In this document: positions 1 through 64,000 of the stretch, piece after piece | Layout of the letters: the number at the start of each line of letters is the position of its first letter | Numbering within the stretch: position 1 is the first letter of the stretch | Source: Vulcanimicrobiales bacterium | GTDB lineage: Bacteria; Vulcanimicrobiota; Vulcanimicrobiia; Vulcanimicrobiales; Vulcanimicrobiaceae | Direction: 5' to 3' | NCBI GenBank assembly: GCA_038215615.1 | Contig: JBBQQR010000008.1 | Span: 1-64,000 of the forward strand | Length of the DNA stretch: 64,000 nt | Made by a program: the position numbers and the translations under genes | The notes under the pieces: model-generated | Databases searched by the model: none | The model's input: only the letters and a program-made list of their open reading frames with translations | What the model was told of the DNA's origin: nothing

Positions 1-257
1 TCGATATCGTCGTGCACGAGCGAGTAGTTGTGAAGTATTTCAATTGCGGCGGCCGCATCGAGCGCATCTTCAACCGCACCGCCCTCAGCGCCGGCTACAC
101 AGAGCAGTAGACGCGGACGCAGCCGCTTGCCGCGTTTGGCCGGGCCGTATTCTCCGAAACCGAAATGGTAGAGCAGCATATCGGAAATCTGCGGAGATCC
201 CCGATAGTCCCTGATCGTATCTTCGAGATGGGTTTCAAAGAGATCAGGCTGGTTGAC
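1..257 (-). CDS. Polyprenyl synthetase family protein (IspA/GGPP synthase-like), runs off the window start; start codon uncertain
   Basis: Manual translation of the minus strand gives ...DMLLYHFGFGEYGPAKRGKRLRPRLLL...DAAAAIEILHNYSLVHDDI, containing GKRLRP and the start of the first DDxxD motif. Directly downstream of ispH. First in-frame ATG is at 179; the frame stays open upstream, with a GTC at 257 lying 7 nt after GGAGGAG. Confidence 0.85.
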
Positions 258-1086
258 GGGCGAGCTCCTCCATGCGCTGCGCCACGTTGTCCACGAGCCA
301 GCCGGGAGTCGAGGCGCCCGACATGAGTCCCGCAGTGCGCACGCCGTTAAACCAGCGAGCTTCCAGCTCGTCCGGGCCTTCGATGTGATAAGCTTTGGCG
401 CCGTGGAGCTCTGAGAGCTCGGCGAGATGCTTTGTGTTGGCCGACGTCTTGCCGCCGACGACCACCATGACTTCGACTTCCTTCGAAAGCTCGAGCGCTT
501 CGGTCTGGCGGTTGTTTGTGTCGGTGCAGATCGTGTTGACGGCGCGGACTTCATAGTACTTGGCGATGAGCGCGCGCACGATGTCCGTGAAACGCTCGCG
601 CGAATACGTCGACTGCACGACCACGCCCACGCGCGATCCGCGCGGGAGCTTCTCCACGTCTTCGACAGTTTCGACGCACCAGGCTCCCGGCACGTGGCTG
701 AGCGTACCCTTGACTTCTGGATGATTGGGATCGCCAACGACAATGATCTTGTAGCCGTCGGCTTTTAGTTTTTCGGCCTGCACGTGAATCTTGGTCACCA
801 TCGGGCACGTCGCGTCGATGATCTCCAGGCCTTTTTCTTTGGCTTTTTCGTAAACCTCAACCGGCAAGCCGTGTGCGCGCACGAAGAGAGCGCCCGTGTC
901 GACCTCGTCAACGGACGTGGCATTTTTCAGCCCCCGCTGCTCGAGGGATTCAACCATCTGCGGATTGTGGACGACATGACCGAGCGTCGTCACGGTTTCG
1001 CGCGCGTCGATCGCTTCTTCGGCCTTCTTCAGCGTTATGGCAACGCCGAAGCAAAAGCCCTGGACTTTCGCCTTCTTAATCTCCAC
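244..1086 (-). CDS. ispH: 4-hydroxy-3-methylbut-2-enyl diphosphate reductase
   Basis: GFCFGV, VHNP, DATCP, NTICxxT and SANT motifs with the three Fe-S cysteines. Confidence 0.96.
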   Translation of the reverse strand: MEIKKAKVQGFCFGVAITLKKAEEAIDARETVTTLGHVVHNPQMVESLEQRGLKNATSVDEVDTGALFVRAHGLPVEVYEKAKEKGLEIIDATCPMVTKIHVQAEKLKADGYKIIVVGDPNHPEVKGTLSHVPGAWCVETVEDVEKLPRGSRVGVVVQSTYSRERFTDIVRALIAKYYEVRAVNTICTDTNNRQTEALELSKEVEVMVVVGGKTSANTKHLAELSELHGAKAYHIEGPDELEARWFNGVRTAGLMSGASTPGWLVDNVAQRMEELARQPA

Positions 1087-1672
1087 CGGTAGTCTCCGGG
1101 AGCTTATGAATCGCTTGCATCACCTGTTCCGTAAAGTTCGCCAACTCTTCGCGAGTCGCTTTCCGGCCCGCCGGCAGGCTCAGGGGGGAGCCGAAAATCA
1201 CCTCAAACCGGCGGAAACGGGCGGGATTGCGCGTACCGACGACCGCCGCCGGCACGACGACCGCCTTTCCTAAGGAAGCCAGCAGTGCAACGCCTCCACG
1301 CGCCTGCACGGTTCCGTCGAGATTTCTCGTGCCCTCCGGGAAAATGCCGATGACCCCGCCGCCACGCAGTACGTCGACCGAGCGGCGGACCGCCGCCATC
1401 GGCGGGCCGGTCCGATCGACCGGATAGGCGCCGAAGCCAGCTATCAGTGGACCCAGTATGGGGATTTTGAAAAGACTGGCTTTGGCCATGTACCGGATGC
1501 GCCGCGGACAGGCCGTTCCGAGCAGCGGCGGATCGAAATACGAGATGTGATTGCAGGCGACGATCACCGCACCCGCGGCGGGCACGTTCTGCGCGCCGGA
1601 AACCCGCATGCGCCACAACGTAAAGATGAAGCCGAGCGAGAGTTTGGCGGCGTCGTAGAGCCAATCGATCAT
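1076..1672 (-). CDS. plsC: 1-acyl-sn-glycerol-3-phosphate acyltransferase
   Basis: NHxSxxD and FPEGTR motifs; ATG at 1672 overlaps the cmk stop (ATGA); conserved cmk-plsC-ispH order. Confidence 0.92.
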   Translation of the reverse strand: MIDWLYDAAKLSLGFIFTLWRMRVSGAQNVPAAGAVIVACNHISYFDPPLLGTACPRRIRYMAKASLFKIPILGPLIAGFGAYPVDRTGPPMAAVRRSVDVLRGGGVIGIFPEGTRNLDGTVQARGGVALLASLGKAVVVPAAVVGTRNPARFRRFEVIFGSPLSLPAGRKATREELANFTEQVMQAIHKLPETTGGD

Positions 1673-2340
1673 CCGAGCAACGCGCAGATCTCGTCGAGCA
1701 CTTGATCGGCCGTCAAGTTGCTTGAATCGATCGCGTGGGCGTCGGACGCCTTTGCCAGCGGTGAGATTTTTCGCGTTTCGTCCAACCGGTCGCGTTCTTC
1801 TATTTCTTGCGTCAACTCGTGAGTGCTGACGTCCATGCCCGCACTCTCCAATTGCGCCCGCCTTCGCCGCACGCGCGCGGCCACCGAGGCGGTCAGAAAA
1901 ATCTTGCACGGCGCTTGGGGGAGAACCACGGTGCCGATGTCACGCCCTGCCATCACGACGGAGCCTTCCGCTGCGATTCGGCGCTGTTCGCGCACCATCG
2001 CTTCGCGCACGAGCGCATGAGCGGCGACGATCGAAACGACGGCGGTAACGACCGGCGATTCCAACTCGTCCTGCGTCAGCTCCGCCTCTTTCCAAAAGAC
2101 GCGAAAACCGAGCTGCGCTTCGCCGTCCAGACTCATGCTGATCTGCCGATCGAACAGACGAACGAGTGCGCTCTCGTTGTCGACGTCCGTTTGTGTCTGC
2201 AAAGCGGCATAGGCAAGCGCGCGGTACATCGCGCCGGTATCCACGTACGCCACGCCCAAACGCTGAGCGAGGAGACGCGCAACCGTCGTCTTTCCGGACG
2301 CAGCGGGACCGTCGATCGCGATCTGCAGAGATGCGGGCAC
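1669..2340 (-). CDS. cmk: Cytidylate kinase
   Basis: IAIDGPAASGKTT, DTGAMYRA and GRDIGTVV motifs. Confidence 0.96.
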   Translation of the reverse strand: MPASLQIAIDGPAASGKTTVARLLAQRLGVAYVDTGAMYRALAYAALQTQTDVDNESALVRLFDRQISMSLDGEAQLGFRVFWKEAELTQDELESPVVTAVVSIVAAHALVREAMVREQRRIAAEGSVVMAGRDIGTVVLPQAPCKIFLTASVAARVRRRRAQLESAGMDVSTHELTQEIEERDRLDETRKISPLAKASDAHAIDSSNLTADQVLDEICALLG

Positions 2341-2394
2341 GTAACCCCTCTTTTGCGCGAGGCCGGAGCGCGCCTCGCGCCTAACTGCGCAATC

Positions 2395-3717
2395 GTGGCA
2401 AAGGCGCGGTCCGTGTACTTCTGCTCGGCGTGCGGTTTTGAATCGCCGCGTTGGCTCGGCCGCTGCCCGCAGTGCGAGGCGTGGAACTCTTTCGACGAGC
2501 GCCCAATGCGCGTCACGCCGGCCCGCTCGCGCCCAACTTCTCGCGTCTCAGATGCGGGCGGCCCGATTCCGCTCCGCGAGGTCGACCGCTCCGCGACAAC
2601 CCGATCGACTACCGGGCTGCGCGAATTCGACGCCGTCCTCGGCGGCGGTATCGTACCCGGAAGCGTCACGCTGATCGGCGGCCCCCCAGGCGCGGGCAAA
2701 TCTACGCTGCTGCTGCAGATCGCAGCCAATCTGGCGGGCGACAGTGGGCCCGTTGTCTATGTCTGCGGCGAGGAGTCGGCCGCCCAAGTGCGTCTCCGGG
2801 CGGAGCGGCTCGAACTCGGCGAACGCGAGATATTGATCTATCCGGAAACAAATCTGCGCGTCGTACTCGACGCGATGGAAAAGCTGGCGCCGCGCGCGCT
2901 GATTATCGATTCAATTCAAACGGTTTGGCTGCCTGAAGCCGAGTCCTACGCCGGCAGCGTCACGCAAGTCCGCGACTGCGCGCAGGCCGCAATGGAGTTT
3001 TCAAAACGCACGAACTGCGCCACGTTCGTCGTGGGCCACGTGACGAAGGACGGCGCGATCGCGGGACCACGGCTGCTGGAGCACTTGGTCGATACCGTTC
3101 TCTATTTCGAGGGCGACGTCAACAGCGACCACCGGATTCTGCGCGCATATAAGAACCGGTTCGGCAGCGTTGACGAGATCTGCGTTTTCACGATGCAGCC
3201 CGACGGCCTGCACGAAGTCAGCAATCCGTCCGAACTCTTTCTTTCCGGCCGCCACGGCCGCCCCAGCGGTTCGTGCGTCGTTGCGGGGATCGTCGGTTCG
3301 CGTCCCGTGCTGATCGAAATTCAGGCGCTCGTCGGGGAAACGAGCTATGGAACGCCGCGGCGTCTTGCAAACAACGTCGATCAGGGACGGCTCGCGATGA
3401 TCATCGCGGTCCTCGAACGCCGCGTCGGTTTGCAACTGGGGTCGCACGACGTGTATGCGTCGGTCGCAGGCGGCTTGCGCGTGAACGAGCCGGCCGCCGA
3501 CCTGGGCATCGCGCTGGCAATCGCGTCGTCGTTCCGCAACCGCCCGCTTCCGGCTGACGCCGTGGCGTTTGGCGAGCTCGGACTATCGGGCGAAGTGCGC
3601 GCCGTTACCGCTTCGGCCCGGCGGATTGCCGAAGCGAACAAACTCGGCTACCGCACACTTTTTACGCCGCAGAATTGCAGCGACGTCGCGCAGGCTATCG
3701 AAGCGGCATTGGCGTGA
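2395..3717 (+). CDS. radA: DNA repair protein RadA/Sms
   Basis: N-terminal C4 zinc finger (CSACG...CPQC), Walker A GPPGAGKST, KNRFG motif, Lon-like C-terminus. Start set at GTG 2395; the upstream extension in the ORF track overlaps cmk. Confidence 0.96.
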   Translation: MAKARSVYFCSACGFESPRWLGRCPQCEAWNSFDERPMRVTPARSRPTSRVSDAGGPIPLREVDRSATTRSTTGLREFDAVLGGGIVPGSVTLIGGPPGAGKSTLLLQIAANLAGDSGPVVYVCGEESAAQVRLRAERLELGEREILIYPETNLRVVLDAMEKLAPRALIIDSIQTVWLPEAESYAGSVTQVRDCAQAAMEFSKRTNCATFVVGHVTKDGAIAGPRLLEHLVDTVLYFEGDVNSDHRILRAYKNRFGSVDEICVFTMQPDGLHEVSNPSELFLSGRHGRPSGSCVVAGIVGSRPVLIEIQALVGETSYGTPRRLANNVDQGRLAMIIAVLERRVGLQLGSHDVYASVAGGLRVNEPAADLGIALAIASSFRNRPLPADAVAFGELGLSGEVRAVTASARRIAEANKLGYRTLFTPQNCSDVAQAIEAALA

Positions 3718-4577
3718 GATGGCTGGAGTGCGTACCGAACATCTCTGAGGGCCGCGAACTTGCGACGGTGGCGGCATGCGTTGCGGCGGTTGAAGACGCA
3801 GGGGCTCGCGTCATCCACCAAACGAGCGATCCCGTGCACAACCGCAGCGTGCTGACGACGGTCGGAACCTATGAATCGCTGCGCGAAGCCGCCGTGGCGC
3901 TGGCAGCGGTAACCGTCGAACGCATCGATTTGCGCACGCATAGCGGCGTGCATCCGCGAATCGGTGCGCTCGACGTCCTGCCGTTCGTTCCATTGCGCGG
4001 AGCGACCATGAAAGATGCGGTCGCGCTCGCGCGCGAAACCGCGGCTGCCATCTGGCAACGCCTGCGCGTTCCTTCCTTCTTATATGGGGAAGCGGCGAGC
4101 ACGCCGCTGCGCCGGAATCTCGCCGCCGTTCGTGAGGGCGAGTTCGAAGGCTTGGAAGCGCGCTTCGATCTGCCCGGCTGGAGTCCCGACTTCGGCGAAG
4201 TTTCCAAACACGCAAGCGCCGGAGCAATCGCGGTCGGCGCCCGCGACGTGCTGATCGCATTCAACGTGGAGCTGGCGACGGGCGATCTGGCCTTGGCCAA
4301 GGCAATCGCTAAGCAGCTGCGGGAACGCGACGGCGGATTTCGCACACTCAAAGCTTTGGGTCTGCGTCTGCGTGACGATTTGGTGCAAATCTCCCTGAAC
4401 GTCACGAACTACCGCCTTACTCCGCTCTACCGGATTGTCGAAACCATTCGCGCGATGGCAAGGCAAGCGGGGACGCAGGTCGTGCGCTCTGAATTGATCG
4501 GGTGTCTGCCATTTTCCGCTGTCGAAGACAGCGCTCGCTATTATTTGGAAGCATCTGATTTCGGAGAAAGCCTGTGA
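3714..4577 (+). CDS. ftcD: Glutamate formimidoyltransferase (FTCD transferase domain)
   Basis: ECVPNISEGR, DPVHNRSV, HPRIGALDVLPFVP and SELIG motifs; GTG overlaps the radA stop. Confidence 0.9.
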   Translation: MRWLECVPNISEGRELATVAACVAAVEDAGARVIHQTSDPVHNRSVLTTVGTYESLREAAVALAAVTVERIDLRTHSGVHPRIGALDVLPFVPLRGATMKDAVALARETAAAIWQRLRVPSFLYGEAASTPLRRNLAAVREGEFEGLEARFDLPGWSPDFGEVSKHASAGAIAVGARDVLIAFNVELATGDLALAKAIAKQLRERDGGFRTLKALGLRLRDDLVQISLNVTNYRLTPLYRIVETIRAMARQAGTQVVRSELIGCLPFSAVEDSARYYLEASDFGESL

Positions 4578-5044
4578 ACCAATCGCAAAATCCCTTGCTG
4601 ACGGCCCAGCAGGTCGAAAATCATCCGCTCGTTGACGACGTCAACGCTCTTCATCACGAGCGGTTGACTCCGATCGAGCGCACATGCAAAAAAATCGCCG
4701 ACGCGACCGGCGCGCCGGCAGCACTCATGCTCGCCATTATCGTTCAGGTGGTGTGGGTCGCAACCGGCATTCTTGCCAAATGGGATCCCTTTCCCTTCGT
4801 CTTCTTGCTGACGTGCTCGAACATCATTCAGTTGATCCTAATCTTCGTGATCGCGGTCGCTCAGCGCCAGCAAAGTCAGCACGATGAAATTCGCGCCGAA
4901 GCCGATCACGACTCGATTTCGCGCCTGCTCTACCATCAGCAGCTGCAGGATCAGATTCTGCTGCGCTTGGCCGAGCGCGCCGGCGTTGACGTCAGCGATC
5001 TGGAAAGCACGGTAAAAACGCTCCTGGGTCCGGCCACCGCATGA
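4574..5044 (+). CDS. DUF1003-like membrane protein
   Basis: Two hydrophobic segments around WDPFPFVFL, followed by a Q-rich ...AQRQQSQHD...AEAD region typical of DUF1003. Confidence 0.7.
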   Translation: MNQSQNPLLTAQQVENHPLVDDVNALHHERLTPIERTCKKIADATGAPAALMLAIIVQVVWVATGILAKWDPFPFVFLLTCSNIIQLILIFVIAVAQRQQSQHDEIRAEADHDSISRLLYHQQLQDQILLRLAERAGVDVSDLESTVKTLLGPATA

Positions 5045-7734
5045 TGAAACTCGTGTCGGCTCTGGCGCTGGCGGTCGCATTGACCGGCCTGAGCGCGGCG
5101 CAGGCGCAAACGGGCCGCGCGGGCATCGGCGACAGCGGCATTTACCAAACACGGCTCGCCAATGGCCTAAAAGTGATCGTGGTTGAAGATCACGCGGCGC
5201 CCGTCGCGCACACATCGATGTGGTACCGGTTCGGTTCCTTAGACGAAACGCCCGGCAAGACGGGGCTGTCGCACGCGCTCGAACACATGATGTTCCGCGG
5301 GACCGGTTCGATTTCGGCGGGCGGCCTCGACGATATCGTCGCACGGCTCGGCGCGGAAATGAACGGGCAAACAAATTACGACTACACGCAATATCTTTTC
5401 GACGTGCCGGCAGACCGTGTGGCCGTCGCCATGCAAATCGAAGCGGACCGCATGCAGCATGCCGCGATCGCGCCGCAAGAATGGGCGATCGAACGCCGGG
5501 CAGTCCTCAACGAACTCGACGGCGACGACAGCTCGCCGTTCTACAATCTTCTCTCGCGAGTTCGCGCTGCGGCATACCCCGGATCGCCGGCCGGCAGAAC
5601 GCCGGCGGGACTGCGAGCCGATGTAGCCAGAGCGAGCGCAGCCGACATCCGGCGCTACTACGAAAACTGGTACGCACCGGGCAATGCGGCCCTCGTCGTG
5701 GCCGGCGACGTCCATCACGCCGCGATTTTCGCGCTGGCCAATACATACTTCGGAAGCATTCCAGCGCGGCCGGCTCCCTCGCACCTAGCCGTCCGTCCGC
5801 ATGCGGCCCAGGGGCAACGCGTAGAGGCGGAGTTTCCGTTTCCGTTCGAAGTCCTCGATCTCGCCTACGCCGCTCCAGGTGACACGGAGCCCGGCGAACC
5901 GGCGATCAGCACCCTGGCTTCGCTGATTCCAAACGAACGGGGTCCCTTTTATCAGGCCCTGGTCGAATCGAATATTGCCCTCGATCTTTCCGCAAACGCC
6001 GATACGCAACTGCACGGCGGCCTGCTGCACGTCTTCGTGATCATGAACGGCGGACACAACGCCGCGGAGGCGGAGCAGGTCTTCCAGGGCGTGATGGACC
6101 GCGTCTTGCAAAGCGGTTTCGATCCAGAACTCGTCGGGGCGGCCAAACGCGCCACGATCGCCGAACGCACGTTTTCAGCGGACTCGATCGGCGGATACGG
6201 CGATCTCTCCGGCTATACGTACGGCATCATCGGTGAACGCAACCGCGACGAAGACAATCGCCTGGCCGCGCTGACGCCGGCCGATTTGCTGAGCACCGCG
6301 AAAACCTATCTAGCGAAACCGACGGTCGTGGGGCACCTCACGCCGAACGAAAAACCCGCGGCCAGAACCTCCCAAAAAACCGATGCGGCCAACTCCGACA
6401 ATTTCACCGGTCGTACGCCGAGCGGCCCCGTGGTCGAACCGCCCGCGATTCGCACGGCACTTGCGCAACCGAGTACCGCTCGCAGCAAACTCGCGCCGGT
6501 ACGGTTTACGCTGGCTAACGGCTTGACGGTTATCGTTCAGGAAAAGCACGATAGGCCGACGATCTACGTCCGCGGTGAAATCGCCTCATCTCCGGGTTTC
6601 GCGCCCTCCGGACAGGAAGGCATCGCGCGCCTGGCGTCGGTGATGGCGCCTTTCGGCAGCGAGCATTACGATTTCACGCACTTTCGGAAGGTAACCGACG
6701 ACATCGGCGCATCAGTCGATCTCGGACAATCGTTTTCGGCACAAGGATACGCGCAAGATTTCGAAACGCTGCTGGGCGTGCTGGCCGACGGTGAAGAGCA
6801 TCCGGCGTTCCCGGAGCACTGGCTTTCCTTAGAACGCGGACAACTTTCCAATACCGTGCAGATGGAAGAAAACGTTTCCGGCAATATGGTGACCCGCGCG
6901 TACCTGCAGAGTCTGCTCGCGCCCAGCGATCCGTCGCTGCGTTTTGCGACGCCGCTTTCCGTTGCGGCCATCACGCGCGCGGACTTACTGGCATACGCAC
7001 AAAAATATTGGCGCCCCGACCTCACGACGATCGCCATCGTCGGCGATATTACGCCGGCGCGCGCGCGCAAAGCCGTCGAAGCAGCCTTCGGCACGTGGAC
7101 GAACGCCGGGCCTACGCCGGGGGTTACGCTTCCCGCCATTCCGCCGGCGCATTCCGGGCACGATTACATCGGCACGGACGCCAACCAAGTCTTCATCCAG
7201 CTGGGGCAACCCGCGGTCGCGCGCACGAGTCCGGACTACGACGCCTTTGAACTGCTGACGGAGATCATCGGTGGCCCGGGCTATTTCGAATCGCGCTTGT
7301 GGCAGGAACTGCGTCAGAAGCGCGGACTGGTCTACAATGTCTCGAGCGAAATGAAAAGCGACAAAGATCGCGGCGACTTAGAGATCGACCTGAACGCATC
7401 GCCGGCCAACGTCGCGCCTTCGATCGCGCTGGTGCGCGAGCAGCTCGACCGCCTGCGGACGCAACCGATCTCCGAATCTGAACTCGCCAGCGCCAAAATT
7501 CGGCTGATTTCATCGGCGCTGCTTTCGGAAGCATCGGCACGCGGCCAGCTTTCACAGATTCTCAGCCTCGCTCAAAACGATTTGCCGGGCGATTATTTCG
7601 CAACGCTGCAGACTCGCTACGCGAACATCACGCCAGCCGACATTCAGCGCGTGGCGCGCAAGTATTTGCAGCCGGACCAACTGATCCAAATCTACGCCGG
7701 GCCCATGGGACCGTGGGCCGAGCATGCCATCTGA
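5041..7734 (+). CDS. M16 family zinc peptidase (pitrilysin/PqqL-like), exported
   Basis: Signal peptide, inverted zinc motif HALEH, duplicated LANGLxVIV halves, SRLWQELRQKRGLVY. Confidence 0.92.
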   Translation: MMKLVSALALAVALTGLSAAQAQTGRAGIGDSGIYQTRLANGLKVIVVEDHAAPVAHTSMWYRFGSLDETPGKTGLSHALEHMMFRGTGSISAGGLDDIVARLGAEMNGQTNYDYTQYLFDVPADRVAVAMQIEADRMQHAAIAPQEWAIERRAVLNELDGDDSSPFYNLLSRVRAAAYPGSPAGRTPAGLRADVARASAADIRRYYENWYAPGNAALVVAGDVHHAAIFALANTYFGSIPARPAPSHLAVRPHAAQGQRVEAEFPFPFEVLDLAYAAPGDTEPGEPAISTLASLIPNERGPFYQALVESNIALDLSANADTQLHGGLLHVFVIMNGGHNAAEAEQVFQGVMDRVLQSGFDPELVGAAKRATIAERTFSADSIGGYGDLSGYTYGIIGERNRDEDNRLAALTPADLLSTAKTYLAKPTVVGHLTPNEKPAARTSQKTDAANSDNFTGRTPSGPVVEPPAIRTALAQPSTARSKLAPVRFTLANGLTVIVQEKHDRPTIYVRGEIASSPGFAPSGQEGIARLASVMAPFGSEHYDFTHFRKVTDDIGASVDLGQSFSAQGYAQDFETLLGVLADGEEHPAFPEHWLSLERGQLSNTVQMEENVSGNMVTRAYLQSLLAPSDPSLRFATPLSVAAITRADLLAYAQKYWRPDLTTIAIVGDITPARARKAVEAAFGTWTNAGPTPGVTLPAIPPAHSGHDYIGTDANQVFIQLGQPAVARTSPDYDAFELLTEIIGGPGYFESRLWQELRQKRGLVYNVSSEMKSDKDRGDLEIDLNASPANVAPSIALVREQLDRLRTQPISESELASAKIRLISSALLSEASARGQLSQILSLAQNDLPGDYFATLQTRYANITPADIQRVARKYLQPDQLIQIYAGPMGPWAEHAI

Positions 7735-9130
7735 AATCGTAACGGTCGATCCCTCCTCGGGAAAGACCCTGGAACGATTTCCGTACATGACCCCGGCCGA
7801 AATCGACACGCGCTTAGATGCGGGCGTTTCCGCATACCGCTCTTGGCGCGCCAAATCGTTTGGCGCCCGCGCGCTGCTGCTGCATGCGCTAGCCGATGGT
7901 CTACGCACCGAACGGCAGACGTTGGCGCAAACCGCGGTACGCGAAATGGGGAAACCGATCGCGCAAGCCCTTGCGGAGGTTGAGAAGTGCGCGTGGTCTT
8001 GCGACTATTTTGCCGAACATGCTGCCGCTCTGCTCGCCGACCGGCCGGTCGAGAGCAACGCCTCGCGCAGCGCCATCGCCTTTCGTCCGCTAGGCGTGAT
8101 CTTTGCGATCATGCCTTGGAATTTTCCCTATTGGCAAGTCTTTCGCGCAGCTGCACCCGCGCTAATGTCCGGAAACGCCGTCGCATTAAAGCACGCCGAC
8201 CGCACCACGCGTTGCGCGCTCGAAATCGAGCGCATCTTCATCGAAGCCGGCGCGCCACAAGGGCTGTTTTCCACTCTGCTGATCGAGAACGCGATCGCGG
8301 ACGAACGAATCTCCGACGAGCGCATCGCCGCAGTTACGCTGACCGGAAGCGGGCGCGCCGGCGTCGCGGTTGCCTCGGCCGCGGGCGCCGCCCTCAAGAA
8401 ATGCTTGCTCGAACTCGGCGGTTCCGATCCGTTCATCGTGCGGGGCGACGCCGATGTAGGCTTGGCCGTCCAATTCGCGGTGAAGGCCCGCTTTCAAAAC
8501 AACGGCCAGAGCTGCATCGCCGCGAAACGCTTTATCGTCGAAGACGGACTTTATGATCGGTTCGTGCGCGGCTTCGCCCAAGCAGCTGCGGCGCAGCGAA
8601 TCGGCGATCCGATGGATCCGCAAACGCAGCTCGGTCCGTGCGCGCGCCGCGATTTGCGCGATTCGCTCGAGCGTCAGGTCACGCAGAGCGTGGCCGCCGG
8701 AGCACACATCGTCACCGGCGGAAAATCACTCGATCGCGACGGATTTTTCTTCGAACCGACGATCGTGGCCGACGTCCTTGCGGGCATGCCGATGTTCGAC
8801 GAAGAGACCTTCGGCCCGGCCGCAGCGGTTACGCGATCCCGCGACGATGCACACGCAATCGAACTTGCCAACGATTCGACCTTCGGCTTGGGGGCCAACA
8901 TCTGGACGCGCGACGTCGATCGCGCAAGGCAGATGGCCGCGCAGATCGAAGCGGGCATGGTTTTCATCAACGGAATGGTCGCCAGCGATCCGCGCCTGCC
9001 CTTCGGCGGGGTCAAACGCAGCGGCTACGGGCGCGAGCTATCCGAGTTCGGCATCCACGAATTCGTCAACGTTCAAACCGTGTGGGTTGGCCCCGAACGC
9101 AAGAACGAGAGCGCGGCCGCGGCGGAGTAG
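7724..9130 (+). CDS. NAD(P)-dependent succinate-semialdehyde dehydrogenase-like aldehyde dehydrogenase
   Basis: MPWNFP, LELGGSD, GQSCIAAKR, EETFGP and PFGGVKRSGYGREL motifs. Confidence 0.88.
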   Translation: MPSEIVTVDPSSGKTLERFPYMTPAEIDTRLDAGVSAYRSWRAKSFGARALLLHALADGLRTERQTLAQTAVREMGKPIAQALAEVEKCAWSCDYFAEHAAALLADRPVESNASRSAIAFRPLGVIFAIMPWNFPYWQVFRAAAPALMSGNAVALKHADRTTRCALEIERIFIEAGAPQGLFSTLLIENAIADERISDERIAAVTLTGSGRAGVAVASAAGAALKKCLLELGGSDPFIVRGDADVGLAVQFAVKARFQNNGQSCIAAKRFIVEDGLYDRFVRGFAQAAAAQRIGDPMDPQTQLGPCARRDLRDSLERQVTQSVAAGAHIVTGGKSLDRDGFFFEPTIVADVLAGMPMFDEETFGPAAAVTRSRDDAHAIELANDSTFGLGANIWTRDVDRARQMAAQIEAGMVFINGMVASDPRLPFGGVKRSGYGRELSEFGIHEFVNVQTVWVGPERKNESAAAAE

Positions 9131-9155
9131 CCGGTGCAAACTCGGACATCCACCG

Positions 9156-9550
9156 TTGTTTCGTCAGCATTTTGAACGCATGATCCCAACTGCCGGTCCG
9201 AATGCCGTAGTGACCCAGACGATGCACATCGGTTCGAGGGATCGCGACTCTTCGATTCCGCATAAGTCCGAAACCGCGCCTTGCCAGCCCAACGACTCAA
9301 TCAGTTGCGTGACGGTCTTTTTGGCGCCGTCATCGTTGCCGGCGATAAACATCGTCGGAGGACCGCTTGGAAGCTTCGGGTCGACCATGAATTGGTTGCC
9401 GATAGTATTGAATGCCTTGACGACTTTCGCATCGGGAAACTAACGCTGAACCTCTTCACCGGCAGAGTTATCGAAGCCGACCGACAGCTCGGGCATCTTG
9501 GCTTCGTCGAATTTCAACGGGTTGGTGCAGTCGATAACAGGCTTGCCCGA
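9156..9550 (-). pseudogene. Decayed NADPH-dependent F420 reductase-like (dinucleotide-binding) oxidoreductase
   Basis: Reads KPVIDCTNPL...SAGEEVQR*FPDAKVVKAFNTIG...FIAGNDDGAKKTV...LEPMCIVW. In-frame TAG at 9440-9442; frameshift near 9213 before the HYGIRTGSWDHAFKML tail; N-terminal Rossmann motif absent. Confidence 0.85.
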
Positions 9551-9602
9551 AATTCGCAGGCCCGGCCACGCCTCTCGTCTGGCACGCCGTGCGCGCTGCG
9601 TT

Positions 9603-9645
9603 CCTTCGAACAAGCTCAGGATGGCATCCCGACACGCTCGTCGGG
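9603..9645 (-). repeat. REP-like palindromic element, degenerate intergenic copy
   Basis: Minus strand TGCCATCCT-GAGCTTGTTCGA-AGG (9626..9603), plus the adjacent hairpin CCCGAC-ACGCTC-GTCGGG (9628-9645); same family as the copies at 26881, 42144 and 43537. Confidence 0.75.
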
Positions 9646-9660
9646 ACAACTGCGGGGCTG

Positions 9661-10482
9661 CTAGACCGCTACCTCGTACTCGCGAAGTGCCGACTCTAGC
9701 GACGTTTTGCGGTCCGTCGCCTCGCTGCGCGTGCCGATGATCAGCGCGCACGGAACGCCGAAGCTGCCGGCCGCAAAATCTTTGGGAATCGAACCCGGGA
9801 TGACGACAGCGCGTGCGGGCACGCGACCTTTGGCGGTTACCGCGGTACTGCCGCGAACATCGACGATTGGCGTACTCGCGGTAATCACGACGCCGGCGCC
9901 CAGAACGACTTCGCGTTCGACCCGAACGCCTTCAACAATGATGCATCGCGACCCGATGAAGGCGCCGTCTTCAACGATCACCGGCTGCGCTTGCGGCGGC
10001 TCCAAGACTCCCCCGATGCCGACGCCACCGGAGAGATGCACGTTCTTCCCGATTTGCGCGCACGAACCGACGGTCGCCCACGTGTCGACCATCGTGCCTT
10101 CATCTACATATGCGCCGATATTGACGAAACTCGGCATTAGGATCACATCGCGACCCAAAAAGCAGCCATACCTTGCCACGGCGGGCGGCACGCATCGTAC
10201 CCCGATCTTTTTGAAGTTGTTTTTGAGCGGCACTTTGTCATAAAACTGCGGACCGAACCGTGAGCCCGTATACTCGCTTTTCTGTCGCTGGAAATACAAC
10301 AAAATGGCCCGCTTCACCCAAGCGTGCGTCACCCAATCGGTCCCATGTGGTTCACAAACCCGCAACTCACCGCGATCGAGCGCCTTGATGACGGCGTCGA
10401 TTGCTTTCCCGCAGCGGCCTCTCGCGCGCGCGGGCTCTGCGGCGATCGCCTCGATTTCGCCCTGGAGTTCGGCCGGATCCAC
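9661..10482 (-). CDS. dapD: 2,3,4,5-tetrahydropyridine-2,6-dicarboxylate N-succinyltransferase
   Basis: [47 protein letters not shown] and GGVLEP motifs. Confidence 0.95.
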
Positions 10483-10556
10483 AGCGCCTCGCTTACGTCG
10501 CCCGCTTTGCCCGCTCCCGCGAAGGTGGGGGGCGCGAGGGGTACAAAGGGAGCGAA

Positions 10557-12557
10557 GTGCCCAACACGCCCCAGGACGAGCAGCGCATCAACGCGATCCG
10601 TTTTCTATCGGTCGATGCCGTACAGAAGGCAAACTCCGGTCACCCCGGCATGCCTCTCGGTGCCGCGGCCACGGCGTTTACGCTCTGGACCAGGCACCTG
10701 CGGTTCAACCCAAAGGATCCGTCCTGGCTCAATCGCGACCGCTTTATTTTGAGCGCCGGGCACGGTTCGATGCTGCTCTATTCGCTGCTGTATTTGACCG
10801 GCTATGACCTGTCGCTCGACGACCTCAAGCACTTCCGGCAATTGGGAAGCAAAACACCGGGTCACCCCGAGGCGCATCACACGCCGGGCGTAGAGGTGAC
10901 GACCGGTCCGCTGGGCCAAGGCTTCGGAAATTCAGCCGGGTTTGCGATCGCCGAAGCGCATATGGGCGCGGTCTACAATCGCGATCAGCACATCATCGAT
11001 CACTACACGTATGTGATGTGCAGCGATGGCGACATGATGGAAGGCGTCGCTTCGGAAACTGCTTCGATGGGCGGACATTTACAGCTCGGGAAACTGATTG
11101 CGCTTTACGACGACAACAAAGTTTCGCTGGCTGCAGCAACGGATGTCTGCTTTACCGAAGACGTCGCCAAGCGCTTCGAGGCGTACGGCTGGCACACGCA
11201 GTACATCGATCTCGACGAGGGCAACGACGTTGCCACTATCGATCACGCCATCTCCGAAGCAAAAAGCGTTACGGACAAGCCTTCGATGATCGTTATCCGC
11301 ACGCACATCGGTTACGGCTCCCCCAAACAGGATTCGTTCAAGTCGCACGGAGAGCCGCTAGGCCACGACGACCTCAAGCGCACCAAAGAAAACCTCGGCT
11401 GGCCCGTTGAACCGGACTTTTACGTCCCCGACGACGTTTTGAAATTCTACCGCGAAGCCGGCGCACGCGGAGCCGAGCTGCAAGCACAGTGGCAGCGCAC
11501 TTTCGACGAATGGGCATCCGCCAACGCCGAGCTGGCGGCGCAGCTCGCGCGCACGCTGAAAAATCATCCTCCGCAAACGATTCCGTGGCCGGCGATCGAC
11601 AAAGGCAACGGCGACAACGTCGCGACGCGCGACACCGGCGGCCAAGTGATGAACGCAGTCGCGGCTGCGCTGCCCGAACTGATCGGCGGTTCGGCCGATC
11701 TGGATCCGTCCACGAAAACCTATCTCAAAGACGGCGGCGACTTCCAGCCCGCCCAATATGCGGGACGCAACATTCATTACGGCGTGCGCGAGCACGCGAT
11801 GGGCGCCATCAACAACGGGATCGCGCTGCATGGCGGCCTGCTGCCGTTCGGCGCCACATTCCTGAACTTCTTGGATTACATGAAGGGCGCGGTCCGACTC
11901 GCCGCGCTCAATACAATTCGCTGTTACTACATCTTCACGCACGACTCGGTTTTCTTGGGCGAGGACGGCCCGACGCATCAGCCGATCGAGCACTTCGCGC
12001 ACATGCGCGCCATTCCGAACTTGAAAATGATCCGGCCGGCGGACTCGCTCGAGACGCTCGAAGCGTGGAAAGTCATGATCGCGGCAACCGAAGGACCGTG
12101 GGCACTGGTGCTCAGCCGCCAGAAACTTCCGTATCTGGGCGACCGCAATGCCGCCGTCTCGCGCGGAGCCTACATTCTCAGCGACCCGGACTGCACTCCT
12201 GATCTTCTTTTGATCGCGACCGGCTCGGAGGTTTCGCTCGCAGCGCAAGCTGCAAAACTTCTCAACGGTCGCGGGACTGCGACGCGAGTCGTCTCGATGC
12301 CGTGCTGGGAGCTGTTTGAGGCGCAGCCCCAAGCCTATCGCGACCAAGTGCTTCCGCCCGACATTACGGCCCGTATGTCCATTGAAGCCGCAGCCACTTT
12401 CGGCTGGGAGCGCTGGATTGGCACCCGGGGTTTTGCGTTCGGCATCGATCATTTCGGCGCGTCGGCGCCGGCCGGGGATATCGCAAAAGAGTACGGTTTC
12501 ACGCCCGAAAATATTGCTGCAATCGCGGCGCAACATTTCGCGCCGGTAAGAGGTTAA
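10557..12557 (+). CDS. tkt: Transketolase
   Basis: [30 protein letters not shown] and GEDGPTHQP motifs; start set at GTG 10557 after GGGAG. Confidence 0.97.
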
Positions 12558-12565
12558 GGGAGTCC

Positions 12566-15406
12566 ATGAGCAACCAACTGGCACAACTACTCGCCGCCGG
12601 ACAGAGTGTGTGGCTCGACAATCTCCGGCGCGGAATGTTCGCTTCGGGCGAGCTCCAGGGCCTCATCGACAAAGGCCTGCGCGGAATGACTTCCAATCCG
12701 ACGATTTTTGAGAAAGCCATCGGCAGCGGCAACGACTACGACGAGCAGCTGCGCTCCTTGATCGGCAAAGAGCGCGACGCCAGCGCCTTGTTTTGGGACC
12801 TCGCGGTTGAGGACATTTGCAGCGCGTGCGATCTCTTCCGGCCCGTTTACGACAGCTCGGGCGGAAATGACGGCTTCGTCAGCATCGAAGTTTCGCCGCT
12901 GATCGCACACGACACCAAGGCCACCGTAACGATGGCCAAAGAGCTTTGGAAGCGCATCGACCGCCCGAACCTGATGGTAAAAATCCCGGGCACGAACGAA
13001 GGCGTCCCCGCGATCGAAGAGTGCGTCGCCGAAGGCATCAACATCAACGTGACCCTCATCTTCGCGATCGAGATGTACGAAAAAACTGCGCGCGCGTACG
13101 TGCGCGGCCTGCAGCGCCGCGCAAAAAAGGGCCTTCCGATCGATAAGCAACGCTCGGTGAACAGCGTCTTCGTGAGCCGCATAGACACGCTCATCGACAA
13201 ATTGCTGCAAGCGCGCATCGACAAAGGCGAGACGCAGTTAGAGGCGCTGCTGGGCAAAACCGGCATCGCCAATCTGAAACTCACCTATCAAAAATATTTG
13301 GAAATCTTCGAATCCGAACAGTGGGCGCCGCTCAGAGCCAAAGGCGGCGCGGAACAGCGTCCGCTCTGGGCTTCGACCTCGACGAAAAACCCGAAGTATC
13401 CCGACCTTATGTACGTAGAGCCCGTGATCGCGCGCAATACAGTCAACACGATGCCCCCGCAAACCCTCGATGCGGTACTGGATCACGCCAAAATCGTGCC
13501 GGACACGATTCTGCAAGGTGTCGATGATGCGCGCGAAACCCTAAAGGGTTTAGCCTCCAACGGCATCTCGCTCTTCGACGTCACCTATCAGCTGCAGGTC
13601 GAAGGCGTGAGCGCGTTCAGCGATTCGTTCGCCGGCCTGCTGGGTGCGATCGTCTACAAGCAGAAGCAGCTGAGTTCGGGTTCGGAACGGGTTGCGCTGT
13701 CACTCGGCTCAAACCAAGGCGCGTACGACACCGCAATACAAATGCTCGCGGACCGGGACTTTCTAAAAAAACTCTGGGCGAAAGACCCGGCCCTGTGGTC
13801 GAACGATCCGCAGCACTCGGAAATCATCAAACACGCTCTGGGATGGCTCGACGTTCCCGAACACATGATCGAGAACGTTTCCAATTTGCAGAGCTTCGCT
13901 AAGGAGATCGCTGGAGAGTTTACCGATGTCGTCGTGCTCGGGATGGGCGGAAGTTCGCTTGCGCCCGACATCATGCGGGAAACGTTCGGAAAAACTGAAG
14001 GCTATCCGGCGCTGCACGTCCTCGATTCCACCGATCCCGAGCAGATCCGCGAGCTCGAGGCCGCGATCGATCTGAGTTCGACGTTGTTCATCGTCGCCAG
14101 CAAGAGCGGCACGACGACCGAACCCGACGCTTTCTACCGTTTTTTCTGCGAACGAGTCACCAAGAGTGCAGGCTCAGGCAAGTGCGGGCGGCATTTCGTT
14201 GCCATAACCGACGAAGGCACGCAACTGGAAACCGAAGCGAAGGCGCAAGGCTTCAGATCGTGCTTCCTCAACGACCCGCACATCGGCGGCCGCTACTCCG
14301 CCCTGTCCTTCTTCGGCATGCTGCCCGCTGCGCTAGCCGGTTACAACATCAACCTCCTTTTGGATCGTAGCCTGGGCGCTCTGCACGCAAACGACAAGAC
14401 CGTGGCCCCGAAGGATGCGCCGGGCGCGCGCTTCGGCGCCGCGATCGGCGGGCTCGCGATCGCAGGCCGCGACAAGCTCACGATCGTTATGCACCCGTCG
14501 GTGCGCGCGTTTGGCGCGTGGGCGGAGCAGCTCATCGCCGAATCGACCGGCAAAATGGGCAAGGGCATTCTGCCTGTTGAGGGCGAGCCGCTCGGTGTGC
14601 CGTCGGATTACGGCAACGACCGCGTCTTCGTCTACGTCGGCGCGGGTCTGCCGGACCAACCCAAAGATATCGACGCGAAGCTGCGCGATCTCGAAACGGC
14701 CGGTCATCCCGTCATCAGGCTGGCGATGAACGACGCATACGACGTCGGCGAGCTTTTCTACACCTGGGAAGTCGCGACGGCCGCGGCCGGTTCTATTTTG
14801 CAGATCGACGCATTCGATCAGCCCAACGTGCAAGAATCCAAAGACAATACCAAAGCGCTCCTCAAACAATTTGCGAGCACGGGCAAATTCGATGAACCCA
14901 CGCCGGCGGTTACGGGTGACGTCATGGACATCTCGTTCTTTTCGGGGAGCGAAGAAGTCCACGCGCACGATCCGGCTGCAGCGCTGGCAGGCGTCTTCGG
15001 AGAAGTTGGCGCGGGCGATTACGTGGCGTTCTGCGCCTACATCGCACGCAACGACAAGCACGCTGCTTTGCTCGAAGAGATGCGCGTCAAGGTTCGCGAC
15101 GCGCGCAAATGCGCGACGACGGTCGGATTCGGCCCGCGGTTTTTACATTCGACCGGGCAAGAACACAAGGGCGGCCCCGACACCGGCGTATTCGTACAGA
15201 TCACGGCCGACTCGCCCGACGACATGCCGATTCCGGGCATGGGCATCACCTTCCGCACGCTGATCGCCGCGCAAGCGCTCGGAGATCTGCAGTCGCTCGA
15301 CAAGCGCGACCGCCGCGGCATGCGCGTTCACTTGAAAGGCGACCTCGATCGCGGCCTCGCGGCGCTAAATTCGCTCATCGGCGATTCGCTCACGGCGAAA
15401 GCATGA
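12566..15406 (+). CDS. Bifunctional transaldolase / glucose-6-phosphate isomerase fusion
   Basis: N-terminal transaldolase (TSNPTIF, MVKIPGT, LWASTSTKNP) fused to PGI (GMGGSSL, SKSGTTTE, GGRYS, QLIAESTGK, FDQPNVQESK). Confidence 0.93.
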   Translation: MSNQLAQLLAAGQSVWLDNLRRGMFASGELQGLIDKGLRGMTSNPTIFEKAIGSGNDYDEQLRSLIGKERDASALFWDLAVEDICSACDLFRPVYDSSGGNDGFVSIEVSPLIAHDTKATVTMAKELWKRIDRPNLMVKIPGTNEGVPAIEECVAEGININVTLIFAIEMYEKTARAYVRGLQRRAKKGLPIDKQRSVNSVFVSRIDTLIDKLLQARIDKGETQLEALLGKTGIANLKLTYQKYLEIFESEQWAPLRAKGGAEQRPLWASTSTKNPKYPDLMYVEPVIARNTVNTMPPQTLDAVLDHAKIVPDTILQGVDDARETLKGLASNGISLFDVTYQLQVEGVSAFSDSFAGLLGAIVYKQKQLSSGSERVALSLGSNQGAYDTAIQMLADRDFLKKLWAKDPALWSNDPQHSEIIKHALGWLDVPEHMIENVSNLQSFAKEIAGEFTDVVVLGMGGSSLAPDIMRETFGKTEGYPALHVLDSTDPEQIRELEAAIDLSSTLFIVASKSGTTTEPDAFYRFFCERVTKSAGSGKCGRHFVAITDEGTQLETEAKAQGFRSCFLNDPHIGGRYSALSFFGMLPAALAGYNINLLLDRSLGALHANDKTVAPKDAPGARFGAAIGGLAIAGRDKLTIVMHPSVRAFGAWAEQLIAESTGKMGKGILPVEGEPLGVPSDYGNDRVFVYVGAGLPDQPKDIDAKLRDLETAGHPVIRLAMNDAYDVGELFYTWEVATAAAGSILQIDAFDQPNVQESKDNTKALLKQFASTGKFDEPTPAVTGDVMDISFFSGSEEVHAHDPAAALAGVFGEVGAGDYVAFCAYIARNDKHAALLEEMRVKVRDARKCATTVGFGPRFLHSTGQEHKGGPDTGVFVQITADSPDDMPIPGMGITFRTLIAAQALGDLQSLDKRDRRGMRVHLKGDLDRGLAALNSLIGDSLTAKA

Positions 15407-15430
15407 TCTTTGGCCGAGGCGCGGAGTAAC

Positions 15431-16336
15431 ATGCAACTAGGGATGGTCGGGCTTGGGCGCATGGGCGCGAATATGACGACGCGCCTCATCGCCGGCGGCC
15501 ATTCGGTGATCGCGTACGATCGCAGTGCGGACGCGGTAAAAGCGAGTGCGAGCGGCGGAGCGACGGGCGCGGGTTCGTTAGCGGAGCTCGTTGCGAAATT
15601 CACGCATGCGCCCCGTGTCGTGTGGCTGATGGTGCCGTCGGGAAAACCCACAGACGACACGATCGACGAACTGTTAGGATTGCTTGCATCCGGGGATGTG
15701 ATCGTCGACGGCGGGAACACGAATTACCAGGTAGGCCTCGCCGCATACGAGCGATGCAAGGCCAAAGGCGTGTCGCTGGTCGATGCGGGCACGAGCGGCG
15801 GCGTGTGGGGCTTAAACGAGGGTTACTGTCTCATGGTCGGCGGCGATTCCGCCGCGGTCACCTATTGCGAGCCGATCTTTTTGACGCTGGCACCCAAAGG
15901 CGGATACGCGCATGTGGGGCCGGCGGGGGCCGGGCATTTCTCGAAGATGGTGCACAACGGCATCGAGTACGGTTTACTGCAAGCCTACGGCGAGGGATTC
16001 GAGATCCTCAAGAAGTCGCAGTTCCCGTTCGATTTGAAGCAACTGGCCGAAATATGGCGCTACGGCAGCGTCATCCGGTCGTGGCTGCTGGACCTGGCCG
16101 TGCTTGCATTCCAAGCCGACCCCGATCTGAAAGATATTCGCGGCTGGGTCGACGACACGGGCGAAGGGCGCTGGACGGTGCAAGCTGCGATCGACGAAAA
16201 CGTGCCGGCGCCCGTGATTACGCTTTCGCTGCTCGCGCGTTTCGCGTCACGTCAAGACGAATCGTATAGCGCCAAAGTGATCGCCGCGCTGCGCAACCAG
16301 TTTGGCGGTCACGCGATCAAATCCGAAAAGCCCTGA
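15431..16336 (+). CDS. gnd: 6-phosphogluconate dehydrogenase, decarboxylating (short form)
   Basis: GLGRMG, DAGTSGG, KMVHNGIEYG and ALRNQFGGH motifs; GGAG RBS before ATG 15431. Confidence 0.95.
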   Translation: MQLGMVGLGRMGANMTTRLIAGGHSVIAYDRSADAVKASASGGATGAGSLAELVAKFTHAPRVVWLMVPSGKPTDDTIDELLGLLASGDVIVDGGNTNYQVGLAAYERCKAKGVSLVDAGTSGGVWGLNEGYCLMVGGDSAAVTYCEPIFLTLAPKGGYAHVGPAGAGHFSKMVHNGIEYGLLQAYGEGFEILKKSQFPFDLKQLAEIWRYGSVIRSWLLDLAVLAFQADPDLKDIRGWVDDTGEGRWTVQAAIDENVPAPVITLSLLARFASRQDESYSAKVIAALRNQFGGHAIKSEKP

Positions 16337-17895
16337 TGGCCAAAACGATGGCCACCAAGACCGCCGGGGTGGCGCACGCGGCCCCCAACCCGTTACGCGA
16401 AGGTATCGAAAGCAATCGCGTACCGGATCCGTGCACGATCGTTTTCTTCGGCGCCAGCGGCGACCTATTCAAGCGCATGCTGATCCCGGCGATTTACAGT
16501 TTGCGCGCGGACGACATCCTGCCGATCAACTTCGGGCTCATCGGATTCGCGCGCACGCCATATACCGACGAACAGTTTCGCGACTACTGTAAACAGGCGG
16601 CGCAGCAAGATTTGGGTCAAGACGCGATCAAAGAGCCGCTCTGGGACGACCTGGCGAAACGCATCAGCTACATCACCGCCGATTTTGACGACACCTCGCA
16701 CTTCGAAGCGCTTAAAACGCGGCTTGACGAGTACGAGAAACAGTTTGGAGCCGGAAAAAACCGCCTCTTCTATCTGGCGACTCCGCCACCGGTTTTTCCG
16801 AAAATCATCGATCAGTTGAAAAAAGCCGGATTGGATCCGGCGGCCAACCCCGACGGCTGGACGCGCATCATCGTCGAGAAACCCTTCGGGACCGATCTCG
16901 CGTCGGCGCGGGCCTTGCAAACGGAAGTTGAGAAGGTTTTCACGGAGCGTCAGGTCTACCGCATCGACCATTATCTAGGCAAAGAGACGGTCCAAGACAT
17001 CATGGCGCTGCGTTTCGCCAACACGATTTTCGAGCCGATTTGGAGCCGCAATTATATCCAGTCGGTGCAGATCACTTCGGCGGAAACCCTCGGCGTGGAG
17101 GCTCGCGGGGCGTACTACGACAACGCGGGCGCTCTGCGCGATATGATTCAGAACCATGTCCTCAACTTGTTGGCGCTCGTCGCAATGGAGCCGCCGGCGA
17201 GTTCCGACGCCGATGCAATCCGCAACGAAAAGTACAAAGTTTTTTCGGCGATCGAGCCACCGGCTCACGAACGAGTCTTCGACATGTCCGTCCGCGGCCA
17301 GTATGGGCCGGGCACGATCGGCCGCGAAAAAGTCGCCGGCTACCGGTCGGAACCCGACGTCAGCCCGACGTCGAATACCGAGACATATGCGGCCGTGAAG
17401 CTCTATATCAACAGCTGGCGCTGGGCGGGGGTTCCGTTTTTTCTGCGCAGCGGGAAGCGGCTGGCGCGCAAAGTTTCCGAAATCGCTATCACCTTCAATC
17501 CGATTCCGCACCGTCTTTTTGGCGAGAAAAGCGATACGATCGAACAAAACGTCTTGGTGATCAAAATCCAACCCGACGAAGGCGTCTCGATCCGTTTCAA
17601 CGCCAAAGTCCCCGGACCAAAAAATCACATTCGCGGCGTCACAATGGACTTTAACTACGGCACGGGATTCGGCGTCCAGTCAGCGCCCGCGTACGAACGA
17701 CTGCTCTCCGATGCGATGCGCGGCGACGCGACCCTCTTCACGCGCTGGGATGCGGTCCAGCGCGCCTGGGAAATCGTCATGCCGATTCTCGACGTCTGGC
17801 AATCGATCAAAGACCGCTCGTTCCCCAACTACGCCGCGGGAACCGAAGGCCCGGAAGCGGCGAACGCGCTCAATTCCGGCTGGCGCACGCTGTGA
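16336..17895 (+). CDS. zwf: Glucose-6-phosphate 1-dehydrogenase
   Basis: GASGDL, EKPFG, RIDHYLGKE and RDMIQNH motifs. Confidence 0.97.
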   Translation: MAKTMATKTAGVAHAAPNPLREGIESNRVPDPCTIVFFGASGDLFKRMLIPAIYSLRADDILPINFGLIGFARTPYTDEQFRDYCKQAAQQDLGQDAIKEPLWDDLAKRISYITADFDDTSHFEALKTRLDEYEKQFGAGKNRLFYLATPPPVFPKIIDQLKKAGLDPAANPDGWTRIIVEKPFGTDLASARALQTEVEKVFTERQVYRIDHYLGKETVQDIMALRFANTIFEPIWSRNYIQSVQITSAETLGVEARGAYYDNAGALRDMIQNHVLNLLALVAMEPPASSDADAIRNEKYKVFSAIEPPAHERVFDMSVRGQYGPGTIGREKVAGYRSEPDVSPTSNTETYAAVKLYINSWRWAGVPFFLRSGKRLARKVSEIAITFNPIPHRLFGEKSDTIEQNVLVIKIQPDEGVSIRFNAKVPGPKNHIRGVTMDFNYGTGFGVQSAPAYERLLSDAMRGDATLFTRWDAVQRAWEIVMPILDVWQSIKDRSFPNYAAGTEGPEAANALNSGWRTL

Positions 17896-18788
17896 CGACG
17901 GCTACCGCGTCAAGCACGACCGTCAATCTGATCGCATTTGTCGAGGATCCGGCTACGGTTCCGCGGCTGCGCGACCGCTTTTCTACGTTTGCTGAAAAGC
18001 ACTCGTGCCGGGCGATCTTTCTGAACGCGACGCGCTCCGGAGACGGCCCGAATGAGACAGAGCTCGGCGTAGCCAGCATGCCAGCCGACGAGCTCCGCTC
18101 GACCGTCCACGATCTTTTGATCGGAGGCGTTGGTTCGGCACTCTTTTGGGCTGGGCGCACCCTGAACGATCCCCGGTTCGAAGCGCTCGCGTCGCTTGGG
18201 ACGACGGTCGTCGTCGACAGCTCGCGCGCCGCCGACGGCAAAGCTTCGCTTCAAAAACTGGCCGAGATCAGCTCCTCCACGGATCGCTTCGTGCGCGATC
18301 TCTCGTATCTCCGGCTGCTGCCCTGGCAAGACATGGTCGCACAGTTTTTTGACGACGCCGAGCTCGCGCAGGAGCTTCCGCGTATTGCCGGCGTCGAAGT
18401 CGTCAGCGGTTCGGAGCCCGAGGCCTACTATTTCGCCGGGTGGCTGGCCAGCCGTCTGCGCTGGAAGCCCTGCGGCCGGAACGAACTCTGCAACGACGCG
18501 GGCGACATCATCAAAGTCGAAATAGAACGCCGCGGCGAGCCAAGGCGCGTACTCAGTGTCGCGTTACGGAGCGAGCAGTGCGCCTTCTCAGCCGTACTCG
18601 AGGCAGACGCGGGCGATCTCGTTTGTCTGAGCGTAACCGGAAAGCCGCAACGGGACAAGCGGTGCGCGCCGCTGCACGACGTCGATTTGGTTTCGCTCGT
18701 CGAACAAGCGATGTTCGTTCCCCACAACGATCCGGTCTTTGCCGACGCGCTAAAGATGGCGCGCGCCATTCTCGACTCGGAACGGTGA
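17892..18788 (+). CDS. opcA: Glucose-6-phosphate dehydrogenase assembly protein OpcA-like
   Basis: Position between zwf and pgl; VVDS, DLSYLRLLPWQ...AQFFD and AGWLASRLRW motifs. Confidence 0.82.
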   Translation: MTTATASSTTVNLIAFVEDPATVPRLRDRFSTFAEKHSCRAIFLNATRSGDGPNETELGVASMPADELRSTVHDLLIGGVGSALFWAGRTLNDPRFEALASLGTTVVVDSSRAADGKASLQKLAEISSSTDRFVRDLSYLRLLPWQDMVAQFFDDAELAQELPRIAGVEVVSGSEPEAYYFAGWLASRLRWKPCGRNELCNDAGDIIKVEIERRGEPRRVLSVALRSEQCAFSAVLEADAGDLVCLSVTGKPQRDKRCAPLHDVDLVSLVEQAMFVPHNDPVFADALKMARAILDSER

Positions 18789-19522
18789 CGGCACCCCAGC
18801 GGGGCGAACTCCGAGTTTTTGATACGCCCCAAGCCGTCGCCGAGGCCCTCGTGGAGCTTTTTCTTGAACAGGTGCGTACGGCGATCGAAACACGCGGTTT
18901 GTTTTATGTCGCTTTGGCAGGCGGGCGTACGCCGCAATCTGCGTATTCCTTGCTTGCCGGAACGCAACGGCGCGACGCGATCGACTGGCCGCACGTGTTT
19001 ATCTATTTCGGGGACGAACGGTGCGTGCCGCCCGAGAGCGATGAATCGAACTACAAGATGGCGTTCGATTCATTTCTTTCGCACGTTCCGGTGCCACCGC
19101 AAAACGTTCACCGCATGCACGGCGAGGACGAACCCGGTCGGGCGGCGCGCGCTTACTCGCAGGTGCTTGTCGAGACGATGGGCGAGCTGCCACGTTTCGA
19201 TCTGATGCTCTTAGGGATGGGCGACGACGGACATACGGCCTCGCTCTTTCCGGGAACAGAGCCGAGGGCCGATGAGGATAAGCTCGTGCGTGCCGTTCTC
19301 GCCGAAACGCGCGACCCTCAGCGCCTAACGATGACGCCCCTCGTCATCAATAACTCAAGGCATGTCATTATCGCAGCTGAAGGCGTGGGCAAAGCGTCAA
19401 CCCTGCGAGCCGTGCGCGAAGGACCTTACGATCCGGTCAAGTATCCCGTGCAGATCGTTTTGCCCGTCGACGGCACTTTAACATGGCTAGCGGACAAAGC
19501 CGCCGCCGGCCTAGCGGGTTAG
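18785..19522 (+). CDS. pgl: 6-phosphogluconolactonase
   Basis: LAGGRTP, GDERCVP, SNYKM and LGMGDDGHTASLFP motifs; GTG overlaps the opcA stop. Confidence 0.95.
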   Translation: MTAPQRGELRVFDTPQAVAEALVELFLEQVRTAIETRGLFYVALAGGRTPQSAYSLLAGTQRRDAIDWPHVFIYFGDERCVPPESDESNYKMAFDSFLSHVPVPPQNVHRMHGEDEPGRAARAYSQVLVETMGELPRFDLMLLGMGDDGHTASLFPGTEPRADEDKLVRAVLAETRDPQRLTMTPLVINNSRHVIIAAEGVGKASTLRAVREGPYDPVKYPVQIVLPVDGTLTWLADKAAAGLAG

Positions 19523-21220
19523 AATCGTTCCGGTCGCGCGCTGAATTTCAACGACCGCTTTATTGAGGTCGGTCTGCGCCTGTAATTCAAGACCGCGATT
19601 ATTGGCGACCGCGATTTCTCGCTGCAGCACGAGGTATGTCGTGGACTCTCCGGCGCGAAAGCGACGCTGTTCGCTGGCAAGCACGGCTTCGGATGCTTGA
19701 CGCGCTGCGCGTGCCGCGCCTAAGCGAGCAAGGGCGCTTTGATAGGCCTGAAGAGCATTGCGCACTTCGACCGTCACGCGCTGGATCGTGGATGCCTCTT
19801 GCAGCTGCGTGATCGTCTCTTGCTCTTGCGCGATCGCTAGGTTTGCTTTGGCGGTGTGATCGCCGACGGGAAACGAAACCAGCAGCCCTGCCGTGTAAAC
19901 CGGAAACCTGCTGCCCAACAGATTGCGGATCGACTGGGCGAGTCCGCCGGAAAGATACGAAGGCACTGGGGTATTCGAACTCGGGATCGGCGCGATGCGC
20001 TGGTTCACGGGCAGCGTGGGGTTGACTGCGGCAATCAGCGCGTTTATTGCACTCAGCTGCTGTGCGCTGCTCGCCGCAAACGGACTGTTGGCCGGATTGG
20101 TTGGAATGCCGGCAAACCCGTTGCTCGCATAGCCGGCTTGCAAATCCACTTGGGGTTTCGTTTGATTCTGCGCGTAACGAAGATTGACGTCGGCCGCCGC
20201 GCGCGCCTGGCGCAACTGCTCGATCTCGGGACGGTTGCGGAGCGCCGTCAAAACCAATTCAGTAAGCGACGGCTCTTGCGGTAACTGCAAGACTTGGCCG
20301 GTCGGAACCAGGTTCGCGTTCCAAATCGGATCGGCCGGATTGTCGCTGAGCAGGCTCTTCAACTGGTTCTGCAGGCCGCCGACACGCGCAAGCGCGCCGT
20401 AGATGTTTTCTTGAAACACGGAGATCTGTGTATTGGCCTGCACGACGTCTATCGGTGCGGAAACGCCTTGCTGCGCAAGCCTCACGTTGCTATGCTGCTG
20501 GGCAACAGTCTCTCGCAGGGCCTGTTCTTGAATCGCAGCATTGCGCCAAGCGGCGACCAGATCCCAATACACGTTCTCGACTTGAGCCACGGTATCGGCG
20601 GTCGCGCTGCGCGCACGCTGCGCGACGCTGCGATCGTTGATTTGCGCCAGCTGCAAATTGCGCGAGAAGTCGTTCGTGCCGCGGCCGCGCCCCAACGGCT
20701 GAGAAAAGTTGACGGAAAACACCGTGGGGTAGGCTGGATCGAACGCGTTAATCGTGGTGTTGTCGTACGTTTGCCGGCCCGATGCATTGACGCTATACTG
20801 CTGGCCTGCGGGAGTCACGCCTTGCGCGCCCGCGCTCACCGAGGTTGTGCGCTGTATGATCGATCCAAAGTCGGGTCCGGCGAAAAACGCGTTTTGCGGT
20901 GCCGCAGTCACATACTGATATTGCGGCTGCAGCATAAAGCGGATGTCGTATGCGCCCTGCGCCGCCACGATCTGATAGTGTGCGATGCGCCGGTTTGCTT
21001 GCGCGATTTCGAGGTCGGGATTTTTCGACAGCGCCATCCCGACGGCGTCGGGGAGCGATATTCCGACGAATTCCTGCTGCGTCACGCCGATGACGTTAGG
21101 CGAAGCGGCTGGCAGGGGCGGCGCCGCGTACCCTGGTGCAACGGTTGGAATGCGCGGAAGAACCGGAGCGGGCGCAGGCGTCGGGACGGCGGCCACCGCG
21201 AGCAGCAGAGCTAGCAGCAC
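19511..21220 (-). CDS. TolC family outer membrane efflux protein
   Basis: Signal-like N-terminus and two OEP repeats (ALSKNPDL, ALRNRPEI, RRFRAGEST). Confidence 0.85.
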   Translation of the reverse strand: MLLALLLAVAAVPTPAPAPVLPRIPTVAPGYAAPPLPAASPNVIGVTQQEFVGISLPDAVGMALSKNPDLEIAQANRRIAHYQIVAAQGAYDIRFMLQPQYQYVTAAPQNAFFAGPDFGSIIQRTTSVSAGAQGVTPAGQQYSVNASGRQTYDNTTINAFDPAYPTVFSVNFSQPLGRGRGTNDFSRNLQLAQINDRSVAQRARSATADTVAQVENVYWDLVAAWRNAAIQEQALRETVAQQHSNVRLAQQGVSAPIDVVQANTQISVFQENIYGALARVGGLQNQLKSLLSDNPADPIWNANLVPTGQVLQLPQEPSLTELVLTALRNRPEIEQLRQARAAADVNLRYAQNQTKPQVDLQAGYASNGFAGIPTNPANSPFAASSAQQLSAINALIAAVNPTLPVNQRIAPIPSSNTPVPSYLSGGLAQSIRNLLGSRFPVYTAGLLVSFPVGDHTAKANLAIAQEQETITQLQEASTIQRVTVEVRNALQAYQSALARLGAARAARQASEAVLASEQRRFRAGESTTYLVLQREIAVANNRGLELQAQTDLNKAVVEIQRATGTILTR

Positions 21221-22462
21221 TTAGTGGACCGCAACCGCGGCTTCGACCGACATGCCAGGGCGCATCGGATACTTTTGCGGATCGGCGTCGTCGATCGATA
21301 TCTTGACCGGAATGCGCTGCGTTACTTTCACGAAGTTGCCCGTAGAATTTTGCGAGGGCACCAATGCGTACGTGTTCTGCGAAGCGGGGTTAATGGCGAT
21401 GACGCGGCCGTGGAACGTCACGCCTTTGTAAGCGTCGACGTGTAGGTCTACAGGTTGTCCCGGATGCATATCCCCGACTTGCGTTTCTTTATAGTTCGCC
21501 GTGACGAAAACACGATCCGGAATGAGCGTCAAGAGCGGCATTCCCGCGCTGACGGTTTGTCCAACCGCGACGTGTTTCTCACCGACATATCCGTCGATCG
21601 GCGAGGAGATGCGCGTGTTCGTGAGATTTTGCAGCGCAATCGACACCGCGGCCTGCGCCGCAGCAACCGATGCCGGACTCTGCACCGCCGAAAGCTTTCC
21701 CTGCGCCGTTTGGACACCGCCCTGGGCGGCGCCGACGCCGGCCTGCGCCGAACTGATGCGTTGCTGCGCGGCATTCACATTCGCGATGGCAACGTTGACG
21801 TTATCTTGCGTGGCCGCATATTGTGATTGCGCAGCGGCCAACGCAGCGCGTGCCGCGTCGAGTTGCTGGCGGGGAAGATCGCCGCTGTTGACGAGCGAGA
21901 GCGTGCGCGAATAGTCGGCGCGCGCGCGAGCGAGACCCTGTGCGGCGCCCGGCAGCGCGGCCTGCGCAGCCTGCACTTGCGCCTGGGCCGCCGAAACGCC
22001 GGCCTCCGCCAGCGGAACTTGCGCCGCTGCGCCCTGGACCTCGGCTTGGGCTTGATTCACGGCGCCCGAGCCTTGCTCCACGCCGGCTACCCGGTTTTGC
22101 ATCGCCAGTTCCAAATTGGCGCGCGCTTGATCGAGCGCGGCGCGCTCGGATGCGCTATCCAGCACGACGAGCAGCTGTCCTTTGCGGGTGCGCTGATCGG
22201 TGTCTAGCACAATTTTGTCCACGCGTTCGCTGATCTTGCTCGTGATACTGACCGTATTTGCATCTATCCGCGCATCGTCGGTGGACTGATGCACTCGAGC
22301 GTAGCTGTACCAGCGCAACCCGAACACGACGATCAGAATCGCAATGGCGACGCCCGCCGCAATAAAGAATGGCCGTAGATTCCTTTTCGATGCGGTGACT
22401 TCGACGCTCTCTTCAACCGGAACGTCACCGCGTGTCACGGGAGCCTGCTCGCGAGTCTCCAC
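21221..22462 (-). CDS. EmrA/HlyD family membrane fusion protein
   Basis: Single TM, STDDA, long coiled coil, ANYKETQ and GNFVKVTQRIPVKI motifs. Confidence 0.92.
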   Translation of the reverse strand: METREQAPVTRGDVPVEESVEVTASKRNLRPFFIAAGVAIAILIVVFGLRWYSYARVHQSTDDARIDANTVSITSKISERVDKIVLDTDQRTRKGQLLVVLDSASERAALDQARANLELAMQNRVAGVEQGSGAVNQAQAEVQGAAAQVPLAEAGVSAAQAQVQAAQAALPGAAQGLARARADYSRTLSLVNSGDLPRQQLDAARAALAAAQSQYAATQDNVNVAIANVNAAQQRISSAQAGVGAAQGGVQTAQGKLSAVQSPASVAAAQAAVSIALQNLTNTRISSPIDGYVGEKHVAVGQTVSAGMPLLTLIPDRVFVTANYKETQVGDMHPGQPVDLHVDAYKGVTFHGRVIAINPASQNTYALVPSQNSTGNFVKVTQRIPVKISIDDADPQKYPMRPGMSVEAAVAVH

Positions 22463-23064
22463 TAACCCTTCCTTGCCCCGTTCAGGAAGAGATCTACCTG
22501 AAATTCGACTACCTGATCGGGCTCGGTGGCATACTCTTCGGGAAAACGCTTGCGCCCCATGACGTACGAGAAAACCATGCCCATAAAGAACCGCGCTAAG
22601 AACAAAGGTTTCCCGTAGAGTTCGCCCTTGGCAATGCGTTTGGCCATGTAATCGGCCACGATCTTCTTGATGGCCGTCGGCGTACGCCAGGCCGCTTCAC
22701 CCACGCTGCCGTCGCCGTCTTCTTCCGCCAGCGACATGACGATCAGGTCGCGAACGCTTTCCATGCGCTGCATCAGCGCCGAAGCGATGCGCCGCAGGTC
22801 GCGTTCGAGATCCCCGTCGAGGCTCGCAAGCAATTCTTCGAGCTCGACCGTCCGGCAATAATGCTCGACACACGCTTCGACGAGCGCGTCTTTGCTGCCG
22901 AAGTGCCGGAAGAGCGTGGCCTCGTTCACGCCGGCCCGATCGGCAATCTCGCGGGTGGTCGTTCCTCGCCGGCCTTTTGCCGCCAGCAAACTCCTCGTAG
23001 CCGCCAATAACCGCAGACGGGTTTCCCCCGGCATCCGGTTTGTTTGCAGCTGCGGTATCGCCAC
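22462..23064 (-). CDS. TetR/AcrR family transcriptional regulator
   Basis: TTTREIADRAGVNEATLFRHFGSK helix-turn-helix. Confidence 0.93.
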   Translation of the reverse strand: MAIPQLQTNRMPGETRLRLLAATRSLLAAKGRRGTTTREIADRAGVNEATLFRHFGSKDALVEACVEHYCRTVELEELLASLDGDLERDLRRIASALMQRMESVRDLIVMSLAEEDGDGSVGEAAWRTPTAIKKIVADYMAKRIAKGELYGKPLFLARFFMGMVFSYVMGRKRFPEEYATEPDQVVEFQVDLFLNGARKG

Positions 23065-23739
23065 TTAGTTCTTGCCCGTGAAGACGGAGTCGGCGACAGG
23101 AACGTTGGTCTTATACGGATCGAACGACGACTCTGCGACCGCGCGCACGCGGTAGTGTACGTCGACGTGCTGTGACGCCACGACGCTGAAGCCCGATTCG
23201 TTCCGGTAAGACTGCGTCATAGAAATCGAACCGCCGTTCGTATAATGCCATTCCATGCGCGCGACCTGATAGGTCGACGGATCGACGTACGCAACAGTAT
23301 CCTTAATCTGGTCGCTGTAAATTTTCTTAGTCATGATCAGCACGAGATACTGGTGGCCGGCAACGTTCTGAACGCCGCGGAACGCGATATTCGAATCTGC
23401 TATCCAGCCGTTCGGATCGGCGATGTCGGCAAAGAGCTTGTTAAAGCCCTTTGCGTACGACGGCGCGTTGGTGAAAACGACCTCATACTTTCCGGGACGT
23501 TTGTAATACGCGTTACCGTCGAGACGCGGCGACAGGAACGGAAAGCTCGTCATCCGCACCTGTACGTGAATCCCGGTTTGGAAAGAGTGAAGCGACGGAT
23601 TGCGCGCGTTGATCCGCTTGATAACCTCGGCTGCGGTACGCGGCGCCGTGGAACTCTGCGCAAATGCCGGCACTGCGGTTATAGCCCCGGCAAGCAAGAA
23701 AGCGGCAGGGCGCTTGAAGGTCAGAATGCTCATCGTCAT
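23065..23739 (-). CDS. Exported LolA-like / lipoprotein-sorting-fold protein
   Basis: Signal peptide (AFA site), beta-rich sequence with YYKRPGKY, AYVDPSTY and NVPVADSVF segments reminiscent of the LolA fold. Confidence 0.55.
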   Translation of the reverse strand: MTMSILTFKRPAAFLLAGAITAVPAFAQSSTAPRTAAEVIKRINARNPSLHSFQTGIHVQVRMTSFPFLSPRLDGNAYYKRPGKYEVVFTNAPSYAKGFNKLFADIADPNGWIADSNIAFRGVQNVAGHQYLVLIMTKKIYSDQIKDTVAYVDPSTYQVARMEWHYTNGGSISMTQSYRNESGFSVVASQHVDVHYRVRAVAESSFDPYKTNVPVADSVFTGKN

Positions 23740-23755
23740 CTCTCAGGGGTTTAAG

Positions 23756-23773
23756 TGCAAGTACTTACTTGCA
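23756..23773. promoter_or_regulatory. Probable TetR operator
   Basis: Perfect inverted repeat TGCAAGTA-CT-TACTTGCA about 17 nt upstream of the first gene of the tetR-containing operon. Confidence 0.75.
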
Positions 23774-23842
23774 TAACGCTCATTTGCCCTGCTGGGTTCC
23801 AGCCGGGCGGTCCGGGAGGCCCCCACGGGAAAAGAGTGGCCG

Positions 23843-24628
23843 ATGCTGACCCCCGAGGCGGTCCTGGAAAGCGCGGCGCGCGTTGGATTGTCGCCCGCAG
23901 CCTTCGTTATCGCCCGGCTCGACAGGGAGAGCGAACGCATCGCCATCGACGCCGGCCATTACTTCTATCCCGCAAGCATGATCAAGACGCCGCTCGCGTT
24001 AGCGGCCTTCACGCTCGTGCAAGACGGCGTCATCAACCTCGACGAGACCTACCCGGTCACGCAAGCGAATATGACGGCCAACGATAAGGACTCGCCGCTG
24101 GTCCCGGGCTACACTGCACCATTGCACCAGCTCATCGAACTGATGCTGACGATCTCCGACAACGTGGCGACGAACGTGCTCTTCGATGCGCTCGGACGCG
24201 AGCGCGCGACGCAGATCGTGCAGCAGCACTACGGTCTGGAGAATACCGCCTTCTATAGAAAGCTCTCCGGCAGCGAACCGCTCATCGTCGACCCCGGCTG
24301 GGACAAGGCGCACCGGAACTCGCACTCCGCCGCCGACGCCGCCCGCCTCTTCGAACTCATCGCGCGCGATGAAGTTCCATTTGCACGGTTGTTCCGCGGA
24401 ATCTTAGACCGCCAGCAGTGGAACAATAAATTGCCGGCGGGCCTGTATCCCGGAGATCGATTCGCGCATAAAACGGGCGACACCGATGAAGTCACCCATG
24501 ACGGCGGGATTTTGGATACGCAAGAAGGCGCGTCTTACGTCGTAGTCGTGTATGCCGGCATGCATTCGAACGACGCGAACAACGCGAAGTTCGGTCCCTT
24601 TATGAGTTCGATCCGCTCGCTGCTTTAA
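23843..24628 (+). CDS. Class A beta-lactamase-like serine hydrolase
   Basis: SMIK (SxxK), SDN and HKTG motifs; no evident signal peptide. Confidence 0.85.
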   Translation: MLTPEAVLESAARVGLSPAAFVIARLDRESERIAIDAGHYFYPASMIKTPLALAAFTLVQDGVINLDETYPVTQANMTANDKDSPLVPGYTAPLHQLIELMLTISDNVATNVLFDALGRERATQIVQQHYGLENTAFYRKLSGSEPLIVDPGWDKAHRNSHSAADAARLFELIARDEVPFARLFRGILDRQQWNNKLPAGLYPGDRFAHKTGDTDEVTHDGGILDTQEGASYVVVVYAGMHSNDANNAKFGPFMSSIRSLL

Positions 24629-25841
24629 GTGCTCCGCCGACGAACGTCTCGCGAACCGCTCCTGGCTGTGCGCGGTAAACAAGCGCGTTGACCAGTGGGG
24701 ACTCGGGCGCAGCGAGGCGATCAAGATCAACGACAGCGTAATCCGCAAATGCGCCTACCCGAAAATCGCCCGCGTCGACGCCGAGCGCTTGCGCACCCAG
24801 CGACGTAGCGAGCCGGAAGGCGCGTGCCGCATCGAACGCTCCCGCATCGCGGCGCGCCAGTTTCTGGAGAAACGAAGCGGCACGCATTTCATCCAGAATC
24901 GATGCATTGACGTTGGCGTCTGTTCCCAATCCGACAGGTACTCCGAGTTCGAGCAAGCCCGCAACGTCGGATATTCCGTCTCCCAAGTACTGGTTGGTCA
25001 CGGGATTGTGAACCACGGATGCCCGCGCGCTCGCCAGCATCTTCTTCTCGTCCGCCTCCAAATAAATTGCGTGAACGGCGACTAGCCGTTCGTCCACGAC
25101 GCCGAGACTCTCGAGCAGGCGCATCGGCGCCATGCCGAATTGTTTTGCGGTTTGTTCGCCTTCGTATGCAGCTTCGGCAACGTGGATGTGCAGGCGGCAG
25201 TTCGCCTCGCGCGCAAACTCGCCGGCCGCGCGGATCATCTCAGGCGAAGCGGCGTGTACGGAGTGCGGAGCGACGCAAACATTTGCCTCGGGGAAACGCG
25301 TCATCAGCTCGCGCGTGCGCGCCGCCGCCATATCGATCGGCTCGCGAAACGCCGCCGGAGCGGTCGGCGCATCCATCCAGCAGCGCGCCAGCACCAGCCG
25401 AATGCCCGTCTCGCGGGCCGCTTGAACGACCGCCTCGGCGTGCGAGTTGCCGCCCCCGTTGAGGTAGAAAAACTCTGCAACGGTCGTGATACCGCCAGCC
25501 AGCATTTCGCGGAATGCCGTCGCAAACGTCCGGCGCACTTCTTCGGGCGAAAGTCCGGGGACGATCCTATACAGCGCCTCATCGCGCCAGCGCGCAAACG
25601 GCAAATCGTCACCGATGCCACGCAGCAGTATCTGATAAGCGTGGCTGTGACAGTTTATGAAACCAGGGATGAGGGCAACGGCGGCGCCGTGCTCGCGAAA
25701 GGCCGCATCCGGAAAACGTTTGCGCAATTCCTCGAACGGCGCGATCGCCGCAATGCGTTCGTTTTGAACCGCAAAACAAAAGTTGCTGCGTTCCTCGGCT
25801 TTAACGAGCGCCAGATCGGCGCGAACGATGACCGCACTCAC
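24600..25841 (-). CDS. Amidohydrolase, probable formimidoylglutamate deiminase (HutF-like)
   Basis: NCHSHAYQ, VAEFFY, APHS, HIHVAE and GTD motifs; last gene of the hut operon. Confidence 0.7.
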   Translation of the reverse strand: MSAVIVRADLALVKAEERSNFCFAVQNERIAAIAPFEELRKRFPDAAFREHGAAVALIPGFINCHSHAYQILLRGIGDDLPFARWRDEALYRIVPGLSPEEVRRTFATAFREMLAGGITTVAEFFYLNGGGNSHAEAVVQAARETGIRLVLARCWMDAPTAPAAFREPIDMAAARTRELMTRFPEANVCVAPHSVHAASPEMIRAAGEFAREANCRLHIHVAEAAYEGEQTAKQFGMAPMRLLESLGVVDERLVAVHAIYLEADEKKMLASARASVVHNPVTNQYLGDGISDVAGLLELGVPVGLGTDANVNASILDEMRAASFLQKLARRDAGAFDAARAFRLATSLGAQALGVDAGDFRVGAFADYAVVDLDRLAAPESPLVNALVYRAQPGAVRETFVGGALKAASGSNS

Positions 25842-27031
25842 GAGAACCGCACGCCGCCGCGGAAGACCGCCGCGGCCAAATTGCCTCCAAATTGAAATCC
25901 GAACTCGTCGGGCGATCCCAGTGTCAGCGCCACGAAGTCCGCGGGCTGTCCGACGCGAATGCGCCCCGCCTCTGCCCGCAGCGATTTAGCTGCCGCAAGC
26001 GTCATTCCGTACAGCGCTTCAGCTGCGCTTAAACCGTAGAGCCTGCGGCCATAGTTCGCGACCGTTTGCAAATTAAAACACGGCGAGGTTCCGGGATTGT
26101 AATCGCTAGCCAGGGCAACGGATCCGCCACGCACGAGAATCTCGCGCACCGGGCATGGCGGGAGCCCGAGATATACGGTCGTAGCGGGACACGCGACGGT
26201 CACGATACGGGCGGCAACGAGCGCTTCGATGTCGTCTTTGCGGACGAAATTGCAATGGTCGACGGTGTCGGCTCCGGCCTGCACTGCCGCCGCTGCCGCC
26301 CCGCTGTAAGACAGCTCGTCGCAATGTGCGCGCAGCCCGAGATCGTGCGAGCGCGCAGCCGTGAGGTAGATCTGCGTTTGCGCAGGCGAAAAGAAACCGG
26401 GCTCGCAAAACACATCCGCGTATACCGCACCGTGTGCCCGGGCTTCCGGCAACACTTCCCCGATTAAGTAGTCGGTATACGCGTCCGCGTCGGGAAATTC
26501 GGACGGCACGGCATGTGCACCCAAGAACGTTGCGATCAGGTGCGGCAATCCGGGCTGATCTTTGTGCGCATCGATCAGGTCGAGCATGTGCAGTTCGCCG
26601 GCCTTCGTCAACGCGTAACCGGTTTTCACTTCGGCCGTCGTTGTGCCGTGCGCGAGCATTAATCTCAGACGGCCTTCGACCGTGCTCCAAAATGCGGCCG
26701 GGTCCAAAAGCGCCTCGCGCGTCCTTTGCACCGTGTGCAGCATCGTTTCGCCGGGTTCGCGCATCCCGGCAAAGAGCGGGTGCGTATGCGCATCGACAAA
26801 TCCGGGCACGACCACGCAATCGGGCAAGTCGAATGACTGCGTGCGCCCCTCGACCTGCGCAACTGCGTCGCGCTGCTCGGGATCCTTCGACAAGCTCAGG
26901 ATGACACCGCGAGCGTCGTCGATCAGAATTGAGCCGTCGCGAATCAGCCCCAGTTGTTCGAAAGTGATTCCGTTTTGTGGCGCGTCCGTATCGCAGGTAA
27001 CGATCGCCCCCGCGCGGACTAAAAGCGCCAA
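25838..27031 (-). CDS. hutI: Imidazolonepropionase
   Basis: DAHTH, EVKTGY, TFLGAH, DVFCE and ALASDYNPG motifs; hut context. Confidence 0.9.
26843..26908 (-). repeat. REP-like two-unit element in frame within hutI
   Basis: GGTGTCATCCT-GAGCTTGTCGA-AGGAT followed by CCC-GAGC-[hairpin]-GGTCGA-GGGG; encodes [21 protein letters not shown]. Confidence 0.8.
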
Positions 27032-28671
27032 TCGATGCCTTTTGCGTCGGCCGTTTCGATCGCGGACTCATATCCGGCGTCGGCATGACGCACGACGCCG
27101 AGTCCCGGATCCGTCGTCAGCACGCACTGCAGGCGGTCGCGCGCGTCGTCGGTTCCGTCGGCGACGACGACCATGCCCGCGTGCAAACTGTAGCCGATTC
27201 CGACTCCGCCGCCGTGATGAAACGAAACCCAGTGCGCGCCCGCAGCCGTGTTCAGCAACGCGTTGAGAATGGGCCAATCCGCAATTGCGTCGCTGCCGTC
27301 GCGCATTGCTTCGGTTTCGCGATAGGGCGAAGCGACGCTACCCGCGTCCAAGTGGTCGCGGCCGATCACGATCGGCGCCCGCAGCTCGCCGGAACGCACG
27401 AGTTCGTTGAAACGGACGCCGGCGGTCGCGCGCTCGCCGTACGCCAGCCAGCAAATTCGCGCCGGCAGACCTTGGAAGGCGACGCGATCGCGCGCGAGCG
27501 TAATCCACCGCCGCAGCGCTTCATCTTCCGGGAAAAGCCGCAGCAACTCTTCGTCGCAGCGCGCAATGTCTAGCGCGTCGCCCGAAAGCGCCGCAAACCG
27601 GAACGGTCCGCTTCCGCGACAGAAAAGCGGCCGGATAAAAGCCGGGACAAAGCCGGGGAAATCAAACGCGCGCTCGACGCCGGCGCGCTGTGCCATCGCG
27701 CGCAGATTGTTGCCGTAATCGAAAACGACTGCGCCGTCTCTCTGGAAACCGAGCATTGCCCGGACGTGATCGGCGACCGTCGCAAACGCCCGCTTCTCAT
27801 ATTCTTTTGCATCGCGCGCACGAAGCTCGGCTGCTTCTTCAACCGAAAGGCCGGCTGGAATATAAGCCCCGATCATGTCGTGGGCGGGAGTCTGATCGGT
27901 AACGACGTCCGGCTGCAAGCCCTCCGCCAGCAGTGCGGGAAACTCCGAGCCCGCATTTCCGGCGTAGCCGATCGACACGGCGCGGCCTTCGCGCCGCGCG
28001 GCTTCAATTTCGCGAAGCGCTTGCGCCCGCGACGCGACCACGCGATCGAGATACTTTAGTACGCGCCGGCGTTCGAGCCGCTGCGGGTCGACGTCCACGA
28101 TCAGCGCGATGCCTTCGTTCATCGTAATCGCCAGCGGCTGCGCGCCGCCCATGCCGCCGGCGCCGGCGGTCAAACAGACGCGTCCACGAAGACTACCGCC
28201 GAAATGCCTGCGCGCAAGCTCGGCAAACGTCTCGTAGGTGCCTTGCACGATGCCTTGCGAGCCGATGTACATCCAAGAGCCCGCCGTCATTTGGCCGTAC
28301 ATCGTTAACCCTTGCGCCTCGAGCTCGCGGAAGGTTTGGAGATCGGCCCACTTCGGCACGATGTTGGCATTGGCGATCAGAACGCGCGGAGCGCGCGCAT
28401 GCGTCTTGAAGATCGCGACCGCTTTGCCGCTTTGCACCAGCAGCGTCTCGTCGTTTGCCAAGCGCTTGAGCGCGCGCACGATCTCTTCGAAGGCTTCCCA
28501 CGAACGCGCCGCGCGGCCGTTGCCGCCATAAACGATCAGTTCCTCCGGCCGTTCGGCAACGTCGGGATCGAGATTGTTCATGAGCATGCGCAGCGCGGCT
28601 TCCTGCGGCCAAGCTTTGCAAGAAAGCTCCGATCCCCGCGGTGCGCGCACGGTTCGCGAAAACGTCTTCAC
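27019..28671 (-). CDS. hutU: Urocanate hydratase
   Basis: [33 protein letters not shown] and HHGGGVG motifs. Start probably GTG 28671 (GTGA overlap); alternative 28689. Confidence 0.97.
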
Positions 28672-28772
28672 GTTGACCGTGGCTCCCACAGCTCGATGCG
28701 ATTACATTCATTGAGCGCTTCCGGGTCCTTGGCCGTAAAGAATATTCCGCCGACTCCAGCGATGCGTTTCAT
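28668..28772 (-). pseudogene. Internally deleted VOC/glyoxalase gene remnant (34-aa mini-ORF)
   Basis: MKRIAGVGGIFFTAKDPEALNE joined to [12 protein letters not shown], resembling the N- and C-termini of a VOC protein with the middle missing. Confidence 0.75.
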
Positions 28773-30304
28773 TTTGTAGCGGCATTTTCGGCAGCGTTCA
28801 CGATTTCGCCGCTCGCGATCAACGCGCGGGCAGCGGTGATGTCGGGAGCGGGAGAGCGGTCCTCGCGCCATGCCGTGATGCTCTTGCGTGCCGCGTCGTA
28901 CGCGGCTTGCGTGCCAACCCCAGAACGCAGCGGACGCCGGAAATCCGTGGCCGCGAGCGCTGCAAGCAACTCGCAGGCCAGCGACCCTTCGACGTTGTCG
29001 AGAACTCGGTCGAGATTGAGCGCCGCGGTCATGCCCATGCTGACGTGGTCTTCTTGCCCGGCCGACGTCGGAATCGAATCGACGCTGTTCGGCCACGCCA
29101 ATCCCTTGTTCTCCGAAACGAGCGCAGCCGACGTGTACTGCACGATCATCAGACCCGACTGTAATCCCGAGCGGCCCGTGAGGAAAAGCGGCAAGCCGCG
29201 CTCTTCGGCATTCAGTAACAGGTAGAGCCGGCGCTCGCTGATCGAGGCCAATTCTGCAAGAGCAATCTTCAGCACGTCGCAGGCGAGGGCCACCGGTTGG
29301 CCGTGGAAGTTTCCGCCGCTCAGGAATTCACCGTCGTCAGGAAAGACCAAAGGATTATCGGTAACGGAAATCGCTTCCGTTTCGATCGCGGTACGCGCGT
29401 AGGCGGAAGCATCACGCACGGCGCCGTGCACGACCGGGATGCAGCGGTACGAGTACGGATCTTGAACGCGGCCGCATTCGCGATGCGATTCGATGATCTC
29501 CGAGCCGCGCAGAAGGGTCCGCAAGTGCTCGGCCACGGCCGCCTGTCCGGGATGGGGACGCAGCGCGTTGATGCGGCGGTCGAAGACGCGATCCGTACCG
29601 AGAAACGCTTCAAGCGACATCGCGCCGATAACGTCGGCGGCGTCCAATAAGGATTCGGCGCGCAACAGCGAGAGCGCGGCGATGCCCGTCATCGCTTCGG
29701 TGCCGTTGACCAGCGAAAGTCCCTCTTTTGGAGCGAGTTTTATCGGATTTAGGCCAGCGAGCTGCAGAGCTCGCGCGCTCGGCATCTTCTCACCGCCGAA
29801 ATACGCCTCGCCTTCGCCTATGAGCGTCAGCGTCATGTGTGCGAGCGGAGCGAGATCGCCGCTGGCTCCAACTGAACCTTGCGACGGCACGTAAGGCGTA
29901 ACTCCGCGGTTGAGCAGCGCTGCCAAAAGATCGAGCGTCTCTTCGCGGATGCCTGAATGGCCCGCGGCAAGCGAACTCACGCGCAACACCCCGGCGGCGC
30001 GCACGAAGCGATCCGAAAGTGGCAGCCCCGTGCCGGCCGCGTGGCTGCGTACTAAGTTCAGCTGCAATTGCTCGGCGTCGGCGCGCGCGATCGGAACCTG
30101 GGCCAGGCGCCCGAAACCGGTCGTGACGCCATAGATCGCTTCGCCCTGCGCTATTTTTTCGTCGACCAGGCTACGGGCGGCCGCAACCCGGCGCCGCGCA
30201 CCGGACGAGATCGCCACCTGCGCCCCGTTAACGGCAACCGCGTGAATCGCTTCGAGGGGCAGGTGCCGCCCGTCGAGTTCGACGGGCGGAGGAACGGACT
30301 CCAT
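28769..30304 (-). CDS. hutH: Histidine ammonia-lyase
   Basis: YGVTTGFG, MIO-forming ASG in GSVGASGDLAPL, QDPYSYRC, GGNFHG and QEDHVSMG motifs. Confidence 0.97.
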   Translation of the reverse strand: MESVPPPVELDGRHLPLEAIHAVAVNGAQVAISSGARRRVAAARSLVDEKIAQGEAIYGVTTGFGRLAQVPIARADAEQLQLNLVRSHAAGTGLPLSDRFVRAAGVLRVSSLAAGHSGIREETLDLLAALLNRGVTPYVPSQGSVGASGDLAPLAHMTLTLIGEGEAYFGGEKMPSARALQLAGLNPIKLAPKEGLSLVNGTEAMTGIAALSLLRAESLLDAADVIGAMSLEAFLGTDRVFDRRINALRPHPGQAAVAEHLRTLLRGSEIIESHRECGRVQDPYSYRCIPVVHGAVRDASAYARTAIETEAISVTDNPLVFPDDGEFLSGGNFHGQPVALACDVLKIALAELASISERRLYLLLNAEERGLPLFLTGRSGLQSGLMIVQYTSAALVSENKGLAWPNSVDSIPTSAGQEDHVSMGMTAALNLDRVLDNVEGSLACELLAALAATDFRRPLRSGVGTQAAYDAARKSITAWREDRSPAPDITAARALIASGEIVNAAENAATK

Positions 30305-30308
30305 GACG

Positions 30309-30845
30309 TTACGGTTTTTGGTTGACCATGAGGTGCGCGTAAGGCGTGCCGGCCCACATGATCCAGGTCCCCGAGTCTTTCGGAACCGTAGCGAGACCGC
30401 TGGCCGCCGTTACGGGCCACATCACCATCCAGTGCGGCGGCTCGTGAATCGGGTTTCCCTTGGTGGCCCAGGGGTTGCTCGCGCTCCAATCAGTGCCGCC
30501 CGCCAGCATGTAGATGATTCCGGGCTTCGCGTTGGCCGGATGCCTCTTGTGCGCCATCCACGAGCCGACCCATTGCATGCCGGCCGCGTCCGCGCAAAAC
30601 GGGTCGCCGCCGACGGCACCGGGGTGACCTACGAAACAGGTGAACCCGTTCCCGCCCTGTTTTAGAACCGTCACCTTGCCGGTGGCGTCGCTCACGTCAA
30701 TGAAAGTCGCGACAGCGGCGACTGCCGGAGGTGCGGCGGTCTTTCCGCGCGCTATTTTCGCTTGGAGCGATTCGGCGGCTTGTACCTGAAGGACAGCCAG
30801 TGCCCAAACGGCGGCGACCGCCGCCATCACACGATATATTTTCAC
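30309..30845 (-). CDS. Exported hypothetical protein
   Basis: Signal peptide; conserved-looking CAD...W, PGIIYMLAGG, PHWMV and WIMWAGTPYAHLMV segments. Confidence 0.7.
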   Translation of the reverse strand: MKIYRVMAAVAAVWALAVLQVQAAESLQAKIARGKTAAPPAVAAVATFIDVSDATGKVTVLKQGGNGFTCFVGHPGAVGGDPFCADAAGMQWVGSWMAHKRHPANAKPGIIYMLAGGTDWSASNPWATKGNPIHEPPHWMVMWPVTAASGLATVPKDSGTWIMWAGTPYAHLMVNQKP

Positions 30846-30861
30846 TTATGCTCCTTGTGGC

Positions 30862-31368
30862 TTACAGAAGGCCCCAATTGGGTTTGCGCGAGACCGCGAA
30901 GGGCGGTCCGGATTCGATGACGATCGTTTCATGGTTTTGCAGCGGGATACGTTTGGGATCTCGCGTCCACACGCGGCCATTCACGAGGAATCGCAGGCTC
31001 GTGCCTCGGCCCGCGCTAAGCCCGCCGGCTTGCGAGCGGCTCAAGTTCACCGCCCAAATATCAAAGAACTGACCCAGCGTAAAGAGTTGATTCACGGGCG
31101 ATTCGATATGAATCATGCCGTTGTTGGAATGCGTGTGCATCCAGTATAGGCAGCCGGCGCCGATCGGAATCCCGATATTCGAAGGGACCGTCTTCTTTCG
31201 GCCGCGGTCGTACATTTGGAGGTTGGCATGGATGTGCAGCGCGGCGCCTTCTCCGGATTCGCAGCGAATGCCGTCGACGGGAAGGCCGCCCAGCATGCTC
31301 TGTGCGCGGCCCGAAACCGTAAGTAATACCAGCATTAGCGCGAGGCTAACCGTGGAACGTCTGTGCAT
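30862..31368 (-). CDS. Exported His-motif hypothetical protein
   Basis: Signal/TM N-terminus; HIH, CLYWMHTH, GMIHIESP and FTLGQFFDIW segments; start set at ATG 31368. Confidence 0.75.
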   Translation of the reverse strand: MHRRSTVSLALMLVLLTVSGRAQSMLGGLPVDGIRCESGEGAALHIHANLQMYDRGRKKTVPSNIGIPIGAGCLYWMHTHSNNGMIHIESPVNQLFTLGQFFDIWAVNLSRSQAGGLSAGRGTSLRFLVNGRVWTRDPKRIPLQNHETIVIESGPPFAVSRKPNWGLL

Positions 31369-31414
31369 AACTAAACTTTGTTGTGGAAACGTTGTGAGTA
31401 CATCGAGCAGCCTA

Positions 31415-31444
31415 TTGCATACGACTTTTGAGCCGTGATACCAT
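31415..31444 (+). promoter_or_regulatory. Sigma70-type promoter for the downstream ncRNA
   Basis: TTGCAT (31415-31420), 18-nt spacer, TACCAT (31439-31444) with extended -10 TG at 31436-31437. Confidence 0.6.
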
Positions 31445-31450
31445 CCATTC

Positions 31451-31650
31451 ACTTCGATAAAACGGAGGGCGATGAACGTATCGGTCGCGACTGGAACATG
31501 TTGACGAAGGCCGGGATGACCGGCAATCTGAGTGACTCAGTTAAACCGCCGGGTACGGCGTCAGTGGGGCTCCGTCACGGGAGTCAAACAGGCGAAGACC
31601 GGTGAGTGAATACGTCGGGGCCCCGGAGAAATCTGGGGCTTCGTCATTTT
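31451..31650 (+). ncRNA. Putative structured ncRNA of about 200 nt, class unassigned (6S/Ms1-like or novel)
   Basis: Intergenic and bounded by a promoter and a terminator. Long-range pairing ACGTAT/ATACGT, ATCGGTC/GACCGGT, TTGAC/GTCAA encloses four short hairpins. Confidence 0.65.
31616..31650 (+). terminator. Intrinsic terminator-like hairpin
   Basis: CGGGGCCCCGGA-GAAA-TCTGGGGCTTCG followed by TCATTTT; three G-U pairs favour the plus strand. Confidence 0.7.
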
Positions 31651-32630
31651 CCGCCGTACATTCCGGCGATCTCACCGGCCAGTTCGGCAATGCGATCGCG
31701 CGCGAGCGCCGGAGATACGATTTCGGCTTGGGCGCCCCAACTCAAGACCCACCGCGCCAGCTCGTCAACATCGGCCACGCTGTACGTTATCTCGACCGGC
31801 CCGTCGCCGTCTTGGGAAACGGCGCGATCCGCGACGATGCGCGCCGCGATTGCGGCCTTCGCTACCCGCGGAGCGAAGCGCACGCGAACGTCGGTCGTTT
31901 CATCGCTGTGAAGCACCCCGCTGATCGAGCTGGCTGCAAACGCCTCGACATTGAACGAAGCCGGCTTCACGAACGTCTGCGCGGTCACCTTAAGGTCCGA
32001 GATGCTGTCGACGGCAAAGGTGCGCTTGTCTTTGCGGGCGCGATCGTAGGCGACACAGTAGACGCGCCCCGCGCTCACGATGAAGCCATAGGGGTCGGCC
32101 TGCCGCTTCGAGCGGACGCCTTCCTTATCGCGGTAGGTGAAGCGGACGCTGCGCGAGCTGCGCTCCGCCGACGATAGCAGTCCGAAGATACGTTCGCCTT
32201 GTTCGTCGAGCCTGATCTCGCTGAGTCTAAATGTCATGGACGAAGGCGTTTCGAGTCGCTCTTTTACGCCCGTGCCGGTCGAGCCCACGATTTTTGCGGT
32301 GACTTCGTCCACGTAGGAGCCGATCGTGCCGCCCAGCGTCGCGCCGATCGAGCGCAGCGCCACCAGCCCGAAGAGTTCGTTGCTGTTCAGCTCGAGCCGT
32401 TTGAGGCTATAGCCGCCCGCGAAGCGGTAGACGTTGGCCGCGCGATCGCAGTACCACGGAAACCCCGCTTCGGCCAAGATGGCGAGATAGCGCCGAAGGC
32501 TGCGCGTGCTGGGACGCCGCTCGCCTTCCGCGATACGGTCTTTCAGATCCTCAAATGAAAAACGCCCCTCATCGATAGCGTTGAGGAGCCGCACGAGCAA
32601 AACGGTTTTCGGCTCACTAGGCCGTTCCAC
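31644..32630 (-). CDS. HTH-WYL-WCX transcriptional regulator (PafBC/DriD-like)
   Basis: wHTH (STRSLRRYLAILAEAGFP), WYL region (RQADPYGF...YCVAYD...RTFAVDSI), WCX (WVLSWGAQAEIVSP). Confidence 0.9.
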   Translation of the reverse strand: MERPSEPKTVLLVRLLNAIDEGRFSFEDLKDRIAEGERRPSTRSLRRYLAILAEAGFPWYCDRAANVYRFAGGYSLKRLELNSNELFGLVALRSIGATLGGTIGSYVDEVTAKIVGSTGTGVKERLETPSSMTFRLSEIRLDEQGERIFGLLSSAERSSRSVRFTYRDKEGVRSKRQADPYGFIVSAGRVYCVAYDRARKDKRTFAVDSISDLKVTAQTFVKPASFNVEAFAASSISGVLHSDETTDVRVRFAPRVAKAAIAARIVADRAVSQDGDGPVEITYSVADVDELARWVLSWGAQAEIVSPALARDRIAELAGEIAGMYGGK

Positions 32631-32661
32631 GTCTTCATTGTGCCATTTTTCTGGCGCTCTG

Positions 32662-34320
32662 TCAGCGGGCGGTCGGCTCGGGTAGCGGCGAAGCCTGCGG
32701 CGGCGGCGATGATTGCGGCGAGGCCTGCGGCTTCGGGAAACAGCCGTTCGGCGCCGTGATGGGCGGCGGGTTTGGCGACGGCGGCGCCGCCGTCAAGCCG
32801 ACCTCGAGCGGATAGAACGAGCCGCCGTCCGTCATGGTCTGGATCTGAATCGAACTCGCACCCGGTGGCGTCTGTATCGCGTCACCGATCTGATAATGCT
32901 CGGCGGCCCGCGCGCATTGTATCTCGATTGCTCGAGTCGCGCCAAAGGCGGTTACCAGGAAATTGCTGCGCACCGGGCCGCCCATCGGCTGCTCGTAGAG
33001 ATAAAGTGCCGCAGTCCGCCCGGTCGGATTCGTGACGGAGAAATTCAGCGTGCGCCAGACGCCGTACTCGCCGAAGTCACGGCCATCAGGCGGTTCGAGG
33101 GTCGGCGGACTGTGCAAACCGTAGTCGAGCGAAACGTCGTCGCCGCCGACCCGGTACGCAAGCGTGTCCCGGGCGTATCCGTCGATATTGAAGACGCCCG
33201 TACGGTGATGGCCGTCGCCCGGAAGCTTTGGTTGCGTCAATAATCCCGGAATCGCAGAGTCCGGCGTATTCTGCGCGACGGCCAGAACCGTCACGTCGAG
33301 CGCGCCGCCGGAAAGAATGCGCACGTCGATATTGCCGGCGACTCCGTTTAGAGGCTGCATCGCAAATCTCTGTGCGATATAGGGAGATTCCGGGGCGACC
33401 GTGATAACGAGCCCCTCGTTGATCGGCTTGCGGCTCAGGAAGTCGCGCGTGACTGCGTGACCGACCTGCATGACGTCGATGTTCGGGCCGGCCGACGCAT
33501 CGATCAGCTGCACGGTCGATGCGCCGGAAGGCGCTGAAAACACGACGGCCAGGTCGCGCGGCTGCGCGTTGTCGTCGTGGTAATAGTAGAGCCGCGCCGG
33601 CGTTGCGGGGTCGATATGCCCGCGATAGAGCACGCCTTCCATCCTTATGTGCTCGGGATCGTCGTCGTAGAAAAGGACGGGCGCCGCAAACGTTTGCGCG
33701 GCCACGTTCTGAAGGTTGACGTTGACGAGCCCACTCATGGGATAGTAGTTATCGCTGCCCGCCACTTGCACCTGAGCGTCAAACGCGCCGATGCTTCCGG
33801 GCGCGAGTGCGGCCGGAAGATTGAAACTCGTTTGCGCTTGGACTCCGGGCTGCAACTGTACGTTGCGCAGTATCGACCGCTGTACCGTCTGCTGCAGCCA
33901 CGATAGATCGACGGGATTTCCCGTGTACTGTACCGACAGTGTTTGCGAAAGAAGTTTGGCCGCATCGACGGCCACGCGGACCGGAATCAAAATGCGCTGC
34001 GCACTTCCATCGGAAATCGTGAGCACGCCGCGGCCGAGCGTTTGCCCGGCGGTTAGCGTAACGACGTGCGCGTTTTGGTCGATGTTCCAGGTGATGATCG
34101 GATTATCGATCGACACGCCGATCGACCCCAGCGAATTAGCAACCGCTACCGGAAGCACGCCGCCCGGATATAAGTGGTCGGCCGCAAACGGCTGCGCGCT
34201 CAACTGCGCCGAGGGAGCCTGCGAAGCGATTGGCGAGGGTGACGAGGTCGGCGATGGTACCGGCGAAGGCGGCACTTGCAGCAATGCCGCAAGCAAGCTC
34301 GCTACGAGTGTCTGCACCAT
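32662..34320 (-). CDS. Exported hypothetical protein with Pro-rich termini
   Basis: 552-aa ORF; signal-like N-terminus, PSP repeats, beta-rich core with FYDDDPE...GVLYRG...RLYYYH. Confidence 0.75.
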   Translation of the reverse strand: MVQTLVASLLAALLQVPPSPVPSPTSSPSPIASQAPSAQLSAQPFAADHLYPGGVLPVAVANSLGSIGVSIDNPIITWNIDQNAHVVTLTAGQTLGRGVLTISDGSAQRILIPVRVAVDAAKLLSQTLSVQYTGNPVDLSWLQQTVQRSILRNVQLQPGVQAQTSFNLPAALAPGSIGAFDAQVQVAGSDNYYPMSGLVNVNLQNVAAQTFAAPVLFYDDDPEHIRMEGVLYRGHIDPATPARLYYYHDDNAQPRDLAVVFSAPSGASTVQLIDASAGPNIDVMQVGHAVTRDFLSRKPINEGLVITVAPESPYIAQRFAMQPLNGVAGNIDVRILSGGALDVTVLAVAQNTPDSAIPGLLTQPKLPGDGHHRTGVFNIDGYARDTLAYRVGGDDVSLDYGLHSPPTLEPPDGRDFGEYGVWRTLNFSVTNPTGRTAALYLYEQPMGGPVRSNFLVTAFGATRAIEIQCARAAEHYQIGDAIQTPPGASSIQIQTMTDGGSFYPLEVGLTAAPPSPNPPPITAPNGCFPKPQASPQSSPPPQASPLPEPTAR

Positions 34321-34430
34321 ATCCTAGAAACGCTAGGAAACACGATCGTATCGCACGATGCTGTACAGCGCGCGATAGGTTTCGCCTGCCGGCACGGAAG
34401 CGGTTAAGCCGAGGAAAAGCGCAAGCGCGG

Positions 34431-36929
34431 TCAGGTCGTCGCGTGCTCCGGCTCGCGCGGCGGCGGCGGTTCGATGCCCGGAATTTTGCTGAACCGCAGT
34501 TTCTCGGGATTGTCGGCATCGACTTCGGCGAGAATGCGATCGCCTGCGCCAAAACGTCCGCGCAGCATCTCTTCGGCGAGTTCGTCTTCGACTTCGCGTT
34601 GGATCGCGCGGCGCAGCGGACGCGCGCCGAATTGCGGATCCCAGCCTTTGCGCGCGAGCAGCCCCTTCGCTTCCTCCGCGACTTCGAGTTCCATGCCCTG
34701 GGCCTTGACTTCGCGCATGACTTTTTCGAGTTCGAGTCCGACGATCTCCTCGATCTGCGGACGCGTCAGTTGATGGAAAACGACCGTTTCGTCGAGACGG
34801 TTGAGAAACTCAGGCCGGAATGTGTGCTTCACTTCTTCCAGCACTTTGTTCTTCATGCGCTCGTACGCGCGCAGTTCGTCTTCTTCCGTGTTCTTCTGCG
34901 TGCGGAAACCGATATCGGTCGTCGTTTGCATCCCGGTGGCGCCGATGTTCGACGTCATCACGATGACCGTGTTTTTGAAATCCACTTGGCGGCCTTGCGA
35001 ATCCGTTAAGCGGCCGTCGTCGAGCACTTGCAGCAGTAGATTGAAAACGTCGGGATGCGCTTTTTCAACTTCGTCGAGCAGAACGACCGCGTACGGACGG
35101 CGCCGCACTGCCTCAGTCAGTTGACCGCCTTCTTCATAACCGACATATCCGGGCGGTGCGCCGACGAGTCGCGAGACCGCGTATTTCTCCATGTACTCGG
35201 ACATGTCGATGCGGATCATCGATTCCTGATCGTCGAATAAGAACTCGGCCACGCTGCGGGCGACCTCGGTCTTGCCGACGCCGGTTGGGCCGAGGAACAA
35301 GAAGCTGCCGATCGGGCGATTCGGATTTTTTAACCCCGCGCGAGAGCGCCGGATGGCGCGCGTAATGACCTCGATCGATTCATTTTGGCCGACCACGCGC
35401 TTGTGCAGCGACGCCTGCATGTTGAGAAGTTTCTCGGTCTCGGCCTGCGCCAGGCGGCTGACCGGAATCTTCGTCCATGAAGAGACGATGTGCGCGATAT
35501 CTTCTTCGGTAACTTTGGAAATCGTATCGCTTTGCGCGCGCTTCTCTTGCCATTCTTGCTCGAGGCGCGCTTTTTCGAGCCGCAATTTTTCTTCACGGTC
35601 GCGCAGCTCGGCGGCCTTGTCGAACTCCTGCGCCTTGACGACGGCCTCTTTTTCGGCGACCAGTTTGCGCAGCTGCGTCTCGACGTCGCGGATTTCTTGC
35701 GGCGGCATACCCGCCTGCAGGCGCACGCGCGAAGCGGCTTCATCAATTAAATCGACGGCCTTGTCCGGCAAGAAGCGATCGGTGATATAGCGATCGCCCA
35801 AGCGCGCGGCGGCGGCTAAGGCCTCGTCGGTGATCTCCACTTTGTGGTGCGCTTCGTAGCGATCGCGCAAACCTTTGAGAATCTCCACGGTTTCCTCAAC
35901 GCTGGGCTCTCCGACCATAACGGGCTGGAATCGGCGTTCGAGGGCCGAGTCTTTCTCGATGTGTTTGCGAAATTCGTTGAGCGTCGTCGCGCCGATGCAT
36001 TGCAGCTCGCCGCGCGCGAGTGCGGGCTTGATGATATTGCTCGCATCGATCGCGCCTTCCGCGGCGCCCGCGCCAACCAGCGTGTGCAGTTCGTCGATGA
36101 ACAGGATGATCTCGCCGGCGGCGCCGCGGATCTCGTCCATGACGCGTTTCATGCGCTCTTCGAATTCGCCGCGATATTTCGTTCCGGCGACCAAGCCGGC
36201 GAGATCGAGCGTAATGACGCGCTTGTCGCGCAGCGGTTCAGGGATATCGCCCTTGATCACGCGCTGCGCTAACCCTTCAGCGATCGCGGTCTTGCCGACG
36301 CCGGGTTCGCCGATCAGCGCGGGGTTATTTTTCGTGCGGCGAGACAGAATCTGGATCACGCGCTCGATTTCGCTGGCCCGTCCTATGACCGGATCGAGTT
36401 TGTTGTCGCGCGCCAGCTGCGTGAGATCGCGTCCGTACGCGTCGAGCGTCGGCGTTTTGCTCTTCCCTTTGGGCGGCGACGGCTGGCCTTCGGCGCCGAG
36501 CAGGGAGGTCGTTTGCACGCGAACCTTCGCAGGATCGACGCCGAGGTTCGTGAGCACGCGCGCGGCGACGCCTTCGCCTTCGCGGATCAATCCTAAAAGG
36601 AGATGCTCGGTCCCGATGTAGTTGTGATTAAGCTGCCGCGCTTCTTCAAACGCCAGTTCGATGACGCGCTTGGCTCGCGGCGTGAAAACCATTTCTTGCT
36701 GAACGGTCTGGCCGCCGCGGCCGACGATCGCTTCTACTTCTTGGCGAACCTTGGCAAGATTGACGCCCAGCGTTTCGAGCACTTTGGCCGCCAGGCTCTC
36801 ACCCTCGGAGATGATGCCGAGCAAAATGTGCTCGGTGCCGATGTAATTGTTACCAAGCCGCTGGGCCTCTTCCTGAGCCAGCACAATGCTGCGCCGCGCG
36901 CGCTCGGTGAACGGTTCCCACATCGACAT
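34431..36929 (-). CDS. clpC: ATP-dependent Clp protease ATP-binding subunit ClpC
   Basis: Two Clp-N repeats, two AAA+ modules ([16 protein letters not shown]), UVR coiled coil, IGF-type loop (DIGF). Confidence 0.96.
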
Positions 36930-37021
36930 GTTCTATCTCTCCTACTCTCCTATACCCGTCCGGGCTCCTAGAGGTTGAACTATTAACCCCGCCCCGCTGT
37001 TACCAGCTGCACTCACTCTGC

Positions 37022-37471
37022 TTAGAAGCTGAAGCGCAGGCCGGCAAAACCGGCCGTGGCACCAAAGTCGGTAGTCTGCCGGTAGAGCCGGAGTTCGATC
37101 GAGGTAAACGGGGCCACCGACTTGCCGGCAAAGACCGTAAAGACGGCCCCGGTAGCCCGGTTGCGCGAGAGATTGGCGATTCCGCCGCCCGCCCCGATAT
37201 AGGCGCCGCCGAAGCCGCCGCCGGTAAAACCGCGAATCTCGCCCGTTAGGGCATAGCCCCCGCCTCCGCCAATCGCGGTCAGGAGCGAGGCCTGCACTTC
37301 GAGCGGGACGGCTGGGATCGAAGCGCCGCTGCTCACAATGACGGCGCCGCCGGTCGAGGAGGGCGCATTCGTCGTAAAGCCGCCGGCCGCCACGGAAACC
37401 GAGGCCGAGGCACGCAGCGGCAACGCCCCGAGCACCGCGAGGGTTGCAGCCAGTAACAGTGTAGGACGCAT
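37022..37471 (-). CDS. Small outer-membrane beta-barrel-like protein
   Basis: Signal peptide, Gly/aromatic alternating strands, C-terminal GLRFSF (BAM-type terminal Phe). Confidence 0.6.
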   Translation of the reverse strand: MRPTLLLAATLAVLGALPLRASASVSVAAGGFTTNAPSSTGGAVIVSSGASIPAVPLEVQASLLTAIGGGGGYALTGEIRGFTGGGFGGAYIGAGGGIANLSRNRATGAVFTVFAGKSVAPFTSIELRLYRQTTDFGATAGFAGLRFSF

Positions 37472-37531
37472 GGGCGGAGTTTTTGCCACTCGAAGGCGAG
37501 GGCCTCGCAGGAGGCAAGAAAGGGTCACACG

Positions 37532-37843
37532 ATGCCAACGGTCGATCAGGTTCGCGAAGCACTAGCGGAAGTCAAAGATCCCGAGCTGCAGCTCGGCATT
37601 TTGGAGCTGGGACTCGTCTACGATGTTGCCGTCGCGGGCGATGGTGGCGAGCATGTCGTCGTGACGATGACACTCACTTCGCCGATGTGCCCGGTCGGCC
37701 CGATGTTCAAGCAATCCGTGGAAGATCGCGTCAAAGCGGTTGACGGAGTCAAAGACGTCGTCGTTGACATCACATTCACGCCGCCATGGGATCCCAAAGA
37801 AATGGCTAGCGACGACGTGAAGGCGCTGCTCGGAATTTGGTAG
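37532..37843 (+). CDS. Metal-sulfur cluster assembly factor (DUF59/SufT/PaaD-like)
   Basis: DPEL...LGLVY, MTLTSPMCP and PPW motifs. Confidence 0.92.
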   Translation: MPTVDQVREALAEVKDPELQLGILELGLVYDVAVAGDGGEHVVVTMTLTSPMCPVGPMFKQSVEDRVKAVDGVKDVVVDITFTPPWDPKEMASDDVKALLGIW

Positions 37844-38072
37844 CCGCGTAGGCGAATCCCACCAACAATTGCGGGATCGCGTAAACCCATCCAGCGGCCG
37901 GCGACCCATGCCAAAACAAGACCAGGAAAATAGCATACCAAACCGCGGCGATCGCATAGAGCGCGCGACGCGTTCCATCCGATTGCGTAACGCTAAAGCC
38001 GGTCTCGATTGCGGCAACCATCGGCGCCGCCAGCACGACGCTGATGACAACCACGAAGAGCGTGTGCCCCAT
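37806..38072 (-). CDS. Small membrane protein, hypothetical
   Basis: Three hydrophobic segments; TAATG overlap with the upstream gene. Confidence 0.55.
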   Translation of the reverse strand: MGHTLFVVVISVVLAAPMVAAIETGFSVTQSDGTRRALYAIAAVWYAIFLVLFWHGSPAAGWVYAIPQLLVGFAYAATKFRAAPSRRR

Positions 38073-38431
38073 TACATGCGCGGGAAGATTTCGGCCGCGT
38101 CGATATCGTCGTGGAGCAGCAGTTTGCCGACCCGCTGTCTTACCGAGAAAAATCCGCGCACCGAGATGCGCTCGCCTTCGTACATCGACGTGTGCTCGCG
38201 CATGAAAACCTGTACGCATCGACCGTTACATAAATAAAACGTTTCGGCGAGCGTTCCAAACGACGCGCCGCGGAGCTGCCGTACGCGCGCTACGCTGCCG
38301 GTAACGATGACCGGACGGCCGGAATAATAGGGCGGGTCGGCGATCAGCGCGCTTGGTGTGGCCGCGTATTCGACAAATGGAGCACAGCCGCCGAAAAGCG
38401 GGAACAGCAGGCACGTCAGCGCGTGAATCAT
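38072..38431 (-). CDS. Hypothetical protein, OB-fold-like
   Basis: Hydrophobic N-terminus; LIADPPYYSGRPVIVTGSV and EGERISVRG segments; ATGA overlap with the GGDEF gene. Confidence 0.55.
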   Translation of the reverse strand: MIHALTCLLFPLFGGCAPFVEYAATPSALIADPPYYSGRPVIVTGSVARVRQLRGASFGTLAETFYLCNGRCVQVFMREHTSMYEGERISVRGFFSVRQRVGKLLLHDDIDAAEIFPRM

Positions 38432-39615
38432 CGCGGAAACTTCGCGGCGCTGCCGAGCAGGCGTTTTTGCGCGTAGAGCTGCGCGTCGGCTTGACGCAGC
38501 GATCCATCCACGTCGAGCGGATTAAACGGGGCAATTCCCCACGACACCGAGAGCTGAACGGGTTCGTGCGCTTCGATAATGTCAAGCGACTTTGGCGGCT
38601 CCATACGCGTGACGCGGTCGCGCGTTTGCTCCGCGGTCAACCCGAAGAGGAGTAAAACGAATTCGTCGCCACCCCAACGGAACACGTAATCTTGCGCGCC
38701 GACGACCTCGCGCAAGCGTTGCGCGACGCTCAAAAGCGCGCGATCCCCGTTATGGTGGCCGTAGGTATCGTTAATGCGCTTGAGATTATTCAAGTCGAGA
38801 ATAACGACGTTGCCCCGATCGCCGCGGGTGCGCAAGCCGTCGGTCAGTGTGTAAAATGCATAGCGGTTGTGCAATCCGGTAAGCGCGTCGACCTTCGCGG
38901 CAACTTCTAGACTGCTAAGCGCGCGATTCAGGGCCGCGTTTCCGTCTTCAACTTCTATGCGCAACTCGTCGAGCAGCGTGATCAGCTGCCCCATTGCGAG
39001 CATCGTCGCCAAGATGCCGCCGCCGACCACTTCGGCCGACCAATAAAGCGCGTTCAGTTCGGCGTGCTGAAAACCCAAGACGGCCGACGCGAAGAGCGTG
39101 CGTCCCATCATGAGCGCGAGCAGCAGGGCGGAGATGAATATCGGGCGCACGCCGCTGAGGCGCCGCTCACCAAGAAACGGATAAATCGCAATGCAGACGC
39201 AGATCATCGAGACGAAGAGCGCCACTTCTGGACCGATCAAGTCGGCGGTGAGATCAGTGCGCGAGGTTACCAGGAGTGCAGCAATTGCGCCGAAGACCAC
39301 CATGCTATTGGCCCACAGCGATACACCTTTGGCCTTCGCGAACTCGTAACAGCCGGCGACCGCGCCGTAACCCGCCGCAATACACAGCAGGGTGCCAACG
39401 TATGCCATCGCGCTCTCGACGCCCGCATTGTGTTGGCCGATGGCTTCGGCAGCAAGAGCAAACGCAAAAAGCGTCCATCCCCGGAACCACCAGCGGCCGC
39501 GCTCGTCCTTGGTGGCGCCCATGAGCAGCAGGAAGAACCCGGCGATGATTGCCATCGCCACGCTCTCGATAGTGAGGATCAGCTGCAGGAGGCTTTGCGC
39601 GCCGAGTTCGATCAT
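38428..39615 (-). CDS. Membrane-anchored diguanylate cyclase
   Basis: About 7 TM segments, then DALTGLHNR, INDTYGH and RWGGDEF. Confidence 0.92.
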   Translation of the reverse strand: MIELGAQSLLQLILTIESVAMAIIAGFFLLLMGATKDERGRWWFRGWTLFAFALAAEAIGQHNAGVESAMAYVGTLLCIAAGYGAVAGCYEFAKAKGVSLWANSMVVFGAIAALLVTSRTDLTADLIGPEVALFVSMICVCIAIYPFLGERRLSGVRPIFISALLLALMMGRTLFASAVLGFQHAELNALYWSAEVVGGGILATMLAMGQLITLLDELRIEVEDGNAALNRALSSLEVAAKVDALTGLHNRYAFYTLTDGLRTRGDRGNVVILDLNNLKRINDTYGHHNGDRALLSVAQRLREVVGAQDYVFRWGGDEFVLLLFGLTAEQTRDRVTRMEPPKSLDIIEAHEPVQLSVSWGIAPFNPLDVDGSLRQADAQLYAQKRLLGSAAKFPR

Positions 39616-39669
39616 CTCGGGAAAGCCGCCTTATAGGAGAAAACGCCCATCCGTTCAAGCCCAGAATCG

Positions 39670-41223
39670 GTGAGGAGCAACCAAGCAAAGTACGCCGAGC
39701 TGAAGCGCAAACGCGAGCTCTCGCAAGCGCCTGCCGGCGCGCAGGCAATAGAAGCCCAGCACCGTCGCGGCAAGCGAACGGCGCGGGAGCGTGTCGACGC
39801 TCTCGTTGACGAGAAGTCGTTCATCGAACTGGATCGTTTCGCAGTGCACCGCACAATCGCGTTTGGGCTGGGCGAACGGGAATTCTTAGGCGATGGTGTC
39901 ATAACGGGCCGCGCCACCATAGACGGCCGCCAAGTCTTCCTCTTCTCGCAGGATTTTACCGTTCTCGGCGGTTCCCTGGGTGAAGTTTTCGCAGAGAAGA
40001 TTTGTAAGGTCATGGACCTGGCTCTGCGCACGGGCTCACCAATCGTAGGTATCAACGATTCCGGCGGCGCGCGCATCCAAGAAGGCGTCGTCAGTTTGGG
40101 CGGCTATGCCGAGATATTCTGGCGCAACGTCCAGGCAAGCGGCGTGATTCCGCAGATCAGCCTGGTCGCCGGACCATGCGCGGGCGGCGCGGTCTATTCA
40201 CCGGCGATTACGGATTTCATCATCATGACCGAAGGCATCGGTCAGATGTTCATCACCGGTCCGGAGATCATCAAGACCGTAACCGGCGAAGAGGTGACGT
40301 TCGAAGAACTCGGGGGCGCGACGACGCATGCTACCAAGAGCGGCGTCGCGCATCTGGTCGCCTCGGACGAAGACGACATGAGCGAATTGGCCAAGACGCT
40401 TCTTTCGTACTTGCCGCAAAATAACATGGACGATCCGCCGCGCTTTGCGTGCGACGACGACCCCGAGCGCTTGGTCAGCGAACTCGACGGTGTCATTCCC
40501 GAATCGCCCAACAAGCCGTACGACATGCACGCGGTCATCGGCCCGGTGCTCGACGACGGCGACTTTTTCGAAATCCAGCCGCTCTATGCGCCCAATATCA
40601 TTACGGGTTTTGGCCGCGTGAACGGACAGAGTGTCGGCGTCGTCGCCAACCAGCCCAACGTGCTGGCAGGCGTGCTCGATATCAAGAGCTCCGTTAAGGC
40701 GGCGCGCTTCGTGCGTTTTTGCGATGCCTTCAATATTCCGCTCGTGACGTTCGTCGACGTCCCTGGTTTTTTGCCGGGCACCGCTCAGGAGTACGGCGGC
40801 ATCATCACACATGGCGCGAAACTGCTGTACGCATTTGCCGAAGCGACCGTTCCGAAGATCACCATCATCACCCGCAAAGCGTACGGCGGGGCGTACGATG
40901 TTATGGCGAGCAAACATATTCGCGCGGACGTCAACGTTGCGTGGCCGACGGCTGAAATTGCCGTTATGGGAGCGGAAAGCGCCGTCAAAACGATTTTCAA
41001 GCGCGAACTTGCGGCGGCTAAAGATAAGGACGCCAAAATGCAAGAGCTCGTGGAAGATTACCGGGAGCGTTTCGACAACCCGTTCATCGCAGCCGAGCGC
41101 GGCTACGTCGACGACGTCGTGGAGGCGCACATGACACGCCGCGTCATAGCAAAGTCGCTGGAGATGCTCGCAAATAAGCGAGTCGAACGCCCCAAGCGCA
41201 AACACGGCAACATTCCACTGTAG
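39670..41223 (+). CDS. pccB: Acyl-CoA (propionyl-CoA) carboxylase carboxyltransferase beta subunit
   Basis: [36 protein letters not shown] and KHGNIPL motifs. Confidence 0.93.
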
Positions 41224-41237
41224 GCGAGGGAGAGAGA

Positions 41238-42017
41238 TTGACCTTATTAAAAGGAAAGCGCGCGCTCGTCACGGGCGTAGCCAACCGCTGGTCCATCGCG
41301 ACCGGCATCGCACGGCAGATGCACGAGCACGGCGCCGAGCTGGCCTTCACCTACCAAGGCGAACGCGTCAAAGATGAGGTGGCCAAACTTGCGGCCGAAC
41401 TGGGCGGCGGTCCGGTCATCGAGTGCGACGTCTCTTCCGATGAATCGCTGGCACGCTTGCGGCCGGCGCTGGCACCGTTCGGCAAACTCGATGCGGTCGT
41501 GCATTCGATAGCGTTTGCCAACAAAGAGGTCTTAACCGGAAAAGTCCACGCGACATCACGCGCCGACTTCAATCTCTCGCTCGATGTCTCGGCATATTCG
41601 CTGATCGCGCTCGTGCAAGCTCTGCAGGAAGAACTGGCGGACGGCGCCTCAATTATGGCGCTGACGTACCTTGGTGCGACGGCCATCGTCCCCAACTATA
41701 ATCTGATGGGTATCGCGAAAGCTGCGCTAGAATCGGCCGTGCGTTATCTGGCGTTCGATTTGGGCGATCGCGGAATTCGCGTGAACGCGATCTCGGCGGG
41801 CCCGATCAAGACCGCAAGCGCCCGGCAAGTCGCGGGGCTGTCGAAAATGCTGGAAGTCGTTGCAGCGACTGCGCCCTTGCGGCGCAACATGACCATCGAC
41901 GATGTCGGTAAAATGGCGGTTTTCCTGGCCTCCGATCTGTCCGCTGCCGTCACAGGCGACGTGCATTTCGTCGACGGTGGATTCCACGCCATGGGAATGT
42001 ACCCGCCACCGCAATGA
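41238..42017 (+). CDS. fabI: Enoyl-ACP reductase
   Basis: GVANRWSIA, HSIAFA, YNLMGIAKAALE and NAISAGPIKT motifs. Confidence 0.93.
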   Translation: MTLLKGKRALVTGVANRWSIATGIARQMHEHGAELAFTYQGERVKDEVAKLAAELGGGPVIECDVSSDESLARLRPALAPFGKLDAVVHSIAFANKEVLTGKVHATSRADFNLSLDVSAYSLIALVQALQEELADGASIMALTYLGATAIVPNYNLMGIAKAALESAVRYLAFDLGDRGIRVNAISAGPIKTASARQVAGLSKMLEVVAATAPLRRNMTIDDVGKMAVFLASDLSAAVTGDVHFVDGGFHAMGMYPPPQ

Positions 42018-42220
42018 GCGACGAGGAAGACATCCTCGCGATCGTCACCGCGCTGGAGTTCTTGGAAGCGCGTCATTCGACAGGCTCAGGTCAGACCGCA
42101 CCGGATTCGCAGTCGCGGTGGAAGACGTCGGGGCGCATCACTTGGTGTCATGGTGAGCCTGTCGAACCATGGCCGAGCTTGTCGAGGCCCGAGCGTAAGC
42201 GTACGTGGAAAAACTCTTAG
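42014..42220 (+). CDS. Small protein, possible acyl-CoA carboxylase epsilon-like subunit
   Basis: ATGA overlap with fabI; EEDILAIVTAL helix and SRWKTSGR pattern; C-terminal part is repeat-derived. Confidence 0.5.
   Translation: MSDEEDILAIVTALEFLEARHSTGSGQTAPDSQSRWKTSGRITWCHGEPVEPWPSLSRPERKRTWKNS
42076..42196. repeat. Cluster of REP-like units
   Basis: Inverted partial unit TTCGACAGGCTCAGG (42076-42090); GGTGTCATGGT-GAGCCTGTCGA-ACCAT (42144-42170); GGCC-GAGCTTGTCGA-GGCC (42171-42189). Confidence 0.8.
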
Positions 42221-43944
42221 TCGCTAATCGCGGGGAGATTGCGGTGCGCATCATGCGCACGGCCCGCGAAATGGGATTGAACACCGTCGCCGTGTATTCC
42301 GAGATCGATCGTGATGCGATGCACGTGCGTTTCGCGGACGAAGCGTATCTGCTCGGGCCGGCCAGTCCATCGCAAAGTTATCTCAACGTCGAGCGCATCT
42401 TAGAGACCGCTCACCGGGCGCAGGCCCGCTACATCCACCCCGGATATGGCTTTCTCGCCGAAAACGCCGCCTTCGCGCGCGCGGTTTCGCAAGTGGGGTT
42501 TATCTGGGTCGGTCCGCACGCCGACGCCATCGATGCAATGGGCGACAAGATGCGCGCGCGGCGGGCGATGATCGCGGCCGGCGTTCCGGTCGTACCGGGT
42601 GGAACCGAAGAAATACTGGACGTTGAAGCCGCGGAATCCGCGGCAAAAACATATGGATTACCGTTAGCGCTTAAAGCCTCGGGCGGGGGCGGCGGCAAAG
42701 GCCTGAAGGTCGCGCATTCGATCGAGGAGATCGGCGCCGCGTTCTCCACTGCAAAACGCGAAGCCGAAGCGTATTTTAAGAACGGCGCCATCTATGCCGA
42801 GCGGTACCTCGAGAACCCCAAGCACATCGAGCTGCAAATTTTGGCCGACAAACACGGTACGGTTCTGCACGTCGGCGAGCGCGATTGTTCGCTGCAGCGG
42901 CGCCACCAGAAATTGTGGGAAGAAACGCCGCCGGCAGTTTCATCCCGCGTGCGCGAAGGCATTCGTGAAGCGGGCATTCGCGCGGCCAAAGCGATCGGTT
43001 ATGACAGTGCGGGCACGATCGAATGGCTTGTGAGCGGGGAAGAGTTCTTTTTTCTCGAGATGAACACGCGCATTCAGGTCGAGCACACGGTCACCGAAAT
43101 GGTGAGCGGCCTCGATTTGGTGCGGGAACAGATCCGCTCTGCGGCGGGCGAGCCGCTCGGTTACGATCAAGGCGCGATCGCATTCCGCGGGCACTCCATC
43201 GAAGGTCGCATCAACGCCGAAGATCCGGCCAACGATTTCCGGCCGGCGCCGGGGACCGTCACCACCTACCGCGAGCCCGGAGGTCTGGGCGTACGCATCG
43301 ATTCGGCCGCTTTCCCCGGCTTCACGATCGGCTCCGACTACGATTCGATGATCGCCAAACTCGTCGTCTGGGCGCCCGATAGAACGCAGGCGCTCGGGCG
43401 TTTTCGCCGCGCCCTCGACGAGTACGTCATCGAAGGCGTGCCGACGACCGTTCATCTTCTGCGGCAGCTGTGCGATCATGCACCGGTCGTGGACGCGACG
43501 TACACAACATCGACGCTCGAAACGTTCGCCGCCTCCGGTGTCATGGTGAGCTTGTCGAACCACCCTGAGCGGCGTGCCGTAGGCACGCCTGTCGAAGGGC
43601 ATTCCGAACAAATCCCCGTCGAAGTTAACGGCAAGCTCTACCACGTGCGCGTTTTCGATCGACCCTCGAAGGGTGCGATCCGCAAACCTCGGCGCGGAGC
43701 TCGTAACGAACGCGCGGCTGCGGCGAGCGGAAACGACGTCGTTTCGCCGATGCACGGCGCTGTTGTTGAGATGCCGGTGAGCGAAGGAGCTACGGTCACG
43801 GAGGGGCAGGTCGTCGCCGTGGTCGAGGCGATGAAAATGATGAACGAGATCCGGGCCCACAAATCCGGCACGGTTTCGAAAATACACGCGCAGCCCGGCG
43901 AGACAGTCGAGTCCAACGGAACGCTCGTAACAATCGCGGACTAA
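42205..43944 (+). CDS. Acyl-CoA carboxylase alpha subunit (biotin carboxylase + biotin carrier)
   Basis: LVANRGEIA, HPGYGFLAEN, ERDCSLQRRHQK, EMNTRIQVEH and biotinylation motif EAMKM. Confidence 0.94.
   Translation: MEKLLVANRGEIAVRIMRTAREMGLNTVAVYSEIDRDAMHVRFADEAYLLGPASPSQSYLNVERILETAHRAQARYIHPGYGFLAENAAFARAVSQVGFIWVGPHADAIDAMGDKMRARRAMIAAGVPVVPGGTEEILDVEAAESAAKTYGLPLALKASGGGGGKGLKVAHSIEEIGAAFSTAKREAEAYFKNGAIYAERYLENPKHIELQILADKHGTVLHVGERDCSLQRRHQKLWEETPPAVSSRVREGIREAGIRAAKAIGYDSAGTIEWLVSGEEFFFLEMNTRIQVEHTVTEMVSGLDLVREQIRSAAGEPLGYDQGAIAFRGHSIEGRINAEDPANDFRPAPGTVTTYREPGGLGVRIDSAAFPGFTIGSDYDSMIAKLVVWAPDRTQALGRFRRALDEYVIEGVPTTVHLLRQLCDHAPVVDATYTTSTLETFAASGVMVSLSNHPERRAVGTPVEGHSEQIPVEVNGKLYHVRVFDRPSKGAIRKPRRGARNERAAAASGNDVVSPMHGAVVEMPVSEGATVTEGQVVAVVEAMKMMNEIRAHKSGTVSKIHAQPGETVESNGTLVTIAD
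43537..43600 (+). repeat. REP-like two-unit element in frame within the biotin carboxylase linker
   Basis: GGTGTCATGGT-GAGCTTGTCGA-ACCA followed by CCCT-GAGC-GGCGTGCC-GTA-GGCACGCC-TGTCGA-AGGG; encodes GVMVSLSNHPERRAVGTPVEG. Confidence 0.82.
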
Positions 43945-43971
43945 CCGCGGCGGGCAGAGAATACCGCCAGC

Positions 43972-45548
<1,577 letters not shown>

Positions 45549-45549
<1 letters not shown>

Positions 45550-45956
45550 TGGAAATAGATCATGTCGCGATTGTCGTCAAGGATCTGAACGCGACGCTCG
45601 CACTCTATACGGGAACGCTGGGTTTCAAGGAAGTGTATCGCGAGACGCTCGCCGAGCAAGGGATAGAAGCTGTGGGGCTAGATGCCGGCGGCTGCATCCT
45701 CGAACTGCTCCGTCCGCTCAAGGAGGATTCGCCGGTCGCGCGTTACCGCGGCGAAGCCGAAACGAGGCTGCATCACACGGCGTATCGGGTTGCCGATTTA
45801 CAGGCCGAACTGGACCGGCTGAAAGCGGGCGGCGTTCGGCTCATCAATGATACGCCGCGGCGCGGCGCGCACGGCAACCTCATTGCGTTCTTGCATCCGG
45901 CGAGCGCTCAGGGCGTATTGATCGAGCTCTGCCAGCCTAGTAAGGAACGCCCTTAG
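45549..45956 (+). CDS. mce: Methylmalonyl-CoA epimerase
   Basis: IDHVAIVV, LHHTAYRV and FLHP...GVLIEL motifs; follows the mutase. Confidence 0.9.
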
Positions 45957-46515
45957 CTCGCTGCGCGCGCAGCGCTTCCATAAACCAAACGAACTCCTTG
46001 AAAAACTCCACGTTGCGCGCGCGGAATTTCGGATCGGTGGGTTCGCCCTGGTCATCGAACGCGCTCCCGACGCGCGCGATCGGCAAGGCCGACGGAATCG
46101 CGGGCATTCCCAGCTCGGCGACGATTTCGCGCAGTTGAATTGCCGCGCGCGCGCCGCTGAAATATCCGCCGGAGTACGAGATGATAGCCGAAGGCCGCCA
46201 AAAATACTCTTCCAGGAAGTAGTCGAGCAAGTTCTTCAGCCCCGGCTGCACGCCGTGATTGTATTCGCCCGTGACGATTGCAAAGCCGTCGGCGGAGCGA
46301 TAGAGCTCCGCGAGTTCCCGGAGTTTGCGCGGCGCAGTACCGGACTCAAATTCCTTAAACATTTTGTCGAGCATCGGCAGATCGTACTCTTTGGCATCGA
46401 TCAGAACGGGCTCGCAACCGTAGTTCTTGAGTTCGTTGGCCACAAAACGTGCGGCTTTAATGCCTTGACGTTCCGTTCGCACGGATCCGAACAGCACGGG
46501 AACTTTCAGCGCCAC
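45937..46515 (-). CDS. NADPH-dependent FMN reductase
   Basis: GSVRTERQG and EYNHGVQPGLKNLLDY motifs. Confidence 0.9.
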   Translation of the reverse strand: MALKVPVLFGSVRTERQGIKAARFVANELKNYGCEPVLIDAKEYDLPMLDKMFKEFESGTAPRKLRELAELYRSADGFAIVTGEYNHGVQPGLKNLLDYFLEEYFWRPSAIISYSGGYFSGARAAIQLREIVAELGMPAIPSALPIARVGSAFDDQGEPTDPKFRARNVEFFKEFVWFMEALRAQRAKGVPY

Positions 46516-46544
46516 CGCTCAGGTATCCGACAGTTGGCCGAAGA

Positions 46545-47444
46545 ATGCCCGCCGCAATGGGCCGCAGGCTTCTATTCCTTACGATCGCGTTGTTGTTGGC
46601 GCTGTTCGTCGCGTGGGCCCTGTTCGGTCAAATGTACCGCATGCCACGCCGCCCGGTGGTCTTGCGCGACGCCGTCAGGACCACGGCGCCGATCGAGCCG
46701 CCGTCCGCAACGCTTTCGCCGTCAACCCAGACGCCCGGAGCAACCACAGCGCCCGCGGCGCCCGCGGCGCCCGCGACGCCGGCCGGAACCGTAACGGTCG
46801 CGATTATCATCGACGACTGCGGCCAGTGGCCCGTCACCGAGCGTGGTTTTCTGGCGCTGCCGATTCCACTGACGCTTTCGATTCTGCCGCACGTTCCTTA
46901 CACAGCACAGATCGCAAACGACGCGGTTGCGGCCGGCAAAGGCATCATGCTGCATCTGCCGATGGAGCCGCTCGGACGCGACACGGCCGGCCCCGGCGAG
47001 ATCACGGCCGCAATGAACGACGCGCAGATCACCTCAACGACGCAGGACGACATCGCGCAAGTTCCCGCGGCCCGCGGGCTCAATAATCACGAAGGCAGCA
47101 AAGCGAGCGCCGACAGCCGCGTGATGAAAGACGTGATCGCAGTGGTCAAAGACCACGGACTCTTCTTCATTGACTCAAGGACCAACGCACAGAGCGTCGC
47201 TGCGCAAACGGCTCGGGACGCCGGCGTTGCGGAGGCGTCGCGAGACGTGTTCCTGGACAATCGTGCGGATGAAGCCCACACCGAGCAGATGCTTGAGCAA
47301 ACTGTCGAGTTCGCAAAACGCGTCGGCTCCGCGATAGCGATCGGCCATCCTCGACCCACGACGCTCGCCGCGCTCGCCGCGTTCTATCCGAAAATGCAAG
47401 CCGAAGGCGTGCGGTTCGTACTCGCTTCTGAATTGGCGCGCTAG
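46545..47444 (+). CDS. Divergent polysaccharide deacetylase (YibQ-like)
   Basis: N-terminal TM, AIIIDDCG, LHLPMEP, NNHEGS, FIDSRT, RDVFLD and AIAIGHP motifs. Confidence 0.9.
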   Translation: MPAAMGRRLLFLTIALLLALFVAWALFGQMYRMPRRPVVLRDAVRTTAPIEPPSATLSPSTQTPGATTAPAAPAAPATPAGTVTVAIIIDDCGQWPVTERGFLALPIPLTLSILPHVPYTAQIANDAVAAGKGIMLHLPMEPLGRDTAGPGEITAAMNDAQITSTTQDDIAQVPAARGLNNHEGSKASADSRVMKDVIAVVKDHGLFFIDSRTNAQSVAAQTARDAGVAEASRDVFLDNRADEAHTEQMLEQTVEFAKRVGSAIAIGHPRPTTLAALAAFYPKMQAEGVRFVLASELAR

Positions 47445-48155
47445 TTAGGCGCTCGAACTCGCGGTGCGCACCATCGTGAACGTGCAGTCGTCGGCTCCGA
47501 GATGGTGCACCTTGCCGGCTATTTTTCCGTCGCTTAGGTCACCGGTCATCTGCATATTATCAGCCCAGTCGGCGGGGCGGAGCGTCAGCGTCATCGTCGT
47601 GCCGCTGAATTGACCGCCGACGACCACCGGGGTCAGCGGATCGTTTCGCACCATGCCCGTTAGCGCGCCGTTGGCGCCTTGCATCAAATCGAGCGTACTC
47701 TGCCAGCCGCTCCCAACGAACTTGCAGTCCGATGTGAGCTGCCAGGTGCCGCCCGCCCCAGTCGCGGTCGCGCCACCTCCTCCGGCACTCGGGCTGGATG
47801 CAAAGAAGGCCGCGTTGATCGCATTGCCGACGCTCAGAGCACTCTTAGAGCCGTCGTCGCTCATCACAACCAGTATGTAATAAAATCCCTTGGGCTGTCC
47901 GACGCAAAACGCCGTGACCGACACCGATCCGAAAGTGGCGTCCAGGTAGGCCGGGTTCGTTCCGCCGACGTGCGCTCCGAAGCCTTGAGTTGCCATCGCG
48001 GCTTGCGCGCGTTTTACGCAATCGCTAAAAGGCGTCGGCTTGGGATCGTTGGCCGTTGAGAAAAACCATCTGCCGTAATCCACCGCGAGCGCGGGCGCTG
48101 CGGCGAGCATCGCGAACGCGGCCGAGGCGATCAAAGTACGGCGGAAAAACATCAT
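47445..48155 (-). CDS. Exported two-domain hypothetical protein
   Basis: TAGGAG RBS, signal peptide, two Cys-pair-containing domains joined by a Gly/Ala linker. Confidence 0.7.
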   Translation of the reverse strand: MMFFRRTLIASAAFAMLAAAPALAVDYGRWFFSTANDPKPTPFSDCVKRAQAAMATQGFGAHVGGTNPAYLDATFGSVSVTAFCVGQPKGFYYILVVMSDDGSKSALSVGNAINAAFFASSPSAGGGGATATGAGGTWQLTSDCKFVGSGWQSTLDLMQGANGALTGMVRNDPLTPVVVGGQFSGTTMTLTLRPADWADNMQMTGDLSDGKIAGKVHHLGADDCTFTMVRTASSSA

Positions 48156-48240
48156 GAGACCGTCTCCTAAAGCAGCTCTGTCGGTTGGCGTGGTCCTTCG
48201 GCTGCGGGGCCTGGCGGCCCCGCCAAAGAACGGCGCTGCG

Positions 48241-48918
48241 ATGCGTCTCTTAGTAGTCGAGGACGATCCGCGCCTCCGTGACGTGTTGCGGCGCGGCCTC
48301 ACGGAGCAAGGACACATCGTCGACGAAAGCCCCGACGGTGACGACGCCGAGCAGGTGGCTTCGTCGCCCATTTATGACGCAATTCTTCTGGACGTCAACC
48401 TTCCCAAACGGAGCGGCCTCGACGTGCTGCGCTCGCTGCGTCGGCAACAATTTCAGACGCCGGTACTCGTGCTGACCTCGCGCGACACCGCCGAAGATAT
48501 CATTGAAGGCCTCGATGCCGGCGCCGACGATTACCTGCGCAAACCGTTCGTCTTCGGCGAACTGGAAGCGCGCCTTCGCTCGATCACGCGCCGCCGTCTG
48601 CCGGTCGAAACGACCAATGCCGAACTCCGCTCGGGCGACGTGGTTCTCGACTTGCGAACTCGCGTTGCACGGCGAGGCGAGCGGCGCATTGATCTAACAG
48701 CTCGTGAGAGCGCGTTCTTGGAGTATTTTCTGCGCAATGCCGGCATCGTCGTAACTCGGCACGCGATCGAGGACGCCATGTTCGATCGCGCAAGCGAGGC
48801 GACATCGAATGTGGTGGACGTCTACGTCAGCCGGTTGCGTTCGAAACTCGCAATCGACGGCGAATCACCGGTGCTGCAGACCGTGCGCGGCGCGGGCTAC
48901 CGGTTCGGTGCCCAATGA
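48241..48918 (+). CDS. OmpR/PhoB family response regulator
   Basis: LLVVEDD, ILLDVNLP, GADDYLRKPF, VYVSRLRSKL and TVRGAGY motifs. Confidence 0.95.
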   Translation: MRLLVVEDDPRLRDVLRRGLTEQGHIVDESPDGDDAEQVASSPIYDAILLDVNLPKRSGLDVLRSLRRQQFQTPVLVLTSRDTAEDIIEGLDAGADDYLRKPFVFGELEARLRSITRRRLPVETTNAELRSGDVVLDLRTRVARRGERRIDLTARESAFLEYFLRNAGIVVTRHAIEDAMFDRASEATSNVVDVYVSRLRSKLAIDGESPVLQTVRGAGYRFGAQ

Positions 48919-50135
48919 CGCACACACGTGCGCTGCGCCTGCGTTTGATCGCCGTCTACGTCGGAGTACTTTTTGCGGGCCTCCTCTGTTTCGCCGCCGC
49001 TGCCGTTTTCGGAATCGACCGCAGCGAACGCGGGGCGCTCGATTCGCACTTGAGCGCCGCGGCGCGGGCGGTGAGCGCTCTCTTGGACCTGCGCAGCGGA
49101 CAGCCGGCGATCGACCGCGACGATCGGCGCCAGTTCGTAACGGTGCTGGGCGCGCAAACCAGCGGGGTTGTAGTCAACGGTTCGCGCAAACTCGTTCTGT
49201 CGAACGTCTCGGTTCCCCCGGCCGCCTTGATGGACGCACCGGCTGCCACCGCCTCATTCATCACAACGGGAACCGGTGAGGCTGCGCTGCGCGCGTTCGT
49301 TCTCCCCATCACCAACAACGGAAGGCGGGTCGGCAAGATCGTCGTCTGGCGGCCGAACGATTGGATCGACGAGACGGATCGGGAAGCGGCCATCGCTTTT
49401 TTACTCGCGGCGCTCGTTATTGCGGCGCTCGCGTGGTTTGCGGGCAACGCCGTGACGCACCGCGCACTCGACGAAGTCGTCGCGCGCCAGCGCCGTTTTA
49501 CGGCCGACGCATCGCACGACTTGCGCGCGCCGCTCGCCGTCATTCGCGCGGAATCCGATCTCGCCCTCACCAAGGAACGCGACGCCGATGCATACCGGCA
49601 GTCGCTCGCGGCGATCTCTCAGGAAGCCGACCGGATGGAATCGCTGATCGGCGATCTTCTCTCGATGGCGCGGGCGGACGCGGGTGCCCTCGAGATTGCG
49701 CGCGTCGATCTGAGCGAAATAACGCGCGAAGCCTGCACGCGCATCGCCGGCGCAGCGGCCGCAAAAATGGTGGAAATTGATTTCTCAGCTTCGGGAGTCA
49801 CGCGAGTGGCCGGTAACGCCGCGGAATTGGAGCGAGCCGTGCTCGCCGTTCTGCATAACGCCCTGAAACACGCTCCGGCCGGCGGCCGGATCGAAGTTCG
49901 CGCCGCAGGCTCGGGCGGCACGGTCGAGGTGAGCGTCCGCGATAACGGGCCGGGGTTTTCGCCCGAGGCGCTGGAGCATGGCCTCGAAAGGTTTTGGCGT
50001 GGCGACGCTTCGGGAGCCGGCAGCGGCTTAGGGCTGGCGGTCGCGGACTCGATCGCGCACGCCTTCGGCGGGAAAGTCGGGCTCTCGAACGCGGGAGGGC
50101 TGGCGGAAACACGGCTGAGCTTCCCGGCGTCATAG
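48915..50135 (+). CDS. Sensor histidine kinase
   Basis: Two TMs, H-box DASHDLRAPL, N box NALKH, G1 DNGPG, G2 GSGLGL. Confidence 0.93.
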   Translation: MTHTRALRLRLIAVYVGVLFAGLLCFAAAAVFGIDRSERGALDSHLSAAARAVSALLDLRSGQPAIDRDDRRQFVTVLGAQTSGVVVNGSRKLVLSNVSVPPAALMDAPAATASFITTGTGEAALRAFVLPITNNGRRVGKIVVWRPNDWIDETDREAAIAFLLAALVIAALAWFAGNAVTHRALDEVVARQRRFTADASHDLRAPLAVIRAESDLALTKERDADAYRQSLAAISQEADRMESLIGDLLSMARADAGALEIARVDLSEITREACTRIAGAAAAKMVEIDFSASGVTRVAGNAAELERAVLAVLHNALKHAPAGGRIEVRAAGSGGTVEVSVRDNGPGFSPEALEHGLERFWRGDASGAGSGLGLAVADSIAHAFGGKVGLSNAGGLAETRLSFPAS

Positions 50136-50178
50136 ACCGTTCATGCTGTAGTAACATTCGGCGGGTATGCTGAGGCCC

Positions 50179-50490
50179 ATGAAAAACGCCCTAATCACGG
50201 CGCCGGCCTTAGTCTTCGCATTCACCCTCGGCGACGGAACCGCGGCCGCTTATCCCGGTCAGATGTACGCCAAACAGGCGACCATTACCATCAGTCAGGC
50301 GCGGGCGATCGCGCTCCGCGCGGTTCCCAATGGCAAGATCGTCGCACAGGAACTTGAAAAAGAGTCCGGCGGCAGCCGCCTGCGCTACAGCTTCGATGTG
50401 AAGCTCGGCGGTAAGACGCGCGAAGTCGGCGTCGATGCAAAGACCGGAAAGATCCTCGAGAATATCGTCGAGGGCAAGAACCCGGACTAA
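50179..50490 (+). CDS. PepSY domain exported protein
   Basis: ITISQARAIAL...YSFDV...VDAKTGKIL pattern; ATG 50179 lies 7 nt after TATGCT. Confidence 0.85.
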   Translation: MKNALITAPALVFAFTLGDGTAAAYPGQMYAKQATITISQARAIALRAVPNGKIVAQELEKESGGSRLRYSFDVKLGGKTREVGVDAKTGKILENIVEGKNPD

Positions 50491-50493
50491 GCG

Positions 50494-53400
50494 TTGCAGA
50501 TTTCCTCGTTCGGCCTGCGTCACAGTAAAACGATTGCGTTCCTCGTGGCGATGCTCGCCGTCGTCGGCGTGTGGGCCTACGCCGTCACGCCCGCGAGCAT
50601 TTTCCCCGACATGTCTTTCGCGCGAATCGACGTCGTCGTGGAAGCGGGCGACCTTCCGCCCGATCAGGTGCGCACGGCAGTCGCGGTTCCTTTAGAGAAC
50701 GCGTTTCTGGGATTGCCGTCGGTCTCGCGGGTCACGGCGAATTCGGCGCAAGGCAGCGCCGAATTTTTGGTGACGTTCGATCCCAAGACCGATGCGCGCT
50801 TCGACCTGCAGTACGTGAACCAGGCCGTGGCGCAAGTGCGCGCGTCGATACCGGCGCTCACGAACGTCGAAGCCGTCATCGTAAATCCAAACAGTGAGCC
50901 GGTCGTTTCGTACGCCTTGGTCTCTCACTCGATGTCGCAAACGATGCTGCGCGAGCTCGCGCAGCAGTCACTCCTTCCGGAGTTCTACGGCACACCCGGA
51001 CTGGCGCGCATCCTCATGGTCGGCGGCCCGCAGCGCGAATATCACGTCACGCTCGATCCGGCGGCGCTGGCGTCGCGCGGACTCACCGCGCAAGACGTCG
51101 CAAATGCGGTAGCCGGGGCGAACAACGTCAGCTCGCTCGGAGTCGCTCAGCAGTATTACCGGCGCAATGTCCTCGTGCTCGACGCCGGCGTCAAGAACGC
51201 GGCTGCGATCGCTTCTATCGTCGTTCCGGCGGGCGGACGGGCCGCCCCGGTGGCGGTGGGACAATTGGGCTCCGTAACGCTGGGTGTTGCGCCGTCAACG
51301 ACGCAGGTGAGTTACGATGCGCAACATGCGGTCGCGCTCAATTTCTTCGGGTTGCCGGGTGCGGACGCGGTGAAAATGGCGGCTGGCATTAAAGCCAAGA
51401 TGTCCGCGCTTTTAGCGCACTTGCCGGGAGACATCACCGTCTCACGCTTCTGGGATCAGACCGATCTCGTCGTCGAATCTCAACGCAGCCTCCGCGACGC
51501 AATTCTCGCCGGTGCGTTTCTGGCAATTCTGGTCATCCTGGTCTTTCTTCGCAATCTTCGGATGACGCTCGTCGCCGCAATCGTTATTCCGATCGCTATG
51601 ACTATTACGGTTTTCGTGATGAACCGCTTCGGCCAAACCCTGAATTTGATGAGCGTGGGTGGCCTGGCGGTTGCCGTCGGTTTAATCATCGACGACGCTA
51701 TCGTCGTCGTCGAAAACATTTCACGAAATTTTCGCGCCTATCCGGAGATGCGCAAAGCCGACGTTATCACGATCTCCATGGGCGAATTGGCGGCGCCGAT
51801 GGCGGCCTCGACATTCACAACCGTCGTCGTGTTTGTCCCGCTGCTGCTGCTCACGGGCGTAAGCGGCTTCTTCTTCCGCGCGCTCGCGCTGACGCTGGCG
51901 GCTTCGCTCATCGTCTCACTGTGCCTAGCGCTGTTCGTCGCACCCATTTTGGCCGCGAACCTCATACCGGAGAATACGCAGCATACCGAAGATACCGGCT
52001 TCATTGCCAGGCTGCTCGCGCGATACGAGCCACTGCTGCGCTGGGCATTGAGCCACCGCGCGGCGATGTACGGCGGATCGGTTGCCGTGCTGATCGTTAC
52101 CGGGCTGCTGCTCGCGAAACTACCGAGCGACTTTCTTCCGCACCTCGACGAAGGCCAGTTCGAAATTAGATATGCTATGCCGGTCGGCACGACGCTCGAG
52201 GCAAGCGACACAGCTGCCACCACAATGGAACGCATCGCGCTGCGCGATCCGGCGATCGAGTCCGTCGGCCGTTTTACCGGGATCGATACCAATGGATTTT
52301 CACCCACGCAAGTGCGGCAAGGCACGATCCGCCTGCGCCTGCGCACCGGTAGCCGTCCCTCCTACGAAGTCGTCAGCGAGCGGTTGCGCGATGCGTTTAC
52401 AACCGCGATTCCGGCCGCGCAATTCAACTTCCATCAAATACTCGAGGACATGATCAACGACATGTCCGGCGCGCCTTCGCCGATTCAAATCACGGTGCGC
52501 GGCCCGGATCAAGACCTGCTGATCTCGCTGGCGAACCGGATCACCGATAGGATCGCCGGCGTGCCGGGACTTGCCGACGCGTTTTCGGGCGTCAGCTACG
52601 ACGATCCGACTATGCGCATCTCACCTTACGGAGGACGTCTGGCAGCTTTGAATCTTACAGCCGCCGACTTAGGAAACGCGCTGCAGGCTTCCGCCCAGGG
52701 CGGTATCGCCACGAACGTGGCGGGCACGCTGGACCGCGTCCCGGTGCGCGTGAGTATGGTGAGGCCACCAGGTGGCGCGGCCGCGGGCCTGATCTCGACG
52801 CCGTCCGGCGTCGTGGCGCTGAACTCCGTCGCGCAGGTCGCTCCGAGCCGGCTCTCGACCGACATCAGCGAAATCAATGGCGCACGCGTGATTACGATCA
52901 CGGCAAATTATGCCGGCGTCACACTTTCGTCGGTGATCGGCGGCGTCCAAAGAACCCTCCAAAGCATGTCGTTACCGCCCGGTTATTCGGCCAGCATTGG
53001 GGGCGCGTACGAAGCGCAGCAGCAATCGTTTCGCGAGTTCGCGCAGGTCGTACTCATGGCGATCGCACTGGTCTACTTCGTGATGCTGGCGGCATTCAGA
53101 TCGTACCGGCTCCCGATGGTTATCCTCACCGCTATCCCGCTCGCGATTATCGGCGTTGCTATCGCGCTGTTCGTCACGGGGACGCCGTTCAATGTCTCGT
53201 CCTTCATGGGAATACTGCTGCTCGTCGGTATCGTCGTAAAAAACGGCATCTTACTGATCGACGTAGCCAACAAACGCCGCCTGGAGGGCGCCAACGTGCA
53301 CGACGCGCTCGTGGCTGCGGGACGAACGCGCCTGCGGCCGATCGTGATGACGACCTTCGCTGCGATCGGCGGTTTGCTGCCGCTCGCATTCGGCATCGGA

Positions 53401-53529
53401 TCCGGTTCGGCGATGGAACAACCCTTGGCTATTGCCGTCATCGGCGGCCTTTCGACCGCCACCGCGTTTACACTGATCGTGATTCCCGTGCTGTACGCCG
53501 GATTTGCGGGAAAGAGCGCGCTCGAATGA
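50494..53529 (+). CDS. RND efflux permease (CusA/CzcA-like)
   Basis: 1011 aa; GLIIDDAIVVVEN, LDEG, GIVVKNGILL and RLRPIVMT motifs. Confidence 0.93.
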   Translation: MQISSFGLRHSKTIAFLVAMLAVVGVWAYAVTPASIFPDMSFARIDVVVEAGDLPPDQVRTAVAVPLENAFLGLPSVSRVTANSAQGSAEFLVTFDPKTDARFDLQYVNQAVAQVRASIPALTNVEAVIVNPNSEPVVSYALVSHSMSQTMLRELAQQSLLPEFYGTPGLARILMVGGPQREYHVTLDPAALASRGLTAQDVANAVAGANNVSSLGVAQQYYRRNVLVLDAGVKNAAAIASIVVPAGGRAAPVAVGQLGSVTLGVAPSTTQVSYDAQHAVALNFFGLPGADAVKMAAGIKAKMSALLAHLPGDITVSRFWDQTDLVVESQRSLRDAILAGAFLAILVILVFLRNLRMTLVAAIVIPIAMTITVFVMNRFGQTLNLMSVGGLAVAVGLIIDDAIVVVENISRNFRAYPEMRKADVITISMGELAAPMAASTFTTVVVFVPLLLLTGVSGFFFRALALTLAASLIVSLCLALFVAPILAANLIPENTQHTEDTGFIARLLARYEPLLRWALSHRAAMYGGSVAVLIVTGLLLAKLPSDFLPHLDEGQFEIRYAMPVGTTLEASDTAATTMERIALRDPAIESVGRFTGIDTNGFSPTQVRQGTIRLRLRTGSRPSYEVVSERLRDAFTTAIPAAQFNFHQILEDMINDMSGAPSPIQITVRGPDQDLLISLANRITDRIAGVPGLADAFSGVSYDDPTMRISPYGGRLAALNLTAADLGNALQASAQGGIATNVAGTLDRVPVRVSMVRPPGGAAAGLISTPSGVVALNSVAQVAPSRLSTDISEINGARVITITANYAGVTLSSVIGGVQRTLQSMSLPPGYSASIGGAYEAQQQSFREFAQVVLMAIALVYFVMLAAFRSYRLPMVILTAIPLAIIGVAIALFVTGTPFNVSSFMGILLLVGIVVKNGILLIDVANKRRLEGANVHDALVAAGRTRLRPIVMTTFAAIGGLLPLAFGIGSGSAMEQPLAIAVIGGLSTATAFTLIVIPVLYAGFAGKSALE

Positions 53530-54710
53530 TTGCAGCGGTCGTCCTCGCGGCTCTTTCACTCAGTACGGTACTCGACCGCGCCGTAACGGTCTCGCCCGAC
53601 GTCACACAAGCGCGCGAACGGGTCAACGAGCAGGCCGCACTGCTCGCCGCCGCACATGCATCCGCCTCGCCCGCGATCACGGCAAACTACGCCCAGTCGC
53701 CGCAAGCCGGAAACAACAACGAAACGATCGCTCAGCGCTTGCTCACGGTCGGCGGCCAGGTTACGCTGGGCGACTACTTTACGTACTCACCGGTCGTGCG
53801 GCAAGCGCAAGCAAACCTCGAAGCGGCGCAGTTCGATCTGCTGGAGTCGCAACGCACAGAGCGAGTCAAAACCAGCGGACTCTATTTTTCCACCCTAAGG
53901 GCGGGAGCCGAGCTGACTCTGCGCGACCAGCTCGTGGCCGGAGCGCAAAGCGACCTTCGCGCCGCCGAACTGCGTTACCACGCCGGCGACGCGCCGCGCC
54001 TCGACATCGTGCGGGCGCAAGTTTCGCTGGCGCGCGCCCAAGGGGACCGCAACGCGGCTGCAACCGGCTTGCTCAACGCGCAGACGGCGTTGGCTATCGA
54101 GCTGGACGAGCCGGGGAAAATCGATCTTGCCTCAACGTTCTCCGCAGCCATGGCATCTGCCGATCCGCAAACTTTCGTCTTGCGGGCGCTCGCTCAACGC
54201 AGCGATCTCGCTTCCGCGGAGCGCGCCGTTGCGGCGGAGTCGGCGGCCGTCGGAGTCGCACAGCGCGCAAACATGCCGGCGATCGTGATTAATGCCGGCT
54301 ATACCGCCGGGACGGACACGGGAATATTCGTCCGCGGTCCATCTGCGAACGTACAGCTAACGTTCCCGGTGTCGCGCGCGGCCGCAAGCCGGGCCGACGC
54401 CGAACGCGCGCGTCTCGCCCAAGCGCAAGCGCGAGTGCAATCGCTCCGCAAGACGATCTCCGTTGAGGTGGGGAACGCCGCGCGCACGTACACCGAAACT
54501 GTCCGCGCAACGCACATCGCAACACGCGCACGCATCGCAGCGCAGCAAGAACTGGCCGCGACTCAAACGGGATACCGCAGCGGAGCGAGTTCAAGTTTAG
54601 ACGTGGCCGACGCCAGGCGGACATATGTCCAGGCCGCGCTCGACGAACTGACCGCCATGTACGCGCGGGCCCACGCGGCGGCAGCGCTGGAAGAGTTGCT
54701 AGGACCATGA
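53526..54710 (+). CDS. TolC family outer membrane factor
   Basis: OEP repeats (RYHAGDAPRLD, GYRSGASSSLDV); overlaps the RND gene stop. Confidence 0.85.
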   Translation: MIAAVVLAALSLSTVLDRAVTVSPDVTQARERVNEQAALLAAAHASASPAITANYAQSPQAGNNNETIAQRLLTVGGQVTLGDYFTYSPVVRQAQANLEAAQFDLLESQRTERVKTSGLYFSTLRAGAELTLRDQLVAGAQSDLRAAELRYHAGDAPRLDIVRAQVSLARAQGDRNAAATGLLNAQTALAIELDEPGKIDLASTFSAAMASADPQTFVLRALAQRSDLASAERAVAAESAAVGVAQRANMPAIVINAGYTAGTDTGIFVRGPSANVQLTFPVSRAAASRADAERARLAQAQARVQSLRKTISVEVGNAARTYTETVRATHIATRARIAAQQELAATQTGYRSGASSSLDVADARRTYVQAALDELTAMYARAHAAAALEELLGP

Positions 54711-55846
54711 AAAGGCTGTCACTGCCGGCTGCCGTCTGCCTTTTGCTCGCAGGTGCCGCTTGCGCGCGCGGCACGAACGCACCGTCGAAATCGGCGTCGG
54801 CGGTCGCGCTTGCGACCGCCCGAATCGGCACGTTCGTAGAAACGCTTTCGGCGACCGGCCGGATCGGCGCGCCTGCGGGTGCGGTAACGAAACTCTCATT
54901 CGCCGTACCGGGCATTTTGACGAGTACGGTCGTCGCAATCGGCCAGCACGTCGGCGCAGGCCAAGCGTTGGCGCAACTCGACGTCAGCGGTCTTTCCCTC
55001 ACGGCCTCCCAGACACAAGCCGACGCGAATGTCGCAGCTGCCAACGCACAGCAATCGGCGGTCGACCGCACGAGCGCTAAGATCGCCGTCGACCGCGCCG
55101 CCGTGCAGCGCGCGCAATCGTTGTACGCTGCCGGCGTGGCGCCGCTCAAGGACGTACAGAGTGCGCGCGCGCAGCTCGCCGCCGATTTCGCCGAAGCGCA
55201 AACGGCAATAGCGCAAGTGCACTCGTCCGGAGCGCATGTGCAGAGCGCGCAGGCCCGAGCCGCATTGGCGCAGCGCGATCTTGCCAACGGCACGCTTCGC
55301 TCTCCCATCGATGGGGTCGTCACCGCAATCTATAAACGCCCGGGAGAGTCCGTGGATATGGCGACGCCGGTGATCGCCATCGCGCCGGGCAGCTCCGGTG
55401 ACGTGACGCTCGACGTCACATCCGCCGATGCGGCGCGCGTACGTCCGGGCGACCGCGCGAGCGTCACCGTACCCGGAACCGGTCTGCAGACCGTGGGACG
55501 CGTTGCGGGCGTTTCTCCCGCTCTCGATCCGACGACGGAAGCAGCGACCGTTGTTGTGAGCGGAATCCCGAGCGGCGCGCCGGGCGGAAGCGCCGTTCAA
55601 GCAATCATAGAAGTCGCACGCGATCGCGGAATCATCATCCCGCAAAGCGCCATCGTGGAGGATCCGCAAACCGGCAAAACGCTCGTATTCGTACAAACGA
55701 CGGGCAAAAACGGCGCCTCAACATTTGCGCAGCGCGACGTAGTCGTCGCGCAGCGGAACGGGTCGCAAGCGCTTATCGCAAGGGGGCTGCGCGCCGGCGA
55801 GCGCGTCGCGGCACAAGGCGGATTCGCACTGCTCTCACCTTTTTAG
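54707..55846 (+). CDS. RND periplasmic adaptor subunit
   Basis: Lipoprotein-like signal, coiled coil, LRSPIDGVV, IPQSAIV and GLRAGERV motifs. Confidence 0.9.
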   Translation: MKRLSLPAAVCLLLAGAACARGTNAPSKSASAVALATARIGTFVETLSATGRIGAPAGAVTKLSFAVPGILTSTVVAIGQHVGAGQALAQLDVSGLSLTASQTQADANVAAANAQQSAVDRTSAKIAVDRAAVQRAQSLYAAGVAPLKDVQSARAQLAADFAEAQTAIAQVHSSGAHVQSAQARAALAQRDLANGTLRSPIDGVVTAIYKRPGESVDMATPVIAIAPGSSGDVTLDVTSADAARVRPGDRASVTVPGTGLQTVGRVAGVSPALDPTTEAATVVVSGIPSGAPGGSAVQAIIEVARDRGIIIPQSAIVEDPQTGKTLVFVQTTGKNGASTFAQRDVVVAQRNGSQALIARGLRAGERVAAQGGFALLSPF

Positions 55847-57364
55847 CTAGAGGTTCGGCGCGAGCCCGACTTCTATTCCGGTCTCAAACGTCCGGTTCCA
55901 CGGCAGCGTGATTTGGATCGCTGCGATATGGTAGGACGGATAGAGCTGCTTGAGGATCGCCGCGGCCCGGTTCCACAGCGCAGCGCGATTGAGGTCGGCA
56001 ATCGGCGCGGCTTGTTCGGCGAGCAAATACGTATGGTCCGTAACGCCTTGCGCGGTGAGCGCTGCATTGATCTGCGGCCGGACGAAGTCATGAAAGGCGT
56101 AGTCGTCGACGATTCGGTCGAACGTAAACTCAGCGTGGGCGAGCGCGTCGTAGGTCCCGCTGCGGCGGCCCGCGCCGGCAGCAACCGCTTCCGCAACCGC
56201 CGTGCCGACCGTATTTGCGTTCGTGTTCCACGACGCATAAGAATCCAGTTTGGTCGCGATCCCGCTATCGAGCAGCCGTTGCGCGAAGGCCGCCTGCACC
56301 GAGAACGTATTCCGCAGAAACGTCAAATCCGCAAACGCCACCGAGCGTCCCGCTTGCTCGTGCGCCTTCATCGATGCCAGCAAGTCGTCATCGTGCGCGG
56401 GATCGGTATTGGGAACGCGGACGAACAACGTGATATCCGGCTGCGCATCGTCGCGCACGGCGCCGCAGAGACGTATGAGTCCGTCTATCGCAGTTTCGAT
56501 CGGCGCGAACTCCAGCGGATCGTTGAGCCCGGCGCCGCCCGGCATCGAGTAGGTCACGGCGACTCGCGGCGTCCATCCGGAGTTGCGCGCGATCGCTTGC
56601 GCGACCATCGCCATCCCCAGTTCGTCGGCGCCCGGTTCGATCGCAACGCGATCTTCCAAGCCGGCTTGCGCGACCGACGCTTGCAGCGCGCGTACGTCTT
56701 TGACGTGAAGGCCAACCGGGCCGGCGTCATCTTGCCCGAGCGCGAGACGATCGATCGTGCCGGCGGCCACCAGTTTTATCAGGAGATCGTCGACTGCGTA
56801 GTCGCGGTAACGCGCGTTCAAATAGCCTTGCAGCGTCTGGTCGCCAATCAAGGCACGCAATTGCGCCGCCCGGGCTTCTTGCGCCGGCAGAATTGGATCG
56901 TGCAGGTTGGCGAATTCCTGTATGTATGTCCAAACCGGATAAGGCGCGAAAAATGACTGTGCGCGTCCGACGGCGGGAATGCCGGTCGGCGCAAGGCGCA
57001 TGACGGTTCCAAACGCGCCGATCCAGGCGGTGGGATACCGGCGGCGCAATTGCTGCAGCGAGCGTAGGCGAAAATACGCGTCACTGTAGGCCGTTTCGGG
57101 AACGCGTGAAGCGATCAATCCGCCGTAGGCCAGCATGTCCGCGCTCACGACGAACTGACCGGTGCGCGCTGCCTGCGAGCCGTTGAGCCACGCGATGATC
57201 GCGTCAGGCTTCCCAAAGTCCAAATAATTGCCGAGCAGCGGCAGCGGGGGCTCGGCTACCGGCACGCCTGCAATGCGCCCCAAAAGTTGGGGGAGCTGTC
57301 GCGTGACCGGGCGATCGTCCAGCGGAACGAACGCGATCGCCGCCAGCACGAACGCCGCCAACAT
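55847..57364 (-). CDS. DUF4127 family protein
   Basis: FVPLDDRP, DMLAYGGLIASR, GQDD, PGADE and YASWNTNANTVG motifs. Confidence 0.8.
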   Translation of the reverse strand: MLAAFVLAAIAFVPLDDRPVTRQLPQLLGRIAGVPVAEPPLPLLGNYLDFGKPDAIIAWLNGSQAARTGQFVVSADMLAYGGLIASRVPETAYSDAYFRLRSLQQLRRRYPTAWIGAFGTVMRLAPTGIPAVGRAQSFFAPYPVWTYIQEFANLHDPILPAQEARAAQLRALIGDQTLQGYLNARYRDYAVDDLLIKLVAAGTIDRLALGQDDAGPVGLHVKDVRALQASVAQAGLEDRVAIEPGADELGMAMVAQAIARNSGWTPRVAVTYSMPGGAGLNDPLEFAPIETAIDGLIRLCGAVRDDAQPDITLFVRVPNTDPAHDDDLLASMKAHEQAGRSVAFADLTFLRNTFSVQAAFAQRLLDSGIATKLDSYASWNTNANTVGTAVAEAVAAGAGRRSGTYDALAHAEFTFDRIVDDYAFHDFVRPQINAALTAQGVTDHTYLLAEQAAPIADLNRAALWNRAAAILKQLYPSYHIAAIQITLPWNRTFETGIEVGLAPNL

Positions 57365-58254
57365 TATAACTGCTGCAGTGCGCGGCGAAGCGAGCCGCCG
57401 TGCGCGTCGAGCTGCGCGCGTGCCTCCTGAGCCGTTAGCGCGCCCTGCCCCATGACGACCGCAACTTTCACCCGGCCGCCCGCGGATTCCAGCAACTGCG
57501 CAGCAGTCGCTTCATCGGTTGCGACCAGCTGCATCACCAGACGCAGCGCGCGCTTGCGCAATTTGCTATTGCTCGCGACGACGTCGACCATGAGATTGTC
57601 GTAGACCTTATCGAGTCTGACCATCGTCGCGGTCGAAAGCGTGTTGAGCAGCACTTTCTGCGCGGTGCCCGCTTTCAACCGCGTCGAACCCGCGACCGGT
57701 TCGGGCCCCGTGTCCAAGACGATCGTCAAGTCTGCCGCGGCGCCGAGTTCGGTTGGGGAATTATTCGTCACGCCGAGCGTCCATGCTCCGGTCTCGCGCG
57801 CAGCCAGCAGCGCGCGGATGACAAACGCCGCGCCTCCGCTCGCGCTCAGGCCGATCACCGCGTCGCCGGTTTGCACGTGCCCATGCATTTCGCGTTCGCC
57901 GGCATCGCCGTCATCTTCGGCGCCCTCGATCGCGTGTGTTAGCGCGTCGCGCCCGCCGGCGATATGCGCGCAGACCAGCGCCGGATCCGTTCCGAACGTC
58001 GGCGGCATCTCCGACGCATCGAGAAACGCGATACGTCCACTGCTTCCGGCCCCGACATAGTGCATCTTTCCGCCCGACGCCAAACGCATCGCTATTTCAT
58101 CCACGGCTTGCGCGATGACGCCGCCCACTGCCACGACCGCAGCGACGGCCTCGCGTTGCTCGAGAGCGAGCACCGCGACGAGCTCGTCCACCGGCATACG
58201 GTCGAGCGAAGTTGTGCGCGGGTTGCGCCCTTCAGTCTGGGGCAGGTCATTCAT
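57364..58254 (-). CDS. murQ: N-acetylmuramic acid 6-phosphate etherase
   Basis: TEGRNP, GAGSSGR, DASEMPPTF, GPEPVAGSTRLKAGTAQK and NLMVDV motifs. Confidence 0.95.
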   Translation of the reverse strand: MNDLPQTEGRNPRTTSLDRMPVDELVAVLALEQREAVAAVVAVGGVIAQAVDEIAMRLASGGKMHYVGAGSSGRIAFLDASEMPPTFGTDPALVCAHIAGGRDALTHAIEGAEDDGDAGEREMHGHVQTGDAVIGLSASGGAAFVIRALLAARETGAWTLGVTNNSPTELGAAADLTIVLDTGPEPVAGSTRLKAGTAQKVLLNTLSTATMVRLDKVYDNLMVDVVASNSKLRKRALRLVMQLVATDEATAAQLLESAGGRVKVAVVMGQGALTAQEARAQLDAHGGSLRRALQQL

Positions 58255-59150
58255 AACAAATGCTCCGCGGCGCGGAGTGCGCCCGCAGCCGGAGCGGGAT
58301 TATCTTTGCGAATAGGCATCTCGGGAAAGTCGTTGAGCAAACGCGTTTCGAGCAGAAAGGTCAGCAAACTGCTGGCCGAGAGGAGGCCGCCCGAAAACGC
58401 AATCGGCGCATTGGAACCTGTCAACCCGGCAGATGTAATCGCCGCCTTCACCAAGCTGTTCAGTTCCGCGGCCGCCTGCTGCACGATCTTGGAAGCCGAG
58501 CGGTCGCCGCGACCGGCGGATTCGATGACGATTGGAGCGAGCGCTGCAAGAGCGCGTGCCGGCTCTTGGGCGGAATAGACTTTTTGCAACGTTTCGTTGA
58601 GTGAGCTGACTTCAAGCGCCGCTTCTAGTTCTTGCGCAAAAGCATCGCGCGGCGCACGTCCGTCGTAGGCCCGCAATAATCGATCGACGGCCGCCGCGCC
58701 GATACCGAATCCCGATCCGGCGTCGCCGAACAAATACCCGTAGCCGCCGCTGCGGAATCCCGCGCCGGCTCGCTGCGCGTACGCGATCGCGCCGGTTCCG
58801 GCAATGACCACCGTTCCGTCGCCCTCCGGCACCGCCGCGCGCAGCGCGATGTACGCATCGTCACGTACTTCCACGTTCGCGCCTTCGAAGCGGGACTCAA
58901 GCGCGTTTTTTAGCTCGCCCGCAACGCCTTCACGTCCCGCGCCGGCCGCGCCGACGAAAATAGCGCCCGGAAGAGCGCCGCCGAGCGCAAGTTCGATCGT
59001 TTTCGCAATGCTGTCGCCGGCCCGCTCGGCGCCCAGCACCGTTGGATTTGCCGAGCCGCCGTACCACACGCCCTTACAATGTCCGTCCATCGAGTAGGTA
59101 ACGGCGGTTTTCGATCCGCCGGCGTCGACGCCGACCGCTATTCGCGACAT
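58251..59150 (-). CDS. BadF/BcrA-type amino sugar kinase (GlcNAc/MurNAc kinase-like)
   Basis: GVDAGGSKT, VIAGTG and GGYGYLFGDAGSG motifs. Confidence 0.85.
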   Translation of the reverse strand: MSRIAVGVDAGGSKTAVTYSMDGHCKGVWYGGSANPTVLGAERAGDSIAKTIELALGGALPGAIFVGAAGAGREGVAGELKNALESRFEGANVEVRDDAYIALRAAVPEGDGTVVIAGTGAIAYAQRAGAGFRSGGYGYLFGDAGSGFGIGAAAVDRLLRAYDGRAPRDAFAQELEAALEVSSLNETLQKVYSAQEPARALAALAPIVIESAGRGDRSASKIVQQAAAELNSLVKAAITSAGLTGSNAPIAFSGGLLSASSLLTFLLETRLLNDFPEMPIRKDNPAPAAGALRAAEHLL

Positions 59151-60286
59151 TCAGTCCGCATCTTATCAAGGAGGGCATCCAAATCATGCGGCGCGATTGC
59201 GCCCAATACCACGGGGCCGCCCGCGCCGGTCGAGCGCGGCACGTTTGCCGCGCGTCCCCGCAGAGTCTCGTATCCGAGAATCGCAAATGCCACCGCTTCT
59301 TTTGCATCCGCTCGCAGGTTCATGACCTCGGACGATTCGACGCGGCGATCGGGCAGACGCTGCTGGAGCTCGCGTAAGATGGCCGGATTTTTCGCGCCCC
59401 CGCCACTGACCAATACGTGTGCTCCCCGGGCCGCGGAGGCATCGATAGCCGCTGCAAGTGACGCCGCCGTCAGTGCGGCAAGAGTCGCCGCCCCGTCTTC
59501 GAGTGAAAGCGCGTCGAGCCGGGTCTTGTGCTCGTCCAAAAATTGCGCGCCAAAGCGTTCACGCCCGGTCGTTTTGGGAGGCGCGATCGCGAAATACGGA
59601 TCGGCCAGCATCGCTTCGAGCACGGGTTGATTCACGGATCCCCCAAGCGCCGTTTTGCCGTCGCGATCGAAGCGTTGGGCTCCATTCGTACGGCGGAACA
59701 CGAACGTGTCTATCAACATATTTCCGGGTCCGCTATCGTAGCCGATCACATCTTGCGGCGCCGAACGGCGCGGAATGACCGTGAAGTTCGCGATACCTCC
59801 GATATTTACGGCGACGCGATCTTCTGCGTCGCTGGCCAGCAAGAGCGCATCCACGTAAGGCACGAGCGGAGCTCCCTGACCCCCGGCCGCGCAATCGGCG
59901 CTGCGAAAATCGTAACAGACGGTCCGCCCGACGGCTTGCCGGATGACGAACGGATCGCCGACCTGCAGCGTCGTGTGCGCGTCGCCGTCGTGATAGATCG
60001 TTTGGCCGTGTGAAGCAACGAAATCGACGGCGGCCTTTCCCGCCACATAAAGCGCAGCTTTGGCGAACGTTTGGCCGAGCATGCGATGCAGCCGCGCAAC
60101 GGCGCGCGTCGTGCCGGCATTGGGCGGCAGCGCCTCACGCAGCGCCGCGCGTTCGTCTTGCGCGTACGGCGTCGTCTGAAAATCGAGCACGTCGACTTCG
60201 TACGAACGTCCGCGCGGCACGAGTCTGACCAGCGCCGCATCCACGCCATCCAGCGACGTGCCGCTCATCAATCCCACCGCGATCAT
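59138..60286 (-). CDS. anmK: Anhydro-N-acetylmuramic acid kinase
   Basis: GLMSGTSLDGVD, SHGQT, GGQGAPL, NIGGIAN and PPKTTGRE motifs; start set at ATG 60286. Confidence 0.95.
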   Translation of the reverse strand: MIAVGLMSGTSLDGVDAALVRLVPRGRSYEVDVLDFQTTPYAQDERAALREALPPNAGTTRAVARLHRMLGQTFAKAALYVAGKAAVDFVASHGQTIYHDGDAHTTLQVGDPFVIRQAVGRTVCYDFRSADCAAGGQGAPLVPYVDALLLASDAEDRVAVNIGGIANFTVIPRRSAPQDVIGYDSGPGNMLIDTFVFRRTNGAQRFDRDGKTALGGSVNQPVLEAMLADPYFAIAPPKTTGRERFGAQFLDEHKTRLDALSLEDGAATLAALTAASLAAAIDASAARGAHVLVSGGGAKNPAILRELQQRLPDRRVESSEVMNLRADAKEAVAFAILGYETLRGRAANVPRSTGAGGPVVLGAIAPHDLDALLDKMRTECRE

Positions 60287-61320
60287 CGAAGACCCAAGTC
60301 TTCCACCATCGATTCGTAAAAGGCCGCGCGCAAATCGCGCGTGTCGTTTCGACCGAAATAGACCGAGTTCGTCAGTAAGACGCCGCTGCAGTCGCGCTGC
60401 GGATCCGCCCAAACGCACGTGCCGACGAAACCCGTATGCCCGAAAGTTTCGCGCGAAAGATAGCGTCCGCAAGAGTTCTCATCGTTCGTCTTCAAAGCCC
60501 AGCCCAAGCCGCGGCGCAGAACCGGATCGAACGCCTGCTCCGCGAGCGCTTCGCGCGCGAGTTGCGGCGGCAGAGCTTTGGCCGGGCGTTCTGCCGCAGC
60601 CGACAGATACTCTTCGGCCAGCGCCGCGACATCCGATGCGCTGCCGAAAATTCCCGCATGTCCGGCCGTGCCGCCCATCAGATAAGCTTTCTCGTCGTGC
60701 ACGAAGCCTTGGACGCGTCCGCGCCAGCCGTCATCTTCCGTCGCCGGAATCGAATCTCGCCAACGAGTCGGCGGAACGTAGATCGCCGGACGTGCCAGCG
60801 CCCTTAGACTCCGTTGTGCGCGGCGGCGCAAAAGTTCGCCCACGGCGATAAAACCGAGATCGCTATAGATGACGCGCTCGCCAGGGGCGGCCACCAGGTC
60901 GCGCTCCAGCGAAAACTGCACGACGTTGCGATCGCGCAATTCGCGATAGTCCGCGCCCGAATTCATCCCCGATGTGTGAGCCAGCAGCATGCGCAAAGTG
61001 ATCGCCGCATGCGGCTTGCCGCTCCACTCGGGAAAAACATCCTTCAGCGATCCGTCGAGGTCGAGCCGGCCTTGCGCGACGGCTCGAAGAGCCAGCGTCG
61101 CTACGAACGGTTTCGTGATGGAAGCCAAGTCGAAGAGCGTATCCACCAAAACTGGGCGTCCTTGCGCGCCCAGACGCGTCACGCCGTATGCGCGCTCAAA
61201 ACGAAGCTGGCCGCCCTGCTCGATGCGCGCCACGGCCCCGGTAAATTGCTTACCACACGCCTCGCGCAAAACGGCGTCGGCGCCTGCGAAGGCTCGATCA
61301 ACCGCGAGCAAGCGCAGCAC
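60283..61320 (-). CDS. Serine hydrolase, beta-lactamase family (AmiE-like candidate)
   Basis: FDLASITK, LLAHTSG, YSDLG, GFVHDE, GHAG and GHTGF motifs; lies between nagZ and anmK. Confidence 0.85.
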   Translation of the reverse strand: MLRLLAVDRAFAGADAVLREACGKQFTGAVARIEQGGQLRFERAYGVTRLGAQGRPVLVDTLFDLASITKPFVATLALRAVAQGRLDLDGSLKDVFPEWSGKPHAAITLRMLLAHTSGMNSGADYRELRDRNVVQFSLERDLVAAPGERVIYSDLGFIAVGELLRRRAQRSLRALARPAIYVPPTRWRDSIPATEDDGWRGRVQGFVHDEKAYLMGGTAGHAGIFGSASDVAALAEEYLSAAAERPAKALPPQLAREALAEQAFDPVLRRGLGWALKTNDENSCGRYLSRETFGHTGFVGTCVWADPQRDCSGVLLTNSVYFGRNDTRDLRAAFYESMVEDLGLR

Positions 61321-62815
61321 CGTTCAATGGAAAAGATCCGCGCGCGGGTTTCCCGCCGAACAGCACGGCTGCCAGACCGGCGATGCTGGGGGCATCGTCG
61401 CCAAAAGTGCACGCGACATGACGAGCTTGCGGAAATTCGAACGCGTCGAACGGTTCGCGCAATGAAACAAGCAGCGCATCCGGATGCGCGGAAAGTATGC
61501 GATCGACCGCGGACCTCTGTCCGGCGTACACGTGCGCGCGCCGCATCAGGACGATCGGGCGGCCTCCGCCGATCTCCGCGAGCATTCGATCGATGTCTTC
61601 TTCTTGCGGATCCAGTGGTGCGCGGATTTGGCGCGCGTCCGCATAATCGGAGAGCGCGGCGTGCCGGTCGTGCGCGCCCTGCGCGCCTTCGGAGGTCGCA
61701 CTTTCAAAGCTGACGGCGATGTCGTCCGGACCGCCCCGCACTTCGCCGCGCATGACGGTGACCGCACCGAGCCCGATGCGCGAACCGATTCCGGGGAACG
61801 GCGCGGCAGCTTCTAAAGGAAGAGGCGACTGCAGCGCGGAGCGCAGAGCCCCAACCCGGGAAGCGGCTTCTTCAAGCCGCTCGAGCGAAAGATCCCCATC
61901 TTCGGCGGCTCGCGCGATACCGTCGACCGTGCGCGCCGCCAAGTCGAGATCGTGACTCAACAAGACACAGTCGGCGCCCGCGGCGAGCGCCTCGATGGCC
62001 GCCCGTTGGGTGCCGATTCCTTTGGTAATCGCGTCCATCTGCAGGCAGTCGGTGAAGCAGACGCCTTTGAAGTGCAGCTCGCCTCTCAGCAATTCCGTGA
62101 GGGTGCGGCGCGAAACCGTTGCCGGCCGGCCCTCTTCGAATGCACGCACGATGACGTGCGCCGTCATGACAGCGCGCGCCGCCGGCAGCAACTCCGCGAA
62201 CGGAATGAGATCGCGCGCGCGCAGCGTCGCTTCGTCCGCCTCGATGACCGGCAGCTCCACATGCGAGTCGGCCGGCGTCGAGCCGTGCCCGGGGAAGTGC
62301 TTGAACGTTGCCGTAACGCCGCCACCTTCCAAGCCGGCCGCGAATGCTCCGGCGAGCAGCGCGACACGGTGAGGATCGTCGCCAAACGCCCGCGTGCCGA
62401 TCACGGTGTTCATACGCGTGAGCGCAAGGTCGGCAACCGGAGCGAAATTGACATTTGCTCCGGCGCGGCGAAGATCGAATGCGACCTGCTCGCCGGCGTC
62501 TCGTGCGAGTTGGTCGCTTGCGGCGCCCGCACAGGCCGCCGCGATCGCAAGGGCCGACGGAATCTCCTCGACGCCTGCGCGAATGCGCGCCACGCGTCCG
62601 CCCTCTTGATCGATCGCGAGAATCGGCGCCGGCAGTAGTTCACGCAGCTCATCGGTGAGCGCACGAACCTGCGCCACCGACTCCACATTGCCGCCGAAGA
62701 GCACGACACCCGCCAGCGGAACGTCGCGCAGAAATGTTTGCAACTCCGCGCTCACGGTGGTGCCTTCGAAACCCGCACACACGACGCCGGCTGCCAGTTT
62801 TCGAACGTCGCTCAC
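61298..62815 (-). CDS. nagZ: Beta-N-acetylhexosaminidase (GH3)
   Basis: IDQEGGRV, KHFPGHG and DSH motifs; GTG 62815 overlaps the upstream stop. Confidence 0.92.
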   Translation of the reverse strand: MSDVRKLAAGVVCAGFEGTTVSAELQTFLRDVPLAGVVLFGGNVESVAQVRALTDELRELLPAPILAIDQEGGRVARIRAGVEEIPSALAIAAACAGAASDQLARDAGEQVAFDLRRAGANVNFAPVADLALTRMNTVIGTRAFGDDPHRVALLAGAFAAGLEGGGVTATFKHFPGHGSTPADSHVELPVIEADEATLRARDLIPFAELLPAARAVMTAHVIVRAFEEGRPATVSRRTLTELLRGELHFKGVCFTDCLQMDAITKGIGTQRAAIEALAAGADCVLLSHDLDLAARTVDGIARAAEDGDLSLERLEEAASRVGALRSALQSPLPLEAAAPFPGIGSRIGLGAVTVMRGEVRGGPDDIAVSFESATSEGAQGAHDRHAALSDYADARQIRAPLDPQEEDIDRMLAEIGGGRPIVLMRRAHVYAGQRSAVDRILSAHPDALLVSLREPFDAFEFPQARHVACTFGDDAPSIAGLAAVLFGGKPARGSFPLNGAALARG

Positions 62816-63789
62816 TGAATTGCCGCTCCGCCGGCGCGATCGAAGCGGCGCACGTGCTCTTGCGGCAGCGTCACGGCGACTTCTTCTCCGACATCCGGAA
62901 CCGCGGCAACCGGGACCCGCGCGATCAGCTCGCCCTTTGCGGTCTGCATGCGGACGAACGCGTCGGCCCCCGTCGATTCGACCGTCACAACTCGCCCGCG
63001 AAGCGGGCCGCCGTTTTGCAGCCGAACGTTTTCGGGGCGAATGCCAAGCGTTTCCATTCCATCGTCGATCAGATTCATCGGCGGTGTTCCGAAAAATCTC
63101 GCCACGCGCGTGTTCGCCGGATAATCGTAGACGCGCTGCGGCGCATCGCACTGCAAGATCGCGCCGTCGATCATAACCGCGAGCCGATCGCCTGCCGTCA
63201 GCGCCTCGGCGTGATCGTGCGTCACGTGAATCACAGCTCCATTGAACGACCTCGAAAACGCCAAAAACGAGCGCCGCACTTGCGCGCGCAGCGACGGTTC
63301 CAAATGCGAAAGCGGTTCGTCCAGCAAGAGAACACGCGGATCGCTCAGCATTGCACGGGCGAGCGAAGCCCGCTGGCGTTCGCCGGCGGAGAGTTCGCGG
63401 GGACGTTTTTGCAGATGCGCGGCAATACCGAGATCGTGCGCAGCGGCTTCGACGCGATCGTCCCCGCCGCGCTCGCCGCGCAAAGCGAAGACGAGATTTT
63501 GGCGCAGCGTCAAGTGCGGGAAAAGAGCGTCGCGATCGAAGACAATCGCGACCCGGCGTTCTTCCGCCGGCCGGCTGGCGGCCTCACGGTCGTCGACGAG
63601 AACAGAACCTGCATCGGGGCGTTCCAATCCGGCGATAACGCGTAATAGCGTCGTTTTCCCCGCGCCGCTCGGTCCCAAAATGACGAGCCGCTCGCGATCG
63701 CGCACAGAAAAAGAAACGCGGTCCAGTGCGGTCCGGCGAACTCCATTACGGTGAAAATGTTTGGTGAGATCGCGTGCGGCAACCGCCAC
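62812..63789 (-). CDS. Sugar ABC transporter ATP-binding protein (MalK/MsmX-like)
   Basis: GPSGAGKT, LSAGERQR, LLLDEP and VTHD motifs with a TOBE-like C-terminus. Confidence 0.9.
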   Translation of the reverse strand: MAVAARDLTKHFHRNGVRRTALDRVSFSVRDRERLVILGPSGAGKTTLLRVIAGLERPDAGSVLVDDREAASRPAEERRVAIVFDRDALFPHLTLRQNLVFALRGERGGDDRVEAAAHDLGIAAHLQKRPRELSAGERQRASLARAMLSDPRVLLLDEPLSHLEPSLRAQVRRSFLAFSRSFNGAVIHVTHDHAEALTAGDRLAVMIDGAILQCDAPQRVYDYPANTRVARFFGTPPMNLIDDGMETLGIRPENVRLQNGGPLRGRVVTVESTGADAFVRMQTAKGELIARVPVAAVPDVGEEVAVTLPQEHVRRFDRAGGAAIQ

Positions 63790-63805
63790 GGCGCCCTAGG
63801 TTTTC

Positions 63806-64000
63806 CTAGCGGATGCGGATGATTTGCGCGACGAGCCGTCCGGCAACGTCGCTGACATCGATGTCGACGCGCGACCCGCGCGACAATTCGGCGAACGATG
63901 CAAAGTCTTCGCCGCGAAAAATACTCGTGCTCGGCGTGACCGCAATCGGTACGCGTCCGTGCGATGTTTCGACCAAAATGCTAGCGCTGGCAAAATCGAT
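63806..64000 (-). CDS. C-terminal part of a hypothetical protein (DUF5666/OB-fold-like), 5' end beyond the window
   Basis: Manual translation IDFASASILVETSHGRVPIAVTPSTSIFRG...LSRGSRVDIDV...LVAQIIRIR*. Confidence 0.55.
   Translation of the reverse strand: MDFASASILVETSHGRVPIAVTPSTSIFRGEDFASFAELSRGSRVDIDVSDVAGRLVAQIIRIR

Follow-up and report, generated by a model that had tools for sequence, protein, structure and literature searches.

An undescribed pseudoknotted non-coding RNA family in one order of Eremiobacterota soil bacteria

The 64,000-nucleotide stretch of Vulcanimicrobiales DNA analysed here (the window) carries a member of an undescribed family of pseudoknotted non-coding RNAs, which belongs to one order of Eremiobacterota soil bacteria. 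The RNA is about 200 bases long, has its own promoter and terminator, and is preceded by an array of DnaA-box-like sites at a fixed distance from the promoter. Stand-alone bacterial RNA classes with a complex fold are few, and most of them come without a clue to function. The box array, common to the dnaA region and the minCD operon, is such a clue and points towards replication and division control.

A separately transcribed RNA gene

The RNA gene (31451–31649, plus strand) lies in the gap between two genes of the minus strand. The divergent one (30862–31335, start approximate) encodes a hypothetical protein and is not needed for the RNA unit. The convergent one (31644–32630), the usual neighbour, encodes a 328-residue regulator with WYL and WCX domains (Pfam PF13280 and PF25583; PDB relatives) that resembles PafB/PafC and DriD. 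The gene is read from a σ70-type promoter at 31415–31444 (plus strand), with the −35 hexamer at 31415–31420, an 18-nt spacer, and an extended −10 element at 31436–31444 in which TG (31436–31437) precedes the −10 hexamer (31439–31444). The conserved start of the RNA is placed 7 nt past the −10 hexamer, and its 3' end, judged from RNA contigs, at about 31647–31649. An intrinsic terminator (31616–31650, plus strand) consists of a 12-bp hairpin (31616–31643) and a T tail that overlaps the stop codon of the WYL gene.

Both promoter hexamers are kept in 40 aligned copies, with TTG invariant and the TG, TA, A and T of the −10 element present in at least 90%. A strict promoter scan of the window did not list this promoter, which has 8 of 12 matches. 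A hairpin below −10 kcal/mol follows the RNA in 56 of 56 distinct copies. The plus strand folds more stably than each of 200 shuffled sequences (z −3.5, or −2.9 without the terminator) and more stably than the minus strand (−86.6 versus −59.8 kcal/mol). The promoter, hairpin and terminator letters given by the first-pass annotation are all present at its positions, and the promoter and terminator that it assigned to the RNA are both conserved across homologues. Its description of the site, correct for promoter, terminator and RNA gene, did not include the 5' hairpin, three of the other helices, the array of boxes upstream or the second genomic copy.

Twenty-four sequencing runs of 14 studies hold part of 31300–31760. 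Eight of them, picked for holding the stretch, were examined as contigs only, which carry no strand, start or level. Four RNA runs from four studies each gave one contig within 31460–31647, with 27–28 of 30 bins over a 2.7-kb stretch empty, which for the flanks in RNA runs is not proof of silence. One RNA contig ends with 11 untemplated A residues at 31647, inside the terminator tail. Among the matches listed, three further RNA runs gave contigs 31471–31633, 31475–31649 and 31470–31631, the third of which has 43 letters off the stretch; a contig from a probable DNA run, unlike those of the RNA runs, crosses the promoter. The contigs differ from the window at 3–5 letters and thus come from relatives. 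Contigs of seven metatranscriptome studies, all within 31460–31649, hint at a discrete transcript confined to the gene.

Promoter, terminator, covariation (see below) and gene-confined transcripts agree with the stand-alone RNA first proposed, and a separately transcribed RNA gene of about 200 bases is almost certainly real. A riboswitch, already thought unlikely, finds no place here, as the WYL gene is convergent, no gene lies downstream on the same strand, and the neighbours vary at other RNA loci.

A pseudoknot joins an early loop to the 3' tail

Comparison across copies gave seven helices and one pseudoknot, all on the plus strand. The percentages below refer to paired cells in 55 distinct copies, left from 62 rows after removal of four false matches, two rows of one short-contig locus, and duplicates. 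The RNA begins with a local 5'-terminal hairpin, P1 (31452–31456 with 31463–31467; 98%), which shows two-sided changes in divergent copies. The next hairpin, P2 (31469–31473 with 31484–31488; 96%, 20 two-sided cells), holds in its loop the 5' strand of the pseudoknot PK1, in which 31476–31481 pair with 31610–31615 in the 3' tail, directly before the terminator (87%). The P3 domain (31489–31493 with 31538–31542; 94%, 49 two-sided cells) encloses a variable hairpin, P4 (31510–31514 with 31520–31524), of which 81% of cells pair as an aligned helix and 5 of 5 pairs have two-sided changes. The remaining arm contains P5 (31547–31552 with 31599–31604; 86%), P6 (31559–31565 with 31588–31594; 97%) and P7 (31568–31573 with 31580–31585; 95%). 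P6 has an A·A mismatch and persists in the sister family, where a U-A pair has become C-G.

Covariation supports these seven helices and the pseudoknot that links the early loop to the 3' tail. In a model-fitted alignment of 44 distinct copies, which leans towards the model and samples related, non-independent genomes, two-sided changes are seen at 31 of 37 pairs, a count that 0 of 500 shuffles attain, and 92% of cells are paired compared with 31–44% in slid controls. In the unfitted seed alignment, 21 of the 42 proposed pairs change on both sides, which none of 500 shuffles reaches; this figure rests partly on an unpublished genome (G028). The covariation anticipated for a genuine structured RNA is therefore present. 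Consistently, the PK1 helix occurs in at least four sequence types across lineages, all still complementary. When 144 promoter-defined copies, genome G030 included, were parsed automatically, 136 could be read, among them two false picks and some misparsed copies; 98 of the 136 have a run of at least five Watson–Crick pairs from loop to tail, compared with 434 of 2678 cross pairs with unlike loops. Copies from the sister family and from one divergent genus change letters in P1, P2 and P6 and retain the pairs.

Inspection by eye showed that single copies have lost P4, the inside of P3, or the whole P5–P7 arm; the mismatch helix is conserved in most copies and its arm is gone or rewritten in some. 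Because these inner domains are absent from single copies, the constant core comprises P1, P2, PK1 and the terminator, and the natural deletion variants define a minimal core of 5' hairpin, P2 and end-joining pseudoknot.

The first-pass annotation had drawn a nested fold with a branched apex. For the window's own copy, a nearest-neighbour energy model, which cannot score pseudoknots, recovers that nested fold and prefers it over P2, P3 and P5 (pair probabilities at most 0.1); comparison across copies disagrees with it. Four of its seven internal stems are not conserved (31480/31597 and 31501/31583, 57% each; 31528/31536, 54%; 31547/31556, 67%). Its 31568/31580 hairpin survives, with 95% of cells paired. 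The 31476/31610 pairing also survives, at 87% of cells, as a pseudoknot and not as a closing stem. The 31510/31520 hairpin pairs in 33% of cells in the register drawn and in 81% as an aligned helix, the low value arising from variation in helix length. The branched apex is thus largely replaced by a pseudoknotted multi-domain fold.

An alternative second pseudoknot (31501–31506 with 31559–31564) was dropped, with 68% of cells paired and 1 two-sided cell. A small reading frame at 31474 (10 codons, preceded by a Shine–Dalgarno-like word) is not conserved, and 49 of 56 copies lack its start codon.

Occurrence in one order among the genomes searched

By BLAST, the stretch was matched in 22 of 61 genomes (G028 and G030 among the 61), some with two or three tandem copies. 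A first covariance model, built from 18 copies including one seed copy (L014) from G028, matched 89 of 150 genomes of the class Vulcanimicrobiia. Not counting the window's own genome, these comprise 87 of 114 same-family genomes, none of three from the sister family and one of 32 from the next family (f3). The lone f3 match, which has neither promoter nor terminator, is false. The wider search of the phylum used a sequence-only model that takes in the promoter and matched 82 of 150 genomes. The expectation that relatives hold homologues is borne out by 74 of 84 same-family genomes (two of the matches weak, one of these inspected and not confirmed) and 3 of 3 sister-family genomes. The four matches among 11 f3 genomes proved false on inspection, being either within reading frames or boxes with no promoter and RNA, as did a further pattern match in f3. 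The 51 genomes of 15 other Eremiobacterota families gave no match to the sequence-only model. The RNA family is thus limited to one order among the genomes searched.

A core pattern run over one genome per species found 83 stretches, of which 79 score with the covariance model; the other four, all from other phyla, do not match it. Among the 80 of 83 stretches listed, those matching the model carry Vulcanimicrobiota or Eremiobacterota labels, except for four labelled 'uncultured bacterium' and three with other depositor labels. In viral contigs, 23 of 23 pattern matches score at most 12.4 bits and are due to chance. A fixed-spacing pattern searched in 14 genomes was too rigid to be informative.

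Genomes carry one to four diverged copies, and many have two that are unlinked. The second, diverged copy in the window's genome lies at C14:26067–26225 (minus strand, 65 bits), between a HIT-like gene upstream and an rpsU-yqeY region downstream (gene names from translations), and has five box-like repeats upstream. Elsewhere, second copies adjoin an OPT transporter gene, nadA, a proline dehydrogenase gene and other genes, and every such copy has its boxes, promoter and terminator. Ten of 84 same-family genomes gave no match to the RNA, which therefore seems dispensable. Across the order, 16 of 300 alignment columns, promoter included, are invariant.

Comparison with known RNA families

Among 4227 Rfam families, none matched the window or eight further homologue loci at the gathering score, and at E up to 10 the window has six chance-level matches only, so the undescribed class proposed at the outset stands. 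SRP RNA, RNase P RNA and tmRNA had likewise been set aside, and such RNAs or a motif were located elsewhere in the genome: SRP RNA on contig C44 (68.6 bits), tmRNA on C7 (116 bits) and, by motif scan only, an RNase P-like motif on C23. The genome contains no raiA motif (RF03072) at E up to 10 and no TROVE-domain gene, the Rsr/Ro60 criterion for a Y RNA. The RNA belongs to none of the families tested; its broad kind, the orphan structured RNA, is already known. No earlier report of it was found in the literature searched, a body that leaves out most subscription papers. Term look-ups in the main texts of PMC11109978 and PMC5737381 gave no match, and the supplements of these papers list many motifs that may bear on novelty.

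The raiA motif RNA offers the closest likeness in kind: as described in PMC10861870 and PMC12968392, it is about 200 nt long, independently transcribed and of unknown function, with a complex pseudoknotted fold and optional peripheral domains. The same accounts give it a highly conserved P1 that closes the 5' and 3' ends, two pseudoknots, 51 highly conserved positions, and a single copy sited by raiA or comFC; PK1 and PK2 arise from the P5–P6 linker (PMC12968392). In contrast, the Vulcanimicrobiales RNA starts with a local hairpin and pairs an early loop with the 3' tail; its invariant letters are few, and it occurs in one to four copies. Neither the closing P1, the pseudoknot topology, the raiA/comFC site nor the single copy of raiA RNA is found in it.

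A divergent 6S RNA, one of two identities suggested by the first-pass annotation, does not fit. The RNA resembles 6S (RF00013), Ms1 and CoRP in being a stand-alone bacterial RNA gene of similar size with its own promoter and terminator (as these are presented in PMC11077062), but it lacks a closing rod with a central bubble, has a local 5' hairpin instead, matches no Rfam family, and shares its genome with a separate 6S-like RNA. The latter lies at C5:71518–71700 (minus strand), where a same-genus 6S candidate maps at 88% identity and the fold is rod-like. RF00013 has no match in the window's genome and matches 33 of 40 phylum genomes at E up to 0.1, 21 of them above the cut-off. Sister-family homologues of the C5 RNA pass the cut-off, and the C5 RNA itself is probably a 6S RNA too diverged for RF00013 here.

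A different RNA came up in f3: in 5 of 5 genomes of that family, a candidate about 200–450 nt upstream of clpC is rod-closed and was rejected as a family member. This conserved RNA of about 180 nt has a promoter of its own, and its 5' and 3' ends form a closing stem in all five.

An array of DnaA-box-like sites upstream of the promoter

Three putative boxes, arranged as direct repeats, precede the promoter. Site A (31362–31370) is an exact match on the minus strand to the consensus TTATNCACA, taken as in PMC4447404. Site B (31382–31390), the best conserved, follows 20 nt after A, and site C (31393–31401), absent from one divergent genus, follows 11 nt after B; all three are listed on the plus strand. 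B and C deviate from the consensus. In 56 of 56 copies, site B is 68–71 nt ahead of the point where the RNA starts, the best match having been sought within a 16-nt range. Among 56 distinct upstream regions, one or more boxes within one mismatch occur in 54 and two or more in 35, compared with 592 and 8 of 20,000 random windows, respectively; none of 52 other extended −10 promoter-like sites has two or more boxes. The array accompanies tandem copies as well as copies at unrelated loci, and its distance to the −35 hexamer is fixed in every copy. Several boxes matching TTATNCACA therefore stand close to the promoter, as in a DnaA-regulated promoter.

A weight matrix made from the RNA upstream regions ranked the two RNA copies of the genome first (both were in its training set) and the minC-minD upstream region third; the minC region was absent from training. 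Before minC, the three-box spacing was scored in 22 genomes of the order: 15 exceed 14, six score 4–10 and one lacks the spacing, compared with at most 5.4 among 30 control stretches. In the next family (8 genomes), the spacing gave no score on that strand before minC, and boxes occur there in 7 of 8 genomes in another arrangement. In the window's genome the minC-minD operon with its three-box array is at C2:54552. A strict genome-wide scan for clustered boxes returned three places, before dnaA, at the RNA promoter and at C12:38746, and missed the second RNA copy and minC. The C12 cluster of box-like sites lies beside a divergent gene.

Look-alike boxes with the same letters lie upstream of dnaA, and the DnaA of this genome keeps the usual box-reading helix of the protein (DHTTV). 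What looks like a replication origin in two parts, at the end of contig C5 and at C2:1350–1800, consists of DnaA boxes before dnaA and an AT-rich stretch with trinucleotide repeats between dnaA and dnaN.

Judged from the sites and their conservation, the RNA promoter is likely to be under DnaA control, in which case the DnaA regulon of this widespread soil phylum would include a structured RNA. The nearest parallel is sda of Bacillus subtilis, where a DnaA-box array at a promoter outside the origin would tie expression to the state of DnaA, according to the account in PMC4447404. The differences are that the product here is a structured RNA and not a protein, that the 20 + 11 nt spacing is common to minCD, and that the boxes are putative. 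By analogy with sda, the effect of DnaA would most likely be activation.

Possible function and alternatives

The reading we favour, tentatively and at somewhat under even chances, is that DnaA sets the level of a stable, folded, protein-binding RNA that reports replication status as a decoy or scaffold. DnaA would bind the three boxes just upstream of the promoter; since these would lie on one helical face and end about 14 nt before the −35 hexamer, activation as at sda, not repression, would be expected. The RNA would work through its shape, on a protein: its helices are kept as their letters change, some copies lack whole inner domains, and neither a single-stranded seed nor a reading frame recurs throughout the family. 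Nuclease attack on either end would be hindered by the 5' hairpin, the end-joining pseudoknot and the terminator. The first candidate for the protein partner is the neighbouring WYL regulator and the second is RNA polymerase; these two possibilities are specific forms of the protein-binding reading and are weighed separately below. In a bolder form, the DnaA regulon would have this order-wide, multi-copy class as its main non-coding product, synthesised in parallel with minCD, and the RNA would relay replication status by binding a protein, for instance the nucleic-acid-sensing WYL regulator beside it. This form appears rather unlikely; if true, it would amount to an RNA-based replication checkpoint without a described counterpart.

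WYL domains sense single-stranded nucleic acid, and the RNA could be a ligand or antagonist of the neighbouring regulator, tying the DnaA signal to a DNA-damage response of the PafBC/DriD type. Of 64 genomes (G028 and G030 among them), 56 have a WYL orthologue within the RNA locus, and some of the eight misses are short contigs or inserts. The WYL orthologues are close (47–65%) in the RNA-bearing order and distant (at most 35%) in 9 of 9 neighbouring-family and 2 of 3 further genomes, in a comparison that included G048. However, hutH is linked almost equally often (45 of 64), so that plain synteny can explain the association. Moreover, one genus, represented by three genomes, has the RNA between miaB and mutS and far from the WYL gene in all three, and second copies lie elsewhere. 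Among seven family genomes picked for lacking the RNA, six keep the WYL orthologue with no RNA beside it. The link is therefore not obligatory, and the WYL ligand is an improbable identity for the RNA.

Similarly improbable is an Ms1/CoRP-type RNA that binds the RNA polymerase core beside a separate 6S RNA. Size, a promoter and terminator of its own and presence in many soil transcriptomes are in keeping with such an RNA, and PMC11077062 presents new RNAs that bind polymerase and have no sequence relationship to 6S or Ms1. Yet the fold has no promoter-mimicking rod or bubble and no Rfam match, the 6S slot is filled, and one to four diverged copies with deleted domains are carried.

The boxes themselves might be no DnaA switch and instead serve another regulator or titrate DnaA at the DNA level, with the RNA constitutive. 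A different factor could read TGTG-type repeats in place of DnaA. The off-consensus letters of B and C, and the occurrence of two boxes within one mismatch in only 35 of 56 regions, are compatible with this alternative, as are the DnaA-box clusters outside oriC reported for B. subtilis in PMC4447404. It accounts poorly for a distance to the −35 hexamer that is fixed in every copy, for boxes co-duplicated with each tandem copy, and for the same letters before dnaA in a genome whose DnaA keeps the usual box-reading helix; we consider it quite unlikely.

A regulator that base-pairs with cell-cycle mRNAs is very unlikely. The model is CcnA of Caulobacter crescentus, a non-coding RNA wired to a cell-cycle master regulator, which PMC8959179 describes as located at the origin, presumably activated by CtrA, and pairing with mRNAs. 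The upstream array common to minCD would suit such a role, and when 487 crude gene starts are ordered by the energy of their duplex with the window's copy, the minC start region comes 10th. By contrast, minC ranks 74th for the second copy, dnaA ranks 349th and 314th, and pairing in 14 genomes is not improved when RNA and minC are matched instead of mismatched (permutation p 0.36). The segment that would pair is part of P5–P7. Two single-stranded words in the P3 domain, kept in part of the family, could be pairing seeds, but none is common to the whole family. No conserved or co-varying target emerged among those tested, and the RNA, unlike CcnA, lies away from the origin and has DnaA-type boxes.

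A ribozyme or a sensor of some ligand by unknown chemistry would suit the compact pseudoknotted fold and the A·A mismatch helix of most copies, and is the least probable reading given the few invariant positions, the loss or rewriting of the mismatch arm in some copies and the lack of a same-strand downstream gene.

Genes around the RNA loci

In most family members the locus is flanked by a histidine-utilisation run, which in the window occupies 24600–30304 (minus strand) and contains histidine ammonia-lyase (by Pfam) as well as urocanase and two amidohydrolases (from translations). Two conserved proteins without a Pfam or NCBIfam family, encoded at 30862–31335 and 32662–34320 (minus strand), flank the RNA-WYL pair across the family. 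In one further genome (G117:C6:325731–327509), two identical inverted RNA copies surround two partial WYL genes near a contig end, an arrangement that is probably an assembly artefact.
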